The position numbers were made by a program, and so were the translations under genes. DNA of 64,000 bases from a virus (taxonomy: Duplodnaviria > Caudoviricetes): IMG/VR virus record IMGVR_UViG_3300014656_000025, positions 6,498 through 70,497 of that record; one strand, 5' to 3'. Below the pieces are notes generated by a model. It was not told the DNA's origin. It did not search any database and saw only the letters and a program-made list of their open reading frames with translations. Shown here piece after piece: positions 1-64,000 of the stretch (positions within the stretch are counted from its first letter, which is position 1; every line of letters begins with the position of its first letter).

Positions 1-45
1 TCAGGGAAATAGTTAGAAACGCAAGCAGCGCAGAAGGGACTTAAA

Positions 46-309
46 GTGCCTAATCAGATAGTCGATGCCATAATGCGTCCTTGTGTTTGGTTATGTGTAT
101 GGCTTGAAGACTTGGAAGTGTCTTTTGAAAAGGCGGCAGCGATTGCTGCTGGTGTGTTTATCGCAGGATTAGTTGTGATAGCAGTATTGATAGTGTGCAT
201 CGCGCTTGGTGCAACTGTTGTCTTCTGGGTAGTTGCAACGGTGTTACTGCTTATAGTAATTGTAGGATACTTCTACCATAGAATTATAGAATACTTGAGG
301 GCATTTTGA
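46..309 (+). CDS. hypothetical membrane protein
   Basis: 87-aa ORF with a long hydrophobic segment; stop overlaps the recA start. Confidence 0.5.
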   Translation: MPNQIVDAIMRPCVWLCVWLEDLEVSFEKAAAIAAGVFIAGLVVIAVLIVCIALGATVVFWVVATVLLLIVIVGYFYHRIIEYLRAF

Positions 310-1397
310 TGGCTAACGATGATAAGTTATCTGCAATCATCAAACAAGTCAACAGCGATGTCAACGCAGAAATGTTGCAACGAGCATCTGCTATTGATGT
401 TGGCGATAGAATTGCAACAGGATTAGTCAGTCTCGACAAGACGTTGCGTGGAGGGCTACCTGTTGGTGCCCCCATCCTACTGGCAGGCTTCAAGTCAACT
501 GGTAAGTCAGCGTTTTGTTATCATATGGCGCAACGTGTATTTGAAGATACTGGCGGCGTAATTGTACTCGTGCAAACAGAACCAGGGTTTGACATCGAGT
601 GGGCGGCTATGTGCGGATTGCCAACAGACAACACCATATTCACCACTTGCGAAGACGCTTCTGGCAAGCATGATATGGGCGGGGACTTGTCGGATACGCT
701 TGACGTAGTGCTAATGCTACTGAAGAAACACAAGCCAGCTTGCGTTATTCTCGATAGTCTCTCTGCTCTCTCAGGTTCTATGGATAAAGCAGTGGGTGAT
801 GGAAAGTCGCGTGGCGATAGAGCAAAGCCTATAGCGGAGTTTTTCCGCAAACTGAATTGGCACATGGACAAGGAAACTCCACCACTAATGCTTGTGGTAG
901 AACACTTGCAGCCCAACTTAGCATCGTCATATGGCGGCCAGATAACCACAGGTGGCGTAGTCAAGGGCTACATAGCCACTACTGAGATATGGTTTAGGCG
1001 AGTTGGGAGAGTGGTAGAGGTTGTTGATGAATTGCTTGATGAAAAAGGTAAGCCACGCGAGTTGCCAGTAGAATTAGAGATTACTTGGGAAATCAAGAAG
1101 TCTAAGACAAGTCCTGAGGGTGGCGTTGGTAAGTTCAACTTGGGCTTGAGAGACACTCAGATTATTCGCGCAGGAGAAATCTCAGACTTCGAGGATTTGA
1201 TGGCGCAAGCGATTATGCTTGGAATTGTTGAGAAGAAGGGAAGTTGGTTCATGTATGGAGGAGAGAAATATCAAGGCATCTTCAACCTCAGGTCGTCACT
1301 TACGACAGATGCTCTCAAAGAACTCATCGCAGGTGCGGGGGAGGAATCAGGAAAAGAAAATAGCGGAGGAGATGGGGGCGAGGAGAGTTCCGAATAG
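306..1397 (+). CDS. recA: RecA/UvsX-like recombinase
   Basis: Walker A GFKSTGKS, Walker B VILDSL, RecA-like TGLVSLDKTL..GGLP, TTGG, KKGSWF..GEKYQG. Confidence 0.88.
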   Translation: MMANDDKLSAIIKQVNSDVNAEMLQRASAIDVGDRIATGLVSLDKTLRGGLPVGAPILLAGFKSTGKSAFCYHMAQRVFEDTGGVIVLVQTEPGFDIEWAAMCGLPTDNTIFTTCEDASGKHDMGGDLSDTLDVVLMLLKKHKPACVILDSLSALSGSMDKAVGDGKSRGDRAKPIAEFFRKLNWHMDKETPPLMLVVEHLQPNLASSYGGQITTGGVVKGYIATTEIWFRRVGRVVEVVDELLDEKGKPRELPVELEITWEIKKSKTSPEGGVGKFNLGLRDTQIIRAGEISDFEDLMAQAIMLGIVEKKGSWFMYGGEKYQGIFNLRSSLTTDALKELIAGAGEESGKENSGGDGGEESSE

Positions 1398-1614
1398 TGG
1401 CGCGATTGGTGGGCTGAAGGGCGACCTCGTGGACGGAGACTTCTTGATTGAAAGCAAGGCAACTGACAAGGGTAGCCTGAGCATTAGCGCAGCGACGCTA
1501 CGTAAGATAAAGGAAGAAGCTACTGGGCGTGCGAAAATACCAGCGATGATGATTAGGATACAAGACGAAGAGTGGTGCATAGTACCTAAGCAGATATGGG
1601 AGGCGTTGAGATGA
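1309..1614 (+). CDS. Holliday junction resolvase, Hjc-like PD-(D/E)XK nuclease
   Basis: GRNQEKKIA..GARRVPNSGA..KGDL..LIESK; probable ATG at 1309 within ORF-track 1219..1614. Confidence 0.75.
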   Translation: MLSKNSSQVRGRNQEKKIAEEMGARRVPNSGAIGGLKGDLVDGDFLIESKATDKGSLSISAATLRKIKEEATGRAKIPAMMIRIQDEEWCIVPKQIWEALR

Positions 1615-2060
1615 GAGTATGGATAGTTGTAACACTGATGGCGATGGCGGTTGTGGTGTGGGCAGACGAGCAGCCCAAACAAGTCAAGCGGTACGAGTTT
1701 GCAATGGATACCAGCGAACTGGTGGAAGGTGTCGAAGGGCTTGCGGACCTACTTGAGAAGAAACTAAGTGGGCCTGCGAAGGATTATTACGATGTGATAA
1801 TAGCGAAAAACAAGGTGTACGGGAAGATAGGAACGCGGGCTGGTGTAATACTCATACTCGCTTGTATTGTATGTATAGTATTGAGCTGTTATTTTTCAAA
1901 TGGATTCAACGAGAGCATGTCTGTAGGATTTGGCGTAGGGGCAGTAATAACAGGTTTTGTTGGTGCAGTCTTGTTCGGACAAAATATAGGGTTGTTGTTG
2001 GCTCCCGAATACCATGCCATGAACCAATTTCTCGAAACAGCTAGCAAATTTATTCCGTAG
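1611..2060 (+). CDS. hypothetical membrane protein with N-terminal signal-like segment
   Basis: ATGA overlap with the upstream stop; hydrophobic N-terminus plus two TM-like segments. Confidence 0.6.
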   Translation: MRVWIVVTLMAMAVVVWADEQPKQVKRYEFAMDTSELVEGVEGLADLLEKKLSGPAKDYYDVIIAKNKVYGKIGTRAGVILILACIVCIVLSCYFSNGFNESMSVGFGVGAVITGFVGAVLFGQNIGLLLAPEYHAMNQFLETASKFIP

Positions 2061-2074
2061 AAAAGGTGTGTTGA

Positions 2075-2476
2075 ATGGCAACAACGAAATATCCAACTAA
2101 ACAGTGGATAAAAGAGCGTTTTGACTTCTGGCGAGAAAAGATGTTGCTATTGCATTGGGACATTGACCTGTGCATCGAAGATGATAAAAGCGTTGATGAT
2201 GATGGGAATGTTGGTAATGCTGCTGCTAAACCCCACTATCTCATGGGCACGGTTACTGTTGCTAGAAAACAAAGCAAAATCGTTGTAGATAGTGTGATTG
2301 TTCACGAACTAGGACATTTTATCACTTCTGATTTCTTGAGAAAAGCTAGGAAGATTGTGGACATGACGTGTTCTGCTGAGTTGAAGAAAGTCATGCTGTC
2401 CACAGTTAGTGATATGAACGAGACATTGGTTAGTCATGTTGCAAACATGCTAATGGAAATGTATGGTGAGAAATGA
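2075..2476 (+). CDS. putative HExxH metallopeptidase-like protein
   Basis: IVHELGH motif. Confidence 0.5.
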   Translation: MATTKYPTKQWIKERFDFWREKMLLLHWDIDLCIEDDKSVDDDGNVGNAAAKPHYLMGTVTVARKQSKIVVDSVIVHELGHFITSDFLRKARKIVDMTCSAELKKVMLSTVSDMNETLVSHVANMLMEMYGEK

Positions 2477-2667
2477 CAACGTGGATTAGGCGAGATGATT
2501 ACAGGTACAAGGTGCTTACAAGCAAGTCAGATGTTGACAAAGAACTTGCGAAGTCTAGGCCAGATGATAGTGGTGAGAGCGAAGAAGTTAGAGCGCGGAA
2601 TGGGCGATATTATAGTGGGCGTGGAAAAAAATCAGTAACAATTGTAGAATGGGATGGTGAGAAGTGA
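2473..2667 (+). CDS. hypothetical protein
   Basis: ATGA-coupled ORF in operon. Confidence 0.55.
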   Translation: MTTWIRRDDYRYKVLTSKSDVDKELAKSRPDDSGESEEVRARNGRYYSGRGKKSVTIVEWDGEK

Positions 2668-2864
2668 AAGTATTGAGATACCTACTTGGCTTGGTGGTAG
2701 CCGCAGCGTTGTTCCTAGTGATGTACGCCTGCGTGTTTGGCATAAATACATACATGAATTGGAACATACCTAGTATGGTTGAGTGGGCTAGATATACGCT
2801 TCAGTGTGTTGGTGCTACATGTATTCTCGTAATAATCTATGGTGCAGCGGTTGGTGACAGGTGA
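2664..2864 (+). CDS. hypothetical membrane protein
   Basis: GTGA-coupled ORF, two hydrophobic segments. Confidence 0.55.
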   Translation: MKVLRYLLGLVVAAALFLVMYACVFGINTYMNWNIPSMVEWARYTLQCVGATCILVIIYGAAVGDR

Positions 2865-3088
2865 GCAAATCAGCAGAGACTAAAAAACTGAAGGAAGCTA
2901 TTGAAGAAAAGATTTATGACGCATGGTATGCGTTCGAAGAAGCAGTTGAAGCCGCAGAAGAAAGTGAACTAACGTGGGGATATAATGATTGGCCCATATA
3001 TGAATTGAAAGATGTGATATGCGATTGCTATGAATACCTTAGTAAATTTTCATCAAGCAAAGTGCGAAGAAAGAAGGCTGTTGAATAA
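2861..3088 (+). CDS. hypothetical protein
   Basis: GTGA-coupled acidic ORF. Confidence 0.55.
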   Translation: MSKSAETKKLKEAIEEKIYDAWYAFEEAVEAAEESELTWGYNDWPIYELKDVICDCYEYLSKFSSSKVRRKKAVE

Positions 3089-3763
3089 ATGACTGACCTA
3101 TCACATGAGTTTGAAGCCCTACAACCTAAGCGAACAGAGAATTGGCCTAAGTACCTATGGAGGGCATCTGGCCTTGGCTACTGTTATCGTCGCCAGGTAC
3201 TCTCTGCAAAGCGCATCAACCTGCCTTTGTCTGCTGGTGATACTTGCAGGTTCTCCGTTCACAACGGAGCGCACAACGAAGTACAACAGTGGTTTGCTGA
3301 CGCATATCCAGACGCAATACTCGAAGACGAAGAAATATGCGACAATCCAGAATTGCAAATCACTGGACATCCAGACGTAATCCTCCCCACGCAGAAGGTG
3401 CTTGTTGAAGTAAAGACCCTGAACTCGTGGTACTTGAAGAAGATACTATCTGGAGATGTAGAGATGTATTGGCTGCAACAGATAAATTACTACCTACACC
3501 AGTTAGGGGAGGATTACGTTGGATACTCATTCTTAGTGGATGAGAGCGGTGTCAAACACGCGGTTGAGTGTGAACGCGACAACACGTTTATGGATACTAT
3601 CAACACGCTCAATGTGTCGTGGGAGACTGATATTCTGCCACCGCCATGTTGGGAGTGCGATGGTTGCAGGAATGACGAGAAGTGTCCTATTAGGCACATC
3701 TGCACAGAACCCATAGATACCATAAGTGGGTTCAGCGATGTTGTCAAGGAAGAACTATCGTGA
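3089..3763 (+). CDS. Cas4-like / PD-(D/E)XK exonuclease with probable Fe-S cluster
   Basis: RASGLGYCYRR (first Cys), GHPD..VEVKT, QINYY, C-terminal Cys cluster CWECDGC..CPIRHIC. Confidence 0.8.
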   Translation: MTDLSHEFEALQPKRTENWPKYLWRASGLGYCYRRQVLSAKRINLPLSAGDTCRFSVHNGAHNEVQQWFADAYPDAILEDEEICDNPELQITGHPDVILPTQKVLVEVKTLNSWYLKKILSGDVEMYWLQQINYYLHQLGEDYVGYSFLVDESGVKHAVECERDNTFMDTINTLNVSWETDILPPPCWECDGCRNDEKCPIRHICTEPIDTISGFSDVVKEELS

Positions 3764-3993
3764 AGCCAGAAGGAGTGTTCAAGCAGGCACTCTACGCCAT
3801 CCACGAGCGCAGCCAGCGTAGAATAAGCGATGCGCAGTTGGCAGATGTGTTGTCAGACCCCGCACTAAACGACAGGGAGTTTGAGTGGATACACAAGTTA
3901 GTACCGTCGTTCTGGAGTGGAAAAGCAGGACAAACGTTAGCAATCAGACTATCAGAGATTGGAGATGCGAGAAATAAAAACTCAAAAATGTGA
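3760..3993 (+). CDS. hypothetical protein
   Basis: coupled ORF in operon. Confidence 0.5.
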   Translation: MKPEGVFKQALYAIHERSQRRISDAQLADVLSDPALNDREFEWIHKLVPSFWSGKAGQTLAIRLSEIGDARNKNSKM

Positions 3994-4267
3994 TTATGAA
4001 AATAATCAGAACTATATCGAACTTACATTGATAAATGGCAATAAGCAATGGTTTTTTGCTGATGCAATTGTTTTTTATTATACGCAAGAGACCGGAGCAT
4101 ATCCGCCAGTATTTACTATAGTGGATAGCAATACTGCTGCACCTGGTTGTGGAATTAGAGTTAGCGACATTGCATCAAGTGCTGTTATTGAAACACCAGA
4201 AAAAATCAAGAGCATGATAACTGCATCAAAACAACAAAGAGATGGAGTGATACAAAATGCCGAGTAA
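3965..4267 (+). CDS. hypothetical protein
   Basis: ORF-track 3959..4267; ATG at 3965. Confidence 0.5.
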   Translation: MREIKTQKCDYENNQNYIELTLINGNKQWFFADAIVFYYTQETGAYPPVFTIVDSNTAAPGCGIRVSDIASSAVIETPEKIKSMITASKQQRDGVIQNAE

Positions 4268-4700
4268 GTGGAACAGGTTCAGTGAATGGTTGGGTGAGAT
4301 GTTGCCTCGTAAGGGTATTGCACACACAGAATTGCCAGAAATTGTTGGTGGAGGCCATCGACAGTTTTTCGCGCAGATTTCAAGTGTGCCAATATTGCAG
4401 AAGAGAGAACATAGGTTGAAGCTGTTGGCAGAAAAGCTGATGGAGCCACTAAGCAAGTTGCGGTTCTTGTCTGGTATCAATCCGTGGACACACTTGCCAC
4501 TTGATGACCAGTTAGCACTCTGGGAGGCTATTGAGCGCATCGTATTGGTTGGTAATAATCCAGACTTGCCAACGTTGCGCGAGAGATTGGATAAAGCGGT
4601 GAAGGCTGGCATTGCACCTTCGATGCTTCCTGAAGGACTGTTGGAGAGGCTATCAGAAAATGGGAACGCAAATGCGGAAGACGTGGGCACTGGCGAGTGA
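4257..4700 (+). CDS. hypothetical protein; its stop codon lies in the IS right end
   Basis: 147-aa ORF whose TGA (4698-4700) is part of the IS terminal GTGA (TCAC on - strand). Confidence 0.6.
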   Translation: MPSKWNRFSEWLGEMLPRKGIAHTELPEIVGGGHRQFFAQISSVPILQKREHRLKLLAEKLMEPLSKLRFLSGINPWTHLPLDDQLALWEAIERIVLVGNNPDLPTLRERLDKAVKAGIAPSMLPEGLLERLSENGNANAEDVGTGE

Positions 4701-4765
4701 CTGCTCCCCCGCCTAAAGACGGGGGCTTCTAGGGCCTAGCCCAAGCACGCCAGCCCGCGTGCTAA
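4697..4765 (-). ncRNA. 3' part of the TnpB omega/reRNA scaffold (copy 1)
   Basis: right-end hairpins GCTT-GGGC-TAG-GCCC-TAG-AAGC and the terminal stem before TCAC; same architecture as copy 2. Confidence 0.65.
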
Positions 4766-5842
4766 AATGTTCAGCGCAGCATTGATGTCTCTGTCGATTT
4801 CTAAGCAGCACTGAGGACAAGTATGAATTCGGTCAGACAACTTTTTCTCGACAATTTCTCCGCAACCACTGCACATTTTAGACGTGTTGCGCGGGTCAAC
4901 GAACACGACTGTTCGGCTAGCTTCTTCCGCTTTGCTCGAACAGCATTGTGTGAATTGATTCCACGCCACGTCTGCGATGCTTCTGTTCATGCTGCGCCAG
5001 TTACCATTTTGCATGTCCTGAATGTCCAACTTCTCAAACGCAAGCAACTGATATGTGTTGATGAGTTTTCTGCTCGTCTGGTGGGCAAAGTTGTGACGCC
5101 GATTGGCAATGCGCTTGTAAATATGCTGCACAACACGCTTGTGTTTTCTGCGCTCAGGAGTGCCCTTTGTGTCTTTGCTCAGGCGGCGTTGGGCTTTAGC
5201 AAGAGCTTTTTGGTCGCGCTTGAAAAAGCGAGGGTTCTTAATCTGCTCACCATTCGAGAGCGTGGCAAAGTGAGCAAGCCCGACATCCACGCCCGCAACC
5301 TTATCAGTCTGCGGCAAGGGCTTCGGCTCAACAATGCAGGAGAAAGATGCATACCAATAGCCGAGACTATCTCTGCGGATTGTCAGCGTTTTGGGTTGCC
5401 CTTCGATAGGCCGGTGGGCTTTGATTTTGACATCGCCAACCTTAGACAAATGCAAACACCCATTGTCCAGAAGTCGCCAGTTACTCCCCTTCTGCGGGTA
5501 CATGAAAGAATCGTAGCGGTCAGCGCCTCTGAAGCGCGGATACCCAGGCTTTTGTCCTGCCTTGATACGACGGAAGAAAGCGCGAAAGGCAAGGTCAACA
5601 CGCTTCTGAGCATCTTGCATAGCCTGGGAATGGCCTTCTTTCAACCACTCTTCTTGCTGCTTCCACAAAGGCAACAGGTTGTGAGTATCATATCGGCTCA
5701 AAGACTTTTGCTCGTTCTGCCAAGTATCTCTGCGCACTTCAAGCGTCTTGTTATAGACCCAACGGCAGCAGTCTAACTGCTTCTGCAAAGCAGAAACCTG
5801 AGCCTTCGTAGGAAACAACCTGTACTTGAATGTCTTGCGCAT
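4736..5842 (-). CDS. tnpB: TnpB RNA-guided endonuclease (copy 1)
   Basis: N-terminal YRLFPT HTH, RuvC GVDVG / AFEKL / DRDINAALN, Zn finger CSGC..CPQC. Confidence 0.95.
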   Translation of the reverse strand: MRKTFKYRLFPTKAQVSALQKQLDCCRWVYNKTLEVRRDTWQNEQKSLSRYDTHNLLPLWKQQEEWLKEGHSQAMQDAQKRVDLAFRAFFRRIKAGQKPGYPRFRGADRYDSFMYPQKGSNWRLLDNGCLHLSKVGDVKIKAHRPIEGQPKTLTIRRDSLGYWYASFSCIVEPKPLPQTDKVAGVDVGLAHFATLSNGEQIKNPRFFKRDQKALAKAQRRLSKDTKGTPERRKHKRVVQHIYKRIANRRHNFAHQTSRKLINTYQLLAFEKLDIQDMQNGNWRSMNRSIADVAWNQFTQCCSSKAEEASRTVVFVDPRNTSKMCSGCGEIVEKKLSDRIHTCPQCCLEIDRDINAALNILARGLACLG

Positions 5843-5848
5843 GATTAC

Positions 5849-5877
5849 AGTTTATCACAAAACTTATGCAAAGTCAA
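5849..5877 (-). promoter_or_regulatory. sigma70-type promoter, leaderless tnpB1
   Basis: TTGACT-N17-TAAACT with TGn extension; ATG 6 nt downstream. Confidence 0.6.
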
Positions 5878-6027
5878 TGCTGTATAATCCAATTCATCTC
5901 CCCGCTCAAGAGCGGGACAAGCTCTGTAGCCCCAGAACCAAAACATTCTGCCTGTCAAGCACATAAATACGAAAGCGTACTTGTAGATGCAAATATTCAT
6001 GCAGAAAGCAGGAATTTGTTAACAATT

Positions 6028-6204
6028 ATGTCTAGCAAACTCCGAAAAACATGGGCAATAGCAACAGATTGTTTCGACAAAGACACGTCAGATTTCATAC
6101 TACACGCCTATACCATCGTGAAGTTTGGCAAGGATTCGTTGCGGAACTTGGATGATGCCGAGTTTGACATGTTGATTGCTTGGTTGGAAGAGATGCCAGA
6201 ATGA
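6028..6204 (+). CDS. hypothetical protein
   Basis: ATG at 6028; ATGA-coupled to the next gene. Confidence 0.45.
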   Translation: MSSKLRKTWAIATDCFDKDTSDFILHAYTIVKFGKDSLRNLDDAEFDMLIAWLEEMPE

Positions 6205-6791
6205 CCACACCGCAACGCGAACAAGCCCTGTGTGACATCATTGGATTGGCGAGGGGTCTCCCCCCTGGCGCAATCAATGCTGAAGAGTTTGATATGGCGC
6301 AACTCACTACAGAGATAGACCAACTGGGTGTGTCCTTAGTAGCATTAGAATGGGCGATGTCAGCAGCAATAGGGTTGCTTACTTTGCGCCGCCAGATACT
6401 CAGCGACCTCAATGACATACAGTACAACAAGACACGACGGCCTATGTATTCCCTCAAGGTATATGAGATTCTTGCAAAAACACTCTCGGTTGTACAGGAT
6501 ATGGAAATACTGGATATGAGTGTGCCGATTTCGTCATACCAAGCAGCTTGCCAAACAGGGCGACAAAAAGGCGTACTCACACCAAGCGATAGACAAACTA
6601 TCATGGCTTACGCTGTCAGCCAAAAGCTAAGTGTCTCGCGCATCAAGGCTGTGTGTAGGGAACTTGGTAGGTTGAAGGAAACCGTTGGAGAAGATGCGAT
6701 AACAGTATTACTAGGGGATATGGCTGATGTCGTAGAGCGCAGAAACTTAATTGAAGAGGTGAATACAGATGAAACAACTGACGATGAATGA
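6201..6791 (+). CDS. hypothetical protein
   Basis: ORF-track 6180..6791; ATG at 6201. Confidence 0.6.
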   Translation: MTTPQREQALCDIIGLARGLPPGAINAEEFDMAQLTTEIDQLGVSLVALEWAMSAAIGLLTLRRQILSDLNDIQYNKTRRPMYSLKVYEILAKTLSVVQDMEILDMSVPISSYQAACQTGRQKGVLTPSDRQTIMAYAVSQKLSVSRIKAVCRELGRLKETVGEDAITVLLGDMADVVERRNLIEEVNTDETTDDE

Positions 6792-7224
6792 AGTGGTTGG
6801 CATTATTACTGGTTTGCACGAGGGAGATAAAGAAATTACATTCATCGAAGTCAGTGGTGGGATAATAGTTCCTATTGATGCTGATGGCTTTCAATTTGCC
6901 ATCTGGCTCAAGAATGTTATGGGCGACGACTTTATGTTGACAGCTTTTGACATCATTGATGTGCCAATTCAGTGCGATGAGGAAAATGAAATCAATGACG
7001 CAATCCAGCAGATAAGCGAAAGGTTTCATATAGGCGGTGCGCTACAAGACCATCTAATGCTACCGTTGCGAGGGCCAATGTTCTGGATGCGCACACGTTT
7101 CTATACAGAACAGGAAGTCGGTGACGACTTGTATTTGATGCGAGTAGTTGCGCAAGAAGCAATGGATACAATCACAGATATTCGGCTTGAAACATCACTC
7201 AGCACACAACTTGATGAATCCTGA
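6769..7224 (+). CDS. hypothetical protein
   Basis: 151-aa ORF, last of the + strand operon; convergent with GT4. Confidence 0.6.
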   Translation: MKQLTMNEVVGIITGLHEGDKEITFIEVSGGIIVPIDADGFQFAIWLKNVMGDDFMLTAFDIIDVPIQCDEENEINDAIQQISERFHIGGALQDHLMLPLRGPMFWMRTRFYTEQEVGDDLYLMRVVAQEAMDTITDIRLETSLSTQLDES

Positions 7225-8244
7225 CACCATACTGTCCAACGTCAATTCATTATTGGCTATCTTCTGCGCGGGCTTCATATCAGTGTTCCGCGCTTTTTCT
7301 ACTCCACTAAGCAACGACTGGACATTGCCAAACGAACAAAACCCCACTGTATCACCAAAGAGCGCGTACATATCACCTATAGGTGTCATCACCACGGGTG
7401 TCCCCACCATCAAAGCCTCCATTGCATAAAACGGAAACGCTCCGGTATGCGCAGGAAACACAAACACATCCATAGCCTCGTACCACTCTTTGCGATGCGT
7501 GGGTATCATCGGCAACATGGTAATCATGCCGCGCATCTTCTCTAGGTCAGTGGTCTCATTCCCCCACCCGCACGCGAAGATGCGGGCCTCCAAATTCTTG
7601 GCAGCAGCTATTATGGCTCCAATACCAAATGTATCATTAAATTCTCCCATGTAACCTAGTACGGTATCATGTTCGCTTATACCCCAATATTCCCTGATGT
7701 TGATACCCATTGCTTCTGGCTTAACAGCGCAGCCTCTCACTACGGTGGGAATGATGGTGGGGTTAAACCCTGTGATAAACTGAGCTAACAGGTTTGAGAC
7801 AGTTCCATATGTGTCGAAGTTGGTTTTTTCTAAGTCCTTCAACACAGACACTGGATTGAAGTCGTAAGCCATAAAAACGCTATGGACACCTGCGGCACTA
7901 CAGATGTCCTCTGTGTTATGGGTTGCCATAGTGCCGGTTTTGGGGTCAGCTTGAGAAAACGCAGTCTTCCCAACAACGACGACATCAACACCAGTGTCTT
8001 TGATGTAAGCAGCAACATCACTAGCCCATGTTTCTTTGTACGCCCTGAAGTTCAATTCAGAAACAACTTGGTCCTCAATAAGTCCAACAGTACCCTGTAT
8101 ACCAGGATGTCCCTCTGCCGCGAATATTACTGATACGTCTACTTTCTTTTTGGGTAGATTCTGCGCCAAGTGAGTTATGTACTGTGCTTCTCCTGTTGGA
8201 TAAGCCGATTCAGTCAGAAACAAGATGTGCATCTCAGCCTCCAT
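7195..8244 (-). CDS. glycosyltransferase, GT-B (GT4-like)
   Basis: MHILFLTES..GEAQY..LAQNL; MDVFVFP....FPFYAMEALMVGTPVVMT. Confidence 0.85.
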   Translation of the reverse strand: MEAEMHILFLTESAYPTGEAQYITHLAQNLPKKKVDVSVIFAAEGHPGIQGTVGLIEDQVVSELNFRAYKETWASDVAAYIKDTGVDVVVVGKTAFSQADPKTGTMATHNTEDICSAAGVHSVFMAYDFNPVSVLKDLEKTNFDTYGTVSNLLAQFITGFNPTIIPTVVRGCAVKPEAMGINIREYWGISEHDTVLGYMGEFNDTFGIGAIIAAAKNLEARIFACGWGNETTDLEKMRGMITMLPMIPTHRKEWYEAMDVFVFPAHTGAFPFYAMEALMVGTPVVMTPIGDMYALFGDTVGFCSFGNVQSLLSGVEKARNTDMKPAQKIANNELTLDSMVSGFIKLCAE

Positions 8245-8262
8245 GTTTTATATTGGAAATAG

Positions 8263-8373
8263 TCAGTTCTTTGGTCCCCATATTTTATACACGAGCCAAC
8301 TCAAACCAGCAAAAGCAATACCCGCGATAGCAAGACCTAAAACACCAGATAATGAACCATCTGAGGTTACCAT
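8263..8373 (-). CDS. small single-TM protein (not in ORF track)
   Basis: MVTSDGSLSGVLGLAIAGIAFAGLSWLVYKIWGPKN; fills the gap in the operon. Confidence 0.45.
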   Translation of the reverse strand: MVTSDGSLSGVLGLAIAGIAFAGLSWLVYKIWGPKN

Positions 8374-8927
8374 TGCTTGTTGTCCATTACAACATCAGGC
8401 TCAACGGAAAGCAAATCGACTTTATTGCCAATTAAACTAGACATTGGAATCTCATAAGCTCTTCCAGTCGAATAGTATCCAAGTTTCTCTCGTGCTTGAT
8501 AAGCAATTTCAGTGTCTATGCCAACGAGTAACGGCAGTGCTTTGCGACTTCCAATTTCACCGAGTATCCAAGTGGAAGCGTAACGTGAACATGGTGGGAT
8601 GTGTGCATTACCAACCATTGCTGACAATTCTTCAATAATTGGATTGGGGTTTGTAATCTTTGAGCGTTGATAATCACGCCCCTTCTTAACCAACGCTATT
8701 GCGGCCAGTTTTATCGGTTCATCGCCGTGCTCTACTACGGTTAGCAACGCTTCATCGGTGCGCTTGTCGTTTATGTTAGCCATGTTACAAACAGCTTGCG
8801 TCCGAACATCAACATCGTTCGACACAATATCTTTTGACAACTGCTCCATAGGGTCAATTGAACATCCAAACAAAAACACTATCAGCCCTACGCAAATTGC
8901 GATTCTATGACTAATGCTATGTTGCAC
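8367..8927 (-). CDS. HEAT-repeat lipoprotein
   Basis: lipobox-like FLFGC; HEAT-like DVDVRTQAV..., RYASTWILGEIGSRKALPLL. Confidence 0.65.
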   Translation of the reverse strand: MQHSISHRIAICVGLIVFLFGCSIDPMEQLSKDIVSNDVDVRTQAVCNMANINDKRTDEALLTVVEHGDEPIKLAAIALVKKGRDYQRSKITNPNPIIEELSAMVGNAHIPPCSRYASTWILGEIGSRKALPLLVGIDTEIAYQAREKLGYYSTGRAYEIPMSSLIGNKVDLLSVEPDVVMDNKQW

Positions 8928-9746
8928 CTAGTTAGCCGCCATTTTTAGAAAATCAAACCAAGTTCCCCAACGCCATGTGTACGGCTCTTTGGTCATGGCT
9001 TTTACTGAGAAATGCTTATCTATTGCAGATAACGGGTCATCTGGATTTATTGCTGTTGCCATCAAAAACTTACGAGCATGAATTTGTGATACTGGTGTAA
9101 GTACATTCCACGGAACGGCTTGTATGGATTGCTTACTTATCTTCATCCCATTGACAGTGATAAGCGGTACGTTTATTTCGTATCTTTCTCTACAAGCTAT
9201 ATCATACAAAAACTTCTCGGTTGTGGTGTGCGATACATTGTCTGGCTTTGCACCAAAAAAGCCCGTTGATTCGGAAAACTCTGCCCCTCTAATAACTAAA
9301 GAAGGGTAGTGTATAACAATATCATCTACCATTACAGCCCCGTAAGATTCTGGGGTGATATTGGGACCATGTAGAGCAGTCCAAAATAACGGACTTGTGC
9401 ATCTCTCTACATAAGCCTGTGTTGGCATCTGTTGCGGATGCCAATAGAACTTTTCAAACTCTATCCCCAAGAAATTGATACATTCAATTAGGTCGAGCAT
9501 GAAATATGTGGCGTCACCAGTACCTATGGTTGATTCTCTATCTCCATCAAGCCTGATGTGGAATGGTGTATTGAGTTCTTGAGCGATTAAACTGCCGAGT
9601 AACAGAGTCCGAGCATGACCTATATGTGTGGCTGGTTCAATTACTTTTCCGACCGCGCTGGCTGCTACTGGTGTAATTGCTACCCTAGCTCTTTTGTATT
9701 CCACGTATATCCTTCCTTCTCTCCTCGGCCCACGGTTTCGGACCAC
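8928..9746 (-). CDS. glutamyl-tRNA synthetase-like (GluRS/GluQ) catalytic domain only
   Basis: literal HIGH motif, FHIRLD, LVIRGAEF, KMSKS-like KISKQ; no anticodon-binding domain; probable GTG start at 9704. Confidence 0.7.
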   Translation of the reverse strand: MVRNRGPRREGRIYVEYKRARVAITPVAASAVGKVIEPATHIGHARTLLLGSLIAQELNTPFHIRLDGDRESTIGTGDATYFMLDLIECINFLGIEFEKFYWHPQQMPTQAYVERCTSPLFWTALHGPNITPESYGAVMVDDIVIHYPSLVIRGAEFSESTGFFGAKPDNVSHTTTEKFLYDIACRERYEINVPLITVNGMKISKQSIQAVPWNVLTPVSQIHARKFLMATAINPDDPLSAIDKHFSVKAMTKEPYTWRWGTWFDFLKMAAN

Positions 9747-10044
9747 TTAAGGCAAGAGCAATGTATTCCTCGTGACCCGTCTTGCCAAAAGCCCAACCTA
9801 TCTCCTCTGTGTATCTGCCATCGGGCCAGAAGCATCCTGCGCGGCACAACCATAAAGCATCTCCAGTATTTATCAACGCATCCCGTATTGCTACCGTATA
9901 TCGAGCATCGGGCCAATTTTCGCCAGCTTCATGTAACCACACGGCATCTCCAGTTGCCACCAACTCATCTCTTATCGAAGAGTCCCACTCTGTGTCAGAG
10001 AGATTGCACCCCGCATGATATAACTCTTCAGCCGTGCTATTCAT
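9685..10044 (-). CDS. helical-repeat hypothetical protein
   Basis: 29-aa tandem repeat IRDxLxxTGDAxWLxxAGxxWPDxRYT. Confidence 0.6.
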   Translation of the reverse strand: MNSTAEELYHAGCNLSDTEWDSSIRDELVATGDAVWLHEAGENWPDARYTVAIRDALINTGDALWLCRAGCFWPDGRYTEEIGWAFGKTGHEEYIALALSGPKPWAEERRKDIRGIQKS

Positions 10045-11180
10045 TTTACACTCTTCGGCAACAGCTTGTCAAAGTCCACATTCGGCTTCGCAGTTTTTGC
10101 TCCACCCTGCGCGACCCATTCCTTCAACGGGAATCCCTCCCAATCAAAACTGTCCCGATACTCAATGAGACTGGCAGGCAATTCCTTCTCACTTAGTTCT
10201 GTAGACCGCAAGAGCATATAGTCTGCTACGCCCTGCTTGTAGGCTTTCAATTGTATCGTCGGCTTGGGGTTATTCATGTCCCCGCCGATAGCGTCTTTCC
10301 AGCACCACGACAGGCGAACGCGGGGCTGTACCAACCAATCCCATAAGCCAATGCTCCATCGCGTCATCTCCGGTGTGAGACCTATATGGAACGTGTGAAT
10401 GTCATAAACCCAGAACTCTTTCTTGCCAGAGATGATTGCTCTCCTACAACCGCGCAAGTCCCCGCCGATGATAATATTCACTGCTAGAATATCGAGGACA
10501 GGAACCATGTTCTTCACGTTGGGATAGCAGACTGATGTGCCACAGCGGAAGCCCAAGAAATTCCAAGCCATCGTGTTCTCCCGCATGACGGCGAATGTGT
10601 TAGACCCTTCCTTTATCAACTCACCATGACCCGGCTCGTCGAAGCTATAGAACACGAACTCCGGGTACTTGTTGGCGTACTTCCCTACATGCAAAGCGTG
10701 TGAGATAGCCTTTGCACTCCCCTCGAAATCCCACCAACTTGTCCCAGTATCAGGCTGCATATTAGCGTACTTCTTTTCCGCCTTCGCCCACTCATCATCC
10801 GAGCAAAGCAACTGCTTGTAGTAGGCCTCGGGCGCACCGATGCACAGGAGGATAGGAGCCTCGGAGTTTAGCATTTCCTCCTCGATGGCGATGTCCAGTA
10901 TCCAGACCAACCGTTCCGCCGACTTCACGTCCATCAGCGCGAACGTGTCCATACCATATTGTTTCATTAATTTGACGTTGGCTCGCCAATTATCCTGGGT
11001 TATCTCAGGGCCAACGAGATAGCAGCCGAACGCGGTCTGGGGAAGGGCTACCGATTTGCTGCTCCCCAAACCCAACTCTGCGGTACTGCCGAATCCTGCA
11101 ATGAGCATGACCACCACGACTAAGGCCATGACCGCCAGGCCATTTCGTGCATTCATCGTATTGTCCCCTTCTCTCTGCAA
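10041..11180 (-). CDS. secreted protein, possible glycoside hydrolase-like fold
   Basis: signal peptide (from MNARNG), YSFDEP, C-terminal KAYKQGVADY resembling DUF4091-type ends. Confidence 0.5.
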   Translation of the reverse strand: MQREGDNTMNARNGLAVMALVVVVMLIAGFGSTAELGLGSSKSVALPQTAFGCYLVGPEITQDNWRANVKLMKQYGMDTFALMDVKSAERLVWILDIAIEEEMLNSEAPILLCIGAPEAYYKQLLCSDDEWAKAEKKYANMQPDTGTSWWDFEGSAKAISHALHVGKYANKYPEFVFYSFDEPGHGELIKEGSNTFAVMRENTMAWNFLGFRCGTSVCYPNVKNMVPVLDILAVNIIIGGDLRGCRRAIISGKKEFWVYDIHTFHIGLTPEMTRWSIGLWDWLVQPRVRLSWCWKDAIGGDMNNPKPTIQLKAYKQGVADYMLLRSTELSEKELPASLIEYRDSFDWEGFPLKEWVAQGGAKTAKPNVDFDKLLPKSVK

Positions 11181-11231
11181 GGGGCGACACCCTTATGCAG
11201 ACCGCCGCCCCTCATTGGTCGGCGTACTACA

Positions 11232-11930
11232 TTACGGGTAGGTCCACCATTGCCAGTTAGCCATAAGGCTGCCCTGGTTTCTCGGCCTTACGTGACCATC
11301 AAAGTAGGCAATATTGTTGAAGCCGTTGTGCCCTGCGGTCTTAGGGTCAAGCACTTCCTTGCTGTCATAAGCTCCCGACCTGCTTGCCCTTTTTGGTGAT
11401 GCAAACAGGTCCCAGTTGCCATTAATGCACGGAGCCTCTTTTCCCGTCACTGGGTGACATACAAGTGGGGCCTCGGCTATGTAGAGCGTTGCCGATGGAA
11501 ATTCACACTTGTCGAGGTTGAGATATGGTACAGTACTTGTCCAGTAATACGGCAAACCATGATTTCCCCAGGCATAGCTGCTGCGGACTTGCCCCCCTGA
11601 GCAGACCCACACTGAATTGATACCTGTGCCACCATCTTGGTCTGGTATTATCCAAGGGCAGCCATACAGAGCCAACTTTTCATGTGGTGTGGATACAGCC
11701 TCATTACCGTCATCATCTGTATACCAGAATGTGGCAGGCAGGTACTGGTCATAGTCACCGGCATACAAATGTGAAGCTACTGCAATCTGTTTAAGGTTGG
11801 ATATGCAGGTTGTCTGCTTTGCCTTTGCCCTAGCCCTTGCAAACACTGGGAAAAGGATTGCTGCTAGGATAGCTATAATTGCTATCACAACTAGCAACTC
11901 AATCAATGTAAAGCCTTTTCTGTTTCTCAT
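11232..11930 (-). CDS. prepilin-type N-methylation domain protein with H-X9-DG motif (DUF1559-like)
   Basis: [45 protein letters not shown]; [14 protein letters not shown]. Confidence 0.92.
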
Positions 11931-11956
11931 CTTACATCCCTCCTGTTTTTACACAC

Positions 11957-11986
11957 AAAAAACCACTGCCCTGTTGAGGACACTGG
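11957..11986 (-). terminator. intrinsic terminator/attenuator in the leader of the prepilin-like gene
   Basis: CCAGTGTCCT-CAAC-AGGGCAGTGG followed by T6, upstream of the RBS. Confidence 0.6.
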
Positions 11987-12061
11987 CTGTGGTACTGCCC
12001 AAAATAAACCGTCTTGCCCGATGTACACATCAATCTCCAATCAATTGCCTATCTGTGTTAT

Positions 12062-12090
12062 ATTCTAAACGAAATCCACGGAATTGTCAA
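12062..12090 (-). promoter_or_regulatory. sigma70-type promoter
   Basis: TTGACA-N17-TAGAAT. Confidence 0.7.
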
Positions 12091-12103
12091 TACTACTATC
12101 GCG

Positions 12104-13243
12104 TTATTCAAAAAGTTTTTTTGCAGCAAGAAACGCAGTCTTATATTCATCGTGCCTATCAACTGCCTCTAATGCAATCTTATCTCCACACAACATTCCA
12201 GAAACCCCAATATCTACACCTGCTTTTGAGTTCGTGGTCAAGTTTCTAACAACAGATGTATCTGAATGAACTGTTTCTGCTCCAACAATCAATTTCCACT
12301 CAAGCGGTTTGGCGGTTGCCTTCTTTATGCTTGCGTGACTATCTGCAAACCAAACAGGCCAATCACCACTCAATGCAAAATGACAAGCCACAACAACTAT
12401 CGGCTCTGCCCCTCTGGAAATAACGTGCTGTCTCCACGTTTCTACAGGAAGGATACTGTCAGCGGTTCCATTAGCCATGTTAACTTCTGTCCAGTCTGTA
12501 TGTGGCACCATCCACGTCCAAATATGTTTCATTCCAGCGTCAATAGCAACGTCTGTTAGGCGAATCAATTTACTAATCCATCCATCTTGATACCATCTAT
12601 AAAAATCCTGCTGATGTTCTGCACACGCACCTTCAAAGCATTGACACGCTTCTATCATTGGCTCACCACCGCTAAATGCTTTCCATTGCGCTTGCGCCTC
12701 ATCATCCCAACTCCAATAGTAACGAGTGCCTTGAATAGCATTGTCTCCAAAAGGATACCAATCAGTTGGATACCAGCGGTCACAAATAAGTGCGTTGATA
12801 AGGACGCCATCCAAACCAACGCTTACAAGTGTATCAATAGATTTTGCGCAAATTTCTTCTGCCTCTTTACTCCAATGCGAAGGGCCATAAACTCGACCAC
12901 CACCTACTCCAGCATTATTTCTTCCATCATATGCCTGAAACGCATACTTTTCATTACCCACCAAACCAAGGCCACCATAATCCGGCCAACGTGCAACATA
13001 CTCCATCCCTTCGTTGTGTGCGTGTTCGACTTCACTATTCCAAGCGAAATTATCCTTTACGCCATCGTTTAGAATGAAATCAAATCCCCAATCAGAAAGC
13101 ACTTTGATGTCGTCTGGCTTGTGTACATTTCCACTAGATGTAGCAAGCATTTTACTTGCACTCCTTTTTTTAATTGTGGCATTTAGAAAAGACGCGATAG
13201 TTTGGTACTGGGTCTGCACCTGCATTTTCTCCCAACAATTCAA
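12104..13243 (-). CDS. hypothetical protein, possible glycoside hydrolase-like TIM barrel
   Basis: 379-aa Trp/Asp-rich ORF co-oriented with the GT cluster; fold call is tentative. Confidence 0.45.
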   Translation of the reverse strand: MNCWEKMQVQTQYQTIASFLNATIKKRSASKMLATSSGNVHKPDDIKVLSDWGFDFILNDGVKDNFAWNSEVEHAHNEGMEYVARWPDYGGLGLVGNEKYAFQAYDGRNNAGVGGGRVYGPSHWSKEAEEICAKSIDTLVSVGLDGVLINALICDRWYPTDWYPFGDNAIQGTRYYWSWDDEAQAQWKAFSGGEPMIEACQCFEGACAEHQQDFYRWYQDGWISKLIRLTDVAIDAGMKHIWTWMVPHTDWTEVNMANGTADSILPVETWRQHVISRGAEPIVVVACHFALSGDWPVWFADSHASIKKATAKPLEWKLIVGAETVHSDTSVVRNLTTNSKAGVDIGVSGMLCGDKIALEAVDRHDEYKTAFLAAKKLFE

Positions 13244-13267
13244 CCAGCGCGAGTAATTGCTGCCACA

Positions 13268-14113
13268 TCAGCTCACGCCCCACTTTTTGTTGACATTTGC
13301 CTTGGCTTCCAATTCAACCATCATGCGCTCTGATTGGTCGGGCCAGCGTAATCCAGTGCTTGCACAACAACGACTATGACCAGCGATGGCCTTATCACTA
13401 ATCACAAGGTCTAATTTAGCACGCATAGTTATCTGATAAGACAGGTCAAAATCACAATAATACAGCGAGAATTCTGGGTCTGGATGAATAACATACTCAC
13501 CGTTCTCATCCTTCAGATTCATTGTGGACATCGGTATCCACAGACAAGCCGCATGTGACCACCATACATTATCAAGCCTTGGAACATCTCCGGCATCCCA
13601 GCTGCCTATTTCTTGTCCTATTTCCAAACTGAGGAAGTTGTCTTCTCCTCCTGCTCTTCCAGCAGACATTCCTCCGAAACTTGTGATGCGATTTCCACCA
13701 ACATCTGTAAACAGTGGCGTGATTGCACCAGCCTGTTCTCCATAAATACGTTGTGCATCACGAAACGCTTCGACAATACCAGCACGAGGAATAACATCAG
13801 ACTCCACAATCCACAATGCCTCAGGTTGTTCTCTGCGTGCAATATCAAACATATTGCCAAGAGACGTGCCTAAGTTCGGCGACTCTGTGCATCCTATCTC
13901 GTCACAACGATAAACACGCCTCTCACCTACGCACTCAGAGCCACGCATAACGTCTCCTGGTAGTGAAGCATAAAAATCACTATCCGGTGGGTTTGAGAAA
14001 TCATCTCCGATGTAGTGAACGAACGGCTTAGGCGTGATTAGGTCGATAGTAGAAATCGTCCTCATAGCTGTAGGAAATGCGTTGTGTACTGCGGTGAATA
14101 CCAATATCATCAT
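13268..14113 (-). CDS. glycosyltransferase, GT-A (GT2-like)
   Basis: ALWIVESDV (DxD-like), FSLYYCDFDLSYQI, AIAGH. Confidence 0.7.
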   Translation of the reverse strand: MMILVFTAVHNAFPTAMRTISTIDLITPKPFVHYIGDDFSNPPDSDFYASLPGDVMRGSECVGERRVYRCDEIGCTESPNLGTSLGNMFDIARREQPEALWIVESDVIPRAGIVEAFRDAQRIYGEQAGAITPLFTDVGGNRITSFGGMSAGRAGGEDNFLSLEIGQEIGSWDAGDVPRLDNVWWSHAACLWIPMSTMNLKDENGEYVIHPDPEFSLYYCDFDLSYQITMRAKLDLVISDKAIAGHSRCCASTGLRWPDQSERMMVELEAKANVNKKWGVS

Positions 14114-15144
14114 TCTTCTCCTCGGTTTTTGGCGAACTCCATCATTGCATACAGTAGGAATTCAGCGGTATAGTGTTGCATACACACTACTACATCTTCT
14201 TTGAATTCACAAGGTGGCCGAACACCAATGTGGTCTCCACATGGCGCACAGCGGGAAATAGCATCATAGGCTACCACGTTGTTTGCGACAATGATACGGT
14301 TTTTAGCTGGCACATGCGAGAATAATATCATCGTGGGCTTGCCCATTGCCAACCCTGCAAACACTGGTCCGGTATCAACCCCGATAACCCCAGCACCCCC
14401 CTGAATCAAAGCAAATAATTCTGGAAAGTTTATATGTGCAGCTAGGTTGATAACACGTTCCGAACTTGTTTCATATGGCATTGCGTCAATCAACACAAGC
14501 GACATGTCTGTCTTTTTCAACACAGTATCAATCACATTCCGTGGCAATGACCGAGGCCCGCGCCCCGATGCAAACGGCACAAAGACATAGTAAGGCTTAT
14601 CAGGCAACGTCATAATATTTTTAGGAACATCTATAGGAAATTGCATTGAAGACAAACGTACGCCAAACACATCTGCCATTGCAACTGTCCTGTCTCCGAT
14701 GTTTGCAGGCAGGTTGTCAAAGTTGACAACGGTATTAGCTTTGTTGTCCAAACCAGCCTTGACAAATGGCAACCACGTTAGCCATTCATTGTCATGATTT
14801 GTGGCCTGAAACGATACACTCATCTTCGGATATTTCTGACAATATGTGTAAGTAGCAGCTAATGCAAATATCCTGTCTCCAAGTCCTGGTTGGCGAATTA
14901 CTTGCACAGGCGAAATGATTTCACCTTGGGGGTCAAGCACACCCCTACCTATTAGTTTTGTGCCAGCATTCGTTTCTTTAACAACAACATTTCGGTACTG
15001 AATAATAGCATCTGCATCATCTACTTGCCGAAGAAAACTATCCAGTTGATTGGTAGCAAATTTTGTTATCACGCGATGGCGACCTCCACACACCAAAGAG
15101 ATGCCTACTCTCTGCTGGGCCACTAATTTCCACCGCGTCTCCAA
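14110..15144 (-). CDS. GT9 (heptosyltransferase-like) glycosyltransferase
   Basis: GLGDRIFAL; VIGVDTGPVFAGLAMGKPTMILF; C-terminal CAPC..PPC..CM. Confidence 0.8.
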   Translation of the reverse strand: METRWKLVAQQRVGISLVCGGRHRVITKFATNQLDSFLRQVDDADAIIQYRNVVVKETNAGTKLIGRGVLDPQGEIISPVQVIRQPGLGDRIFALAATYTYCQKYPKMSVSFQATNHDNEWLTWLPFVKAGLDNKANTVVNFDNLPANIGDRTVAMADVFGVRLSSMQFPIDVPKNIMTLPDKPYYVFVPFASGRGPRSLPRNVIDTVLKKTDMSLVLIDAMPYETSSERVINLAAHINFPELFALIQGGAGVIGVDTGPVFAGLAMGKPTMILFSHVPAKNRIIVANNVVAYDAISRCAPCGDHIGVRPPCEFKEDVVVCMQHYTAEFLLYAMMEFAKNRGEE

Positions 15145-15751
15145 ACACGCTCAACATCAGTTCTCGAAACGTCTTTGCTGAATAAGAACAGGTCAATGGT
15201 GAATGTACTGGAGGAGCTACTTCCGCCAACGGCATTGATCGCCAATCATCTCCATACGTCGCCTGTTGGTAACTGGCTGGATGAAACAGCGGATTTTGTG
15301 TGGCGCAAACAAATGCTCCCCGCACCATCTGCTTCGCATGAAACAGTGCGCCATCCGGTCTTCCGCGCAGATGTTGAATTACGTCAGACATCACCACCAC
15401 ATCAAATTCCTCATCAAGGAAGGACATTTCAATATCCAATTCTTCGTAGCGCACGGAGGCGTAGTCGAGCAAATCTCGCGTGATGTACGCCGCGTCCTCA
15501 TCTAGGCCGATAACATCAATACAAGTCACATCCCAACCCCAACTGCTGGCCCAAACCGGCATTGTGCCCCATCCTGGCCCGATGTCTAACAGTGTTCCAC
15601 GAACATCTGCGCCACCGAGTATTTTCCAAAGAAATGGGAAGTGCGTTTGCTCCCACGCCCGATATTGCTCGACATAGTACGACCTTGGCGCGAAGTTGGC
15701 TACCACTGCCTGCGCTTCATCCAAAGCCATTTCTGATTTCATCTCTTGCAC
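15038..15751 (-). CDS. class I SAM-dependent methyltransferase
   Basis: LLDIGPGWG, VTCID, FDVVVMSDVIQHL. Confidence 0.85.
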   Translation of the reverse strand: MQEMKSEMALDEAQAVVANFAPRSYYVEQYRAWEQTHFPFLWKILGGADVRGTLLDIGPGWGTMPVWASSWGWDVTCIDVIGLDEDAAYITRDLLDYASVRYEELDIEMSFLDEEFDVVVMSDVIQHLRGRPDGALFHAKQMVRGAFVCATQNPLFHPASYQQATYGDDWRSMPLAEVAPPVHSPLTCSYSAKTFRELMLSVFGDAVEISGPAESRHLFGVWRSPSRDNKICYQSTG

Positions 15752-15752
15752 G

Positions 15753-16460
15753 TTAACTCACCTTCCGCTTCGGATTCACTATTTGTCTCACAGCTACTTC
15801 CATATCGTAATCACGCATAGATAAGTCCAACCAATCAAACATTCCTTGCAAACATCCTTCTGGGTCTTTTTCCAGTTCATCTGTGTCCAACCAGAACCCA
15901 CCTGGACATTCCCTTGCCGTCTTCAGCCTGTTTTTGATAGAATCCACTACTGCGTCTGGGTCAGTACACCAAGGTTGTCTCTTCCAAGAGTCCACAGTGT
16001 CATTGAAGTCCCTTGCCGCAAAGATGAACTTACTGGTCGGCAACATCTCTCGCACGATATACCAATTGTCCATATAAGCGATAGCCTTATCACCCACATA
16101 GCGCATCTCCGGCCAGATGTTCTTGACCGCCTCACAGAATCCAGCAACCAACTCATTCCCAGTCCTCTCTGTTCCAGGCGTAGCACACCACTGTGCTAAC
16201 CAACATCTTCGCATCATATGCAAACCAAGACTCAATTCGTGCGGTGTCTGTTCCCCAGTTTTCTGCCAAGTCAATTTGTATCTAGCTCCAGCATCCGTAG
16301 GCGGCACAGGTGGGTGCAGAAGATTGTAGAATCCCAGCGGGAACTCTGATTCATAGCAAATATGTACCTCTGGATGCAGGTTCAACAACCACGCTACCAC
16401 CGTTGTTCTCGTGCGCCCCGCTCCACTAACAAACAGAAACTCCTGTTCACCATCCAACAT
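15753..16460 (-). CDS. sulfotransferase family protein
   Basis: 5'-PSB-like FVSGAGRTRTT..LLNLHP, GDK, KFIFAARD..D...SW. Confidence 0.75.
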   Translation of the reverse strand: MLDGEQEFLFVSGAGRTRTTVVAWLLNLHPEVHICYESEFPLGFYNLLHPPVPPTDAGARYKLTWQKTGEQTPHELSLGLHMMRRCWLAQWCATPGTERTGNELVAGFCEAVKNIWPEMRYVGDKAIAYMDNWYIVREMLPTSKFIFAARDFNDTVDSWKRQPWCTDPDAVVDSIKNRLKTARECPGGFWLDTDELEKDPEGCLQGMFDWLDLSMRDYDMEVAVRQIVNPKRKVS

Positions 16461-16472
16461 TGCTGTTTCTCC

Positions 16473-18665
16473 CTATGTTTCAACCATTGGTTCCCGAATG
16501 ATAAACTTCCAGAGGTCTGGACAAGGACAAGCGTAGCTTGTACACGGTTCTGGATGTTCCAATAACTTCAGGTTAGCATCGAACAAATTGCCCATATCAT
16601 TATGCCCGCGAGTTGTTGAGCACCTGTGCATACTGCCATCCCAATCTATCCAGACATACTTTACACCACACCAACAGCGCAGGCCCTCTGGCGTCTCTCC
16701 TCGAAGCAGCGGTTTGTTTATCTCTCCATAGAACTTCGTCATGGCTTCTTCAACTACCTGCCATTCATCTTCACTGTATGCATCTGGATAAGACTCCCCA
16801 CGATACATGCCAGCAAACCTTAACACACTTGCTGCAATATCTTCATCCTTAAGCATCTTTAACCACTGAGGAATGTGCGGCAAGTACGGCGGATAACCAA
16901 CAATCTCACATATACCACAATGGTATCCAGCGTCATCAATCTGCTTGCGCTTGGCAAGAAACTTATCTAGTCCATCTTCGACACCCCAATAGTGCGGATG
17001 AAAACTGGTGCAAAACGCCACATTGCCATTTGCTGGCACAAACCTCGTGAGTCTCTCTATGGGAAAGACAATGTTTGATACCACATCCACTTTGTTCCTG
17101 CTGGCAAGTTGTCCAACTACCCAAGCCGCTTCATCTGAAGCCATTGATTCTCCATAACACAGACTGATATACATTGGCCCATATTGGTCTCCGAGCCGCA
17201 AAAGGGCATCAGAGACTTCTTCTGGAGTACGAGGGAATCCAAAGTGTCCACTCTGTTCAGAACGGACAGCAGCAGTAGAACAATAAGGGCATGGCGGAAA
17301 CATATCACAAGCAGATGTACCAGTGTAGGTAACGCGAAGATTACAATCGGCTTCAGTGAGATTAGTCCTATCCAGATGCGATGGTGATATATTGCGCGAT
17401 TCTACACTGGTCTTTTTTGGCTTTTTCTTATCGTGTGCCTTGATTAACGATAGGAAATCATTACTTCTCTTTTGCCAAGTATTTGCCTTAATAACCTTGG
17501 TTGCATCCTTGCGGGGAATGGGGTCGGCTGCTAATGCTTTTTTTACTTGCTTGGATAGGGACCTTGCTCCTCTTGCGCCAAAAAACACCCACGGCGAACC
17601 CCTCAGGTCTGTCATTACCCAACTAGCAACAGTGGGAATACAGGCGGCTATGTGGTCCCAATATTTTATCGGATTGACTGAACTACAAATACTCAGGTCT
17701 CTAAACGGGATAATACCAACATCAGAATGTTTGATGTATTTAATTGCTTCTGGATATGGCTTCTCTCCGACGAAGCGAAAGTTCTTCAAATCCCTAAAGT
17801 ACGGAGGCGGATTAGGAGCATCGCCAACAATATTGAAGGCTATGTTTGGCAAGTCAACAGCCGTTTGGTAGAGCAGTTCCCAATCAAACCAGTTTCCAGA
17901 AAGATAACCACAATAGACGACATTACCATCAGGACTAAACAGCATATCACCTGGTTGTTCACAGTCACCTATCATAGCAGGCACAGCATTAAGGATAAGC
18001 GTCGCATCCCTGCCGGACATTTCTTTTATGTTGTCCTGTATCTGCTTTGCTGAACATGTTAAAACATCTGCTGTTTGTAATAGTTTAAGCTCTATTAGTT
18101 CATCATACCACGTTGCCTCATCCAACTTGTAAAACGCCTTCCAGTCATCAAGCACATCGTAAATTAGTGTCCAGCCAGCATCTTTGAACAACTTGGCGTA
18201 TGGAAAATACTCAGAAAGATGACACAAAACAACTCCTGGCTCCATAGCCAAGAGGTCGTTCAACATTGCATCAAGCGCCTTGGTGTTGATTACAAGTGGG
18301 CCGCCAGCCCATTCTGCCATAGCAACTAGGCGATTTACATAGATAAGATTAATACCAGATTGAGACAAACACCTTCCCAATGCTACTGGTCGTTGACCTC
18401 CACCAGAGCAATCCCACTTACATCCAGAAAACATAATCATCGTCTGTCCACTCGGCCACAAACTTGGGTCGGCTAGTGAAAGGGTTTGCACGCAATCTGT
18501 GGATGTACTAGGTATGTTTTGTGCTTGCTCGGCAACGTTATATCCAACACCCGTCAATATCAACCTTGTGTTTTTGTCTCCAGTGAAAACCTGACCATTA
18601 TCCTGCATTTCCATCTCCCTTAAGCCGCAATTGCTAACCCAGTTCTTGTGTAAGTAAAATCGCAA
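16473..18665 (-). CDS. fusion of a GT4-like glycosyltransferase and a radical SAM/SPASM domain
   Basis: YDVLDDW, DVGIIPF..NPIKYWDHIAACIPTV; then CDMFPPCPYC, GES; SPASM-like CWCG..IDWDGSMHRC..CPC; probable start near 18611. Confidence 0.75.
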   Translation of the reverse strand: MRFYLHKNWVSNCGLREMEMQDNGQVFTGDKNTRLILTGVGYNVAEQAQNIPSTSTDCVQTLSLADPSLWPSGQTMIMFSGCKWDCSGGGQRPVALGRCLSQSGINLIYVNRLVAMAEWAGGPLVINTKALDAMLNDLLAMEPGVVLCHLSEYFPYAKLFKDAGWTLIYDVLDDWKAFYKLDEATWYDELIELKLLQTADVLTCSAKQIQDNIKEMSGRDATLILNAVPAMIGDCEQPGDMLFSPDGNVVYCGYLSGNWFDWELLYQTAVDLPNIAFNIVGDAPNPPPYFRDLKNFRFVGEKPYPEAIKYIKHSDVGIIPFRDLSICSSVNPIKYWDHIAACIPTVASWVMTDLRGSPWVFFGARGARSLSKQVKKALAADPIPRKDATKVIKANTWQKRSNDFLSLIKAHDKKKPKKTSVESRNISPSHLDRTNLTEADCNLRVTYTGTSACDMFPPCPYCSTAAVRSEQSGHFGFPRTPEEVSDALLRLGDQYGPMYISLCYGESMASDEAAWVVGQLASRNKVDVVSNIVFPIERLTRFVPANGNVAFCTSFHPHYWGVEDGLDKFLAKRKQIDDAGYHCGICEIVGYPPYLPHIPQWLKMLKDEDIAASVLRFAGMYRGESYPDAYSEDEWQVVEEAMTKFYGEINKPLLRGETPEGLRCWCGVKYVWIDWDGSMHRCSTTRGHNDMGNLFDANLKLLEHPEPCTSYACPCPDLWKFIIREPMVET

Positions 18666-19408
18666 GTTGGATTAGTGGCGTAATAGTAGCCAGATTTGCG
18701 GGTAATTCTAATGTGGAAGCCTGTTTTGGTGATGTTGCGTGGTGGAGAATACTGCGTATCACTTGTGTCGTGAACACAACCAGCATACAACAATTCAACA
18801 TAAAAGTCTGTGGTTGGAGTTATATTTAGCGTCAAAAACCCATTTATCTCAAACGAACCCAAACTCTCGTGGTCTACAAAGTAATCTGCATAACCAGCAG
18901 CTTCTGGGACAACAATGTCAGAAACAGTATCAGTCACAGATGCAACTATTTTCGGTATCAAAATACCATCACTGAGCGTAAATGATGTAACGCCTACGCC
19001 AGTAGATGTGTAAGTGCCGAAGACGAGATACGACTTTGTTGTCGGCAACGTGTTAGACCATGTAGAGTCTTGGCAAAAATATATGCTGGCGTCTGTTTGA
19101 TTTGCAAGAGCCGTGAATACGCCACCAGAGTAGTTTATCTCGCGACCGATTAGACAATAGAATTGCGCAACTGTGACAGAGAGAGAACTTGTGCTGGTGG
19201 TCACTGTTGGCGTTGATGTAAGGCCTTCACCAAACAGTGTAGAGAACGTGTCCTCGAAGGCATCCTCGGTTGACTGGAGTTCTGTATTCCACAGGGATGA
19301 ATTGGCGTTCAGTTTAGTTCTAAGCGTGGTAGCACTGTCTTGTACCAATGTGGATGGTTCAGCTATTTCAAAATGGTAAGTAAGGCTCATAGGTATCACC
19401 AACCTCAA
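18620..19408 (-). CDS. putative virion structural (tail/fibre-associated) protein
   Basis: Thr/Ser-rich, beta-strand-rich; downstream of the tail fibre; probable start MSLTY at 19390. Confidence 0.5.
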   Translation of the reverse strand: MRLVIPMSLTYHFEIAEPSTLVQDSATTLRTKLNANSSLWNTELQSTEDAFEDTFSTLFGEGLTSTPTVTTSTSSLSVTVAQFYCLIGREINYSGGVFTALANQTDASIYFCQDSTWSNTLPTTKSYLVFGTYTSTGVGVTSFTLSDGILIPKIVASVTDTVSDIVVPEAAGYADYFVDHESLGSFEINGFLTLNITPTTDFYVELLYAGCVHDTSDTQYSPPRNITKTGFHIRITRKSGYYYATNPTCDFTYTRTGLAIAA

Positions 19409-19436
19409 TTATACAGCATCGTCAACGAAAAGTCAA
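19408..19436 (-). promoter_or_regulatory. internal sigma70-type promoter upstream of the glycan-modification cluster
   Basis: TTGACT-N17-TATAAT. Confidence 0.65.
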
Positions 19437-19441
19437 CCACG

Positions 19442-19804
19442 TCACGAAATCACCATCTGCTCCCACGTTTTACCAAAGTCTTCAGACTTGTATTCTGTCG
19501 GTATTCCGTTCTTGAAGCCTATGGCGTACAAATAGCCATACTTTGCGTATCCAGTCACCTGTGTTTCATCAACAACGGGTGCGATGACAAACTTGTTTAT
19601 GCCTTCAAGCCACTGCGTATCGGCAAAATGCGTGCTGCTCCGATAACAAAGGAAATCATCGTCCAGCCCAACGACGACGGCATATTGCATACCCTCATCA
19701 GCAAAGACAAAGACTTTTTTACCATCTATCGAAGAAGGCTCTGGCACCAATTTTTCTGGTGGATAAACACCATTATATCTGGTGCTATTGTACCCTATCA
19801 TCAT
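19442..19804 (-). CDS. Asp-box (BNR) protein, paralog of the C-terminus of the 1217-aa protein
   Basis: KSEDFGKTW; aligns by eye with the last ~90 aa of 22567..26220. Confidence 0.65.
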   Translation of the reverse strand: MMIGYNSTRYNGVYPPEKLVPEPSSIDGKKVFVFADEGMQYAVVVGLDDDFLCYRSSTHFADTQWLEGINKFVIAPVVDETQVTGYAKYGYLYAIGFKNGIPTEYKSEDFGKTWEQMVIS

Positions 19805-20006
19805 CTGGTTTTTCCGCCTTTATAAAACTAGAGAGGTCTGGTGCGAGAGTCCATCCCGCTTCCCCAATTATACCAAATTCGTCCACAAGGTACGCAACAA
19901 ACTCATCGAGTTTTCCTTGGGCAACATTGCGCCCCACAACCAGCGTCTCCAGTTGTCTGTGTTGCGCATCACTAAACTTCTTGGGGGTGGTTTTCTTCAC
20001 GGCCAT
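19785..20006 (-). CDS. small protein, possible tail fibre chaperone
   Basis: coiled-coil-like small ORF after the fibre gene. Confidence 0.45.
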   Translation of the reverse strand: MAVKKTTPKKFSDAQHRQLETLVVGRNVAQGKLDEFVAYLVDEFGIIGEAGWTLAPDLSSFIKAEKPDDDRVQ

Positions 20007-20009
20007 TAT

Positions 20010-20204
20010 TCACGCCTCCTGTGTATTGTTATGTGCTTTATCTTTTTCATACTTCTTTGGCAACTTGTTCTTCTCCTTGAACTCTGCGATAGCCTCCGCC
20101 ACCATGTCTCGCTCCATCATAATCGAGACAGCCTCCACGACATACCTGGTCACTGCCTCGGCATATTTCTCATCAACTTGAAACGCCAGTTTCATAAGGG
20201 GCAT
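20010..20204 (-). CDS. small protein, possible tail fibre chaperone
   Basis: small helical ORF immediately after the fibre gene. Confidence 0.45.
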   Translation of the reverse strand: MPLMKLAFQVDEKYAEAVTRYVVEAVSIMMERDMVAEAIAEFKEKNKLPKKYEKDKAHNNTQEA

Positions 20205-20216
20205 ACGGCACCTCCT

Positions 20217-22553
20217 CTATACGCCTATCAACACAACGTGGTCAGGCAACGTCGCGTGCCCATTCGTCTCCCAAAGTTCGTCAGCGGCGGCACCTGCGGC
20301 CCCCTGCGTCGCCCCGCTCTTCAGACTCAACATAAGGATACCACCGTCACTCTTTATCCTGAGGCGTTCACTACCGCCAACGATGTCACCAGTGGCAGCA
20401 GTTGAGAAAACGATGTCTGTCGGTAACACGCCACTACTGACTGCCCCGTTCACCTCAACCCTGATTTCACCGCTCCAGTTCACAACGGCTGCGCTCGTCG
20501 CACCCTGGAAAGTAAACCTCCCCAGCATGTCTCCATCCACTAGGGCTGTCTTGGTCGCAGCATTGGCATTTCGAGTGTGGTAGAAGGCAAGGTTCGCACC
20601 GCCAGTATCTGCTGCGGCCCTAGCTAGGACAAAGCCCCAATTTCCACCAGCATGAACCGCATAAAATTGTCCAGGATAGCCACCCATGAGGCTTGTAGGA
20701 AAGCCGGAACCGGATGGCTTGATACCAAATTGCCCCGTAATGTCTAGCTCAAGTGCTGGTGTTGTTGTTTTGATGCCGACTTTGTTGTTGAAGCGGTGAG
20801 CGGTCGTTGCTCCGTAGTCCATGTATCCATCGGCAAGACTGTCTATGTACTCATTCCCGTCCACCTGCGTGAAGATAACCTTGTTGTCAACGCGAAGCGT
20901 ACCGCCGATTACGCTAGGTGCAGTGCCATCGTGGTACACAAAGTAGTCCACGCCATCACGCTCTTTACCGTAAAGCATGTAGACAGTGCCGCCAACCGTC
21001 CCGTCAGCATCCGCCTCGATGTAGTGGACGTAAACATTGCCCGTCACTTCGTGAGCGGCTTCTTGGTCAAAGTGAGCCTCGGAAACATATACATCACCAT
21101 TTATTACACCGCTATTGAGGTCCGCTAGTGCATATAGAGTTCTGAGATACCTGGTGTTTACGGCATCACCGATGTCCCCCGCGTCGTGCTGTGTCTCAAC
21201 GACCAAGCCTTGCAGATAGCCAATCTCGCCAGCCGCTTGGTTGTAAATAGCACCGAGGTACATGCCGCGCAGAGCATCGTCGTGGTCAGTAGCACCTGCG
21301 GTTTTCGTGAATTCTATTCGGGCAGCATGGTATGTATCAGTGGTATCCAGCGCGGCGAGGGCGAGGTTGATGCCGCGTGTTGGGTCTGGCGCAGTCTGGA
21401 TGCCGAGGGTGCCGTCAATCTGAAATGAGTCACTGGTCCTTCCAACATTAGCGGCACTGCGGTAGAATACAACATCCCCGCCCATGTGGACGCCGTTGTC
21501 TATGCCAGACCCCGCGAGATAGACGGCGTAATTGTTTGTGCCTGCGGTCAAATCAGCGACATGCAAACCGTATTGGTCTGTGAGCAGGCCACCACCCTCG
21601 CCGTCTAGAACGATAAACCCCATTCGTTCGGCAACCACTCCGGTAGTTTTTGTCGTGTTGAGCCGAGCGTGGAAATTGTAAGCTGATGTTATGTCACCGT
21701 TTTCCGTATAATCATTAAGGTTCTCGATGAGTGACCGTATACCTATGGCGTAAGTAACCGTGCCTATGCCATAGTGTATGGCATTGGTACTAGCGCCAAT
21801 TAGTCCTTCGATGTTTCCTGTAGCCCCGTCATCAAGTGTTTCTGCGAAGAAGCGTCCACCAATCGCCCAAGCCTTATGTGTGCCTGCACCGTCTTCTGTT
21901 GAATCCCAAATTGTGCGACCATATATGGATGCAGCCCGCAACTGTCCAGTAATGGCACCGGCTGGTTGCACTACGGTTTGTATAAACTGCGACCAATCAT
22001 CGCCTATCTGGTCAGTGATTGTGTCTGCTACAAGCAACGGTCGTATAGTATCTGGTGCTATACCAAGACCAAGACGTGCAATTTGTCCAGTAGCAGTTGT
22101 TATCTTGCCATTAGTCAGCGTCACATCATTCGTGCTTATCGTCCAGTCACCAGTTAGGTCACGCGTACCATCAACCAACAGGTATTTAGTGAGTTCTCCA
22201 CCATCCCCTGCTGTATGTCCGTGACTATTGATTGCGGATTCCAATTCATCCATTTGCGCCTTGGTTAAAAGAAGCGAAACCCTGTCCCCGTTTGTATGTG
22301 CAGCAGCACTCGTATCCTCCTGCGCCCGTGTCACTGTCAGTGTAGTGCCCGACGCCGCCGTAGCTTTGACAATCTCCATATTAGGGTCGTCACCTGGGTC
22401 AGCGTAAGTATCTTCATCCCAGATGGTGATGTTGTAATCAAATGATGCAGGGGCGTTAGCTATGCTAGCAACCGTAATGGTAGTATCGTCAATAGCTACA
22501 TCGGCAGCCAAAACCGTCTTGAAATTGTTAGATTTTTTCAAAAACGTTGCCAT
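20217..22553 (-). CDS. tail fibre protein
   Basis: Gly/Thr/Ala-rich; fibre-like motifs YLLVDGTRDLTG, VGIKTTTP..LDI, ERLRIKSDG. Confidence 0.8.
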   Translation of the reverse strand: MATFLKKSNNFKTVLAADVAIDDTTITVASIANAPASFDYNITIWDEDTYADPGDDPNMEIVKATAASGTTLTVTRAQEDTSAAAHTNGDRVSLLLTKAQMDELESAINSHGHTAGDGGELTKYLLVDGTRDLTGDWTISTNDVTLTNGKITTATGQIARLGLGIAPDTIRPLLVADTITDQIGDDWSQFIQTVVQPAGAITGQLRAASIYGRTIWDSTEDGAGTHKAWAIGGRFFAETLDDGATGNIEGLIGASTNAIHYGIGTVTYAIGIRSLIENLNDYTENGDITSAYNFHARLNTTKTTGVVAERMGFIVLDGEGGGLLTDQYGLHVADLTAGTNNYAVYLAGSGIDNGVHMGGDVVFYRSAANVGRTSDSFQIDGTLGIQTAPDPTRGINLALAALDTTDTYHAARIEFTKTAGATDHDDALRGMYLGAIYNQAAGEIGYLQGLVVETQHDAGDIGDAVNTRYLRTLYALADLNSGVINGDVYVSEAHFDQEAAHEVTGNVYVHYIEADADGTVGGTVYMLYGKERDGVDYFVYHDGTAPSVIGGTLRVDNKVIFTQVDGNEYIDSLADGYMDYGATTAHRFNNKVGIKTTTPALELDITGQFGIKPSGSGFPTSLMGGYPGQFYAVHAGGNWGFVLARAAADTGGANLAFYHTRNANAATKTALVDGDMLGRFTFQGATSAAVVNWSGEIRVEVNGAVSSGVLPTDIVFSTAATGDIVGGSERLRIKSDGGILMLSLKSGATQGAAGAAADELWETNGHATLPDHVVLIGV

Positions 22554-22566
22554 AGTACACCACCAC

Positions 22567-25500
22567 TCAGGTCCAAGTCTTACCAGTATCTTCAGATTTG
22601 TGCATACTCACAACGTCTTCTTTTATAGCATACACATATATGTTACCACGCTGGAAGTTCACACAGGGCTGCGATTCATTATCTACTCCAGTAACTATTG
22701 TAAAAACATTGGTGTCAGTAACCCAACTTGTTTCATCAAAATTAGTCGGGCTACGATAACATTTCAACACGCCATCACTATCAATGGCGATACAAATCTT
22801 TATGCCATCCTGCTCACAACAAAAAGCCTTCTCTATATTCTGGTCTATAATAACTTCGGTGGCGTCACCCCAACTTGCACCCCAATCCTCCGATACAACA
22901 CGATACAAATCCCCGTCGTCTATGTAATACAGATATACGAAGCCGGAATCCACCACATATCCAGATGGACTGCCATCACAGTTTTTTACATCGGTGCGAG
23001 GCAATGCGTATGGCGAAAGCGTTGTGCCCTCACTATACCACAAATCAGGGGGTGCAGTATAGACATGCGTAACATCCCACCCATCGAAGTAGAAAACGTA
23101 TATGACATTATCAGTATGTTCGACAATCATGCCGCCAGACCGCGCACTCAGAACACGCGCAACACCATACTCTCTTGTGGTTAGTGGTCCGTCGTATTTA
23201 CACCCTGCAAATACATTCTTTTGCCCGTCGTCTCCATAACTGATTGCGTAGGAATATCCGTTTTCCATCACAGGATTTGTGCGTAATCTTCCAGACTTAG
23301 CGGGTTCACAACTACCTACCTGCTCCCAACTTGCTCCATCGTCAGGCGTCCCGTCCCTATTGGCGTCGGAAATCCTCCATACCTTGAACGCATGTTGTGA
23401 AGCATCGTCACTGCTTGCTCCCAAGTCATCGCTTCCCCTATGCCTGTGATTACCTTGAGTAGCAAGCCCTTGCCCCCGACCATGCAAGTGGTACTTGGCA
23501 TACAGGGTCACTGGCAATAATTGCGCTACGTGTGTGTCAATGGTTTTTACGTGGAGAGCAGCATCGAAGCCCAAGCCTGTGCTAATAACATCTCCACCAG
23601 CCCGCTCCAAATCCCACCAGTAAGGCCCACTACCTATAGTGGCTTCTTCTCCCTCAGGGTCAACGCCTGTGATGGCTTCTGTGACATTAGTGTTGGGGTT
23701 GTAAGTGGCAAGCCATTGTTGCTGATAGTTTATTTCATCACCCAAGCTCTCAAGCGTTTTAGCGTAACACACATCGCTTGCGGGGCCTACGTGGTCTGGG
23801 CTTTGATGTAGCTCCCCATGCTGTTTCATGCCCCGCTGAGTTTTTTCCCTGCTATAGGGCGTACTGCTATCCTCAACGCCGTACACAATATTCAAACATT
23901 CCTTACCCTCGTAAGTCATTCCAAAACCACAATAATCATCGAACCAGTCCCATGCGTCAATAGCAGGTTGTGCAATAGCGTGTGGGTAACTCTCGTAGTC
24001 ATGGTCAGATGGGTCTGCAATAAGCTCGTACTGCTCCAGTTCCCACGTACCAGGAACAGTAGGCAATTCCAATGTGATAGAATCGACGTGTTGCAAGCAG
24101 GGAGGGTAGGTAAAGTCTGCTGGTAGAGCAAGGTCAACGTAAACATCACCGCCCACTCCATCGTCCCTCGTGGTGATATTGGCGATGAATGAGACGTTGG
24201 CTGTGCTTCTATCATACCGCCAATCCGAGTTCACAAATCTCCACTCACGACTCACATAGAAAGTATCATGTACGACAATTGTACTGTACGTCAAAGTCAA
24301 CGTAATATCCCAGTTCTCTGCGTCTTGAGGCATTTCTGAAAAGCCGATGCGGAGGATTGTGGAGTTGTCATAGTTGGTGACATCTTCCACAGGAACCTCA
24401 ATCAGCCAAGTGGGGTCGTCATCATCACTGCGTTGATTAGCCTTCTGTAAATAAACCCACGAAGGAGACTGCGCTTCTGCTGCTCCTGGCTGGCTTGCTA
24501 ATCTGTCCATGCGAAGCCAATAGCGCGTTGCTAGAGTTCGAGTAACATTGGGTGTCTTTGCTTCGTCACTGATTATCCACACCCCATTGTCCGCTTCGCT
24601 TATTGTCAAGCCGCCAGCACCAACCCACGATGTTGGTCTTTCTGAATATCCAGGCGGTATATCGAGGTTGACATCCTCATGGTCGATTATTAGCGCAGGT
24701 CCCCAATAAGGTTCTTCTGTAAAGTTGCCTGCTTCTATGGATGGGATACCAAATGGCGCATAATCACATCGTATAGTTTCTGTGCCTGCGTCGTGGTTTA
24801 CTGTAATGGATAGCCGCTCGTTAGCAAGGTCAGCCCACTCTGTGTCTACCTTGACGTAGAAACTGTTTGGGAGCTTGTATCCACTGACATCAGGAGGACT
24901 ACCGCCTGCAAGCTGAAACGTAAATTGGTGATACCAGTCACTCAAGCCTGGGTCAAACCATACCACAGTTGTCTCGTCTTCATCGGCATCGTAATAAGTA
25001 ATACCAGTAGAGAACCTGATACCGCTTGGATAACCCTCAGCACTAGCCCCAAACCGCCCCGCATCTATATTGAAACGTATAGGCCCTTTGAATATACACT
25101 CCACAGCCGTACCAGCACCTGTAGTTCCACCATCTTTTGTCCTTTGTAGATGCAGCGTTTGCCCAACACCGTAAGCGTGCCAGTGGTTATAGGTCTCTGG
25201 TTCATCTAGGTCCCAAACCCAAGGTGTACTCCCTTGAGACCAATAAGAAATAAGGCTGAGGTCGGTTGAGACGGATGATTCAGAGAAAGTCAGGTCTGAC
25301 ACTAAGCCATAATCAGTGTTGATACTAGGAGCAGCGGCATATGTAAAACCCATCGAAATATTACCGACGCCATCCCAAGTAATAGGATTGGTTGCGGATA
25401 GGCTACCGAGATTGGCGGTAACTGTGGACGTGCCATCGGCAAGCCACTTTACTTGAGCATCACGGTCACGGAAACTACGGGGGCTACTGCGCTTGGGAAG

Positions 25501-26220
25501 TTCGGCATTGCTGACCTCTCCGTATACCTTGAGGTCCTCGATGCTAAATGATGCTGCAAGTTCCCATGATGTTTCGCCTACATGATGCCATGTGCTGGTG
25601 TCATCTTCCATCCAGCCGCCAGTAGAGAAGTAGCCAAGCTCTTCATCGTCTGGTATTGGGGCCACACCAGTCACCCGCGCATACGATTGCCAACAAGCAA
25701 CGACACAAACATCAAATGCACCATGCGAACCGATTTCGGCGGCCATTGCTATCACCGATGCCTGTGCTTCAGCATTCCAATCTCCCTGCCCACCCCTACT
25801 CCAGAACCAGTTGGCAGGAGGGTCATCGAAGTCAGCATAACTCCACACTGTCCCGTAGAATCCAATACCGACACCAGCATTGCCAATACCAGCATATACA
25901 GAGGTCACGCTTGGCGATGTCCCGTTGATGCCAGCAGCAACCCAATCCCCATCACTCAGATTGTAGATACCCAATCCGAATGAGTACATGGTAGACATCT
26001 CTATGCCATCAAACTTGACGAAGCTCATATACGGCGTCCATTCGTACTCAAATGATGCTCCCTGCTGCTTCTGTCCGTGCTTCTCTGGTATTGGCGGTGG
26101 CATCCATATCGTACCCCGCCTAATGCGTTCCTGCTGTATCAATGGTTGATTTGCGTAATACCAACCTGCGCCCAAAAACAACACAACAACACAAACAACC
26201 AACAAGCATTGCTTGACCAT
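22567..26220 (-). CDS. large putative tail/receptor-binding protein with C-terminal Asp-boxes
   Basis: 1217 aa, aromatic/acidic, SEDWGASW and SEDTGKTW; lies in the tail region. Confidence 0.55.
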   Translation of the reverse strand: MVKQCLLVVCVVVLFLGAGWYYANQPLIQQERIRRGTIWMPPPIPEKHGQKQQGASFEYEWTPYMSFVKFDGIEMSTMYSFGLGIYNLSDGDWVAAGINGTSPSVTSVYAGIGNAGVGIGFYGTVWSYADFDDPPANWFWSRGGQGDWNAEAQASVIAMAAEIGSHGAFDVCVVACWQSYARVTGVAPIPDDEELGYFSTGGWMEDDTSTWHHVGETSWELAASFSIEDLKVYGEVSNAELPKRSSPRSFRDRDAQVKWLADGTSTVTANLGSLSATNPITWDGVGNISMGFTYAAAPSINTDYGLVSDLTFSESSVSTDLSLISYWSQGSTPWVWDLDEPETYNHWHAYGVGQTLHLQRTKDGGTTGAGTAVECIFKGPIRFNIDAGRFGASAEGYPSGIRFSTGITYYDADEDETTVVWFDPGLSDWYHQFTFQLAGGSPPDVSGYKLPNSFYVKVDTEWADLANERLSITVNHDAGTETIRCDYAPFGIPSIEAGNFTEEPYWGPALIIDHEDVNLDIPPGYSERPTSWVGAGGLTISEADNGVWIISDEAKTPNVTRTLATRYWLRMDRLASQPGAAEAQSPSWVYLQKANQRSDDDDPTWLIEVPVEDVTNYDNSTILRIGFSEMPQDAENWDITLTLTYSTIVVHDTFYVSREWRFVNSDWRYDRSTANVSFIANITTRDDGVGGDVYVDLALPADFTYPPCLQHVDSITLELPTVPGTWELEQYELIADPSDHDYESYPHAIAQPAIDAWDWFDDYCGFGMTYEGKECLNIVYGVEDSSTPYSREKTQRGMKQHGELHQSPDHVGPASDVCYAKTLESLGDEINYQQQWLATYNPNTNVTEAITGVDPEGEEATIGSGPYWWDLERAGGDVISTGLGFDAALHVKTIDTHVAQLLPVTLYAKYHLHGRGQGLATQGNHRHRGSDDLGASSDDASQHAFKVWRISDANRDGTPDDGASWEQVGSCEPAKSGRLRTNPVMENGYSYAISYGDDGQKNVFAGCKYDGPLTTREYGVARVLSARSGGMIVEHTDNVIYVFYFDGWDVTHVYTAPPDLWYSEGTTLSPYALPRTDVKNCDGSPSGYVVDSGFVYLYYIDDGDLYRVVSEDWGASWGDATEVIIDQNIEKAFCCEQDGIKICIAIDSDGVLKCYRSPTNFDETSWVTDTNVFTIVTGVDNESQPCVNFQRGNIYVYAIKEDVVSMHKSEDTGKTWT

Positions 26221-26298
26221 GACTGTTCTCCTCGTACCATAATGTATTACATGTAGTGCAGAAAGAAACGGGAAGCATCATAGCCTCCCACTTATTAA

Positions 26299-26697
26299 CT
26301 AGAACTGAATATCTGTCACGGCATACAGGCACCAGTCAATATCATCGAACGAGATGTTGTGAGTTTTTCTTAGTATACCAGCAAAACCCACTCCATCAAC
26401 ATGAGCAATATCAAGTATGTTGTCAACAACATCAATGCCTGTATTCTTGGCACGACATGATATTCCGCCGCCCCATTGGTCTGTCTGTGGCGCGAACAAT
26501 GCGTCTGCGTGTACAGAAAAATCGTCAATTGTAATTCCAAAGACATCAATTTCTGGACGCTCGTAGAGTTTGTAGCTTGCTCTCAGGTTAAAGCACGCGC
26601 CGTTACTAGCGTAAGCTGTCCCATAACTGAACGCATTATCAGCCACCACTGGAATTGCCAACGCAACAACGATTACACACATCATCAACTTTCTCAT
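26299..26697 (-). CDS. secreted protein, possible small outer-membrane beta-barrel
   Basis: signal peptide, alternating hydrophobic strands, C-terminal Phe (WCLYAVTDIQF). Confidence 0.5.
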   Translation of the reverse strand: MRKLMMCVIVVALAIPVVADNAFSYGTAYASNGACFNLRASYKLYERPEIDVFGITIDDFSVHADALFAPQTDQWGGGISCRAKNTGIDVVDNILDIAHVDGVGFAGILRKTHNISFDDIDWCLYAVTDIQF

Positions 26698-26710
26698 TTT
26701 GTTTCTCCCA

Positions 26711-27619
26711 TCAGATTGTTATTCCCAACGCTTGCAACATACTATGACGAACGACACCGCTAGGCACGCTATTGGTGTTAGCGGCCTGCCAATTCCTCAC
26801 CGCTTCGTGCGTCTTCGGACCAAAATAACCGTCTACTCCGTTACCGTGATAGTCCCCAGAATCAGCAAGCGCCTTCTGCAACTTGCGGACAGGTACACCA
26901 ACAGACCCAAACCAAAGCCTCTTGTACGGCGTCTTGTCCTCGGCATCGAGCCATAACTCAAAGAACACAGTATCCATCACTGTATAATGGAACCTCATCT
27001 GTCCACCAGCGGTATCGTACACAAAATTACGAAATTGTTTCCATTGTTCACCAAACCACCCATATCGTATCACTTGACAGCCACTGGAGTTCAAACCCAC
27101 CCTATTGCTCCAGCCCCCAGCGTGGATGTTGATGCCCCTGTCTGGATGCGGATAATCCCACATGTCTGTAGGTTCTATCTTTATGTCATCATCGAGGTCT
27201 CTAATAACAAGGATTCTATCGGCGGCTCTGAGTGCTTGTTTTCCCCTATGTCTGCCACGTTTGTAGGAAAACTGTCCAGGTTGAATAACGGGACACCCCT
27301 TATCTGCTGGTCGATAATATGGCAGCTTGAACGACGCGAAGCCAGGTTGTGTGGATAGCGGATAAATAGCAGAAAAACGCCCACCCCCTTTGTGATGCGA
27401 CTTAAAGCCAGATACAAACATGATGTCATCGTACCTGTCCGTGACTTTCCACGGTATTGGCAGCGATTCTAAGCCAATCAGTTTGCCCCCGCCATACACA
27501 GGCTTGCACCCACGAAATGCGAATAGTTGTATAGTACCAGCAGCAGTTGCATCGTGGCGCATTGACTGGTCGTGCAAAAAATCAGCAACGCGGATTGATA
27601 GCCGGTCAAATGGTATCAA
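26711..27619 (-). CDS. endolysin: YkuD-like catalytic domain plus PG_binding_1 domain
   Basis: GINIHAG..SSGCQVI; GSVGVPVRKLQKAL..VDGYFGPKTHEAVRNWQ. Confidence 0.85.
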   Translation of the reverse strand: MIPFDRLSIRVADFLHDQSMRHDATAAGTIQLFAFRGCKPVYGGGKLIGLESLPIPWKVTDRYDDIMFVSGFKSHHKGGGRFSAIYPLSTQPGFASFKLPYYRPADKGCPVIQPGQFSYKRGRHRGKQALRAADRILVIRDLDDDIKIEPTDMWDYPHPDRGINIHAGGWSNRVGLNSSGCQVIRYGWFGEQWKQFRNFVYDTAGGQMRFHYTVMDTVFFELWLDAEDKTPYKRLWFGSVGVPVRKLQKALADSGDYHGNGVDGYFGPKTHEAVRNWQAANTNSVPSGVVRHSMLQALGITI

Positions 27620-27624
27620 CTACA

Positions 27625-28941
27625 TCACTCCTTAAGTGTTGGAATATTCATCCCATCACCACGTATCCCTGCTTCATCAAGTTCTGCTAGTGTAGGTTCA
27701 TCATCAAGATAAAGTTGGATGTTCCAACCCAAACCATACTTCGGAGAGAATGTGTAGAAATGTTGACTAGGGCGAGAACATGCCTGTAACTTGCTTATGG
27801 AAAATCCAGTTCCACCAACCCAACTTGCAGTAACTCCCCACCCATCGTCCCACATCTGAGCGTCTACGTGGTGGTGTCCCAAGAACATGAAATCACTAAC
27901 TTGGTGAACCATCTGGTCAAAACTACTTTTAGCACGCCTTATTCCGTAATAGGGTATGTTCATGTATCGTTGAGCTTCTTGACCATGAAACATCAGGTAA
28001 TTGTATGGCCTATCAAATTCACCGAAATCTATGTACTTATTATCAGGCCCTATTGTGAAAGCTGTGAAGCTACTTGGTGAAATATGAATATTTATGTGTT
28101 CCTGTTGCGAAAGCAGCATTTTCACCATCATGTATACAGTGATGTCGTTGTTGTTTGTGGTGTTGCGCTCCAACCCGTGATTACCAAATTCCAGCAGAAC
28201 CTCCGTGTGGGCAAATTGTTCTGCCATTACCAATATTGTGCGAGCCATTTCCTGTGCAGCGGCAATAATCTGTTCCCCTATGCCCAGGTCAACCCTAGCG
28301 AGTTGCATATTGAAAATATCCTCACCAGTGACCCAATCACCCATGCCCAAAATGTATAACGTATTGACCTTGTAACTTCTGCGGAAATCCGCCAACTGGT
28401 TAGTAAAAGCACCAAGGAATGTATCCCTGCGCCTGAGGAAGATATTGTAGTTGTACTCCGAAAGAGTTCCAGTTTCTTCTCTTTTGACCCATTCTCCAAC
28501 ATGAATATCAGTCAGTGTTTGGATAACAGCGTGGTCTGCGTTGCCTTTTGTCATCCTCTTGGGCACAGGCATTGCTGGCATAGGCACAAATGTAGTAGTC
28601 AAAAGGTCGTCTAATTGCGAGTAGAATCGATCTCGTTTCTCAACAATGGCACGAAGTTGTATGTTCTGCGACTTGTATGCTTCAGCCCGTCTCTTATCGG
28701 AAATAGGCTCATCTGAAGGCAATTCATCTGGCATCAATTCTGCTTCTACACCATTCTCATAGTGTTCCTTGCTTTGCGCAAGAGCATCCCTGAATGAACC
28801 AGGAACACCAGACGATTCACCGCCAAGATTTCGATACAATTCAGCCCTGCTGTTGCATTGAAGCCTAAGTCGGTAAAGCGCATCGCTTTGTGCTAGACTG
28901 GAAATGCTCTGCTTGCGAGCTTCTTGCCAATCTACAGCCAT
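27625..28941 (-). CDS. calcineurin-like metallophosphoesterase
   Basis: DIHVG, GDWVTG, GNHG, FHG, GHHH motifs. Confidence 0.85.
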   Translation of the reverse strand: MAVDWQEARKQSISSLAQSDALYRLRLQCNSRAELYRNLGGESSGVPGSFRDALAQSKEHYENGVEAELMPDELPSDEPISDKRRAEAYKSQNIQLRAIVEKRDRFYSQLDDLLTTTFVPMPAMPVPKRMTKGNADHAVIQTLTDIHVGEWVKREETGTLSEYNYNIFLRRRDTFLGAFTNQLADFRRSYKVNTLYILGMGDWVTGEDIFNMQLARVDLGIGEQIIAAAQEMARTILVMAEQFAHTEVLLEFGNHGLERNTTNNNDITVYMMVKMLLSQQEHINIHISPSSFTAFTIGPDNKYIDFGEFDRPYNYLMFHGQEAQRYMNIPYYGIRRAKSSFDQMVHQVSDFMFLGHHHVDAQMWDDGWGVTASWVGGTGFSISKLQACSRPSQHFYTFSPKYGLGWNIQLYLDDEPTLAELDEAGIRGDGMNIPTLKE

Positions 28942-28968
28942 TAGAGACCTCCATAATGTGATATTATA

Positions 28969-29262
28969 CTACCCCATACGCATACGGTCTACAACATTCT
29001 TCGGTACTCGTGCCACATCATATACAACCTTCGGCGCATATGCAGCAATAATCACAATTGCTACAACTATCACGTAATCTGGGAGCAATCCCAATACACC
29101 ACAAGCAGTTGCTCCAATAGTAAGCAGCCCTGCGATAGTTGCTGCCACATCATTCCCAATAGATGGAATAATCCTCTTCACCAACTCCACCAAAGCTGCA
29201 CTTGCTGGTGCAAAGATGGCGATGAGAATTCCCGCTTCCTTTGCAATTTCTGCATATTCCAT
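28969..29262 (-). CDS. holin (putative)
   Basis: 97 aa, three TM-like segments, basic C-terminus, near the endolysin. Confidence 0.65.
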   Translation of the reverse strand: MEYAEIAKEAGILIAIFAPASAALVELVKRIIPSIGNDVAATIAGLLTIGATACGVLGLLPDYVIVVAIVIIAAYAPKVVYDVARVPKNVVDRMRMG

Positions 29263-29287
29263 AGTGATAACCTCCTCTTGTGGTTGT

Positions 29288-29797
29288 CTATCCGATGAGC
29301 TTGAGAAGCGCCATGACGATGCCAGTCACCAGTCCGGTGATACCCACGACATAGCCGACGCCTTGCCCGATGCCGATACCTCTCCCGCTTTGCGAGTTCA
29401 CTAGCCTACTCAGTGCATCAATTTTCTCCGCAATATTGGTGAGCTTGATGTCCACCTCAGCCTTGGTTGCGAAGGTCGCCTGCTGGTCTCGCATGGCGGC
29501 CCTGAACTCGTTCAGGCCATCGAATCGTTTCTCTGCTGCTGCCTCTGCTTTGATCACAGCCATTGCAGCGGCTTCCAAACCGTTTTTGCTATTCTCGGCC
29601 ATAGACTCAAACCGCTGAGTGTAGTTCCTGTCATTCGCTTTCATCAAGTCATACAGGCCGTCGAACTTGGCCTCCATCCATTGTCGCGATGCTACCAAGC
29701 TCTGGCGGTCGGCTATCTTGTCATCATCCATTGCGATTCTCCCTGCGGCGATTCTTAGTGCGTGTACTACAAGCCTGCACGATTGACCATAAAACAT
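29288..29797 (-). CDS. coiled-coil membrane protein of the lysis cassette
   Basis: coiled coil plus C-terminal TM; alternative ATG at 29731. Confidence 0.55.
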   Translation of the reverse strand: MFYGQSCRLVVHALRIAAGRIAMDDDKIADRQSLVASRQWMEAKFDGLYDLMKANDRNYTQRFESMAENSKNGLEAAAMAVIKAEAAAEKRFDGLNEFRAAMRDQQATFATKAEVDIKLTNIAEKIDALSRLVNSQSGRGIGIGQGVGYVVGITGLVTGIVMALLKLIG

Positions 29798-29803
29798 CGC
29801 TCC

Positions 29804-30661
29804 TTATCGGACATGGCATTTCCTCGGCTTTTGGACGTATTTACTAGCTATTTCCATTGCGTAGAATAGCGCGTCAGGGCAATTCCCAAACCGACAGAGG
29901 CCAACTGCTACTCCTGCTGTAAATGCGTCTCCAGCACCAACGTTGTAAGGGTCTTCCACAACAACATCTATCGGTATAGAAACATCCACATCTCCCCAAC
30001 TAGCTACAGATGAGCCGCCATCCCTTGTTATACAAACAGCACCAACCTTAGCCATCTTGCATATCTGCGACGGCGAGACTGTCCCGTAAATAGTGTCTGC
30101 TTCCAATAGATTCGGAACCAAGATTGATGCGCCTTCCCATAGGCTGAAATCACGCCTCTTTGAGTCAACAACACAAAACTTGGCATCCTGTATCATCTTT
30201 TGTACCACAGGTCGGGTCTGTTTGTCAATAACTGATTTACAGTAATCAGAGATAATGATGGCATCGTATGTTGCTACATCGAAGTCAAGTCCAATAAACG
30301 GTTGCTTGCGACCACTGCTTTTCTCCGCATCCAAGCGTGCCACAACGTTATGTCCAATGTAGCCACGCATCTTGAGTGAGATGTTTCCCTGCCCAGACCA
30401 CACAATACGATTGGCTCGCACCGCACTCTTGAAAAGCTCTCCAATCCATTCAGTGTCCTTTTTACCAGGTCCATCTGTGTAGAGGTCTGCCATAACTTTC
30501 TTCTCAGTTAATATAGTGGCGACATTGCCTGCACCCCCTGCGTACACACGAACATTAGGACCTTTCAGCGTCTCGATTGTGGGGTTCTCGGGACACCGAC
30601 CTTCCCAATCACCTTCTATGGAAATGTCGAGCATGGCGTCTCCAACGACAGCTATTTTCAA
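29804..30661 (-). CDS. PfkB-family kinase, HldE/RfaE heptose-7-phosphate kinase-like
   Basis: IAVVGDAMLD, GGAGNVA, IISDYCK, VVDSK, PNLLEA, VGAGD. Confidence 0.8.
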   Translation of the reverse strand: MKIAVVGDAMLDISIEGDWEGRCPENPTIETLKGPNVRVYAGGAGNVATILTEKKVMADLYTDGPGKKDTEWIGELFKSAVRANRIVWSGQGNISLKMRGYIGHNVVARLDAEKSSGRKQPFIGLDFDVATYDAIIISDYCKSVIDKQTRPVVQKMIQDAKFCVVDSKRRDFSLWEGASILVPNLLEADTIYGTVSPSQICKMAKVGAVCITRDGGSSVASWGDVDVSIPIDVVVEDPYNVGAGDAFTAGVAVGLCRFGNCPDALFYAMEIASKYVQKPRKCHVR

Positions 30662-31269
30662 GTTTCCTCATCCTCGTCCGGCAAGTCTGTGCCAGCGGAT
30701 ATGTCTGGAACAGCATTATATTCTTCGTATTCTTCATCCTCGGACACATCTACAGGCGAATGTGAAATCTCATATTTCATAACTTGTTCCTGCTGAAAAC
30801 CTGTTGGGAAACCGGCATACCAATCAGAAATTGCGTACTTAGTAGTTAGGTTTATACCGAGTTGCGATGGAGCAAATGGCACCCCGACAACTTCGTTAAC
30901 ACCAAGCCTATCCAGTTTGTCTTCGAGCATTTCTATGGCATCAGCCCACAGTTCTGCCGAGAGAGATAGGGCGGGGAGCGCCATTGTAGCAATAATGTGT
31001 ATGGGGTCTTCGTCACTTTTCTGTGCAGCCAAAGTTTCATCAAACCACTTCTTTGTTAGTGACAGCGATGCCTCAATAACACCATTGGGTAGGTGGCGAG
31101 CTACAATCATAGGCATCGCATTGTCATGATAGGCGACGCCGGTAGTGATTTCCTCCGCATCTCCTATAATCATCTCAAGTGGTAGCGCATATAAAAAAGC
31201 CGTCTTTGTTGATTGTTTCATGGAATTATCCACTCCTCTTTGGCTCCAAGTCCTTGCTGCCCCATACAT
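30658..31269 (-). CDS. hypothetical protein
   Basis: coupled ORF with acidic tail; probable start MKQST at 31221. Confidence 0.55.
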   Translation of the reverse strand: MYGAARTWSQRGVDNSMKQSTKTAFLYALPLEMIIGDAEEITTGVAYHDNAMPMIVARHLPNGVIEASLSLTKKWFDETLAAQKSDEDPIHIIATMALPALSLSAELWADAIEMLEDKLDRLGVNEVVGVPFAPSQLGINLTTKYAISDWYAGFPTGFQQEQVMKYEISHSPVDVSEDEEYEEYNAVPDISAGTDLPDEDEET

Positions 31270-32675
31270 AGATACGGAATATCCCGCCAGTATGGTGCTA
31301 AGATTGCGCGATAGAGCCTAACTGCGTTTATCGAACATGCTCCAAAACTATCCCCAGCGACGTTTCTGGCGAGGTAGAGCGTATCATCAGTCATGGAGGC
31401 GGTGCCCGTGGCATCTATTTCTCCATACTTTTGACCGTTGACCCAGCACTGCTTCTGCGAGCCATTGTAGACGATACATATATTGTACCACTCATCTGTA
31501 TCTACGGTCAAGGGGGCAATATCAGTGGCTCCTGCGGATACACCGTTTATATTGGCGCGAATATGCGTTCCCGTATATTCCAAGTTTATGCCGCTTGTTT
31601 GAGAGATAATTGGGCAAGCGGCGTCCACATCAAATCTCACGCTAACCTCGATTGATAGCGCATCATCACTAAATGTTTCAGCAACAGGCGTAGCGGATGC
31701 ATAATCAGTAGCTCCGTCGAACTGCACCGCATAGTCTCCCCTGTACCCATCTACCCACGCTCCACCACTCAGTGTTGCGGCGATGCCCAAGAAATCAATA
31801 GGGTTCAGTGTAGTACCTGTGTTCTCATTGCACGGCCAGAATACAACATCATTCAAACCAGTAGTGTCGTAAACAACGGGCCAATCATCTTCAATCCGCA
31901 CATTGGCGTCAATCAGCAATTCATCTATTAAGCCATCGTAATAGTCAGTGCCGTCACCGCCAACTTTCAAATCGGTGCCATGAGCAGCGAGCGTAGTTAG
32001 TGTGCTCGACGTTTTATACACTATATCATCAACAGTTACATAAATCGTGCCTGCGTTGAACTGGAACGAGATGTATTGCCACGCACCAGTGGCGACAGTC
32101 AAGTCACTACTCAGCGTTTGTGGGGTTACTCCATCAGTCACAGTCACTTTTAAAGTTGTGCCATCAACATATAACGAAAAAGCATCATCAATATACACAA
32201 GCGGGCTTACGCCAGTCAGTGTTGTAGGTTTGAACCAACCACCCACAAACACAAACTCTCCAATTGGCTCTACTGAGACCATTGTAACGGAAGCAACTGC
32301 TGATGTCCCATTCAAACTTAAACAGTTACTCCACTTACCTCCAGAGACTATTGCGCAGTCACCAGTCAGCAAATCATTGCTGTTAGCTGTTTCATCTGGA
32401 GTAACAGTGGGCGTTGAACTACTTGTATCCATGTGCCAATGACCAACGCAAGTTTCTGTACGAATAAATGGCTCTATGGGCACGACAACAGAGTATGTCA
32501 TATAGCGGGATAGTGCCGTGCTGTCCGCGCCATCGGATACCTCATCTATCATGTTTAAAAGTTCACCAGTATTAGCGAATACTTGGTCGGCCATAACGAG
32601 ACCACCAAATGTAGAAACTGCCCTCCCGTCTTTCACAGCACGTCTCAAATCAGATATAATGTTTGGTGGCAACAT
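31218..32675 (-). CDS. tail protein with two LamG/concanavalin A-like domains
   Basis: GHWHMD..GKWSNCLSLNG..WQYISF..GLIDEL; second unit WVDG..AVQFDG..WYNICIVY..INAVRLY. Confidence 0.8.
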   Translation of the reverse strand: MLPPNIISDLRRAVKDGRAVSTFGGLVMADQVFANTGELLNMIDEVSDGADSTALSRYMTYSVVVPIEPFIRTETCVGHWHMDTSSSTPTVTPDETANSNDLLTGDCAIVSGGKWSNCLSLNGTSAVASVTMVSVEPIGEFVFVGGWFKPTTLTGVSPLVYIDDAFSLYVDGTTLKVTVTDGVTPQTLSSDLTVATGAWQYISFQFNAGTIYVTVDDIVYKTSSTLTTLAAHGTDLKVGGDGTDYYDGLIDELLIDANVRIEDDWPVVYDTTGLNDVVFWPCNENTGTTLNPIDFLGIAATLSGGAWVDGYRGDYAVQFDGATDYASATPVAETFSDDALSIEVSVRFDVDAACPIISQTSGINLEYTGTHIRANINGVSAGATDIAPLTVDTDEWYNICIVYNGSQKQCWVNGQKYGEIDATGTASMTDDTLYLARNVAGDSFGACSINAVRLYRAILAPYWRDIPYLCMGQQGLGAKEEWIIP

Positions 32676-32687
32676 TACGATGGTCTC

Positions 32688-34883
32688 CTAAATCGTCTGC
32701 GGGTATTCAACGCTCTCAATTTGACATCCCTGCACATTACCTTGGCGAGACATCGTTGTGGGAGATACCTCGGTATTCATCGAGACAATCTTCCACAAAC
32801 TCGTATGTCCATGAACTTGGAAGAAGTCTCCTTCTCTGAGAGTAGGGTCTAGTTTTGTAGTGAACGTAAAGCGGCGACGAATTCTACCAAACTTCTTCCA
32901 CAACTCATAGGCTGCCCAACTGATATTCTCCTGCCTATTGAGGTTAGTCCACATAATTGCTAGTTTTCTGCGTCCGATATAATCAGGTGCATTGGGGTCA
33001 ACCTGACTGCCAGTATTTACCCTGAAGTCTTTGATTACGCGACCAGTCCTATTGTCCTTGCCAAACACCCACAATTCATTATAGAACTCGTTCATCATAA
33101 ACTCAACCTGTGGACTTCTAATATAGTAGCCATCTGCGGAAGCGTTTTCTGACATATAGAACGTGCGAGATGAAGTAGTTGACGGTTCTTTGAACGAAAA
33201 CTTTCCATCTTTATCAAATCTGCAAGTATACTCAACACCAAAGAGGTCGTGCAATGTTTGGATAAAATCAATAGCCATTATTCCATTCTCAGGCTTGAAT
33301 TGAAACTTGCCACTAGTTCTCTTCTTGCCAAGTGTTATGTTTGGAGTGGCATCTATGTCCAACATTGCGGCAGGCCAACCCATTCTCTCCATAAACGCAG
33401 TAAGTGCATCACTCAACACCATTCCGTCGTAAGCAGGATGATTGGCAACAATGTCTTGTTTTAGCAATGCAAAGCCATCACCACACTCCCACTCGATTTC
33501 CAGTGCGCTTTTTGTTGGCGTTTTCCACAAATCGAACTTAGGATTCAGTGTGTACAGAACCGCTCTATCTTCTCCATCAACATCATAGTCAAGCTCATTC
33601 ATTACCCTGGTGGCTAGTGCGTCATAAGTCCCATCTTGATTGCGTATCTTCAGCGTTGCCCGATACCCCTCCAAGTCCGTGCTCAGTTGTTCAGTAAGTA
33701 TTTCAACGTCATCAGATATGTCTGTGCTACTACTAGTATCAGTAGTTGCGCTTTGGTCAAACTGGCAGACTATATCAGTCAGCGTTGGTGACACGTGAGC
33801 AGTTGCAGTAAGAGTTACTTCCCACTTGAATTTCTTAAACTCAGGCGTATCTGTTGATGGCATCTCCACCTCGGTATAATCATCATCGTCCCCTTCGAGT
33901 GCATAAATCTTGTAGGAGACGCCACCCACCTCTCCGCCTGCTGGGACTGTCGTATTGTCAAGGTAGCCAGTATTGCCCCACCCAAACACTTTGAGTGTGG
34001 GATATACGGCATTACTATTATCTTTCTCTACCACACCACTTTTTATCGTGCCCGTTGTGGCACATTCCATCGGCGTTATGCGACATAATGAGAGGCCGCC
34101 ACTCAGACTTCTTATAGCTGCAATACCTTGCGGAAACAACGAGATGTTCTCTCGGCCCTCGTATGCACTCTGGTAGAAAAACCCACCATCACGCAACACA
34201 TCAGATTTAACAATGAATGTCTCTGGTGTAATTGGCTGCACCCAAAAAGACAACCACTCAGACCCAAGTTCCTTCGGGTTTTCAACAATGTGGTGATGGT
34301 ATTTCTGTGTACGAATAGATGATGGGTCTGTCTCAAATGTATCGTAAGTATCGAACGGATATTCATACACAAGAAACTGTGCTCTATCGGTAATAGCAAA
34401 GAAGAATGGCGAAAAATAGTAATCAGTACCATTTATCGTTTGCGTTTTAGTCAAGTTTACGCGAGGAAAAAGCTCCAAAGAAACATCAGTTGTGTCAGCA
34501 GGGCGATGCCATAAAACATCAATCCGTAAACCCCTGCTGTGCGGTATCAAGTGTGTGGTGTTGGGATACATCAACCAAGGGGTAGTTAGTGTGCCAGACC
34601 AGCCGACGCATTTTCCGCCCATTCCAAACGTGTCATCGGCCTCTATCCAATCAGCGCGTGTGGTAGGCTCCAAACCATAGTCATCCTTACCCCATGCGTA
34701 TAAATCAGGCCGATAAATAGGCGAAAGCATAACCGACTTACTAAGGTCATCAACATAAATGTCGGTCAAGTCATAATCACGAATGTTCCACCCAGGCGTG
34801 TGTGTCGTAGCTTGAGATTGTCGGTCAAGCAGGTAGGTGGGCTTCTTCACCGTTACCGATAATGCGGCCTTGGTATTAGGCAT
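32688..34883 (-). CDS. minor tail / hub-like protein
   Basis: 731 aa directly after the tape measure; C-terminus resembles tail hub proteins (RFDKDGKFSF, FYNELWVFG, LREGD). Confidence 0.6.
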   Translation of the reverse strand: MPNTKAALSVTVKKPTYLLDRQSQATTHTPGWNIRDYDLTDIYVDDLSKSVMLSPIYRPDLYAWGKDDYGLEPTTRADWIEADDTFGMGGKCVGWSGTLTTPWLMYPNTTHLIPHSRGLRIDVLWHRPADTTDVSLELFPRVNLTKTQTINGTDYYFSPFFFAITDRAQFLVYEYPFDTYDTFETDPSSIRTQKYHHHIVENPKELGSEWLSFWVQPITPETFIVKSDVLRDGGFFYQSAYEGRENISLFPQGIAAIRSLSGGLSLCRITPMECATTGTIKSGVVEKDNSNAVYPTLKVFGWGNTGYLDNTTVPAGGEVGGVSYKIYALEGDDDDYTEVEMPSTDTPEFKKFKWEVTLTATAHVSPTLTDIVCQFDQSATTDTSSSTDISDDVEILTEQLSTDLEGYRATLKIRNQDGTYDALATRVMNELDYDVDGEDRAVLYTLNPKFDLWKTPTKSALEIEWECGDGFALLKQDIVANHPAYDGMVLSDALTAFMERMGWPAAMLDIDATPNITLGKKRTSGKFQFKPENGIMAIDFIQTLHDLFGVEYTCRFDKDGKFSFKEPSTTSSRTFYMSENASADGYYIRSPQVEFMMNEFYNELWVFGKDNRTGRVIKDFRVNTGSQVDPNAPDYIGRRKLAIMWTNLNRQENISWAAYELWKKFGRIRRRFTFTTKLDPTLREGDFFQVHGHTSLWKIVSMNTEVSPTTMSRQGNVQGCQIESVEYPQTI

Positions 34884-37800
34884 TCAATACACCCACCAAT
34901 TCCCGCCCAAACTGATTCATAAGTGCAGGCATTGCAGCAGCGACCTTGCCTTGTATCATGGCAGGCGCGAGGTCCTCAAACTTCACGCGCACCATAACCT
35001 CGTTATTCTTTTGTCCAGCAAGCGTTGCCCTCATTTCCTTTGCGCCAAGCCCTCCACCCAATATGCCAGTACCAAGTTGGCGGAACATTCCAGCCTCGTG
35101 CAACGCCTGCTCCATCATTGCCTGCGGCGCACCAACAACCTTCCCAATAATCTTCCCCCACTCAGTCTCCGTATCATCTTTCATCATGCCCAAGTATTTC
35201 TCATAATCATCCATCTGTTCTTTTGCACTGCGGTCACTTTGCTGAGACCGCCACAGATAGAAATCAGCCCACTTCTTTTTCAATCTATCAACAACACCTT
35301 CTTCACCAAAGCCCATTTCTTCTTTGGTTTGCAATATCTTAAAGCCCTGTTCTCTCAAACCGACATCTGCATCGTAGGCGTCTTCTTTAGCCTTTTTGAT
35401 TGCTACCTCAGCATTAGCCATAGCAATTCTATCGCCTTGGACTTCAGCTAATTTCTTCTCATTTTCCAGTATTGCTATATCATAATCAAGCAACTCTTTG
35501 ATGTTTGCTCCTTCAACCTCACGCAAACTACGCCCAGCCTTCAACGCATCAATGTAAAACTTCATTGACTCTGTTTGCGCATTCTGATTTTCAGCATCAA
35601 TTTTATTCTGTTCCTGAAGTTCTTCAGCGCTGTTGATTGCTTGCGACCAAGCAACTGCATCAGCGTTCGCACCCTGTTTTTTCATAGCCTGAATATTGCG
35701 CTCATTCATTGCTTTTTGTCTTGTAAGCGCATCTTCCATAATTCCAACCTTAACATAAGAATTAGCAACCTTTTCCATAGTAGTTGCGCTAGGTCCTAAC
35801 TCTGCACCACCCAACTGCACTGCTGTACGTGCTGTACCCATAGCATCCTGCGCTTTGTATGCAGCAGTAACTGCCTCGCGTTCATCTGGAGACAACTGTT
35901 GCGAAGACCTCTTGTAAGCAGCTTGCGCATTAGCCAAATCCTTGCGATTGGACGCAGAAGGATTTTCCAATACTGCCTTCTTTGCTGCATCTATTTCTTT
36001 TTGCGCAGTCTCCATTTTCTTCTTATGAGCAGCAGTATACAGCTTCCATTGTTCATCAATGTTTTCCTGTCCGAAAACTAATCCAGCATATTTTCCGCCG
36101 CCAGCCTCATACACCTGCTGTTCAGACTTCAACTCTTCAATACGCAACTGTGCCATGCCAACGTCAAGAAGTGCTTGAGCAATTTCCAATTGCTCTTTTT
36201 GTTCCTCAGTCTGTTTATTAAGTTCTCTTGTTCTTGCAGGTTGCGCTGCTATCAACGCATCTTGAACAGTTTTATACTCTTCGTATTTCTTCTTTCCTGC
36301 ATCTAGTGCATCCTGCTGCCGCAACAACGTCAGCAGCATATCTCCACCTTGCTTCTTACTATCTTCTATAGCTTTCTCCATTGCGTTTACGGATACCAAT
36401 TCATCCTTGCGAAGTTTACCCTGCGATTCGAGATGCGAACGCCAAACCTTGCCAACATCTAAACTATCCTTGGATGCAGATAGCAAATCACTAGCCGTGT
36501 CTACTACATCTTTCTCGGTAGTACTTGCATCCAACAACATTGAATTCCGCAATCTACCCAGAACAACATCCCGTTCTCGACCAGGAGACATTGCATCATA
36601 TTGTTTCTTAAGCATTTCAACTGCATCAAGATGTTTTTTAGCTTCCTGAGTTACTCTCTCATATTGCTCAATTGTCATACCTTGCAATTCTGCCTGACGC
36701 TTGGCTATATCTGCTTGCATATCATTTAGCAATTCCTGCCCGAATCCACCCGCTTGAGCAGGCATACCCATAGCCTTTATTTCTTCAGCCGATGCGGTTT
36801 CTGCTCTGCGTCCATGTTTCACAGCCTCAGGCGCGAATTGCGGGTTTTTCTCCACGTACCGCTGCTGTTCTGGAGACAACCGTTCCCACGATGTTTCACC
36901 AGCCTGCTTCCAGAAATGCCTAGCAAAGGCTACGGCATCTCCTTCTGACAGACCTTCTTCCCTAGCCCATTCATATGGCCTAGCGTGAGGAGTAAAACTC
37001 CCTGTAAATTTTTTACCATACTGAGCTATAAGGTCAGAAAACTTACCAATTTCTTCAGATGCTTGCTTAGTCACATCAGACACAGGAACAACATCTGCCA
37101 TTTCCTTGAATTTTTCAACAGCAGCACTAATACTTTTATTTAGCGCATCAAATCTTCGTTCACTTGTATTCAACAAGTATGATATTCCAGCAATTGCCGC
37201 ACCCATCACTGCAAACTGTATATTCATCAACGCAAATGACGCTACGCTCTTTAGCGCACTACCAACAAGTCCAAGTGTAGCAGATGCAGCAGTTGTTATG
37301 CGTTGTCCAAACATCGCCAACTGCCTACCTGTATGTGCGAACCTCTGCCCTAAGAACGTTGCGGCTCTTTGAAGTGGGGCAAAGACGTTAACCGGCGCAC
37401 CTCTCCCTGCTCTCGTTGCACCTCGCGCACCACCACCAGTAGCAACAGCGTCAAGTATTTCCTGCCGTCTTGCTTGACGTTGCTTATGTATTGCTACTGC
37501 GATGGCACCATCCACACTAAGTTGTTTTCTGCTCAACTCAAGTCTTTGTTTTGCTTCTCTAACTATTGTTTTCTGGAGAAACACCTGTCTCTTCGCAACT
37601 TCTGCATCTAATTGATGATTACGGAATCCTCGTGCTGCGCGATATTCCATATCAGCCAATTCAGCAGCCAATCTCACCCGCAGGCGTTGGGTTGCTGCAA
37701 CACCGCTCTGGAGTTCTTTTATTCTCCCTAGTGCATTGGCTTGTCTAGAAAGCGGGCCTGCGCCATCTCCTGCTGTGTAAGTATATGGGTGTGTAGTAGG

Positions 37801-39240
37801 GGGTTGTCTAGTGGCACTAGTGTCTGCAACAGGAGGTCGTCTGATAGTATGAACGCCTGCGACAGCAGTTGCCGCTGCACCCCCTGTAGCCATCCCAGCA
37901 AATCCCAACTCCTCCATCTTTGCAGCCAAAACAGCTTTTATTGAAGCAACCTTCTTTGCATTCCAACCTATCAACTCAGCAGCTTCTACTGCTTCTTGCA
38001 GCGCAAGCATCTGACTGACCTTGGCAAGCTCAAGCTCAATCTCAATCATCATCTTCTGGCCCGTAGTAAACGTCTGTTGGAATATCTTGAACGACGACCA
38101 AACACCCATAAACTGAATAGCAACATTGGCGATGGCTGCACCCAATGCAACAAAGCCCGCAACAGCAGTGCCGATGATTAGCGTCCATACTGTTGCGGCT
38201 CCAGTAGTCTTTGCCATCTCATTTAGTCTACCAATGAATTTGGCACCCCACGCCAGCACCGATTTCAAAGCAGGAGTGAGAAATCCACCAAGTGTTGCGC
38301 CCAACCGTTTCAGTTGGTCATTGAAGTTGGACACAGAACCAATCAGCGTACCCATCATTGCTTCGTTTGCGCCGCCATATTTCCTTTGTATCGTTTCCAT
38401 CAACGCCCACTGCATCTTGGCCTTGTCAACAACCTGCCCCTGTGCGTTGATGGCGTCACCAGCAAATTCCCTTACCTCCTCCTTGGTAATATCAAAAGTG
38501 TTGCGAAGCCGACGGAATTCACCATGCATTGCGTCAACAAAAGCACGAGAAGCAGATGCAATGTCCACACCGTCCTGATTGATGGCGGCAGCCAAGTCAC
38601 CCATTGGATGAATAAGTGCCGTCACATCATAACCAGCAACGGTAAGCACACGACCTGCTTCAATAACCTGCGTCAAACTATATCTAATCTTGGGGGCTTG
38701 GTCACGGAGGTATTCAACCATCTTGCCAGCTGTTTCCATCGAACCAGTCATCTTCTCAAACGCCCGCCTCGTGGAATCAATCAGCGTAGCTTCATCAGCC
38801 AACTTCTTAATAGCCATAATACCAACGCCAGTAACAACAGTAGCCTGCATCATCATTTCACGCATGGGAATAGCAGCCATCGTGAATTTCCACATCATCA
38901 GCGATGCACGGTCAAAGCGAGTAGCAAGCATATCTATAGCTTTACTGCCAGTGGTGAGGGATATTGCGGCGCGACGAAAACCACGGTCAACGCGACCAAT
39001 CTGCTTCTCTAGGTGCTCAAACGTCCTACCAGTTGCCATACCGCTTGCAGCAGTTTTCCTAAAGCCAGTAGCCATCTTGTCAGATGCTTGTCTGGTTTTG
39101 TTGGCAGCATTAGTCACCTTACCGACAGCACCAACTGTTTTCCCCAACGCTGTTTGAATTCTCCCTAAATCAACAAGCAGTTTACCGGGGTCGGCGGTAA
39201 ACTTGGTTATTACTTGGTCCTCAAAAGCCATGCGCACCAC
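34876..39240 (-). CDS. tail tape measure protein
   Basis: 1454 aa, Ala/Lys/Glu-rich helical; TMP motifs RRAFEKMTGS, DLAAA, MGTLIGSVSNFND. Confidence 0.9.
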   Translation of the reverse strand: MVRMAFEDQVITKFTADPGKLLVDLGRIQTALGKTVGAVGKVTNAANKTRQASDKMATGFRKTAASGMATGRTFEHLEKQIGRVDRGFRRAAISLTTGSKAIDMLATRFDRASLMMWKFTMAAIPMREMMMQATVVTGVGIMAIKKLADEATLIDSTRRAFEKMTGSMETAGKMVEYLRDQAPKIRYSLTQVIEAGRVLTVAGYDVTALIHPMGDLAAAINQDGVDIASASRAFVDAMHGEFRRLRNTFDITKEEVREFAGDAINAQGQVVDKAKMQWALMETIQRKYGGANEAMMGTLIGSVSNFNDQLKRLGATLGGFLTPALKSVLAWGAKFIGRLNEMAKTTGAATVWTLIIGTAVAGFVALGAAIANVAIQFMGVWSSFKIFQQTFTTGQKMMIEIELELAKVSQMLALQEAVEAAELIGWNAKKVASIKAVLAAKMEELGFAGMATGGAAATAVAGVHTIRRPPVADTSATRQPPTTHPYTYTAGDGAGPLSRQANALGRIKELQSGVAATQRLRVRLAAELADMEYRAARGFRNHQLDAEVAKRQVFLQKTIVREAKQRLELSRKQLSVDGAIAVAIHKQRQARRQEILDAVATGGGARGATRAGRGAPVNVFAPLQRAATFLGQRFAHTGRQLAMFGQRITTAASATLGLVGSALKSVASFALMNIQFAVMGAAIAGISYLLNTSERRFDALNKSISAAVEKFKEMADVVPVSDVTKQASEEIGKFSDLIAQYGKKFTGSFTPHARPYEWAREEGLSEGDAVAFARHFWKQAGETSWERLSPEQQRYVEKNPQFAPEAVKHGRRAETASAEEIKAMGMPAQAGGFGQELLNDMQADIAKRQAELQGMTIEQYERVTQEAKKHLDAVEMLKKQYDAMSPGRERDVVLGRLRNSMLLDASTTEKDVVDTASDLLSASKDSLDVGKVWRSHLESQGKLRKDELVSVNAMEKAIEDSKKQGGDMLLTLLRQQDALDAGKKKYEEYKTVQDALIAAQPARTRELNKQTEEQKEQLEIAQALLDVGMAQLRIEELKSEQQVYEAGGGKYAGLVFGQENIDEQWKLYTAAHKKKMETAQKEIDAAKKAVLENPSASNRKDLANAQAAYKRSSQQLSPDEREAVTAAYKAQDAMGTARTAVQLGGAELGPSATTMEKVANSYVKVGIMEDALTRQKAMNERNIQAMKKQGANADAVAWSQAINSAEELQEQNKIDAENQNAQTESMKFYIDALKAGRSLREVEGANIKELLDYDIAILENEKKLAEVQGDRIAMANAEVAIKKAKEDAYDADVGLREQGFKILQTKEEMGFGEEGVVDRLKKKWADFYLWRSQQSDRSAKEQMDDYEKYLGMMKDDTETEWGKIIGKVVGAPQAMMEQALHEAGMFRQLGTGILGGGLGAKEMRATLAGQKNNEVMVRVKFEDLAPAMIQGKVAAAMPALMNQFGRELVGVLNA

Positions 39241-39252
39241 CTGCCTTGTGGC

Positions 39253-39678
39253 CTACAACTGGTTTATTTCTTCTTGCGAAAGCAACTTACCTCTTCGCTT
39301 CATCCCTGCGAGCCATTTGTTTTCTGCTGCGGCTGCTTCCTCGTCAGTCATTTTTTCTTTTGGTAAAACAGCACTCAAGAAAGCATTAGAAGACGAGAAA
39401 CTATCATCGCTTGATTGGAAACGCACGCCGCCACCGTCTTCTGCATCGACTTCCATATTGCGTTCAATCACGCCATCTTTATCCGTATAAATACTGCTAC
39501 AGATAAAGCACTCTCTCTCTTGCACTTGCGATTTATCAACGCAATCAGAGCAAATGTTCTGCGACTTATTCTGTATCCTGTGATAAGCCAGCAACTCGTT
39601 GCATTGAACTGGCGACAACGACAACTGAGATGGCAAAACCCCTAAGTGTTCAATGCAAGCGTCGCATAGTTCGTACAT
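39253..39678 (-). CDS. tail assembly chaperone, frameshift extension (GT-like)
   Basis: in the -1 frame of the upstream chaperone after T TTT TTC. Confidence 0.7.
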   Translation of the reverse strand: MYELCDACIEHLGVLPSQLSLSPVQCNELLAYHRIQNKSQNICSDCVDKSQVQERECFICSSIYTDKDGVIERNMEVDAEDGGGVRFQSSDDSFSSSNAFLSAVLPKEKMTDEEAAAAENKWLAGMKRRGKLLSQEEINQL

Positions 39679-39689
39679 CAGAGGCTGGC

Positions 39690-40154
39690 CTAGAAAAAAT
39701 CCTCCATGCCTTGCGACAAACTCTCTAGTTTAGAGATTTCCTGACACTTCTCATATATTGCTTGATACAATGTGTTGTCAGACCGCTTGAGCATTGCAAC
39801 GGCGGCATCATCAAGTTTTGGCAACACCACAGCGGATTGCACCACAGCATCTCCCATAATTTCGGCAAATGCTGCCTTATCTCCATCTGGTCCCAGTGCG
39901 GCCATTTGCGCACCAATCAACTTGTAAAGCGCGTTCATATCTACAGATGCAATCTTGAACCACTTGCCAGTTCCAGGCACCTCGAAATCCACCGCGTTTT
40001 CAACGCGGTCCTTCTCCCACTGTTTGACATCATCTACAGTGGCGTACTGTTTTTCTGGTGCGGCAACTTCATCTGGCGTGACTTCTTCTTCGGTGACAAC
40101 CTCAAACTTCACGCCATCTTCTTCTGTGCCTTCCACGTCTTCACTCATCATCAT
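39690..40154 (-). CDS. tail assembly chaperone (G-like)
   Basis: between tail tube and tape measure; ends at the slippery site. Confidence 0.8.
   Translation of the reverse strand: MMMSEDVEGTEEDGVKFEVVTEEEVTPDEVAAPEKQYATVDDVKQWEKDRVENAVDFEVPGTGKWFKIASVDMNALYKLIGAQMAALGPDGDKAAFAEIMGDAVVQSAVVLPKLDDAAVAMLKRSDNTLYQAIYEKCQEISKLESLSQGMEDFF
39693..39699 (-). other. programmed -1 frameshift slippery site T TTT TTC
   Basis: GAT TTT TTC TAG; the -1 frame reads LGQPLMYELC into 39253..39678. Confidence 0.75.
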
Positions 40155-40262
40155 TCTCCCCTACTGTTATTGTTGGAGCCTCGTTGAACACCAGCGTTAC
40201 TTTTTCCTGCATGGGATTATCAATGACATAATCAACATCATCAATCTCTGCACTATAGAATT
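40141..40262 (-). pseudogene. C-terminal fragment of a tail-tube-like small gene split by the IS
   Basis: FYSAEIDDVDYVIDNPMQEKVTLVFNEAPTI resembles the tube C-terminus GMITGSPLTGDNPMTEEVTV..APTI. Confidence 0.55.
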
Positions 40263-40314
40263 ATCTCAAGAAAGCATCACGTGTTAGTGTTATAGATGAA
40301 TCAATTTACGCAGC

Positions 40315-40344
40315 TTGACACCAAGCGTAACTCCGTGATATACT
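40315..40344 (+). promoter_or_regulatory. sigma70-type promoter for tnpB2
   Basis: TTGACA-N18-TATACT with TGn; ATG 9 nt downstream. Confidence 0.6.
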
Positions 40345-40353
40345 GTTTTTATC

Positions 40354-41475
40354 ATGTCGATTATAACATTCAAATACAGATTGTATCCAACTGCTGCTCA
40401 AAGAACGGTAATGCAAAATGTGCTGGATGCCTGCCGTTGGGTTTATAACAAAACACTGAAAACTCGCCATAACGCTTGGAAAAACAATGAACAGTCTCTG
40501 TCGAAATATGATACAAACAAATTCTTGACATGCTGGAAAAAAGAAGAACCGTGGCTTATTAATGCGTATTCTCAGTCTCTTCAGGAAACTCAGGAGCGCG
40601 TGGACTTGGCCTACAAGCACTTCTTCCGTCGAGTGAAAGCGGGAGATAAACCAGGCTATCCTCGTTTTAAGGGTGATTGGTACAAATCTTTTACCTATCC
40701 GCAGAAGGGTTTCAGGCTTGAGGGGCATCGCCTGTTTTTGAGCAAGATAGGAAGCGTGAAAATTGTTGTCCATCGTGCTATTGAGGGCACAATCAAACGA
40801 GTCACTATCAAGCGCAATGCTGTTGGAAATTGGTATGCTTATTTTGTATGTGATATAAATACTGAACCATTGCAGCCAACCAACAATGTCGTTGGCATTG
40901 ATGTAGGTTGTCAGCATTTTGCTACATTCAGCAACGGAGAGCATGTCTCAAATCCTCGCTTTTTCAGGCGTGATGAGAAAGCGTTGGCAAAAGCCCAAAG
41001 ACGTTTGAGCAAAGCGAAGAAAGGAAGCCCAGAACGTCGAAAACACAAGCGTGTCGTGCAACATATTCACGAGCGAATTGCTAATCGACGTGCTGACTTT
41101 GCTCACAAACTGAGTAGGGAAATCGTTGATGAGTACCAATTCATTGCGCTTGAAGACCTTGATATTCAGGATATGCAGAATGGAAATTGGCGTAGTTTGA
41201 ACAAAAGCATCGGAGACGCGGCGTGGTATCAATTGAGAACATTCATTGCGTACAAGGCAGAATGGGCCGGACGCACTGTGGTTCTCGTTGACCCTCGCAA
41301 CACGTCGAAGATGTGCAGTGGCTGTGGAGAAATTGTTGAGAAAAAGTTGTCTGAACGTGTTCATGTTTGTCCTCAGTGCGGCTTAGAAATCGACCGAGAC
41401 CACAATGCTGCGCTGAACATTTTAGCTCTGGGGCTACAGAGCTTGGGCGCAAGCCCTAGAAGCTCCCTGCTTTAG
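40354..41475 (+). CDS. tnpB: TnpB RNA-guided endonuclease (copy 2)
   Basis: YRLYPT, RuvC GIDVG / ALEDL / DRDHNAALN, Zn finger CSGC..CPQC. Confidence 0.95.
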   Translation: MSIITFKYRLYPTAAQRTVMQNVLDACRWVYNKTLKTRHNAWKNNEQSLSKYDTNKFLTCWKKEEPWLINAYSQSLQETQERVDLAYKHFFRRVKAGDKPGYPRFKGDWYKSFTYPQKGFRLEGHRLFLSKIGSVKIVVHRAIEGTIKRVTIKRNAVGNWYAYFVCDINTEPLQPTNNVVGIDVGCQHFATFSNGEHVSNPRFFRRDEKALAKAQRRLSKAKKGSPERRKHKRVVQHIHERIANRRADFAHKLSREIVDEYQFIALEDLDIQDMQNGNWRSLNKSIGDAAWYQLRTFIAYKAEWAGRTVVLVDPRNTSKMCSGCGEIVEKKLSERVHVCPQCGLEIDRDHNAALNILALGLQSLGASPRSSLL

Positions 41476-41491
41476 CGAGGAGAATAGTCAC

Positions 41492-41552
41492 CTCCGTCTT
41501 GTATTATAGTACATGCGATTTGGCACTCAACGTGTCCATAAAGAACACGCAT
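41492..41552 (-). pseudogene. N-terminal fragment of the IS-split small gene
   Basis: ATG at 41552, MRVLYGHVECQIACTIIQDG, runs into the IS right end. Confidence 0.45.
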
Positions 41553-41569
41553 TGTACCCTAACTACAGG

Positions 41570-41959
41570 TTATGTGAAGCCAATTGTCGGTGCGGCACCA
41601 GCACTAACCACGGTAACTTCCTCGGTCATCGGGTTATCACCAGTCAGCGGAGAACCAGTAATCATGCCTGTGCCCAAGAAGTCAAACGTAGTGCAGGATA
41701 CCGATACAACGATTGTGCCACCACTGATACAAGAAGCCATAAAAGCTGGAGCCGTTGCCAAGAGAGCAGTTACACGCATACTCCAATCAAGCACGCCAAA
41801 CTCTCTCTTTTTCCACGAATCTTGTGCAGCGGTGACATCTATCTCGTCAGCAGTTATGTCAAGCGCAAAGTTCTGAAAAACGGCTAAAACATTAGCACCG
41901 TCAACACTCAGGACTTTGACATCTTCTTTGGCCGTCCATCTGCCACTAATTGCAGCCAT
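41570..41959 (-). CDS. major tail (tube) protein
   Basis: 129 aa; ADEIDVT..W..GVLDWS pattern of siphovirus tube proteins; upstream of the chaperones. Confidence 0.75.
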   Translation of the reverse strand: MAAISGRWTAKEDVKVLSVDGANVLAVFQNFALDITADEIDVTAAQDSWKKREFGVLDWSMRVTALLATAPAFMASCISGGTIVVSVSCTTFDFLGTGMITGSPLTGDNPMTEEVTVVSAGAAPTIGFT

Positions 41960-42741
41960 GACAATTCCTCCTCGTGGACAAAGCGCAACATATCACGCCT
42001 GCCCTGGTCCTGTATTGCATCTGGAGCTTTTTGCAGACTAGCGCTTCTGCTGTGTTCAAACGTAATGGGGTTATACCATGCGTCCCATCCCGCTTGCCAA
42101 GCTCTCATACAATACTGTACATCAGAACTATAGAGGAAATATGTCTCATCCAGAAAACCTATGTCTTTTATCATATCTACCCTCAGCGCGACTATTGCGA
42201 ATGTCACCCAAGGACACTTCTGCGGCTCAATATAATCCATCGTATCGTGTACAAAACGAGTAGCGCACAACCCGTCATTTGATACGACAGAGGTATTATC
42301 TGTTACAGGATACAACTTAGGCCACATGAGTAAAATCGGTCTTGGAGTAATCTTACCACCAGTATGAACTATCACACCACTCGGTAAGACTAGCCTCGCA
42401 CCAATGATACCACAATCTTCAACGCTTGCCAAGGGTTCTGTCAATATTTTATCCCATTCTGGCAAACATTTTACATCTGGGTTCACAATGAAGATAAAAT
42501 CATCAACACCCTTGTCCAAAAGATGGCGCAATCCCTGATTGATTCCTGCTGAATAGCCAATGTTCTCGGCATTGCGATGAACAAGCACTCCTGACTTTTC
42601 AAGCAAGTCCGCGCCATCGTCTGTGCTGGCATTATCAATGACGTGTGCAGTGAGTGGTAGCGCAACACTGTCAACCAGACTGTTCCAGTTGCGCCGAATG
42701 TCGTTTGCTGAGTTGAACATCAAGTACAGGAGGCCGTTCAT
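41908..42741 (-). CDS. GT2 glycosyltransferase
   Basis: VIDNASTD, NIGYSAGINQG, VNPDV, FLDETYFLYSSDVQYCMRA. Confidence 0.92.
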   Translation of the reverse strand: MNGLLYLMFNSANDIRRNWNSLVDSVALPLTAHVIDNASTDDGADLLEKSGVLVHRNAENIGYSAGINQGLRHLLDKGVDDFIFIVNPDVKCLPEWDKILTEPLASVEDCGIIGARLVLPSGVIVHTGGKITPRPILLMWPKLYPVTDNTSVVSNDGLCATRFVHDTMDYIEPQKCPWVTFAIVALRVDMIKDIGFLDETYFLYSSDVQYCMRAWQAGWDAWYNPITFEHSRSASLQKAPDAIQDQGRRDMLRFVHEEELSWLQLVADGRPKKMSKS

Positions 42742-42908
42742 CCCTCAAGCAACACCCTACCTTCGGCATCTTGCTTCTGAAGCCGCAGTGTCTTTTTAAC
42801 ACCATCGACCTCAATAGAGATTTCATCGAGACCATGCGTGCCACCAATTAGAGCAAGCATTGCCAACTCATCATCGTCTGGCTCGTGGTCAATTATCAGA
42901 CTGCGCAT
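42738..42908 (-). CDS. small hypothetical protein (not in ORF track)
   Basis: 56 aa MRSLIIDHEPDDDEL..; stop overlaps the GT2 ATG. Confidence 0.45.
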   Translation of the reverse strand: MRSLIIDHEPDDDELAMLALIGGTHGLDEISIEVDGVKKTLRLQKQDAEGRVLLEG

Positions 42909-43986
42909 TATGATACACCTCCATTATTTTTTCCGCAATTACATCTGGCGGGATTGACAACATTGCCTCACACCAAGTCCCTTCACACGGCGGCACACCT
43001 TCCACAGTATTGCACGGGCAGCACTCCATAGGACCCTGTATGTACGAGACTGACGGATAGTATTGTGTGCGCTTTGCACCATCTGTGCGCCCGAATATAG
43101 CGAGCGTGGGCACATCCAACGCACCAGCAATGTGCATAGCTGCCGTATCAACAGTTAGTAGAACATCCACACAATCCATAAAAGCAATAAACATTTCAAG
43201 TGTTGTTAGTATACCACACATATTGTGCATATGTTCTGGTGGTTCCGTTGCATAGTGATTATCGTCCACAAAGAGCATACGGTCTTTTGGTGCGCCCAAT
43301 ATGTAGGTATCACATCCATACTGCTCTGCAAGTCCCACACCAATAATTGCAGCCATCTGTGTAGGCAACGAACGGTAGTGGTCTGCTGAACCTGCTTGTA
43401 ATGCTACTGTAATTCTGTCTGGGGTTACAAATGAATCATCCAAGACGTTGCGAATTGCGTTGTCTACCACCAGGCTTGCTTTTCTCCTTGGTGGTTCTAT
43501 CTGTAGATACCCAGCGAACGTGTCTGACAATTCTTGTTGCACACTCAATCTATCCAATTCAGCGATATTCACCCAAGCATCGTAATACTCAGCAATATCC
43601 CTGCGTATCGGATAATCCCACAGTTGGTCGAACCACGGAAACATAAGCGGAGAATCTGATTGAGCAGACACTACGCCAATTTCTACGTCAGGATACTTGT
43701 GTTTGAAATCCTCCAAGCATGGATTTAGCGAAACAACATCCCCAATCCCACCAGGGAAAAACAGCAGCAATCTTTGCGTTTTACCTGGGACAAAAGGACG
43801 AATAGGCATTTCCTCAAACTGACAAAGCGGGTCAATTATAGCCAGTTTATCTGCAATGATTTTTGTGGCTAAGTAAGGAACCCCCTCGTCAATCAATCCA
43901 AATGCACCGATAACTCCACCTCTTGGTACTGGTGTCCCAAACGCCTGTGATGTCACCATTTGAAACAGCGGTCTTTGTGGAACCAT
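42889..43986 (-). CDS. GT9 (heptosyltransferase-like) glycosyltransferase
   Basis: GGIGDVV..KHKYPDVEI; LLTVDTAAMHIAGALDVPTLAIFG; CCPC..C..AMLSIPP. Confidence 0.88.
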   Translation of the reverse strand: MVPQRPLFQMVTSQAFGTPVPRGGVIGAFGLIDEGVPYLATKIIADKLAIIDPLCQFEEMPIRPFVPGKTQRLLLFFPGGIGDVVSLNPCLEDFKHKYPDVEIGVVSAQSDSPLMFPWFDQLWDYPIRRDIAEYYDAWVNIAELDRLSVQQELSDTFAGYLQIEPPRRKASLVVDNAIRNVLDDSFVTPDRITVALQAGSADHYRSLPTQMAAIIGVGLAEQYGCDTYILGAPKDRMLFVDDNHYATEPPEHMHNMCGILTTLEMFIAFMDCVDVLLTVDTAAMHIAGALDVPTLAIFGRTDGAKRTQYYPSVSYIQGPMECCPCNTVEGVPPCEGTWCEAMLSIPPDVIAEKIMEVYHNAQSDN

Positions 43987-44534
43987 CAGGTCTTCTTTCT
44001 GAACCCAATATTCTGCAATAGTCCCGTCTGAAAAAATCCAAGCAACGTTCTGTAACTACTGGCGAGCCAGTTGCCGAATGGCCGAGGTTTCATTGCTTTT
44101 CCAAGGCCAGACCAACCTTCTCTCAAATATTTAGCAAGCGGTCCTTCTGGAAGTTCTGGTGCATACGGTTTCATCGTAGCGGCGGTTGCTAGATTGTATG
44201 TAACAAGACCACCTTCGTTTGAACGCCTTACGAAAGCCTGCTTGTACATTCCTCCACTACTTCTGCCGCCCAAAAGCTCCTGTGGATTCACTATCTTTGG
44301 GTCCTCTGTGCCCTGCGGCCCATACATGCCATACCCTTTTTCTCTATAATATGCTTGCTGTGCTTTGAGACTATGCCTACCAATTATTAACTGGCGATAC
44401 AAAGCAGCATGAATTACTTCTGTTATATCCACCCCAACATAAGCACCAAATGGATTAGGCGAACGCAATTTCCGTATGCGTTGCTCGTATTTTACAATCA
44501 ACCGTTTCCAGTCAGATAAATCAAGTCTTATCAT
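43986..44534 (-). CDS. neck/tail-completion-like protein
   Basis: basic protein in the head-tail joining block, ending in MKPRPF. Confidence 0.5.
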   Translation of the reverse strand: MIRLDLSDWKRLIVKYEQRIRKLRSPNPFGAYVGVDITEVIHAALYRQLIIGRHSLKAQQAYYREKGYGMYGPQGTEDPKIVNPQELLGGRSSGGMYKQAFVRRSNEGGLVTYNLATAATMKPYAPELPEGPLAKYLREGWSGLGKAMKPRPFGNWLASSYRTLLGFFQTGLLQNIGFRKKT

Positions 44535-44540
44535 GGCGCA

Positions 44541-45050
44541 TTACACCCAAACCGTCTTAGCTGCAAATGTTGTCGAAGCCATAGCGTAGCGAGGATGTAG
44601 CAGTGTGAAGATGTGGGATATGTCAGTGTCACCCTCGTTGCCCATCCATTCAACAGACGAAAGGAACGTCAATCCTATCTTGGTGGCTGCCTCAATGTTG
44701 TCAACTATCTTGCAAAGCATCGCGTGCGCTTCTTCTTTTGGCCGCTCATTATTACCCACCTTCACCACCACATGAATACGACACATAAAAGCGCACACAT
44801 ACTGCTCTCCCTCCAGCGATGGGCCTTGAGGCCAAGCGAGTCTCTCCAAATAGACAGCCGGAAAATCTCCAGTTGGGTCATCTAGGGGCATTGGTGGTGG
44901 CCCCTCAATCTTCTGCTTGAGTGTAAGTGCATAAACAGCACCAGCACCAGGGGTTTCTGTGGTGCTCCAATTACAATAATAGCGAAAACCCGCTGTTGCT
45001 GTAGGGCTACCGATAACTTGGTTTGTTGCTTCGTACAGTGCTGTTGCCAT
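44541..45050 (-). CDS. tail terminator-like protein
   Basis: position plus DFPAVYL..IHVVVK..IVDNIE pattern. Confidence 0.55.
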   Translation of the reverse strand: MATALYEATNQVIGSPTATAGFRYYCNWSTTETPGAGAVYALTLKQKIEGPPPMPLDDPTGDFPAVYLERLAWPQGPSLEGEQYVCAFMCRIHVVVKVGNNERPKEEAHAMLCKIVDNIEAATKIGLTFLSSVEWMGNEGDTDISHIFTLLHPRYAMASTTFAAKTVWV

Positions 45051-45059
45051 TTACACACC

Positions 45060-45395
45060 TCATTGTATCGGCTTGCGCTCGACCTTTACCTGGTAGTGGT
45101 CATTCACCCATGTAATAGGGTTCTTGAACAATCTAGGCGGTTCGACCACAACCCAAACCTCACTCGTAGCATCGTTAGTGAGTTCATCGCCTCGCTCAAT
45201 ATCTGCCCCAGACCCTATGAACAACAGGTCGTCCTGTGTGCCAACAGGCCCCATAAATCCCCACTCGATGTTGGAACTAGCTGGAGCAAATAAGCATGGC
45301 TCGTTGGTAAGAACTGCCACTGGCGTCGTATATGTCTCGTGGTCAGCCCACGCTGCTCTCACTGAGCTACAAGTGTCTGGTGTTGGTGGCCCCAT
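45060..45395 (-). CDS. head-closure-like protein
   Basis: DIERGDEL..WVVV..HYQVKVER; position in the neck block. Confidence 0.6.
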   Translation of the reverse strand: MGPPTPDTCSSVRAAWADHETYTTPVAVLTNEPCLFAPASSNIEWGFMGPVGTQDDLLFIGSGADIERGDELTNDATSEVWVVVEPPRLFKNPITWVNDHYQVKVERKPIQ

Positions 45396-45398
45396 CGC

Positions 45399-46106
45399 CT
45401 AGCTCCTCTGCGCTGTATAACTGTTAGCAAGTCGAATTATCACATTGCCCATATTTTCGTTTGCGTGGCGAACAATCTGTTCACCAACCCTTTGGTCCAC
45501 AGAATAATTCCCTGCCCTCCAACCACCCGACAAAAGTTTTTTGTTACCAATTGATTGCATTGCTGTGTAGAACACTAGGTCTTCAAATAGTTGGTCAGCA
45601 ACTGTGTCTAAATCAGTCAACGCTTTAGCGGTAGCGTAATACACTGCGACTTTATCATCGGCTGTAACTGGATATGGTATCAAGTAGATTTCATCATTTA
45701 TCATCTTCCAGTTACCACCGAAAAACCGACGCAATTGCGCCAACTGCCCGTAGTGAATAAACAGTTGCGATGAATCATCGGCAGGCATATCCTGCAACAG
45801 TATCTCTGTGTACAAATCAGACAGAGACGACAAAGAAGAACTGTAATCAGGATGCCACGCAACCTCAATTACCCACAACGCATCATCAGGTTTTGAATAA
45901 TTAGGTTGGTCAGCCACTGTAGTCAAACACGTCGCACTTGTGGTCAAAATCAGATTGGGGCGATAACTCGAATATACATTCACCGCAGATGTAATCAGTG
46001 TTCCCATATCTACATCACTTACATCATCTGAAGAAATCCCACGCGCACGAACCGTAGCAATCAAAGTGCTTTGTGCAAATGCAGTCATTTTTTCATGCTC
46101 CTCCAT
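45399..46106 (-). CDS. head-tail adaptor / neck protein
   Basis: QPNYSKPDD, IYLIPYP..V.VYY; position in the neck block. Confidence 0.55.
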   Translation of the reverse strand: MEEHEKMTAFAQSTLIATVRARGISSDDVSDVDMGTLITSAVNVYSSYRPNLILTTSATCLTTVADQPNYSKPDDALWVIEVAWHPDYSSSLSSLSDLYTEILLQDMPADDSSQLFIHYGQLAQLRRFFGGNWKMINDEIYLIPYPVTADDKVAVYYATAKALTDLDTVADQLFEDLVFYTAMQSIGNKKLLSGGWRAGNYSVDQRVGEQIVRHANENMGNVIIRLANSYTAQRS

Positions 46107-48307
46107 GTATCAATGATTGCTTTGGTAAACAACGTTGCCATATTTCCAATGGTGAATTGTTTATAGTTACCATTAACGCTAAGTTCTCTATTATATGCCT
46201 GCTTCATCAAAGCCACTAAATGCACAATATCTGGTTCTGCCCACATTGCATTCTTCGTCAGCATGTTCTCTGACCGCACCATCCCGCGAATGTTCAACCC
46301 ATAAATCCCATTGTCATCTATGTAATCAGCAGGCCCAGACCAATTCGTAGTAATCACTGGCGTACCACAAGCGGCTGCTTCTAGTGGAGGCATACAGTTA
46401 TGAACAACGAATTGTCCACAATAAGTCTCGTCATCATCCACATGCAAATTATAAACGCAACCATCGTATTCACGCATGGTTATATCCCTTACGGGCACAT
46501 AAAAATATTGGCAATCTCGAAAATAATGATTGAATGTTCTATTCTTTTTAGAAACATCTCTGCCAGCACCAATTTTACTAAAGAGTTCGTCGGCATAGGG
46601 GCCTTTAAGCCGAACATTGTATTCATCACGTACCCGATATACTTTCCCAATGATTTTTTGATACCTCTTATTTGCCTTACTTCGCATACGCACGGTACCC
46701 AACACCCCTAAGCGAAAAAGCAATTCGGCAACTTGCTGTGATAACAACGGCGATACAGTAGAATATGAATATTCCTCGCCAACACAGCCATCCCCCTCCC
46801 ACAATCCTCGTAAAAGTGCCAACAACAAATGTTGCGGTGTGCTTAACAACACTTCTGGTATTTTCTTATTGACAGCCCCCGCGCCAAACAAAGAACGAAA
46901 AACACCAGCTAATGTTCCGCACTGAAACATCAATGCAGCTCTGTGGCGCGAGTTAATTATTAAACTACCAGTTAGGTTCCATGTTGTATTCATTGTTCGA
47001 CTCACAAAATCTATAAGGCTTGCATCACGACTATCAAATGCAAATTGCACTTCTGTTCTAGTTGAAGACCCTTCTGCAATGTACAAACCAATGAGCCTCA
47101 TTACATCCTCTGTCAACTCCAATTTTGGATGAAATCTTTTTGCTGTTGGGTGGACAAATTTAGCTCCGTGTTGATTTCTGCCATTAGATACCATAAGGCC
47201 TTCGTGCATCATGGCGTTATCACTGGCATGTTCATAAAGGTTTACTTCATTGATTTCCTCAGTGGGAACATAGCGAGGAACCGTTACATAATGTTTATTT
47301 ACAACCAAGTCCTTAGCTTGGGTCCAAGTTAATTCGTATTGGCCTCGAAGAAACATTGGTGTTTTTTTACGTTTTCTAGTAAATTGCATCGTTAGGATTG
47401 GGTGCTCTGGTGTGTAAAAATCAGCATGTTGGCTATAGAAAGGTTTGATTCCAAAAACAGCACCAGTATAACTACGATTAGTAGTGCAAAGAACCTTTTT
47501 CAAATGTCCGTTATGCGTAATAACATTCTCGCCATTTCTTATACTTGCGATTTTCTTTTTTCCGCTGCCTGTCCTAATCATAGTATCTGGCAACGCGCAA
47601 ATTCCCTCACCCCTGCTGGGTTGCACCAAGCAATCAATGTCATGGTAAAATTCCGCCAACCGCTCACGCTCCCAATCATCATCTACAATACTAATCCTAT
47701 CATCATTAACTTCTGGCAACCACCGCGTATCCCTAGTTTTGATTGTCAGCGTTACATCGTCCTTGTTGGGAAAAGCAGCCACAAAAGCCCGCACCAACAA
47801 ATCAACGCCCTTCCTCTTAGACATCACACCAACCGAACCAAACTGAAAAGTTCCGCGCTGATTTCTTGGCCTGCCTACAATCCGTTTGAACAATTTCTCG
47901 TCATACCCAAACGGAATAATCCGTATCCTTCGATTGTACTTACCAAAAGTATTTGCGCAATGTGTAGAAGGCACCCAAACCTCATCAGCCTTACTCACAG
48001 GACTGCGCCAAGCCTCAGGCACATCATCAGTCTCGTACATCGTATAGATTATCTTATATTGCGTTTGCAGCGACCCCAGCCCTGGCGGAAAGCCAAACAA
48101 AACACCCAACCACTTCAACCTCGGCACGGGCACAATCATGTCTTTAATATCTTGTGCCACATAATCAGGCACACTATTATGTGCCGCCAAAATTTCCAAC
48201 ACTAACCTCTTATCCTCGCGCAGCCTCCGCACTAACTCAATGGCACCCTGTGCATATCCCGTGTACTTAGCAACAGGAATTCTCAAGCGTAAAGGAACTC
48301 TACCCAC
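46085..48307 (-). CDS. GT4 glycosyltransferase interrupted by an intein
   Basis: YTMYETD, ADEVWVPS; spliced SRGEGI-CMPPLEAAACGTPVI. Confidence 0.9.
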   Translation of the reverse strand: MGRVPLRLRIPVAKYTGYAQGAIELVRRLREDKRLVLEILAAHNSVPDYVAQDIKDMIVPVPRLKWLGVLFGFPPGLGSLQTQYKIIYTMYETDDVPEAWRSPVSKADEVWVPSTHCANTFGKYNRRIRIIPFGYDEKLFKRIVGRPRNQRGTFQFGSVGVMSKRKGVDLLVRAFVAAFPNKDDVTLTIKTRDTRWLPEVNDDRISIVDDDWERERLAEFYHDIDCLVQPSRGEGICALPDTMIRTGSGKKKIASIRNGENVITHNGHLKKVLCTTNRSYTGAVFGIKPFYSQHADFYTPEHPILTMQFTRKRKKTPMFLRGQYELTWTQAKDLVVNKHYVTVPRYVPTEEINEVNLYEHASDNAMMHEGLMVSNGRNQHGAKFVHPTAKRFHPKLELTEDVMRLIGLYIAEGSSTRTEVQFAFDSRDASLIDFVSRTMNTTWNLTGSLIINSRHRAALMFQCGTLAGVFRSLFGAGAVNKKIPEVLLSTPQHLLLALLRGLWEGDGCVGEEYSYSTVSPLLSQQVAELLFRLGVLGTVRMRSKANKRYQKIIGKVYRVRDEYNVRLKGPYADELFSKIGAGRDVSKKNRTFNHYFRDCQYFYVPVRDITMREYDGCVYNLHVDDDETYCGQFVVHNCMPPLEAAACGTPVITTNWSGPADYIDDNGIYGLNIRGMVRSENMLTKNAMWAEPDIVHLVALMKQAYNRELSVNGNYKQFTIGNMATLFTKAIIDTWRSMKK
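46397..47599 (-). mobile_element. 401-aa intein with LAGLIDADG homing endonuclease
   Basis: N-terminal CALPDT, block B TPEHP, LIGLYIAEG and LLRGLWEGDG, C-terminal VVHN followed by Cys+1. Confidence 0.95.
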
Positions 48308-48348
48308 AAAACGCCCTCATTTCTCCATAAATGCCAACACTTTGTCTT

Positions 48349-48377
48349 ATTTTACCATGCAAGTAGAAAAAAAGCAA
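48349..48377 (-). promoter_or_regulatory. possible promoter for the GT4/neck/tail operon
   Basis: TTGCTT-N17-TAAAAT with TGn. Confidence 0.5.
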
Positions 48378-48404
48378 TAGATGTCAACCACTACACCAGA
48401 AGGC

Positions 48405-48437
48405 AAAAAAAGAGGCGAGGGATTTCTCCCTCACCTC
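48405..48437 (-). terminator. intrinsic terminator after the capsid gene
   Basis: GAGGTGAGGGA-GAAA-TCCCTCGCCTC followed by T7. Confidence 0.85.
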
Positions 48438-48460
48438 GATACTCCAGTGGCAGACTACTA

Positions 48461-51007
48461 CTAGAACGGTTCCGTGCCAGTAGTGCCACTTGCAACCGTG
48501 AGTGTAGCCAGTCCATTCCCATTAAGAACCTCCATAGCATTCCGTGAACTGACGGAACGTAGCAGGCGGTTAGTTGGAGCATCGCTATCCGGCGGCGACA
48601 AATACAGCGGGATGTAGGGTGAAAACACCGCCGCAGCCCGTCTCCAACTCTCAGGCTTGAAGCCGAAGAGCATCGTGTTTGGATAGAACCAAGCGGACTT
48701 ATAGACAGTGTACTCAGCGAACTTACCGGGCTGAGTTATGCCGAGACCAAACTGATTGTCAGTGGCCGTGGCACTGGAAGTCCAGAACTGGTTCATGGCC
48801 GCAAGCATCGCAACGCTCCTGGTGTCACCGACTATCCAGTTTGCGCCGTTATAGACCTTGGCGGCGATGTCAGAGCTTACGCGATTAACCCACAGCGAGA
48901 GACCTTGGTTATACCACTCACCCTGAGATTCCCAAGCGGTGGGCTTGGCCGTGCCATAGGTTTCTGTAGCTGCTGTTGCGCCAGCTCTCATCATCTCTAG
49001 GAATTCTCCGTTGAGTTCCCTAGCGATTTCATTGACCGATTCGGCAAGCAATTCCTGCTCTGCATCGAGGCCGAACGCGGCCTTCATGTCCTGCATCAGG
49101 ACAGAAGTTATGTTGTAGTAGATGGACTTCTCGACTGCGGTGATGTCTGTCGAGTCGAAGTCCAGTGCAATCTGACTCTTCGTTGCGGCTTCCGTGTGGT
49201 CGGCCCAGCCCGTGTCGAATGCCCCACTGTCATCCATGTCACTACCATCGTAAGTCCCACTAGCATACTCAAAGTTCAGGTAGTAAATGGTTCCAGTCTT
49301 CTGACTGATGGGCTGTACGCTCTGAAGGTCAAAAGGAATGAGCTTCGGGAAAATCGAGCGCACGAGCGGAAGGATGTATGCCTGCGTCGTACCGAGCGCA
49401 GTGCTTGTGGTTACAGCCTCCTGCATCTGATAGCCCTGCCGCGTGCAAGCCTGGAAATACTGCGGATAGTTCTTCTGGTAGTTTTCGAGGATACAACGCA
49501 TGTTGTATGCTGGGTTAGAAGGTATCGCTTCCCCAGTATCCTCAATGCCTTCCATCAGGTCATGGAAAACCTCGCCTACGGTTTCTGGTCTATCACGACC
49601 ATCGGTGCTTCCACCGTAGTTAGGCAGCCAGAACTTCTCACGTTCATCACCCGTGATTATTCCGATGCCTCCGTATTTATCATTCATGGTAAGTGCGCTC
49701 AACTGCGGCGTAACCGAAAGAACGGTGTCCGCAACCTCTTCAGGAGTAGAACAGTCCTTCAGATGCGCTCCCACTAGGAACGCGACGCTTTTGTTGCCCT
49801 CACTGAGTGTGTCAATTGCTGTCTTTTTGGCTTCGGCGAGCGCAGCAGCTTTAGCGAACGCATCGTGGGTAGCACCAACCTGAGCTACAATACCATCCTG
49901 CGTCCGCAACAGTACTAGGTCAGCAACCTGCTTGGCGATAGCGTCCACATCTACCTGTGGCGCAACAGGTTCATCAGCCTCAGGCGTTACTTCTGGCGTC
50001 GGAGTAACCTCCTCAACCACTTCATCTTCAACTTCCTCAACTTCTTCTACAACGTCTTTTTCGTCAGCCATTATACTGGCCTCCTCGTTTTCTGTTTGTT
50101 CATCAGCACTGTCTTTTGTAAAACTGACAGTTTTGGTTTTGGCTGCACCTCTATCTACGAGGTCACACCCATCCCAGATGTAGTTGCGGATTTCAACATA
50201 TTCCTTACCATCTGGACTATCATCAGCATTTATGATTTTGCGGTCTCCATAACCAATTATTGACCATTCTGTTTGCACGTCGTGTTCCCACAACGTCATT
50301 ATGTCTGTCCCTGCGCTAGTTGGAAGGACTGCTCCTTCGAGATAGACACTATCACCTTGGAGAAACACTGCATCATAACGAACTACTATATTACTAGGAT
50401 TGCCTCCAGAGAAAAACCCTGGATGTCCGTCCTGTCCAGTAAATCTTCCGGCTTTCATCATGCGGTTTACACGAGGTAGGTTTTTCTCAAATTGCTTGCG
50501 TGGATAAAGTCTTCGGTTCTTGTTTATTTTATCCATTTGCGCAACAATTGCGCGAAACCTCATCGAGCCATCACTTGGTGCTTCTTCGAGGTCTTCAATT
50601 ATTTCTGCTTTTCCAACGAATGTATCCTCGATGCGTTCCCTGCCGTCGTTCTTCAACTCATCAACGCGGGCTTCGGCGATTGTAAGTAGCGATACGTCAT
50701 CACTGTCCAATATCTGCAACAGAACATCTTCAGCCTCAGCAACATCAGTGGCGTCGGCGATGGCTTCCGCAATCACGGAATCACCATCAACACTATCCAC
50801 TTCGAGTTGCATTTCTGCGCCACACTCAAGACACCCTGCGGGTGTAACGTCATACTCTTGCGTATACCCACATTCTGGACACTCACAAGTTTCATCGTTT
50901 TTGACATCTAATTCATCATCAGAAATACGGTTATCATCTGCCATAAGCATCATCCAATCTGGCAAACCCTCTGTCCTACATCGGCACGCTTGTGGTTTTT
51001 CGGCCAT
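48461..51007 (-). CDS. fused prohead protease (T4 gp21-like) - scaffold - major capsid protein (T4 gp23-like)
   Basis: NKNRRLYP, DGHP, WSIIGYG, DLVDRGA; acidic linker; ILPLVRSIFPKLI..VQPI, DAEQEL..EIARELN, ANWIV, FSPYIPL; true start may be near 50944. Confidence 0.88.
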   Translation of the reverse strand: MAEKPQACRCRTEGLPDWMMLMADDNRISDDELDVKNDETCECPECGYTQEYDVTPAGCLECGAEMQLEVDSVDGDSVIAEAIADATDVAEAEDVLLQILDSDDVSLLTIAEARVDELKNDGRERIEDTFVGKAEIIEDLEEAPSDGSMRFRAIVAQMDKINKNRRLYPRKQFEKNLPRVNRMMKAGRFTGQDGHPGFFSGGNPSNIVVRYDAVFLQGDSVYLEGAVLPTSAGTDIMTLWEHDVQTEWSIIGYGDRKIINADDSPDGKEYVEIRNYIWDGCDLVDRGAAKTKTVSFTKDSADEQTENEEASIMADEKDVVEEVEEVEDEVVEEVTPTPEVTPEADEPVAPQVDVDAIAKQVADLVLLRTQDGIVAQVGATHDAFAKAAALAEAKKTAIDTLSEGNKSVAFLVGAHLKDCSTPEEVADTVLSVTPQLSALTMNDKYGGIGIITGDEREKFWLPNYGGSTDGRDRPETVGEVFHDLMEGIEDTGEAIPSNPAYNMRCILENYQKNYPQYFQACTRQGYQMQEAVTTSTALGTTQAYILPLVRSIFPKLIPFDLQSVQPISQKTGTIYYLNFEYASGTYDGSDMDDSGAFDTGWADHTEAATKSQIALDFDSTDITAVEKSIYYNITSVLMQDMKAAFGLDAEQELLAESVNEIARELNGEFLEMMRAGATAATETYGTAKPTAWESQGEWYNQGLSLWVNRVSSDIAAKVYNGANWIVGDTRSVAMLAAMNQFWTSSATATDNQFGLGITQPGKFAEYTVYKSAWFYPNTMLFGFKPESWRRAAAVFSPYIPLYLSPPDSDAPTNRLLRSVSSRNAMEVLNGNGLATLTVASGTTGTEPF

Positions 51008-52674
51008 ATCCAGTATATGCCTGTGTCAAAACTATCACATAACGGAATTATTGTCAAGGGGTTGTTCTCATTTTTGTGAATAATTTTACGCAACTCTGTA
51101 CGCCTTTCACTCATTGGTAATTGCGATATGTCAGTATCGTTCAGATATGCGATGTCGTAACAATGCGCAACTGTGTGCATATCAGTTAAATTATCACTGA
51201 GCATATGGGCCTCTGGAATAGGTTCTCCATCATCATCTGCGGAAATTATGCACTCTATAATACAAGGCGTTTCCAATTCTGCTACAGCCTCACAAATGCT
51301 TGGGAATTCATGTGCCCGATTGCGTCCACCCTTGCCAACGAATATAGCGGTGTTGTGTTTGCCTTTGTGTATTTGCGCGTCAATTCCATCCGGTATTACG
51401 CAGACAATGTTATCTTCCAATGCAGCCAAAACATCTTCTTCTGATTCCCAATTTACGCTTGATGATATTTCTGTAGGTGGTAGTGGTTGTCCTATCCTAA
51501 TAGCTTCGGTGTATACAAACCAAAACGGGCGAAGCATATCATCGAGAATTTCGTTCTTGTATCTTACTAAGAATTGCCCAGCACCCAACGACGGTAACTC
51601 ATTTGCGGAATTGAGTGTGCATTTTATCGGCAACGTTTTCACACCATCTGGGAAAACAATATTGCCAATTATTTCCTGCCTATCATTCAGCACTGTATTT
51701 TTGCAGTTTCTGTCACCTATCTGCAATACATCGAAGACGAACATCGTTTCATCGAATCTGAGCGCGAGAAAAATTGCGCTTTGCAATCCATCAATAGTCA
51801 TCAAGCCATCAACTATGTCAACGAATTCTGTATTGCGTTCTCCGTCCTGGTTGTAAATTGCAACGCCATCTTCCATTTTATGTATCTGATACATCTCATA
51901 ACTATTTGGGATTGGCTGAACAATGATTGGAAACTTGTATGCACCTTGTTTGCGGAAATAACCAACAGGTATGTATTCACCAACAGTCATGTCGTCCTGT
52001 GGGTATTCCACACAAGGCTGGTCCTTGCGAATCAGCCACAATTCATATACAGGTATCCGAGAACGCCCCTCAATATCATCGCTTGCAACGATGTTGGTGT
52101 CCAACCCTTTGTTTTCTAGGGTTTCCACAGCAGAAGGCTTTGCGACAATTGCAGCAATGCCATCATCTTCGTACAAAATACTGCCAGTAATACTTGCGGC
52201 CTCATCTGACACTTGAATAGCTGCTGGTAAATCATCCCATACGGGGTTGTGTGTTTCATTCTTGTCCCAATCCTCTGTGCTGATGTGTGGTTGTTCAACC
52301 AGTGCCAACAACCTCACCGCTAAATCATGCAAGTCTTTGGACTCCAATTCATGTGCTGCATCATGCACCTGTAACGCTTCGGAAAGTGATGGCAATAATG
52401 ATGTTGCAGCATCTTTGGTGCCAGCATGAAATTCCCCGTTATGACTTGCGCAGTGAGCCTTAGCCTGTTTTGTGCCTTCTGCGCTGCCCCAACCATTCTT
52501 AAAGCGATAGCGTAGTGAAACAGGCTTACTCTTATCCTTCCACCAGCAAACTACACGCTCGATGAGTTTGCCATTCACCTTCCCGCCCTTGACGGTGGTG
52601 CAACGGTCACTACCAGAAGAACTTGCTACGCGGCACGTGTGCATTCCGGCCATCGGGTCTTGTATCTTTCTCAT
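50950..52674 (-). CDS. head-region protein with two degenerate ATP-dependent DNA ligase adenylation domains
   Basis: QIHK..AIY, FVFDVL..LNDRQEII; QIHKG..EFPSI, YDIAYLN..ISQLPMSERRTEL; motif I Lys absent in both. Confidence 0.7.
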   Translation of the reverse strand: MRKIQDPMAGMHTCRVASSSGSDRCTTVKGGKVNGKLIERVVCWWKDKSKPVSLRYRFKNGWGSAEGTKQAKAHCASHNGEFHAGTKDAATSLLPSLSEALQVHDAAHELESKDLHDLAVRLLALVEQPHISTEDWDKNETHNPVWDDLPAAIQVSDEAASITGSILYEDDGIAAIVAKPSAVETLENKGLDTNIVASDDIEGRSRIPVYELWLIRKDQPCVEYPQDDMTVGEYIPVGYFRKQGAYKFPIIVQPIPNSYEMYQIHKMEDGVAIYNQDGERNTEFVDIVDGLMTIDGLQSAIFLALRFDETMFVFDVLQIGDRNCKNTVLNDRQEIIGNIVFPDGVKTLPIKCTLNSANELPSLGAGQFLVRYKNEILDDMLRPFWFVYTEAIRIGQPLPPTEISSSVNWESEEDVLAALEDNIVCVIPDGIDAQIHKGKHNTAIFVGKGGRNRAHEFPSICEAVAELETPCIIECIISADDDGEPIPEAHMLSDNLTDMHTVAHCYDIAYLNDTDISQLPMSERRTELRKIIHKNENNPLTIIPLCDSFDTGIYWIWPKNHKRADVGQRVCQIG

Positions 52675-54146
52675 TTTGTATCATCTCCACTCACAGGCGG
52701 TTCGACAACTATGTTTGCGGCCCACTTTGCAATTTCATCATCAGACAAATCAAGCACCTTCTTACCGATGATTTCTTCTGGTATGCCCATCTTATACCAT
52801 CCAGACGCAGCCTGCGCATTATTAACAGCAATCTTAGCAACAGACTCTGCGGTCTTCGATATTATCTGCGGATACACTAATTTGTACGCAACCTTACTTG
52901 GGTCTATTCCACTAAGCAACATCTGCACCCCAAATATCTTACGAGCACCCTTCTCGTGGGTTTGTTGCGCACGACTTCCAAGCCATGTAAATGCTTCCTT
53001 CGTTTCCTCAGGCGTCTTGTCAACAAACGACCTCTGCCCAACCCTCATATTCAAATAAGACATTGGGACACCAAGCCCAGCTAACACACGATTCAAACTC
53101 CATGAAATATCATTGATGTTTTCCAGCGCAGCAGTTCCCGAGCGAAGGTTATCAACTCCACCCTCTATGATTTTACCGTCCCTTGTATAAATCATTGCGA
53201 CATAGAAATCAGTGTCAACATCTATCGGGTTCTCACTGTAACCCACTGAAAAACGGGCATCCGTGCTATCGTATGGAGTAACTACATCTTTCTCCATATT
53301 CTCTCGATATTCTTTGAACTTCGCTTCAACCTCTTTAGCAGTAGAACCTATCGGAATTGGTATTTTGTGTACGCGAGTATCCCATGCTCTTATCAAACGC
53401 GCAATAGCCAAACTGTCCTCTTGCGCGTGCAATCTTTTCCATTGAGGAATAACTGGAGCTAACAGCGGTTCTGCATACTTCCCACCAGGATTATTACCAA
53501 ACTGCCAATGAACAATCTGATAGGCGTACCATGCAGCAACCGGAGAACCTATTTCATCTCTCTGCACATAAGCTGGGAGTTCTGCATCCTGTGGGGATTT
53601 CATATACGCATCGGGGTCTCCTGTAGACAAGCGACCATATTCATCAGTATTTATTTCTATCTGATAAGGCTTAGGAAACTGCTTCACTCGTGCGATTGGC
53701 TGTAATCTGTCGTCACCATACGGAACCAACTCTGCGAAATGATTGCCAGCTTTTGTAGCCATGCGAATAATGTTCCACGTCTGTTCCATTAACATTGTGT
53801 CATCAGCCGTCTTTTGCATCAACGCCAACGCTTTTCTTTGCAACGGGCCAACAGCGTGTTCTTCGTCATCAATAAGTTCTATTTTGAATCCCCAAAAATT
53901 ATCCTTGGGGAAATAGCAAGCAGCACTGGCGATGGTGTCCAGTCCCCTAGCAATCAATCCATCTCCAGTATCCATAGCATCCAAGTCTTTGAATACAGAT
54001 TTTCTTCCATAGGTTCTAGCCCACGGAACATTTATTGCCGTCGTGCTTGAGCCGACAACACCTGCTCCAGCAGGGACAATTTTAGTGTCATCTTTTGCAA
54101 CTAAAGCAGCCCAAGCATTTTTAACCCGCGTCAATGGATTATCCAT
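52671..54146 (-). CDS. portal protein (T4 gp20-like)
   Basis: YQIVH, LHAQEDSLAIARLIRA..RVHKIPIP, LAGLGVPMSYL; follows the terminase. Confidence 0.88.
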   Translation of the reverse strand: MDNPLTRVKNAWAALVAKDDTKIVPAGAGVVGSSTTAINVPWARTYGRKSVFKDLDAMDTGDGLIARGLDTIASAACYFPKDNFWGFKIELIDDEEHAVGPLQRKALALMQKTADDTMLMEQTWNIIRMATKAGNHFAELVPYGDDRLQPIARVKQFPKPYQIEINTDEYGRLSTGDPDAYMKSPQDAELPAYVQRDEIGSPVAAWYAYQIVHWQFGNNPGGKYAEPLLAPVIPQWKRLHAQEDSLAIARLIRAWDTRVHKIPIPIGSTAKEVEAKFKEYRENMEKDVVTPYDSTDARFSVGYSENPIDVDTDFYVAMIYTRDGKIIEGGVDNLRSGTAALENINDISWSLNRVLAGLGVPMSYLNMRVGQRSFVDKTPEETKEAFTWLGSRAQQTHEKGARKIFGVQMLLSGIDPSKVAYKLVYPQIISKTAESVAKIAVNNAQAASGWYKMGIPEEIIGKKVLDLSDDEIAKWAANIVVEPPVSGDDTK

Positions 54147-54152
54147 ATATTA

Positions 54153-55739
54153 TCAACCCATCCTCTTTACGTGCCGCGCTATCCCAACAGGAACATCGCT
54201 TATAAGACGAGACATATCTGCCGCTGACAGCGCAAGCCACAGAGACATAATCATATCCGTTGTCTTTGTTTCATAAGGAAAGCCCAACATTTCCTTAATT
54301 AAATCACATATCTCACAACTATGCAATAAGTCTGTATGGTCTCCAGCAAAAGGAAAGTCCCATCTTTCAGCCCGCATCTCCGCCACAAGCCCAGGAAGTC
54401 CGATTTCTGGGTTCCACTTCTGCGAACCTGTAAAAAAACCTTCCAGCGGAAGCTCCAACTCTTGGGCGTACTTGAACTCAGCTATCACTCTAATAAGACT
54501 GAGCATCGCTTCCTGTGTTGCGTTGTTTTCTACGCATATATTTGAGAAAGAGTGCCGGATGTGCATCTCAACTACTTTTTCCGCCACAATTTCAGGAGGC
54601 TCTCTCATCCGAATGATTTCTAGCAACACCCGACGCTCATCTGCCATAAGACCAATTGCGGTGATGCAGGAGAAACTCCCGGTGTTCTTCAGTGACGCCG
54701 CTGGGTCAAGCCCACAATATTTTGCTATAATTGGAACCCTAGATTGCCCAACCTGCAAGTCTTCAGCCTTGCAGACATCAACCACAGCTTGCGTCCACCA
54801 TGTGCGGCTTTGGCGCAAGCCCTTCAGAAGGAACTGTTGGTCAAACGCCTCATCACCAATTTCCTTGCGCCGCTTCTCAAGCGCATACAACGGCCAACGC
54901 TCAGGCCACAACGGTTCTCCGGCTTCGTTGATTGCTGGTTCTTTCCAAACGTGCCACATTTCATGGCTGACTAAATCTTCAATCAAGTCATCAGGAGACC
55001 ACGCCGAGCCAATATAGATGTGGCTCTGCCCACCAATGTTCAACCAGTCATGGAAGAATAGTTGTTTTATCTTTGGCAAGCGTGCTGGTTCGGTTATAGT
55101 TTCCCTAGCACCAACAATGTCATCAAAGAGAATAAGGTCTGTGCGGCCCCCTGTGGCAGCAGCGGTTGCGCCATATCCCTCAATACTACAATCCTTTATC
55201 CCCAGATTGGCGTCCTCGTCCTTGAGAACGTCCATAGCTCCGCCAGCCCACGAACCCCTTGGGTCTGGAACCAGTCCGGGAAATACTTCATGCAACTCAT
55301 TGTTAGAGATTATATTCTTCTCGACCTGCGTTATGAATTTGATAGCGTTGGTATCAGTATTTGACACAACCTTAATTCTCAGGCTGGGGTTGATACCGAG
55401 GATAAACAACGCCAAGCAAACAATAGTCTCAGTCTTACCGTGCTCTCTAGGCCCTTCGATTACACCATTTGTAAGTTGTTCACCGTCTCGATATTGAGGC
55501 TTGACTTCTACGCCATCTACATATACAGTTTTTCCATTCAACAGCGGAAGCACAACACTCAGAGCCAACATATACCATTCTTTGTGGTGCTTACCGACTT
55601 TCCACGAATCACCCTTCTCGTCCTTCATTACATACTCTGCAAACCGAACGATGTCTTCTTGTTTATCCTCCAAGTCAGCGTATCGGATAGCTTCCTGTAT
55701 TGCGTCGCCCATCCCACTACGCGTATCACTCATCTGCAT
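54153..55739 (-). CDS. terL: terminase large subunit
   Basis: GPREHGKT, LILFDDIV, GLDPAAS, CVENNA, DMIMS. Confidence 0.92.
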   Translation of the reverse strand: MQMSDTRSGMGDAIQEAIRYADLEDKQEDIVRFAEYVMKDEKGDSWKVGKHHKEWYMLALSVVLPLLNGKTVYVDGVEVKPQYRDGEQLTNGVIEGPREHGKTETIVCLALFILGINPSLRIKVVSNTDTNAIKFITQVEKNIISNNELHEVFPGLVPDPRGSWAGGAMDVLKDEDANLGIKDCSIEGYGATAAATGGRTDLILFDDIVGARETITEPARLPKIKQLFFHDWLNIGGQSHIYIGSAWSPDDLIEDLVSHEMWHVWKEPAINEAGEPLWPERWPLYALEKRRKEIGDEAFDQQFLLKGLRQSRTWWTQAVVDVCKAEDLQVGQSRVPIIAKYCGLDPAASLKNTGSFSCITAIGLMADERRVLLEIIRMREPPEIVAEKVVEMHIRHSFSNICVENNATQEAMLSLIRVIAEFKYAQELELPLEGFFTGSQKWNPEIGLPGLVAEMRAERWDFPFAGDHTDLLHSCEICDLIKEMLGFPYETKTTDMIMSLWLALSAADMSRLISDVPVGIARHVKRMG

Positions 55740-56292
55740 CAGCTACCGTAAATTCTGCGTCAATCACGCCATCATCACTTGGCGCAGGCAGGCCACTTTC
55801 TGCTGCTATCTCATTTATACGCTTAAGTATAGACGCCACTTCTTTGCGCTGAAGAACTGTACCCTTCTGCATTATCTGAATGAAAACATTCTGCTGGCGA
55901 GGCATTATCCCACTCAAATCACCCGTCAATTCCCCAATGAGACGAATGGCCTTGAAGTACGATTCTGCCAATTTTGCAGCTTTCAACCATTGCCCATCAT
56001 TCCCCAACTCACTTACGCCATCACGAAGCATTGCGGCGATGTTATCAACCTCAGTGAGGACGAATGGTTTTTTTGAGCGGAGGGTGCTGGCAAGCATTTC
56101 CTGAGCGCGTTCCGTAGCCAACTGAGCGATAGCAGACTTATTCTCACGGATGAAGACTTTAATGTCGTGCTCTGTGGCATTTAGGACGCCATCATCCTGC
56201 AATACCTTGACAATATCGGAACAACTTGTGCCAGATGCACACAATTCCAGCACTTTTGTGGCCGTTTCGTTACCTTTTGCTAACAATAGCAT
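55726..56292 (-). CDS. terminase small subunit (putative)
   Basis: helical ORF directly upstream of terL; typical VIDAEF tail. Confidence 0.55.
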   Translation of the reverse strand: MLLLAKGNETATKVLELCASGTSCSDIVKVLQDDGVLNATEHDIKVFIRENKSAIAQLATERAQEMLASTLRSKKPFVLTEVDNIAAMLRDGVSELGNDGQWLKAAKLAESYFKAIRLIGELTGDLSGIMPRQQNVFIQIMQKGTVLQRKEVASILKRINEIAAESGLPAPSDDGVIDAEFTVADADE

Positions 56293-56897
56293 TATAATTG
56301 CCTCAACTTAGTCAAAATCTTCACAATCCATTCATCTTGTCCAAACTGCCGTAACACAGACATTCTGCCGATATACCCTACTGGCTCAGTTAGTGCGCCT
56401 GCGGGGATAATGTATAATGTGCCATCCGCACTGCCAAGGTGATAGTAATCAACTCCATCAACATGCCGAAGACGCACTTGATGCCCTTTACTCAACGGGG
56501 ACAACGCGAATACCTTTATCTTCACATCTCCCACAACCAATTCAGGTTCTCCTTGGCGGCAGAAGCGGTCAACAACAACATCAACCCCCTCATCCCAATA
56601 GAACTGTGCCGCGCTACTCACCATAGGGCGATGGGCATAAGTGTTGGGCTTCTTGTTGGCAGCAGTAGCCAATCTACGAGCATCGCGCCGCTTGTTTGCG
56701 CGACACCCATCACAATAACGAGTGCGATGTGAAGCCATAGGCTCACCGCAGACAACACACTTTGGCTCAATCTCATACTCATCGGCTAGAACACGCACCC
56801 ACTCCCTACTAACACCAATAGTTCTGCCAATTTGCGCAAAGTTCTTACCACTATCGTAAAGTGATTGCAATGTCTCTTTAGTTACAACGACAGACAT
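56292..56897 (-). CDS. HTH and Zn-ribbon protein
   Basis: FAQIGRTIGVSREWVR; CVVC..YCDGC. Confidence 0.6.
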   Translation of the reverse strand: MSVVVTKETLQSLYDSGKNFAQIGRTIGVSREWVRVLADEYEIEPKCVVCGEPMASHRTRYCDGCRANKRRDARRLATAANKKPNTYAHRPMVSSAAQFYWDEGVDVVVDRFCRQGEPELVVGDVKIKVFALSPLSKGHQVRLRHVDGVDYYHLGSADGTLYIIPAGALTEPVGYIGRMSVLRQFGQDEWIVKILTKLRQL

Positions 56898-56949
56898 GGT
56901 TCTCCTCCGGTTTGTGTGTTATTGCAGCATTTCAATTACAATTGTGACC

Positions 56950-56977
56950 ATTTTACCACACTGCGCACGATTGTCAA
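56950..56977 (-). promoter_or_regulatory. promoter for the packaging operon
   Basis: TTGACA-N16-TAAAAT with TGn. Confidence 0.6.
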
Positions 56978-56996
56978 TAGACCTATACGGACAACG

Positions 56997-57020
56997 AAAA
57001 AGCCACCCTTCGGGGTGGCT
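56997..57020 (-). terminator. intrinsic terminator
   Basis: AGCCACCC-CGAA-GGGTGGCT followed by a T tract. Confidence 0.8.
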
Positions 57021-57048
57021 ATAGAGTATCGTATGTTTTATGTTGTGA

Positions 57049-57405
57049 TTACATCTCTTTCTCTTCCTCCAAAACAGCAGAGAATTTATCAATAACTGCC
57101 TGTGCTTCTGGGTTGCCCGACAGGAATTCCTGCGCATCTTTTTTGCCAATTATGTTCCCAATCATCTTCAAGCGAGCACGAGCAAGTAGCCTATCAATTT
57201 GACGCACAGATATTTTGTCAACAACATTCCAGCGTTCTGTTGCACTGGTGCGAATTTCATCCACGGACTTGCCCATGATAGCATACTGCACCCAAACCTC
57301 TATCTCGTGTTCTGAGAGAGATGTGAGAATGTCCTGCTGCCGGACGCCAACTGTTTTGGCTAAGTTCTCGACAGCCCGAATCATTTCTGGCGTTACTGCT
57401 TCCAT
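57049..57405 (-). CDS. sigma70 region 4-like HTH protein, possible late regulator
   Basis: LSEHEIEVW..GKSVDEI..ISVRQIDRLLARARLKM. Confidence 0.55.
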   Translation of the reverse strand: MEAVTPEMIRAVENLAKTVGVRQQDILTSLSEHEIEVWVQYAIMGKSVDEIRTSATERWNVVDKISVRQIDRLLARARLKMIGNIIGKKDAQEFLSGNPEAQAVIDKFSAVLEEEKEM

Positions 57406-57523
57406 TCAATCATCACCGCACCCCAAAGTGTTTTACAAGGCGGGGCGGCATTGAGTGGATGGCCCCCTTGAGAAACACCCTGCTTTACCACCCCGCCAGA
57501 TACTAGATTGAGACTCTGCGAAC

Positions 57524-57589
57524 ATTATAGCAGATTACAACGCGGTTGTCAATAAAAATATTGACGAAGCCCAAACCACGTGTTATACT
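57524..57589. promoter_or_regulatory. back-to-back divergent sigma70 promoters
   Basis: - strand TTGACA-N17-TATAAT (57552-57524); + strand TTGACG-N17-TATACT (57561-57589). Confidence 0.8.
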
Positions 57590-57595
57590 TACTGT

Positions 57596-57973
57596 ATGCC
57601 AAAGCTCAACCGACAAATGGAAGACGTTCTCTGCGCTATTTACACTATCGAACTAACCAACACCATCCCCCGCAACGCTATGATTGGTAAGGCCTGCAAT
57701 ATGCCGCCCAATCTAGTAACACATTGGGGGAAGAAACTGGCTGCGCAAGGACTTGTGCAATTTGGTAAGTGGGCATACTACGCATTGACCGAAGACGGTT
57801 TGCCCTTGGCGATTCATCTTTACCAACGGCGCATGGCGTTGGCGACGGCATTACAGGAAGTGTTTGGTGTCAGCGAAGAACTTGCGCTCGAACAAGCTGA
57901 TGCGTGGGAGCATGATTTGACTGAGGAATTAGGGAAGAAAGTCGGGAACGGTGTTTTACCGCTCTACCATTGA
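57596..57973 (+). CDS. DtxR/MntR-family metal-dependent regulator-like protein
   Basis: EDVLCAIY, LTEDG, VFGVSEELA..ADAWEH; leaderless. Confidence 0.8.
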   Translation: MPKLNRQMEDVLCAIYTIELTNTIPRNAMIGKACNMPPNLVTHWGKKLAAQGLVQFGKWAYYALTEDGLPLAIHLYQRRMALATALQEVFGVSEELALEQADAWEHDLTEELGKKVGNGVLPLYH

Positions 57974-58034
57974 GCTACCGGCCATTGCTGGCCGAACCGG
58001 ATTTGAACCGATAACCTGTTCCTTAGCATGGAAC
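57961..58034 (-). ncRNA. circularly permuted tRNA-like RNA (anticodon GCT)
   Basis: order is anticodon arm - variable - T arm - acceptor 3' strand - GCAA - acceptor 5' strand - D arm; all four stems pair. Confidence 0.85.
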
Positions 58035-58040
58035 GATGCC

Positions 58041-58069
58041 GTTATATCAAGTATTCAATCGAATGTCAA
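58041..58069 (-). promoter_or_regulatory. promoter of the permuted tRNA
   Basis: TTGACA-N17-TATAAC with TGn; first stem begins 6 nt after the -10 box. Confidence 0.75.
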
Positions 58070-58084
58070 GAACTATTTTTACTT

Positions 58085-58579
58085 TTATTCCACATCAATT
58101 TTTGGTATAGTCCATAATCCATCATCATTCCATCGGCCAACTTCAACGCCAGCCTCAATCAACATCTCAAGTCCTAATTCATCATAAAGCGGTTCATCCA
58201 AGCACACTACTCTTTTAATCCCCGCGTTGATGATAACTCCAACACAATTCTTACAGGGAACACAACACCAGCAGTACATCGTGCAATCCTTTATGTTGAT
58301 ACCGTTCCTAGCAGCTTGTGCGATAGCGTTGACCTCAGCATGTACAGCAGGGCAATACTCAAGCCCTTCCCCAGAACCATATCCCATTGTGCGCCTGCGA
58401 CATTCAGTATTGCGGTCCTGGCACAAGTCAACGCCACGGGGCGCACCGTTGTAGCCTTCCGAAACAATTGAGCCATCCTTGACGATAATAGCAGCAATTT
58501 GACGCGAAGAACATTTAGACCTCTGCGCCACAACCTTTGCCACTTCTAAAAACTGACGGTCTTTTGCTACACTCAACAC
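58085..58579 (-). CDS. dCMP deaminase
   Basis: SEGYNGAP, HAEVNAI, PCKNC. Confidence 0.92.
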   Translation of the reverse strand: MLSVAKDRQFLEVAKVVAQRSKCSSRQIAAIIVKDGSIVSEGYNGAPRGVDLCQDRNTECRRRTMGYGSGEGLEYCPAVHAEVNAIAQAARNGINIKDCTMYCWCCVPCKNCVGVIINAGIKRVVCLDEPLYDELGLEMLIEAGVEVGRWNDDGLWTIPKIDVE

Positions 58580-58788
58580 GTTCGCCTCTCTTGATACCTA
58601 AACTCTGGCCTTGGTTGTTCTGAAAGCGGCGTCACGGGCAAGTCCTTGAAGCGCTTGCGATTCACCAGTCCGCACTTGCACTTTCCTTTGCCCTCGTATT
58701 TATCAACCCACTCATGGCATTTAGGGCAATGCAAACCACCCTGCCACGCAACAATGAGGATTGGTCCCTTAGTCTGATTGGGATTCAT
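58573..58788 (-). CDS. small Zn-ribbon protein
   Basis: CPKC..CKC; ATG at 58788. Confidence 0.5.
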   Translation of the reverse strand: MNPNQTKGPILIVAWQGGLHCPKCHEWVDKYEGKGKCKCGLVNRKRFKDLPVTPLSEQPRPEFRYQERRTC

Positions 58789-58988
58789 GAAAACCTCCCA
58801 CCTGTCAAAAAACTCCACACGCACACACACATTGCGATGGCGATGGCATACATGCAGACACCTAAAACAAGTTGGTTGGCTGCAATAAACTCCACACCAG
58901 CATAAACACAAGCACCAGCAACCACCAATATGAACACAGCGTGTAGTATGTCAATTACTGGCGGCAGCTGCATGTTGCGATTCTTCAT
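58785..58988 (-). CDS. small two-TM membrane protein
   Basis: leaderless ATG at 58988; hydrophobic. Confidence 0.55.
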   Translation of the reverse strand: MKNRNMQLPPVIDILHAVFILVVAGACVYAGVEFIAANQLVLGVCMYAIAIAMCVCVWSFLTGGRFS

Positions 58989-58995
58989 ATCTGGC

Positions 58996-59024
58996 ATTAT
59001 ATCACACCCACACCGCAATGTCAA
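58996..59024 (-). promoter_or_regulatory. perfect-consensus sigma70 promoter
   Basis: TTGACA-N17-TATAAT with TGn. Confidence 0.85.
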
Positions 59025-59029
59025 TAAGA

Positions 59030-59107
59030 AACAGAAAAGCCTACTCCGAAGAGCAGGCTATTTCTGCAAAGGCCCTTATGAGCCTTCCACCTCCACGGTA
59101 GTGGATT
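59030..59107 (-). ncRNA. candidate ~80-nt small RNA
   Basis: own promoter, two hairpins, intrinsic terminator at 59038-59059; no ORF. Confidence 0.5.
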
Positions 59108-59113
59108 GCAATC

Positions 59114-59179
59114 AGTGTAGCACACATTGCGCCTAATGTCAAACTTTTCCTTGACACATAATGGTGGGTGTGCTATGAT
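59114..59179. promoter_or_regulatory. back-to-back divergent sigma70 promoters
   Basis: - strand TTGACA-N17-TACACT (59142-59114); + strand TTGACA-N17-TATGAT (59151-59179); both with TGn. Confidence 0.8.
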
Positions 59180-59236
59180 GGTCTCACAAAGCAGTTAAAT
59201 CCTGAACGGCTAACACAAGCCTAAGGAGCGTGCAGA

Positions 59237-59944
59237 ATGTATTTGAACAGCTTTAGCGTAAGGGTGCCAGAAGGCACCGAAAAAGAGTCGGGGTATGTAG
59301 AACTGAATCATGGCAAGCAGTACGCACTCCTGTTGAGGAATGGCAGGAACGTGAGGTGTGATGCGGATGTTACGATTGACGGAAAGCCAGTCGGCACATT
59401 CCGCATAGCTGCCAACTCTAGCCTCTCCCTCGAAAGGCCGCCCAACGAGGACAAGCGGTTCACGTTCTATAAGGCGGATACGAGTGAGGCAAAGGAAAGT
59501 GGGCAAGCCGATATTCCCAGCGACAGCTTCGGCTTGATACAAGTCACATTCAGGGTAGAGAAGGCTGAGTTGTATGTGTGGCACGGTGAGTGGCACTCGT
59601 CTAACCCTTGGCGTCCCCATAATCCATGGATTACCACATACGGGGGAAGTTTTAGCAGCGAGGTCTTACGAGGCGACTCGGCGTATACCTGCACTCTGTC
59701 AGATACTCCAGTTGCAAGCCAAGCCGAAGTGTCCTCGACGACTGATGAGAGGTCTGCGGGCATAACAGGTCTGTCTGGCCACAGCGACCAAGAATTCGTA
59801 GCGGTCGGCCCGATGGACTACGACGAATCGTACACGACGACCATCAGTATTAGGCTAGTGGCAACTGAGGCGCAGCGCGGCGACCCAACACCATTGAAGC
59901 CAGTCACTCATCACAATCCTGTACCGCCGACTGTGTATGCATAG
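59237..59944 (+). CDS. hypothetical protein
   Basis: 235 aa with RBS TAAGGAG; downstream of the promoter. Confidence 0.75.
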   Translation: MYLNSFSVRVPEGTEKESGYVELNHGKQYALLLRNGRNVRCDADVTIDGKPVGTFRIAANSSLSLERPPNEDKRFTFYKADTSEAKESGQADIPSDSFGLIQVTFRVEKAELYVWHGEWHSSNPWRPHNPWITTYGGSFSSEVLRGDSAYTCTLSDTPVASQAEVSSTTDERSAGITGLSGHSDQEFVAVGPMDYDESYTTTISIRLVATEAQRGDPTPLKPVTHHNPVPPTVYA

Positions 59945-60019
59945 CTTGTCCTCACCGCACCTTTAGGGCTAGGAAGCGGTGGAGTAGCATCGTAGGATGC
60001 GTGGTTAAAGCCCTGCCAT

Positions 60020-60093
60020 TGCGAGATAGGGTAGAGGCTACCCGCCAGACTCATATTCTGGAGACGCCGGTTCAAATCCGGCTCTCGCTACCA
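60020..60093 (+). tRNA. tRNA-Met/Ile2 (CAT), U1:U72 mismatch, encoded CCA
   Basis: CCAGA-CTCATAT-TCTGG, GCCGG-TTCAAAT-CCGGC, TCTCGCT-A-CCA. Confidence 0.85.
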
Positions 60094-60105
60094 AAGTTCA
60101 ACAGT

Positions 60106-60180
60106 CTGGGCGTAGCTCGGTGGATGAGCGTATGCCTTGGGAGCATAAGGACGGAGGTTCGACCCCTCCCGCCCAGACCA
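60106..60180 (+). tRNA. tRNA-Pro (TGG)
   Basis: CTGGGCG/CGCCCAG, TATGC-CTTGGGA-GCATA, encoded CCA. Confidence 0.92.
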
Positions 60181-60191
60181 ATTATTTACAC

Positions 60192-60263
60192 AAGGGCATA
60201 GCTTAGCGGAAGAGCAGCCGCCTCATAAGCGGCAGGTCACTGGTTCAATTCCAGTTGCCCTCA
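60192..60263 (+). tRNA. tRNA-Ile2/Met (CAT), A1:C72 mismatch, no encoded CCA
   Basis: GCCGC-CTCATAA-GCGGC, ACTGG-TTCAATT-CCAGT. Confidence 0.85.
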
Positions 60264-60446
60264 CCCGCTTCTCCTGCCATGTGTAGGATGAGGTCTTTGG
60301 TCGTCAAAGTAACCAATCTAGGGCGACCACTGCAAGTAGCACATTGCCATTGCTGAAAATCGGTCTCGGAACTGTGTGGCGAGGAACCGCTAGCATCTTC
60401 CGCCCTATAGCTTTGGCAACTGGGGAGCAACGTACTCCCCAAACGC

Positions 60447-60488
60447 AATCGGCGGTCACTCAAGCTAAGTGGCCGCCGATTTGTTTTT
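60447..60488. terminator. strong, probably bidirectional terminator
   Basis: AATCGGCGGTCACT-N7-AGTGGCCGCCGATT then TTGTTTTT; lies between convergent RNA units. Confidence 0.85.
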
Positions 60489-60537
60489 AGACTATATGAT
60501 TTGCTATCGAACCATTAGGAAATACCGAAAAGTTGCT

Positions 60538-60612
60538 TGGTGGACGTGGCGGGGGCGAACCCGCGTCCGTTGCCAGTACAACAATGCGGCAGCGTCGAAA
60601 CCTTTCACGCCC
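60538..60612 (-). ncRNA. minimal tmRNA: tRNA-like domain only, no tag ORF
   Basis: GGGCGTG-AAAGGTTTCGAC-helix-GGAC-GCGGGTTCGCCCCCGC-CACGTCC-A-CCA; G3:U70 and A73. Confidence 0.8.
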
Positions 60613-60620
60613 ACTGCCTC

Positions 60621-60691
60621 ATTATAGCACCACTACCGCAGCATGTCGAGTAAAAACTTCCCTTGACAACCACTTTCCTGTATGCTACAAT
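60621..60691. promoter_or_regulatory. divergent promoters (mini-tmRNA and Cys-rich gene cluster)
   Basis: - strand TCGACA-N17-TATAAT with TGn (60649-60621); + strand TTGACA-N17-TACAAT with TGn (60663-60691). Confidence 0.75.
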
Positions 60692-60700
60692 AGAGGTGTT

Positions 60701-60811
60701 ATGGAAGAAAAAGCTAGTAAACTTAAGTGGATGTCAGATGCTGCGATATGTGAGTTGTTGGAAGAAGGACTGCGAAACAAAACCAAAACACTGGAGACTG
60801 ATGATGGGTAA
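60701..60811 (+). CDS. small hypothetical protein
   Basis: RBS GAGGTG plus ATG at 60701. Confidence 0.5.
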   Translation: MEEKASKLKWMSDAAICELLEEGLRNKTKTLETDDG

Positions 60812-61376
60812 TTTCGTAGGTGACCCAATGTGCATTGAAGGACTGTTCTACGAATTGAAACGCAATCACACACCGATTAACCAATGCCCAAGTGATTTCG
60901 ACAAGACCGTGGAATGTCCTTGTTGTATGGCGCTGGGGTCTTTGTATCAAACAGAAGCCCATTACCATAGTCATGTAGCAAAAGTAAATGGCGAGATGGA
61001 AGGAGGCGTCGCGTGGAAGTGTGTAAGTTGCTACAGTGTATTCACGGAAGCGTTTCGTATCGACTGCTATAATCATTATTTCGACCATGAATTCCACTTC
61101 CGATATTACACCCATTGTTACAAAATATGCTGTTGCGTCAACTGTAGATATGTAACTAGACAAGAGTGTGCCGAAAACAATAAAAACCATTGCTGTCCAC
61201 TTTGGGCGACCGACCAAGAATCACAAGATGAGATATGCGGAAAACCCAACCCTAAATGCCCTGAATGCGGTGGCAACATGCAACAATATCTACGCACACA
61301 CGAGGGAATAAGTGTATTATTATGGGAATGCGACGACTGCCACGCTTGTCCTGTGCATCTTAGGGAGAGGTTCTAG
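60801..61376 (+). CDS. Cys/His-rich hypothetical protein
   Basis: multiple CxxC pairs; ATG at 60801. Confidence 0.6.
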   Translation: MMGNFVGDPMCIEGLFYELKRNHTPINQCPSDFDKTVECPCCMALGSLYQTEAHYHSHVAKVNGEMEGGVAWKCVSCYSVFTEAFRIDCYNHYFDHEFHFRYYTHCYKICCCVNCRYVTRQECAENNKNHCCPLWATDQESQDEICGKPNPKCPECGGNMQQYLRTHEGISVLLWECDDCHACPVHLRERF

Positions 61377-61378
61377 TG

Positions 61379-61552
61379 ATGGCTGAATCCAATTGTCCTC
61401 CAGGCGTTCATCGTGGTGATGTTATATGCGATGAAAAGTGTGGCATGTGTTGGTGGGGATGGGCTACTACACGTGGAGACAAAGCCCGACGGAACATAAA
61501 AAAGCGGATTCTTTCTTGGCTAGATAAACTGGACAACACTAATAATGGCTGA
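61379..61552 (+). CDS. small Cys-containing protein (not in ORF track)
   Basis: MAESNCPPGVHRGDVICDEKCGMCWW..; fills the operon gap. Confidence 0.45.
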   Translation: MAESNCPPGVHRGDVICDEKCGMCWWGWATTRGDKARRNIKKRILSWLDKLDNTNNG

Positions 61553-61757
61553 CCAATCATTAACGCACAAAACATGTCCTTATTGCAAAGGCCATCTAAC
61601 TGATATACTATCTGGTGGCGCAATATCTTATTGGTATTGTGGGCCGTGTCGTATGGTGTTTATTGAAGAATCAGACGGCACTATGATTTGCAACCAAGTA
61701 GCCACAGCACTCCTAACCCCTTGTTTTCAGCTTGAAATAGGTGGTGGCGATGACTGA
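61545..61757 (+). CDS. Zn-ribbon protein
   Basis: CPYC..WYCGPC. Confidence 0.55.
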   Translation: MADQSLTHKTCPYCKGHLTDILSGGAISYWYCGPCRMVFIEESDGTMICNQVATALLTPCFQLEIGGGDD

Positions 61758-61947
61758 CCAAACACACACCAAGTGCCCTAACTGCGATGCGTGGGACACT
61801 CTCTACAAAATTGTTCACGCACTCCATATAGCATGGTGGTGCTCGGTTTGCCGCAAGTCTTTCACAGAGGAGTTACTTGATGATTGCGCTGTTGCTATGG
61901 GGGCACATCCAGTAGAGTACCAAACCGCCAAAGGAGATAAGCCATAA
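61741..61947 (+). CDS. Zn-ribbon protein
   Basis: CPNC..WWCSVC. Confidence 0.55.
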   Translation: MVAMTDQTHTKCPNCDAWDTLYKIVHALHIAWWCSVCRKSFTEELLDDCAVAMGAHPVEYQTAKGDKP

Positions 61948-62175
61948 ATGGCAAACGCAACAGTACACACTGACATTCCATGCCCTATTTGCGGAGAAAA
62001 CATGCAAGAAATATGGGCGATATGTTATGACACGCAGGGGAGAATTAAAACTATCGAAGTGGTTGATGAACAAAAATGCCCTGAGTGCAACTATCCAGCC
62101 TCCATAGCATCTAATATGTCTTCGGGGGTAGCACCTACTACAAAACCATCCTGCATACACTCACCATTCCAATAA
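61948..62175 (+). CDS. Zn-ribbon protein
   Basis: CPIC..CPEC. Confidence 0.55.
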   Translation: MANATVHTDIPCPICGENMQEIWAICYDTQGRIKTIEVVDEQKCPECNYPASIASNMSSGVAPTTKPSCIHSPFQ

Positions 62176-62570
62176 CGTATCTGCGTCAAGTTATCATCAC
62201 TCCACTGATGTATATGCACAATAGATGACAATCTTATCCATGATTCTGTAGTAGAGCGATTGTCAAAACAATCATCTTTACACAACACAAACCCCGCACG
62301 CACTTGCGCTTCTGCCATATCACTCCTCCTCGCCATCTGTGCCAATGTCGGAAACTTTGGTATCTGCGATAACTTCCGCTCGTACTCCTCTGCCACCTCA
62401 CACACGTCACTATTCCTGAAAACAATGAGTTCCGCCCCATTGAGGTTAAAGCAAACACCCACGCCTAACGTCCGCGCCAAGCGTTTTGCATTTTGCGCCA
62501 CGCACATTATGTGACTTCCAGCCAGCGGTTCCAATCTCAACGCACTCACTGCCATGTTATTCATCCTCAC
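62091..62570 (-). CDS. hypothetical protein
   Basis: 159-aa ORF in a coupled - strand operon. Confidence 0.55.
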   Translation of the reverse strand: MRMNNMAVSALRLEPLAGSHIMCVAQNAKRLARTLGVGVCFNLNGAELIVFRNSDVCEVAEEYERKLSQIPKFPTLAQMARRSDMAEAQVRAGFVLCKDDCFDNRSTTESWIRLSSIVHIHQWSDDNLTQIRYWNGECMQDGFVVGATPEDILDAMEAG

Positions 62571-62979
62571 TAGTCATTTTGATAACAGCCTCAAATATCT
62601 CATCTGATGTTCTTAGCCAGTCTGTGCCAGCCTGTGGATGGCCTATATGTTCGTGCGTGAAACCAGCCCACGTTTGATATGTAACCAAGCCATCCCTTCT
62701 TCTGCACAACCGCACAGGCATCAACCCATCAGTATTGTGTATCAACACAGCAAGCAACTTTGCTGCCTGTTTGTAACAATCCCGCTCGGCTACGTCATCA
62801 CCACTGGTCTTGTCACGCTCTATGCGCAATTCCTGCTCAAGCTCTTCAACCTTCCATTGCCACTCCCTTTTGATGTCTATGAGTTTACTGAACATCACAT
62901 CTGCTTCGATTATAGCCGCTTGGAACCGTTCTACCACCTGTCTGAAACTCAAATCATCCATCTGGGTCATCTCCATCAA
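62557..62979 (-). CDS. hypothetical coiled-coil protein
   Basis: coupled ORF. Confidence 0.55.
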   Translation of the reverse strand: MMEMTQMDDLSFRQVVERFQAAIIEADVMFSKLIDIKREWQWKVEELEQELRIERDKTSGDDVAERDCYKQAAKLLAVLIHNTDGLMPVRLCRRRDGLVTYQTWAGFTHEHIGHPQAGTDWLRTSDEIFEAVIKMTSEDE

Positions 62980-63107
62980 TCACGCCTCCATCGCTTCAAC
63001 TCCGCACTCATCTCGGCAACTTCACGCCGATAACCAATCATCTTCACACTCATTACCACACACGCAACCGCAACCACAGATATGACCACAATTGTAGCAG
63101 TTGCCAT
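62976..63107 (-). CDS. small membrane protein
   Basis: MATATIVVISVVAVACVV..; ATG at 63107. Confidence 0.45.
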   Translation of the reverse strand: MATATIVVISVVAVACVVMSVKMIGYRREVAEMSAELKRWRRD

Positions 63108-63108
63108 A

Positions 63109-63414
63109 CTACTCCGCCCAATCCGCACAACTACGCTTGGCGGGGCTGGTATCATTTGCCGCACGCGTCTCCGCCAACCATTGCTTCAAACCAGCAACCA
63201 GCAACTCCCTGTCTTCAGCAGTTACACGGAACACCTCTTCATCCCCTTCAACTATCACAAAATCACCAACACTGTCGTGAAACTTCATCCACATATTCGT
63301 GCCAAGCTGCATGCTCAAAAACTCTGGGTCAAACCCCGGTACGTCCGATGGGCCAAAAATGTCAGCCCTACTACCACCATACACATTTCCATCATTATCA
63401 TTACCTGCCATCAT
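63109..63414 (-). CDS. hypothetical protein
   Basis: RBS GAAGGAGG; acidic ORF. Confidence 0.55.
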   Translation of the reverse strand: MMAGNDNDGNVYGGSRADIFGPSDVPGFDPEFLSMQLGTNMWMKFHDSVGDFVIVEGDEEVFRVTAEDRELLVAGLKQWLAETRAANDTSPAKRSCADWAE

Positions 63415-63428
63415 AAACCTCCTTCAAA

Positions 63429-63647
63429 CTAAACTGCGTATACCCCCTGCTCGTAGACCTGCTCAATAAAACCAGCATCCAAGCGAGGTAAATACCCGTA
63501 CCAAAGAGCATAGATACACCCACACTTCCGACAACGCACTGTCACCATTTCCAATCTATTATCTCGTGAATACGGAGGCAGCGGCGGCAACCAATAACCA
63601 TCTCCTCCACAAGCCCCACAAACTGCATACGACATCGCATCTCTCAT
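63429..63647 (-). CDS. Zn-ribbon protein
   Basis: CGAC..CRKC; leaderless ATG at 63647. Confidence 0.55.
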   Translation of the reverse strand: MRDAMSYAVCGACGGDGYWLPPLPPYSRDNRLEMVTVRCRKCGCIYALWYGYLPRLDAGFIEQVYEQGVYAV

Positions 63648-63654
63648 TGGCTTC

Positions 63655-63683
63655 ATTATACACCCGTCAGCCCCCAATGTCAA
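63655..63683 (-). promoter_or_regulatory. perfect-consensus sigma70 promoter
   Basis: TTGACA-N17-TATAAT; ATG 7 nt downstream. Confidence 0.8.
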
Positions 63684-63762
63684 GAGTTATTTTTCATCGC
63701 TTTCAACAACTGCTGAAACCACCACTACTACTGAAACCGTACTGTCAAAACGAACAACCGTT

Positions 63763-63963
63763 CTAATCCCGCGAACGCCTCATCTCACAACCCGCAGCCA
63801 CACACCATCCATGCAACGCCCCCATGCTCACTCCCAGCACCCTCGCCATCTCCGCATACTCAACCCCCGCCTCGTACATCCGCACCGCCTCAGCACGAAC
63901 CCCATCCCCATACTTCACCACACCAGCCACATCGTACCCCATCCGACGCAAATACTTCCGCAC
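63763..63963 (-). CDS. HTH protein
   Basis: AVRMYEAGVEYAEMARVLGVSMGALHGW. Confidence 0.6.
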   Translation of the reverse strand: MRKYLRRMGYDVAGVVKYGDGVRAEAVRMYEAGVEYAEMARVLGVSMGALHGWCVAAGCEMRRSRD

Positions 63964-64000
63964 CGTCGGCGCAGTATAACCCGTCCGCGCTACACACTCC

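What the first reader, a model, noticed from the sequence alone, without database searches (positions are those of the whole stretch)
60538..60649. 75-nt mini-tmRNA: tRNA-like domain with no mRNA-like domain
Seen: tmRNA-type 5' end GGGCGTG-AAAGGTTTCGAC (no D stem), helix GCTGCC/GGCAAC closed by a 13-nt loop, conserved GGAC, T arm, acceptor with G3:U70, A73 and encoded CCA. It has its own extended -10 promoter and a downstream terminator. Caveat: the T loop is 6 nt (TTCGCC) and lacks A58. Known: this domain binds SmpB and is alanylated; TLD-only tmRNAs are known from jakobid mitochondria, while phage tmRNAs usually keep the tag. Inference: an SmpB sponge or a tag-less rescue RNA that blocks degradation of nascent phage proteins, or frees ribosomes stalled by host tRNA/mRNA-cutting defences.
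Basis: partly seen in the sequence, partly recalled or inferred. Interest (0 to 1): 0.87.

Follow-up and report, generated by a model that had tools for sequence, protein, structure and literature searches.

The report
Phage tag-less mini-tmRNA gene
This uncultured phage carries a real 75-base gene for only the alanine-accepting, tRNA-like end of the bacterial ribosome-rescue RNA (tmRNA); the type is already known from mycobacteriophage DS6A and is common in phage sequences, and this copy is an odd one with a damaged-looking T loop that its nearest relatives lack altogether.

Summary
Window 60538-60612 (-) matches Rfam tmRNA above its curated cut-off (50.6 vs 47 bits), with the whole mRNA-like part (308 model positions) replaced by an 11-nt loop. 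A model built only from other phage mini-tmRNAs scores it 64.3 bits (E 3e-13). A near-consensus extended -10 promoter lies 9 nt upstream.

It is not a new kind. A "TLD only" tmRNA is published for mycobacteriophage DS6A, and a similar molecule inhibited tmRNA in E. coli, perhaps by titrating SmpB. One narrow pattern scan of IMG/VR gave 43 distinct such genes (DS6A and this copy included) with strong covariation. My model also finds the unannotated DS6A gene. This scan has already reported the same kind on other DNA (156 notes).

Three things are specific to this copy:
- Its T loop is 6 nt and lacks A58, unique among the 43.
- It has no close homologue.
- Related phages (TerL 82% identical) that cover the spot have neither it nor a full tmRNA there.

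It therefore sits in a variable cassette and is not conserved in this lineage. The record encodes no SmpB or integrase.

The best reading is an SmpB decoy that damps host trans-translation. Expression, binding and charging are untested. Interest is low to moderate.

The parts
60538..60612 (-). Mini-tmRNA (TLD-only ssrA) gene, 75 nt, ending in encoded CCA
   Evidence: Rfam RF00023 at 50.6 bits, above the gathering score of 47. Leave-one-out family model R2 gives 64.3 bits, E 3e-13, the only strong hit in the 64 kb window.
60606..60612 (-). Acceptor stem 5' strand GGGCGUG; pairs with 60542-60548 (CACGUCC) and includes G3:U70
   Evidence: Sequence; all 7 pairs are standard in the cmscan alignment.
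60597..60605 (-). D-loop analogue AAAGGUUUC with no D stem; contains the GG and UUC of the tmRNA motif
   Evidence: Aligned to the unpaired positions of RF00023.
60566..60596 (-). P2a-like helix GACGCUGCCG / UGGCAACGGA (tandem G.A base, one C.A mismatch) closed by the 11-nt loop CAUUGUUGUAC. It replaces the whole mRNA-like domain, and there is no stop codon downstream of the loop in any frame.
   Evidence: cmscan alignment with 308 model positions deleted; sequence read directly.
60549..60564 (-). T arm: stem GCGGG/CCCGC with an aberrant 6-nt loop UUCGCC (no A58)
   Evidence: It is the only 6-nt T loop among 43 distinct family members, 41 of which have a 7-nt loop with A58.
60538..60548 (-). 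Acceptor 3' strand CACGUCC, discriminator A73, encoded CCA
   Evidence: Sequence.
60621..60649 (-). Sigma-70-type promoter TCGACA-17 nt-TATAAT with extended -10 TG. The -10 element ends 9 nt before G1 of the RNA.
   Evidence: Consensus scan, 11 of 12 matches, TG present. This is a consensus match only; expression was not tested.
60418..60481 (.). Two strong hairpins (60447-60481 and 60418-60437) lying between the converging tRNA operon (+) and the mini-tmRNA (-). They form the terminator for the + strand and a possible weak or bidirectional stop for the - strand.
   Evidence: Terminator scan calls it on the + strand only. The - strand trailer folds with z-score -4.65. The hairpins are conserved in relative L118, which lacks the mini-tmRNA.
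60490..60897 (.). Lineage-specific variable segment. It holds the mini-tmRNA, its promoter, the divergent early promoter TTGACA-17-TACAAT (60663-60691, +) and a 36-codon ORF (60701-60811).
   Evidence: Homology to L118 stops just after the terminator and resumes at 60897. In L116, window 60334-61035 is replaced by about 65 nt.

Best explanation
This is a phage gene for a tag-less 'mini-tmRNA', made of the tRNA-like domain (TLD) of tmRNA only. It is the same kind as the published TLD-only ssrA of mycobacteriophage DS6A.

Shown here:
- The sequence and structure match tmRNA and a phage mini-tmRNA family.
- There is no tag reading frame.
- A near-consensus sigma-70 promoter sits directly upstream.
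- The record holds no phage SmpB.

Inferred mechanism:
1. Host RNA polymerase transcribes the gene early, from the promoter that lies back-to-back with the early-operon promoter.
2. The transcript is trimmed to the 75-nt RNA. The 5' end lies at or within about 2 nt of the start site, or is cut by RNase P; the 3' end is trimmed back to the encoded CCA.
3. The RNA binds host SmpB through the conserved GGUUUCGAC...GGAC elbow and P2a base.
4. Because it has no resume codon or ORF, it cannot complete trans-translation. It therefore competes with host tmRNA for SmpB (and perhaps for AlaRS, EF-Tu and stalled ribosomes) and lowers SsrA tagging during infection.

The aberrant T loop may make this copy a poor substrate for charging or EF-Tu binding. 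That is compatible with a pure decoy, because the published inhibition did not depend on chargeability.
For: Identity:
- RF00023 scores 50.6 bits against a cut-off of 47.
- Model R2, built from 41 other phage mini-tmRNAs without the window, scores it 64.3 bits, E 3e-13.
- Model R1 finds the DS6A TLD-only gene at JN698994 28478-28560 (50.2 bits), although DS6A was not in its training set.

The family is real:
- 43 distinct sequences (this copy and DS6A included), acceptor stem 97% paired, G3:U70 in 42 of 43.
- T-stem pair 2 is UA 15, CG 14, GC 9, AU 5, with none unpaired.
- Covariation score is 0.466 against 0.112 when shuffled and at most 0.092 when partners are slid.

No tag frame: the sequence has no stop codon after the P2 loop in any frame.

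Promoter: 11 of 12 consensus positions plus the TG.

No SmpB in the record, so any partner must be the host's.

[quoted passage not shown] PMC11915505 repeats this.
Against: - Nothing shows expression, SmpB binding, charging or any effect.
- The T loop is 6 nt without A58, unique among 43 family members. This may disturb the elbow that SmpB recognises, so the copy could be impaired.
- The P2 helix has a C.A mismatch.
- The element is absent from the related phages that cover the syntenic spot (L116 and L118, TerL 82% identical) and from every relative locus and record searched. It has no close homologue (best 69% identity in the model alignment), so its conservation under selection cannot be shown.
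- The MFE fold is no more stable than shuffled sequence (z -0.31). That is usual for tRNA-like RNAs but gives no support.
- The host is unknown.
Confidence: 0.55

Rival explanations
1. Tag-less ribosome rescue. The RNA is alanylated and enters stalled ribosomes with host SmpB and EF-Tu. It accepts the nascent chain, and the peptidyl-RNA then leaves by drop-off or hydrolysis. Ribosomes are freed (for example after host mRNA- or tRNA-cutting defences act) without phage proteins being marked for degradation.
For: - The full alanine identity set is present: G3:U70, A73 and encoded CCA.
- CDS-less tmRNAs persist in mitochondria alongside SmpB, which suggests some activity without a tag (PMC11915505).
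- 29 of 43 family members encode CCA and all 43 have A73.
Against: - The record encodes no release factor-like protein, peptidyl-tRNA hydrolase or SmpB that could complete such a cycle.
- The T loop lacks A58 and is 1 nt short. This is expected to weaken tRNA-like handling by EF-Tu and the ribosome (inference from tRNA structural knowledge).
- The published experiment showed inhibition of tmRNA, not rescue.
Confidence: 0.2
2. Decaying or neutral passenger. A once-functional mini-tmRNA cassette was acquired by recombination in a variable intergenic hotspot and is now degenerating, with no current role.
For: - It has a unique 6-nt T loop without A58, and a C.A mismatch in P2.
- It is absent from the relatives that cover the same spot and from every relative locus and record searched.
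- No close homologue exists in IMG/VR or in the metagenome scan.
Against: - All 7 acceptor pairs, all 5 T-stem pairs, the UUCGAC/GGAC motifs, A73 and CCA are intact.
- It still scores 64.3 bits with a model that never saw it.
- The promoter is near-perfect.
- One other family member has a non-7-nt T loop (8 nt, L039), so some variation occurs.
Confidence: 0.18
3. Integration-site remnant. The sequence is an attP-type copy of the 3' end of a host ssrA gene, carried by a temperate phage that integrates into tmRNA genes.
For: - tmRNA genes are frequent integration sites for phages and genomic islands (PMC11915505).
- The 3' half (T arm plus acceptor strand) is identical to that of full-length tmRNAs in several bacterial MAGs, apart from the loop.
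Against: - The 5' acceptor strand, the D-loop analogue and the P2 strand are also present, in the standard order, which an attP does not need.
- The record holds no tyrosine integrase.
- The element has its own promoter.
- The same complete short architecture recurs in 42 other distinct sequences (41 unrelated IMG/VR contigs plus DS6A).
Confidence: 0.03
4. Chance resemblance, or a degenerate tRNA-Ala gene that has lost its anticodon arm.
For: - The element lies next to a tRNA cluster.
- ARAGORN does not call it a tmRNA.
Against: - The E-values are 5e-17 (Rfam) and 3e-13 (leave-one-out model).
- The tmRNA-specific UUCGAC...GGAC motifs and the absence of a D stem are present.
- ARAGORN gives 38 of 40 clear family members no call at all and miscalls the other two (tRNA-Arg; permuted tmRNA), so its silence here is uninformative.
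Confidence: 0.02

Closest known systems
TLD-only ('standard, no CDS') tmRNA of Mycobacterium phage DS6A (tmRNA Website tmID 11587 / Phage__Mycobacterium.9; Mao et al. 2009, as cited in PMC4131195 and PMC11915505)
   Same: - Phage-encoded and in the standard (unpermuted) gene order.
- Acceptor stem with G3:U70 and A73, no D stem, a P2a helix closed by a short hairpin in place of the mRNA-like domain, and a T arm.
- Both are found by the same covariance model: DS6A 83 nt at JN698994 28478-28560 (50.2 bits), window 75 nt.
   Different: - No sequence kinship beyond the shared motifs, and the phages are unrelated (TerL at most 22% identical to any isolate).
- DS6A has a 7-nt T loop with A58 and no encoded CCA (its end is ACUA). 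The window copy has a 6-nt loop without A58 and does encode CCA.
- DS6A falls below the Rfam tmRNA gathering score; the window copy passes it.
Unannotated mini-tmRNAs in IMG/VR viral contigs (for example L013:3686-3765, L009:1227-1302, L035:5172-5253)
   Same: Same architecture and size range (61-94 nt), with strong covariation in all three helices. The window copy scores 64.3 bits against a model built from them alone.
   Different: - The window copy is the only one with a 6-nt T loop.
- Its P2 loop lacks the AAAGCC-type hairpin seen in many members.
- Its best identity to any member is 69%.
Mitochondrial tmRNA of jakobids and oomycetes (Rfam RF02544) and the CDS-less plastid tmRNAs of Mallomonadaceae
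   Same: They are tmRNAs reduced to the tRNA-like domain with no tag reading frame. Their function without a tag is unresolved (PMC11915505).
   Different: - The organellar genes are usually permuted, and they are the organelle's own rescue RNA working with a nucleus-encoded SmpB.
- The phage gene is in the standard order and is an extra copy facing a host that presumably has its own full tmRNA.
Full-length phage tmRNAs (mycobacteriophage Bxz1 group, Bacillus phage G, and the two-piece tmRNAs of marine myophages such as Melnitz)
   Same: They are phage-borne ssrA genes with the same tRNA-like domain (PMC4131195, PMC9004378).
   Different: Those keep a tag ORF and pseudoknots and can in principle carry out complete trans-translation. 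The window RNA has an 11-nt loop in place of all of that.

Membership tests
tmRNA (Rfam RF00023), tRNA-like domain | Score at or above the curated gathering threshold | tested here: met
   50.6 bits against 47, spanning model positions 1-374 with an internal deletion.
tmRNA (Rfam RF00023), tRNA-like domain | 7-bp acceptor stem with G3:U70, discriminator A73 and a CCA end | tested here: met
   GGGCGUG/CACGUCC, then A, then an encoded CCA.
tmRNA (Rfam RF00023), tRNA-like domain | No D stem; conserved GG..UUCGAC on the 5' side and GGAC on the 3' side, forming the G.A/A.G/C-G base of P2a (the region known to bind SmpB) | tested here: met
   AAAGGUUUCGAC ... GGAC aligned to the model consensus.
tmRNA (Rfam RF00023), tRNA-like domain | T arm with a 5-bp stem and a 7-nt T-loop carrying U54-U55-C56-R57-A58 | tested here: not met
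   The stem is intact, but the loop is UUCGCC, 6 nt with no A58. 41 of 43 family members have a 7-nt loop with A58.
tmRNA (complete, functional in trans-translation) | mRNA-like domain: resume codon, tag ORF with a stop codon, and pseudoknots | tested here: not met
   308 model positions are replaced by an 11-nt loop, and no stop codon lies downstream of the loop in any frame.
tmRNA (complete, functional in trans-translation) | Binds SmpB, is charged by AlaRS and enters stalled ribosomes | not testable with these tools
   This needs biochemistry. No phage SmpB is present in the record.
Phage TLD-only mini-tmRNA (DS6A type) | Standard gene order, 60-95 nt, with the acceptor, P2a hairpin and T arm only | tested here: met
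   75 nt; the family range is 61-94 nt.
Phage TLD-only mini-tmRNA (DS6A type) | Recognised by a covariance model built from other members only | tested here: met
   R2 (41 sequences, window excluded) gives 64.3 bits, E 3e-13. The next best hit in the window is a tRNA at 19.7 bits.
Phage TLD-only mini-tmRNA (DS6A type) | Inhibits host tmRNA (the published property of a DS6A-like molecule) | not testable with these tools
   Known only from the literature (PMC4131195, PMC11915505, both citing Mao et al. 2009).
Phage TLD-only mini-tmRNA (DS6A type) | Conserved in related phages (evidence of selection in this lineage) | tested here: not met
   L116 and L118 (TerL 82% identical) cover the syntenic spot and lack it. 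No hit in any of the relatives' loci or in the three IMG/VR records searched (all fragments).
Mitochondrial tmRNA (Rfam RF02544) | Best match within the tmRNA clan | tested here: inconclusive
   cmscan keeps only the best clan member, and RF00023 won. No separate RF02544 score was shown.
attP fragment of host ssrA | Only the 3' part of ssrA is present, next to an integrase | tested here: not met
   The 5' half is present as well, and the record holds no PF00589 integrase.

The most novel reading that the evidence does not exclude
TLD-only mini-tmRNAs may be a widespread, largely unannotated phage strategy against host trans-translation. This copy, with a T loop that should cripple tRNA-like handling but with the SmpB-binding elbow intact, could be a naturally 'charge-dead' pure SmpB decoy. 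It sits in an island with other tRNA mimics: a YrlA-like element at 57958-58019 and two tRNA-CAU genes with 1:72 mismatches.
Probability: 0.25. Interest if true: 0.55.

Novelty: new member of a known kind. Interest (0 to 1): 0.3.

Why it matters
Trans-translation is the main ribosome-rescue and protein-tagging pathway in bacteria, and it is a drug target. A phage RNA that shuts it down by mimicry would be a compact natural inhibitor.

The kind is already published (DS6A), and this scan has met it repeatedly. This window therefore adds only one more member, and an atypical one.

Its practical value has three parts:
- It is further evidence that standard annotation misses these genes. ARAGORN gave 38 of 40 no call and miscalled the other two, and the DS6A GenBank record does not annotate its own copy.
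- It is a natural T-loop variant that could separate SmpB titration from chargeability.
- It is an example of the element behaving as a mobile cassette with its own promoter in a variable intergenic hotspot.

Tried and rejected
- Nucleotide searches of INPHARED phages with the locus and with 14 kb around it found no match.
- An exact 47-mer search in IMG/VR found nothing.
- A metagenome pattern keeping this copy's acceptor stem and T stem found nothing, so no orthologue is available.
- Host inference failed. A pattern for the 3' end in bacterial genomes hit full-length tmRNAs of unrelated MAGs (Clostridia, Actinomycetes, Balneola), which is not diagnostic. TerL is at most 22% identical to any isolated phage.
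- Rfam does not find the DS6A gene at its gathering score. My own model was needed.
- The MAFFT alignment of all members (A1) misaligned the 5' strands and was not used. A 9-sequence alignment with uniform geometry (A2) seeded the model instead.
- The record was searched for SmpB, RtcB, the RF-1 domain, peptidyl-tRNA hydrolase and tyrosine integrase. All were absent, but the record is only 79% complete.
I do not link it to this RNA.
- I rejected the attP-remnant, chance and tRNA-Ala pseudogene readings; see the rival explanations.

Full report
**Observation**

The window is part of a 70.5-kb IMG/VR virus record estimated to be 79% complete.

- Rfam's tmRNA model (RF00023) matches window 60538-60612 on the minus strand at 50.6 bits. 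The curated cut-off is 47, and the E-value is 5e-17 for the whole window. The match runs from model position 1 to 374 with 308 internal positions deleted.
- Read 5' to 3', the 75-nt RNA is:
  - GGGCGUG, the acceptor 5' strand;
  - AAAGGUUUC, the D-loop analogue with no D stem;
  - GACGCUGCCG, an 11-nt loop CAUUGUUGUAC, then UGGCAACGGA, which form a P2a-like helix with the tmRNA-typical G.A/A.G/C-G base and one C.A mismatch;
  - C;
  - GCGGG-UUCGCC-CCCGC, the T arm;
  - CACGUCC, the acceptor 3' strand, giving G3:U70;
  - A73, then CCA.
- No stop codon lies downstream of the loop in any frame, so no tag reading frame exists.
- ARAGORN calls the three neighbouring tRNAs but not this gene.
- A promoter, TCGACA-17-TG-c-TATAAT (11 of 12 consensus positions, extended -10), ends 9 nt upstream of G1. 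It lies back-to-back with a TTGACA-17-TACAAT promoter that drives the plus-strand early genes.
On the minus strand it is followed by GCGUUUGGGG. It also exists in a relative that lacks the mini-tmRNA.

**Is it a recognised kind?**

Yes.
- Hudson, Lau and Williams (PMC4131195) list 'Mycobacterium phage DS6A (TLD only)'. They state that a similar molecule, chargeable or not, strongly inhibits tmRNA, perhaps by titrating SmpB (Mao et al. 2009).
- The 2025 tmRNA database paper (PMC11915505) counts 9 'Standard, no CDS' sequences. It repeats the DS6A result alongside the CDS-less mitochondrial and Mallomonadaceae plastid forms.
- I could not read Mao et al. itself.

**A family, not a curiosity**

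- One narrow pattern (TTCGAC, 12-42 nt, GGACGNGGGTTCR) hit 108 IMG/VR stretches.
- About this many hits are expected by chance for the bare pattern (my estimate). Even so, 47 of 109 had a perfect 7-bp acceptor stem in register, nearly all with GGG.../...UCC plus A73. Those features were not part of the pattern.
- I seeded a covariance model (R1) from nine members of uniform geometry and searched the fetched loci. It gave 54 hits at E below 1e-4 in the first set, including the window copy and DS6A, and five more clear hits in the rest.
- On the 43 distinct sequences of that first set:
  - the acceptor stem is 97% paired;
  - G3:U70 occurs in 42 of 43;
  - the free T-stem pair is UA 15, CG 14, GC 9, AU 5, with none unpaired;
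  - seven of ten P2 pairs show double changes;
  - the covariation score is 0.466, against 0.112 for shuffles and at most 0.092 for slid partners.
  The alignment was fitted to the model, which favours pairing, but the slid control is far below the observed value.
- R1, which was not trained on DS6A, finds an 83-nt match at JN698994 28478-28560, between gp33 and gp34 (50.2 bits). The GenBank record annotates nothing there, and Rfam misses it at its gathering score.
- ARAGORN gave 38 of 40 family members no call and miscalled the other two.
- A second model (R2), built from 41 members without the window, scores the window copy 64.3 bits (E 3e-13). The next best hit in the 64 kb is a tRNA at 19.7 bits.
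- Earlier notes of this scan describe the same kind on other DNA (156 notes). My result agrees with them and was reached from my own searches.

**What is particular to this copy**

- *The T loop.* UUCGCC is 6 nt and lacks A58. Among the 43 distinct members, 41 have a 7-nt loop with A58, one has 8 nt, and this is the only 6-nt case. No alternative register restores a 7-nt loop without breaking the stem-acceptor junction (read from the sequence).
- *No close homologue.* The best identity in the model alignment is 69%. An exact search of IMG/VR and a relaxed metagenome pattern both found nothing.
- *Absence from relatives.*
  - Phages with TerL 82-84% identical were found in IMG/VR and in metagenomes. 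Two of them, L116 and L118 (both 82%), cover the syntenic region.
  - In L118, homology runs through the tRNA region and the terminator, stops at about window 60490 and resumes at 60897. About 930 nt of unrelated coding sequence lie in between.
  - In L116, window 60334-61035 is replaced by about 65 nt.
  - Rfam run on L114-L116 and L118, and R1 run on all these loci including L121 and on three whole relative records, find neither a mini-tmRNA nor a full tmRNA.
  - The element therefore sits in a variable cassette with its own promoter. There is no sign that it is a recent deletion product of a full-length phage tmRNA, and no evidence that this lineage conserves it.
- *Other genes.* The record contains no SmpB, tyrosine integrase, RtcB, RF-1-domain protein or peptidyl-tRNA hydrolase. 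It is incomplete, so absence is not proof.

**Context**

- The phage is a tailed phage with a terminase, a portal and a fused protease-capsid ORF.
- It is very distant from any isolate (TerL at most 22% identical), and its host is unknown.
- The mini-tmRNA converges on a plus-strand unit of three tRNAs: two tRNA-CAU with 1:72 mismatches and one tRNA-Pro.

**Mechanism**

Shown:
- tmRNA-type tRNA-like domain architecture;
- membership of a covarying phage family;
- no tag frame;
- a strong promoter consensus;
- no phage SmpB.

Inferred from the published DS6A-type experiment and from established knowledge that SmpB binds the tRNA-like domain's elbow and P2a base, and that G3:U70 specifies alanine:
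- the RNA is made early by host polymerase;
- it is trimmed to 75 nt;
- it binds host SmpB;
- lacking a template, it acts as a competitor that lowers SsrA tagging.

I put this at about 0.55. Tag-less rescue (0.2) needs charging and ribosome entry, which the T-loop defect makes less likely. A decaying passenger (0.18) fits the defect and the absence from relatives, but not the otherwise intact helices, motifs and promoter. An attP remnant (0.03) and chance (0.02) are disfavoured.

**Verdict**

This is a real gene and a new member of a known kind. Interest is low to moderate. The most useful angle is that this natural T-loop variant could separate SmpB titration from chargeability.

Noticed in passing
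window 57958-58019 (-): Sub-threshold Rfam hit to YrlA, the bacterial Y RNA-like family with a tRNA-like module (34.5 bits against a gathering score of 69, E 4e-5, model positions 24-84 of 114). The segment (window about 57915-58094) has no counterpart in relatives L118 and L116, so it too looks like a lineage-specific insertion.
   Followed up: partly
window 60290-60335 (+), between tRNA-Met and the terminator: A conserved hairpin (GUAGGAYG..UCUUUGGUCGU-loop-GCGACCA) is shared with relatives L116 and L118, downstream of their tRNA genes. It matches no Rfam family, and one compensatory change is seen. It could be a small RNA or a processing or regulatory site.
   Followed up: partly
window 60020-60093 and 60192-60265 (+): Both tRNA-CAU genes have a 1:72 mismatch in the Rfam alignment (U.U and A.C), an initiator-like feature. 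Their anticodon stems lack the three consecutive G-C pairs of initiators. Their identity (fMet, Met or Ile2) is unresolved.
   Followed up: no
L118:2976-3052 (-), a relative of this phage: This tRNA gene has a 9-nt anticodon loop. ARAGORN reports a 4-base anticodon 'acgg', and Rfam tRNA scores it 49.4 bits. It is a possible quadruplet-decoding or frameshift-suppressor tRNA, and the window has no copy.
   Followed up: no
L112 (JN698994, Mycobacterium phage DS6A) 28478-28560 (+): The published TLD-only tmRNA of DS6A lies between gp33 and gp34. It is not annotated in the GenBank record, and Rfam RF00023 misses it at the gathering threshold.
   Followed up: yes
L076:1562-1638 (-) and L076:5108-5183 (-): One IMG/VR contig carries two different mini-tmRNA genes 3.5 kb apart (68.6 and 61.9 bits).
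   Followed up: no
window 57596-57973 (+): The phage encodes a DtxR-type iron-dependent repressor of 125 aa (Pfam Fe_dep_repress plus Fe_dep_repr_C). It lies next to a dCMP deaminase at 58085-58579 (-).
   Followed up: no
window 48461-51007 (-): A single 848-aa ORF combines a head maturation protease (phrog_207, residues 141-336) with a major head protein (phrog_138, residues 607-801).
   Followed up: no
L124 (MAG labelled Lysinibacter sp., contig JBBAQX010000098) 5851-8000: A 9.7-kb contig holds at least ten tRNA genes and a low-scoring 369-nt tmRNA (53.8 bits). It looks like a phage tRNA island binned into a bacterial MAG.
   Followed up: no
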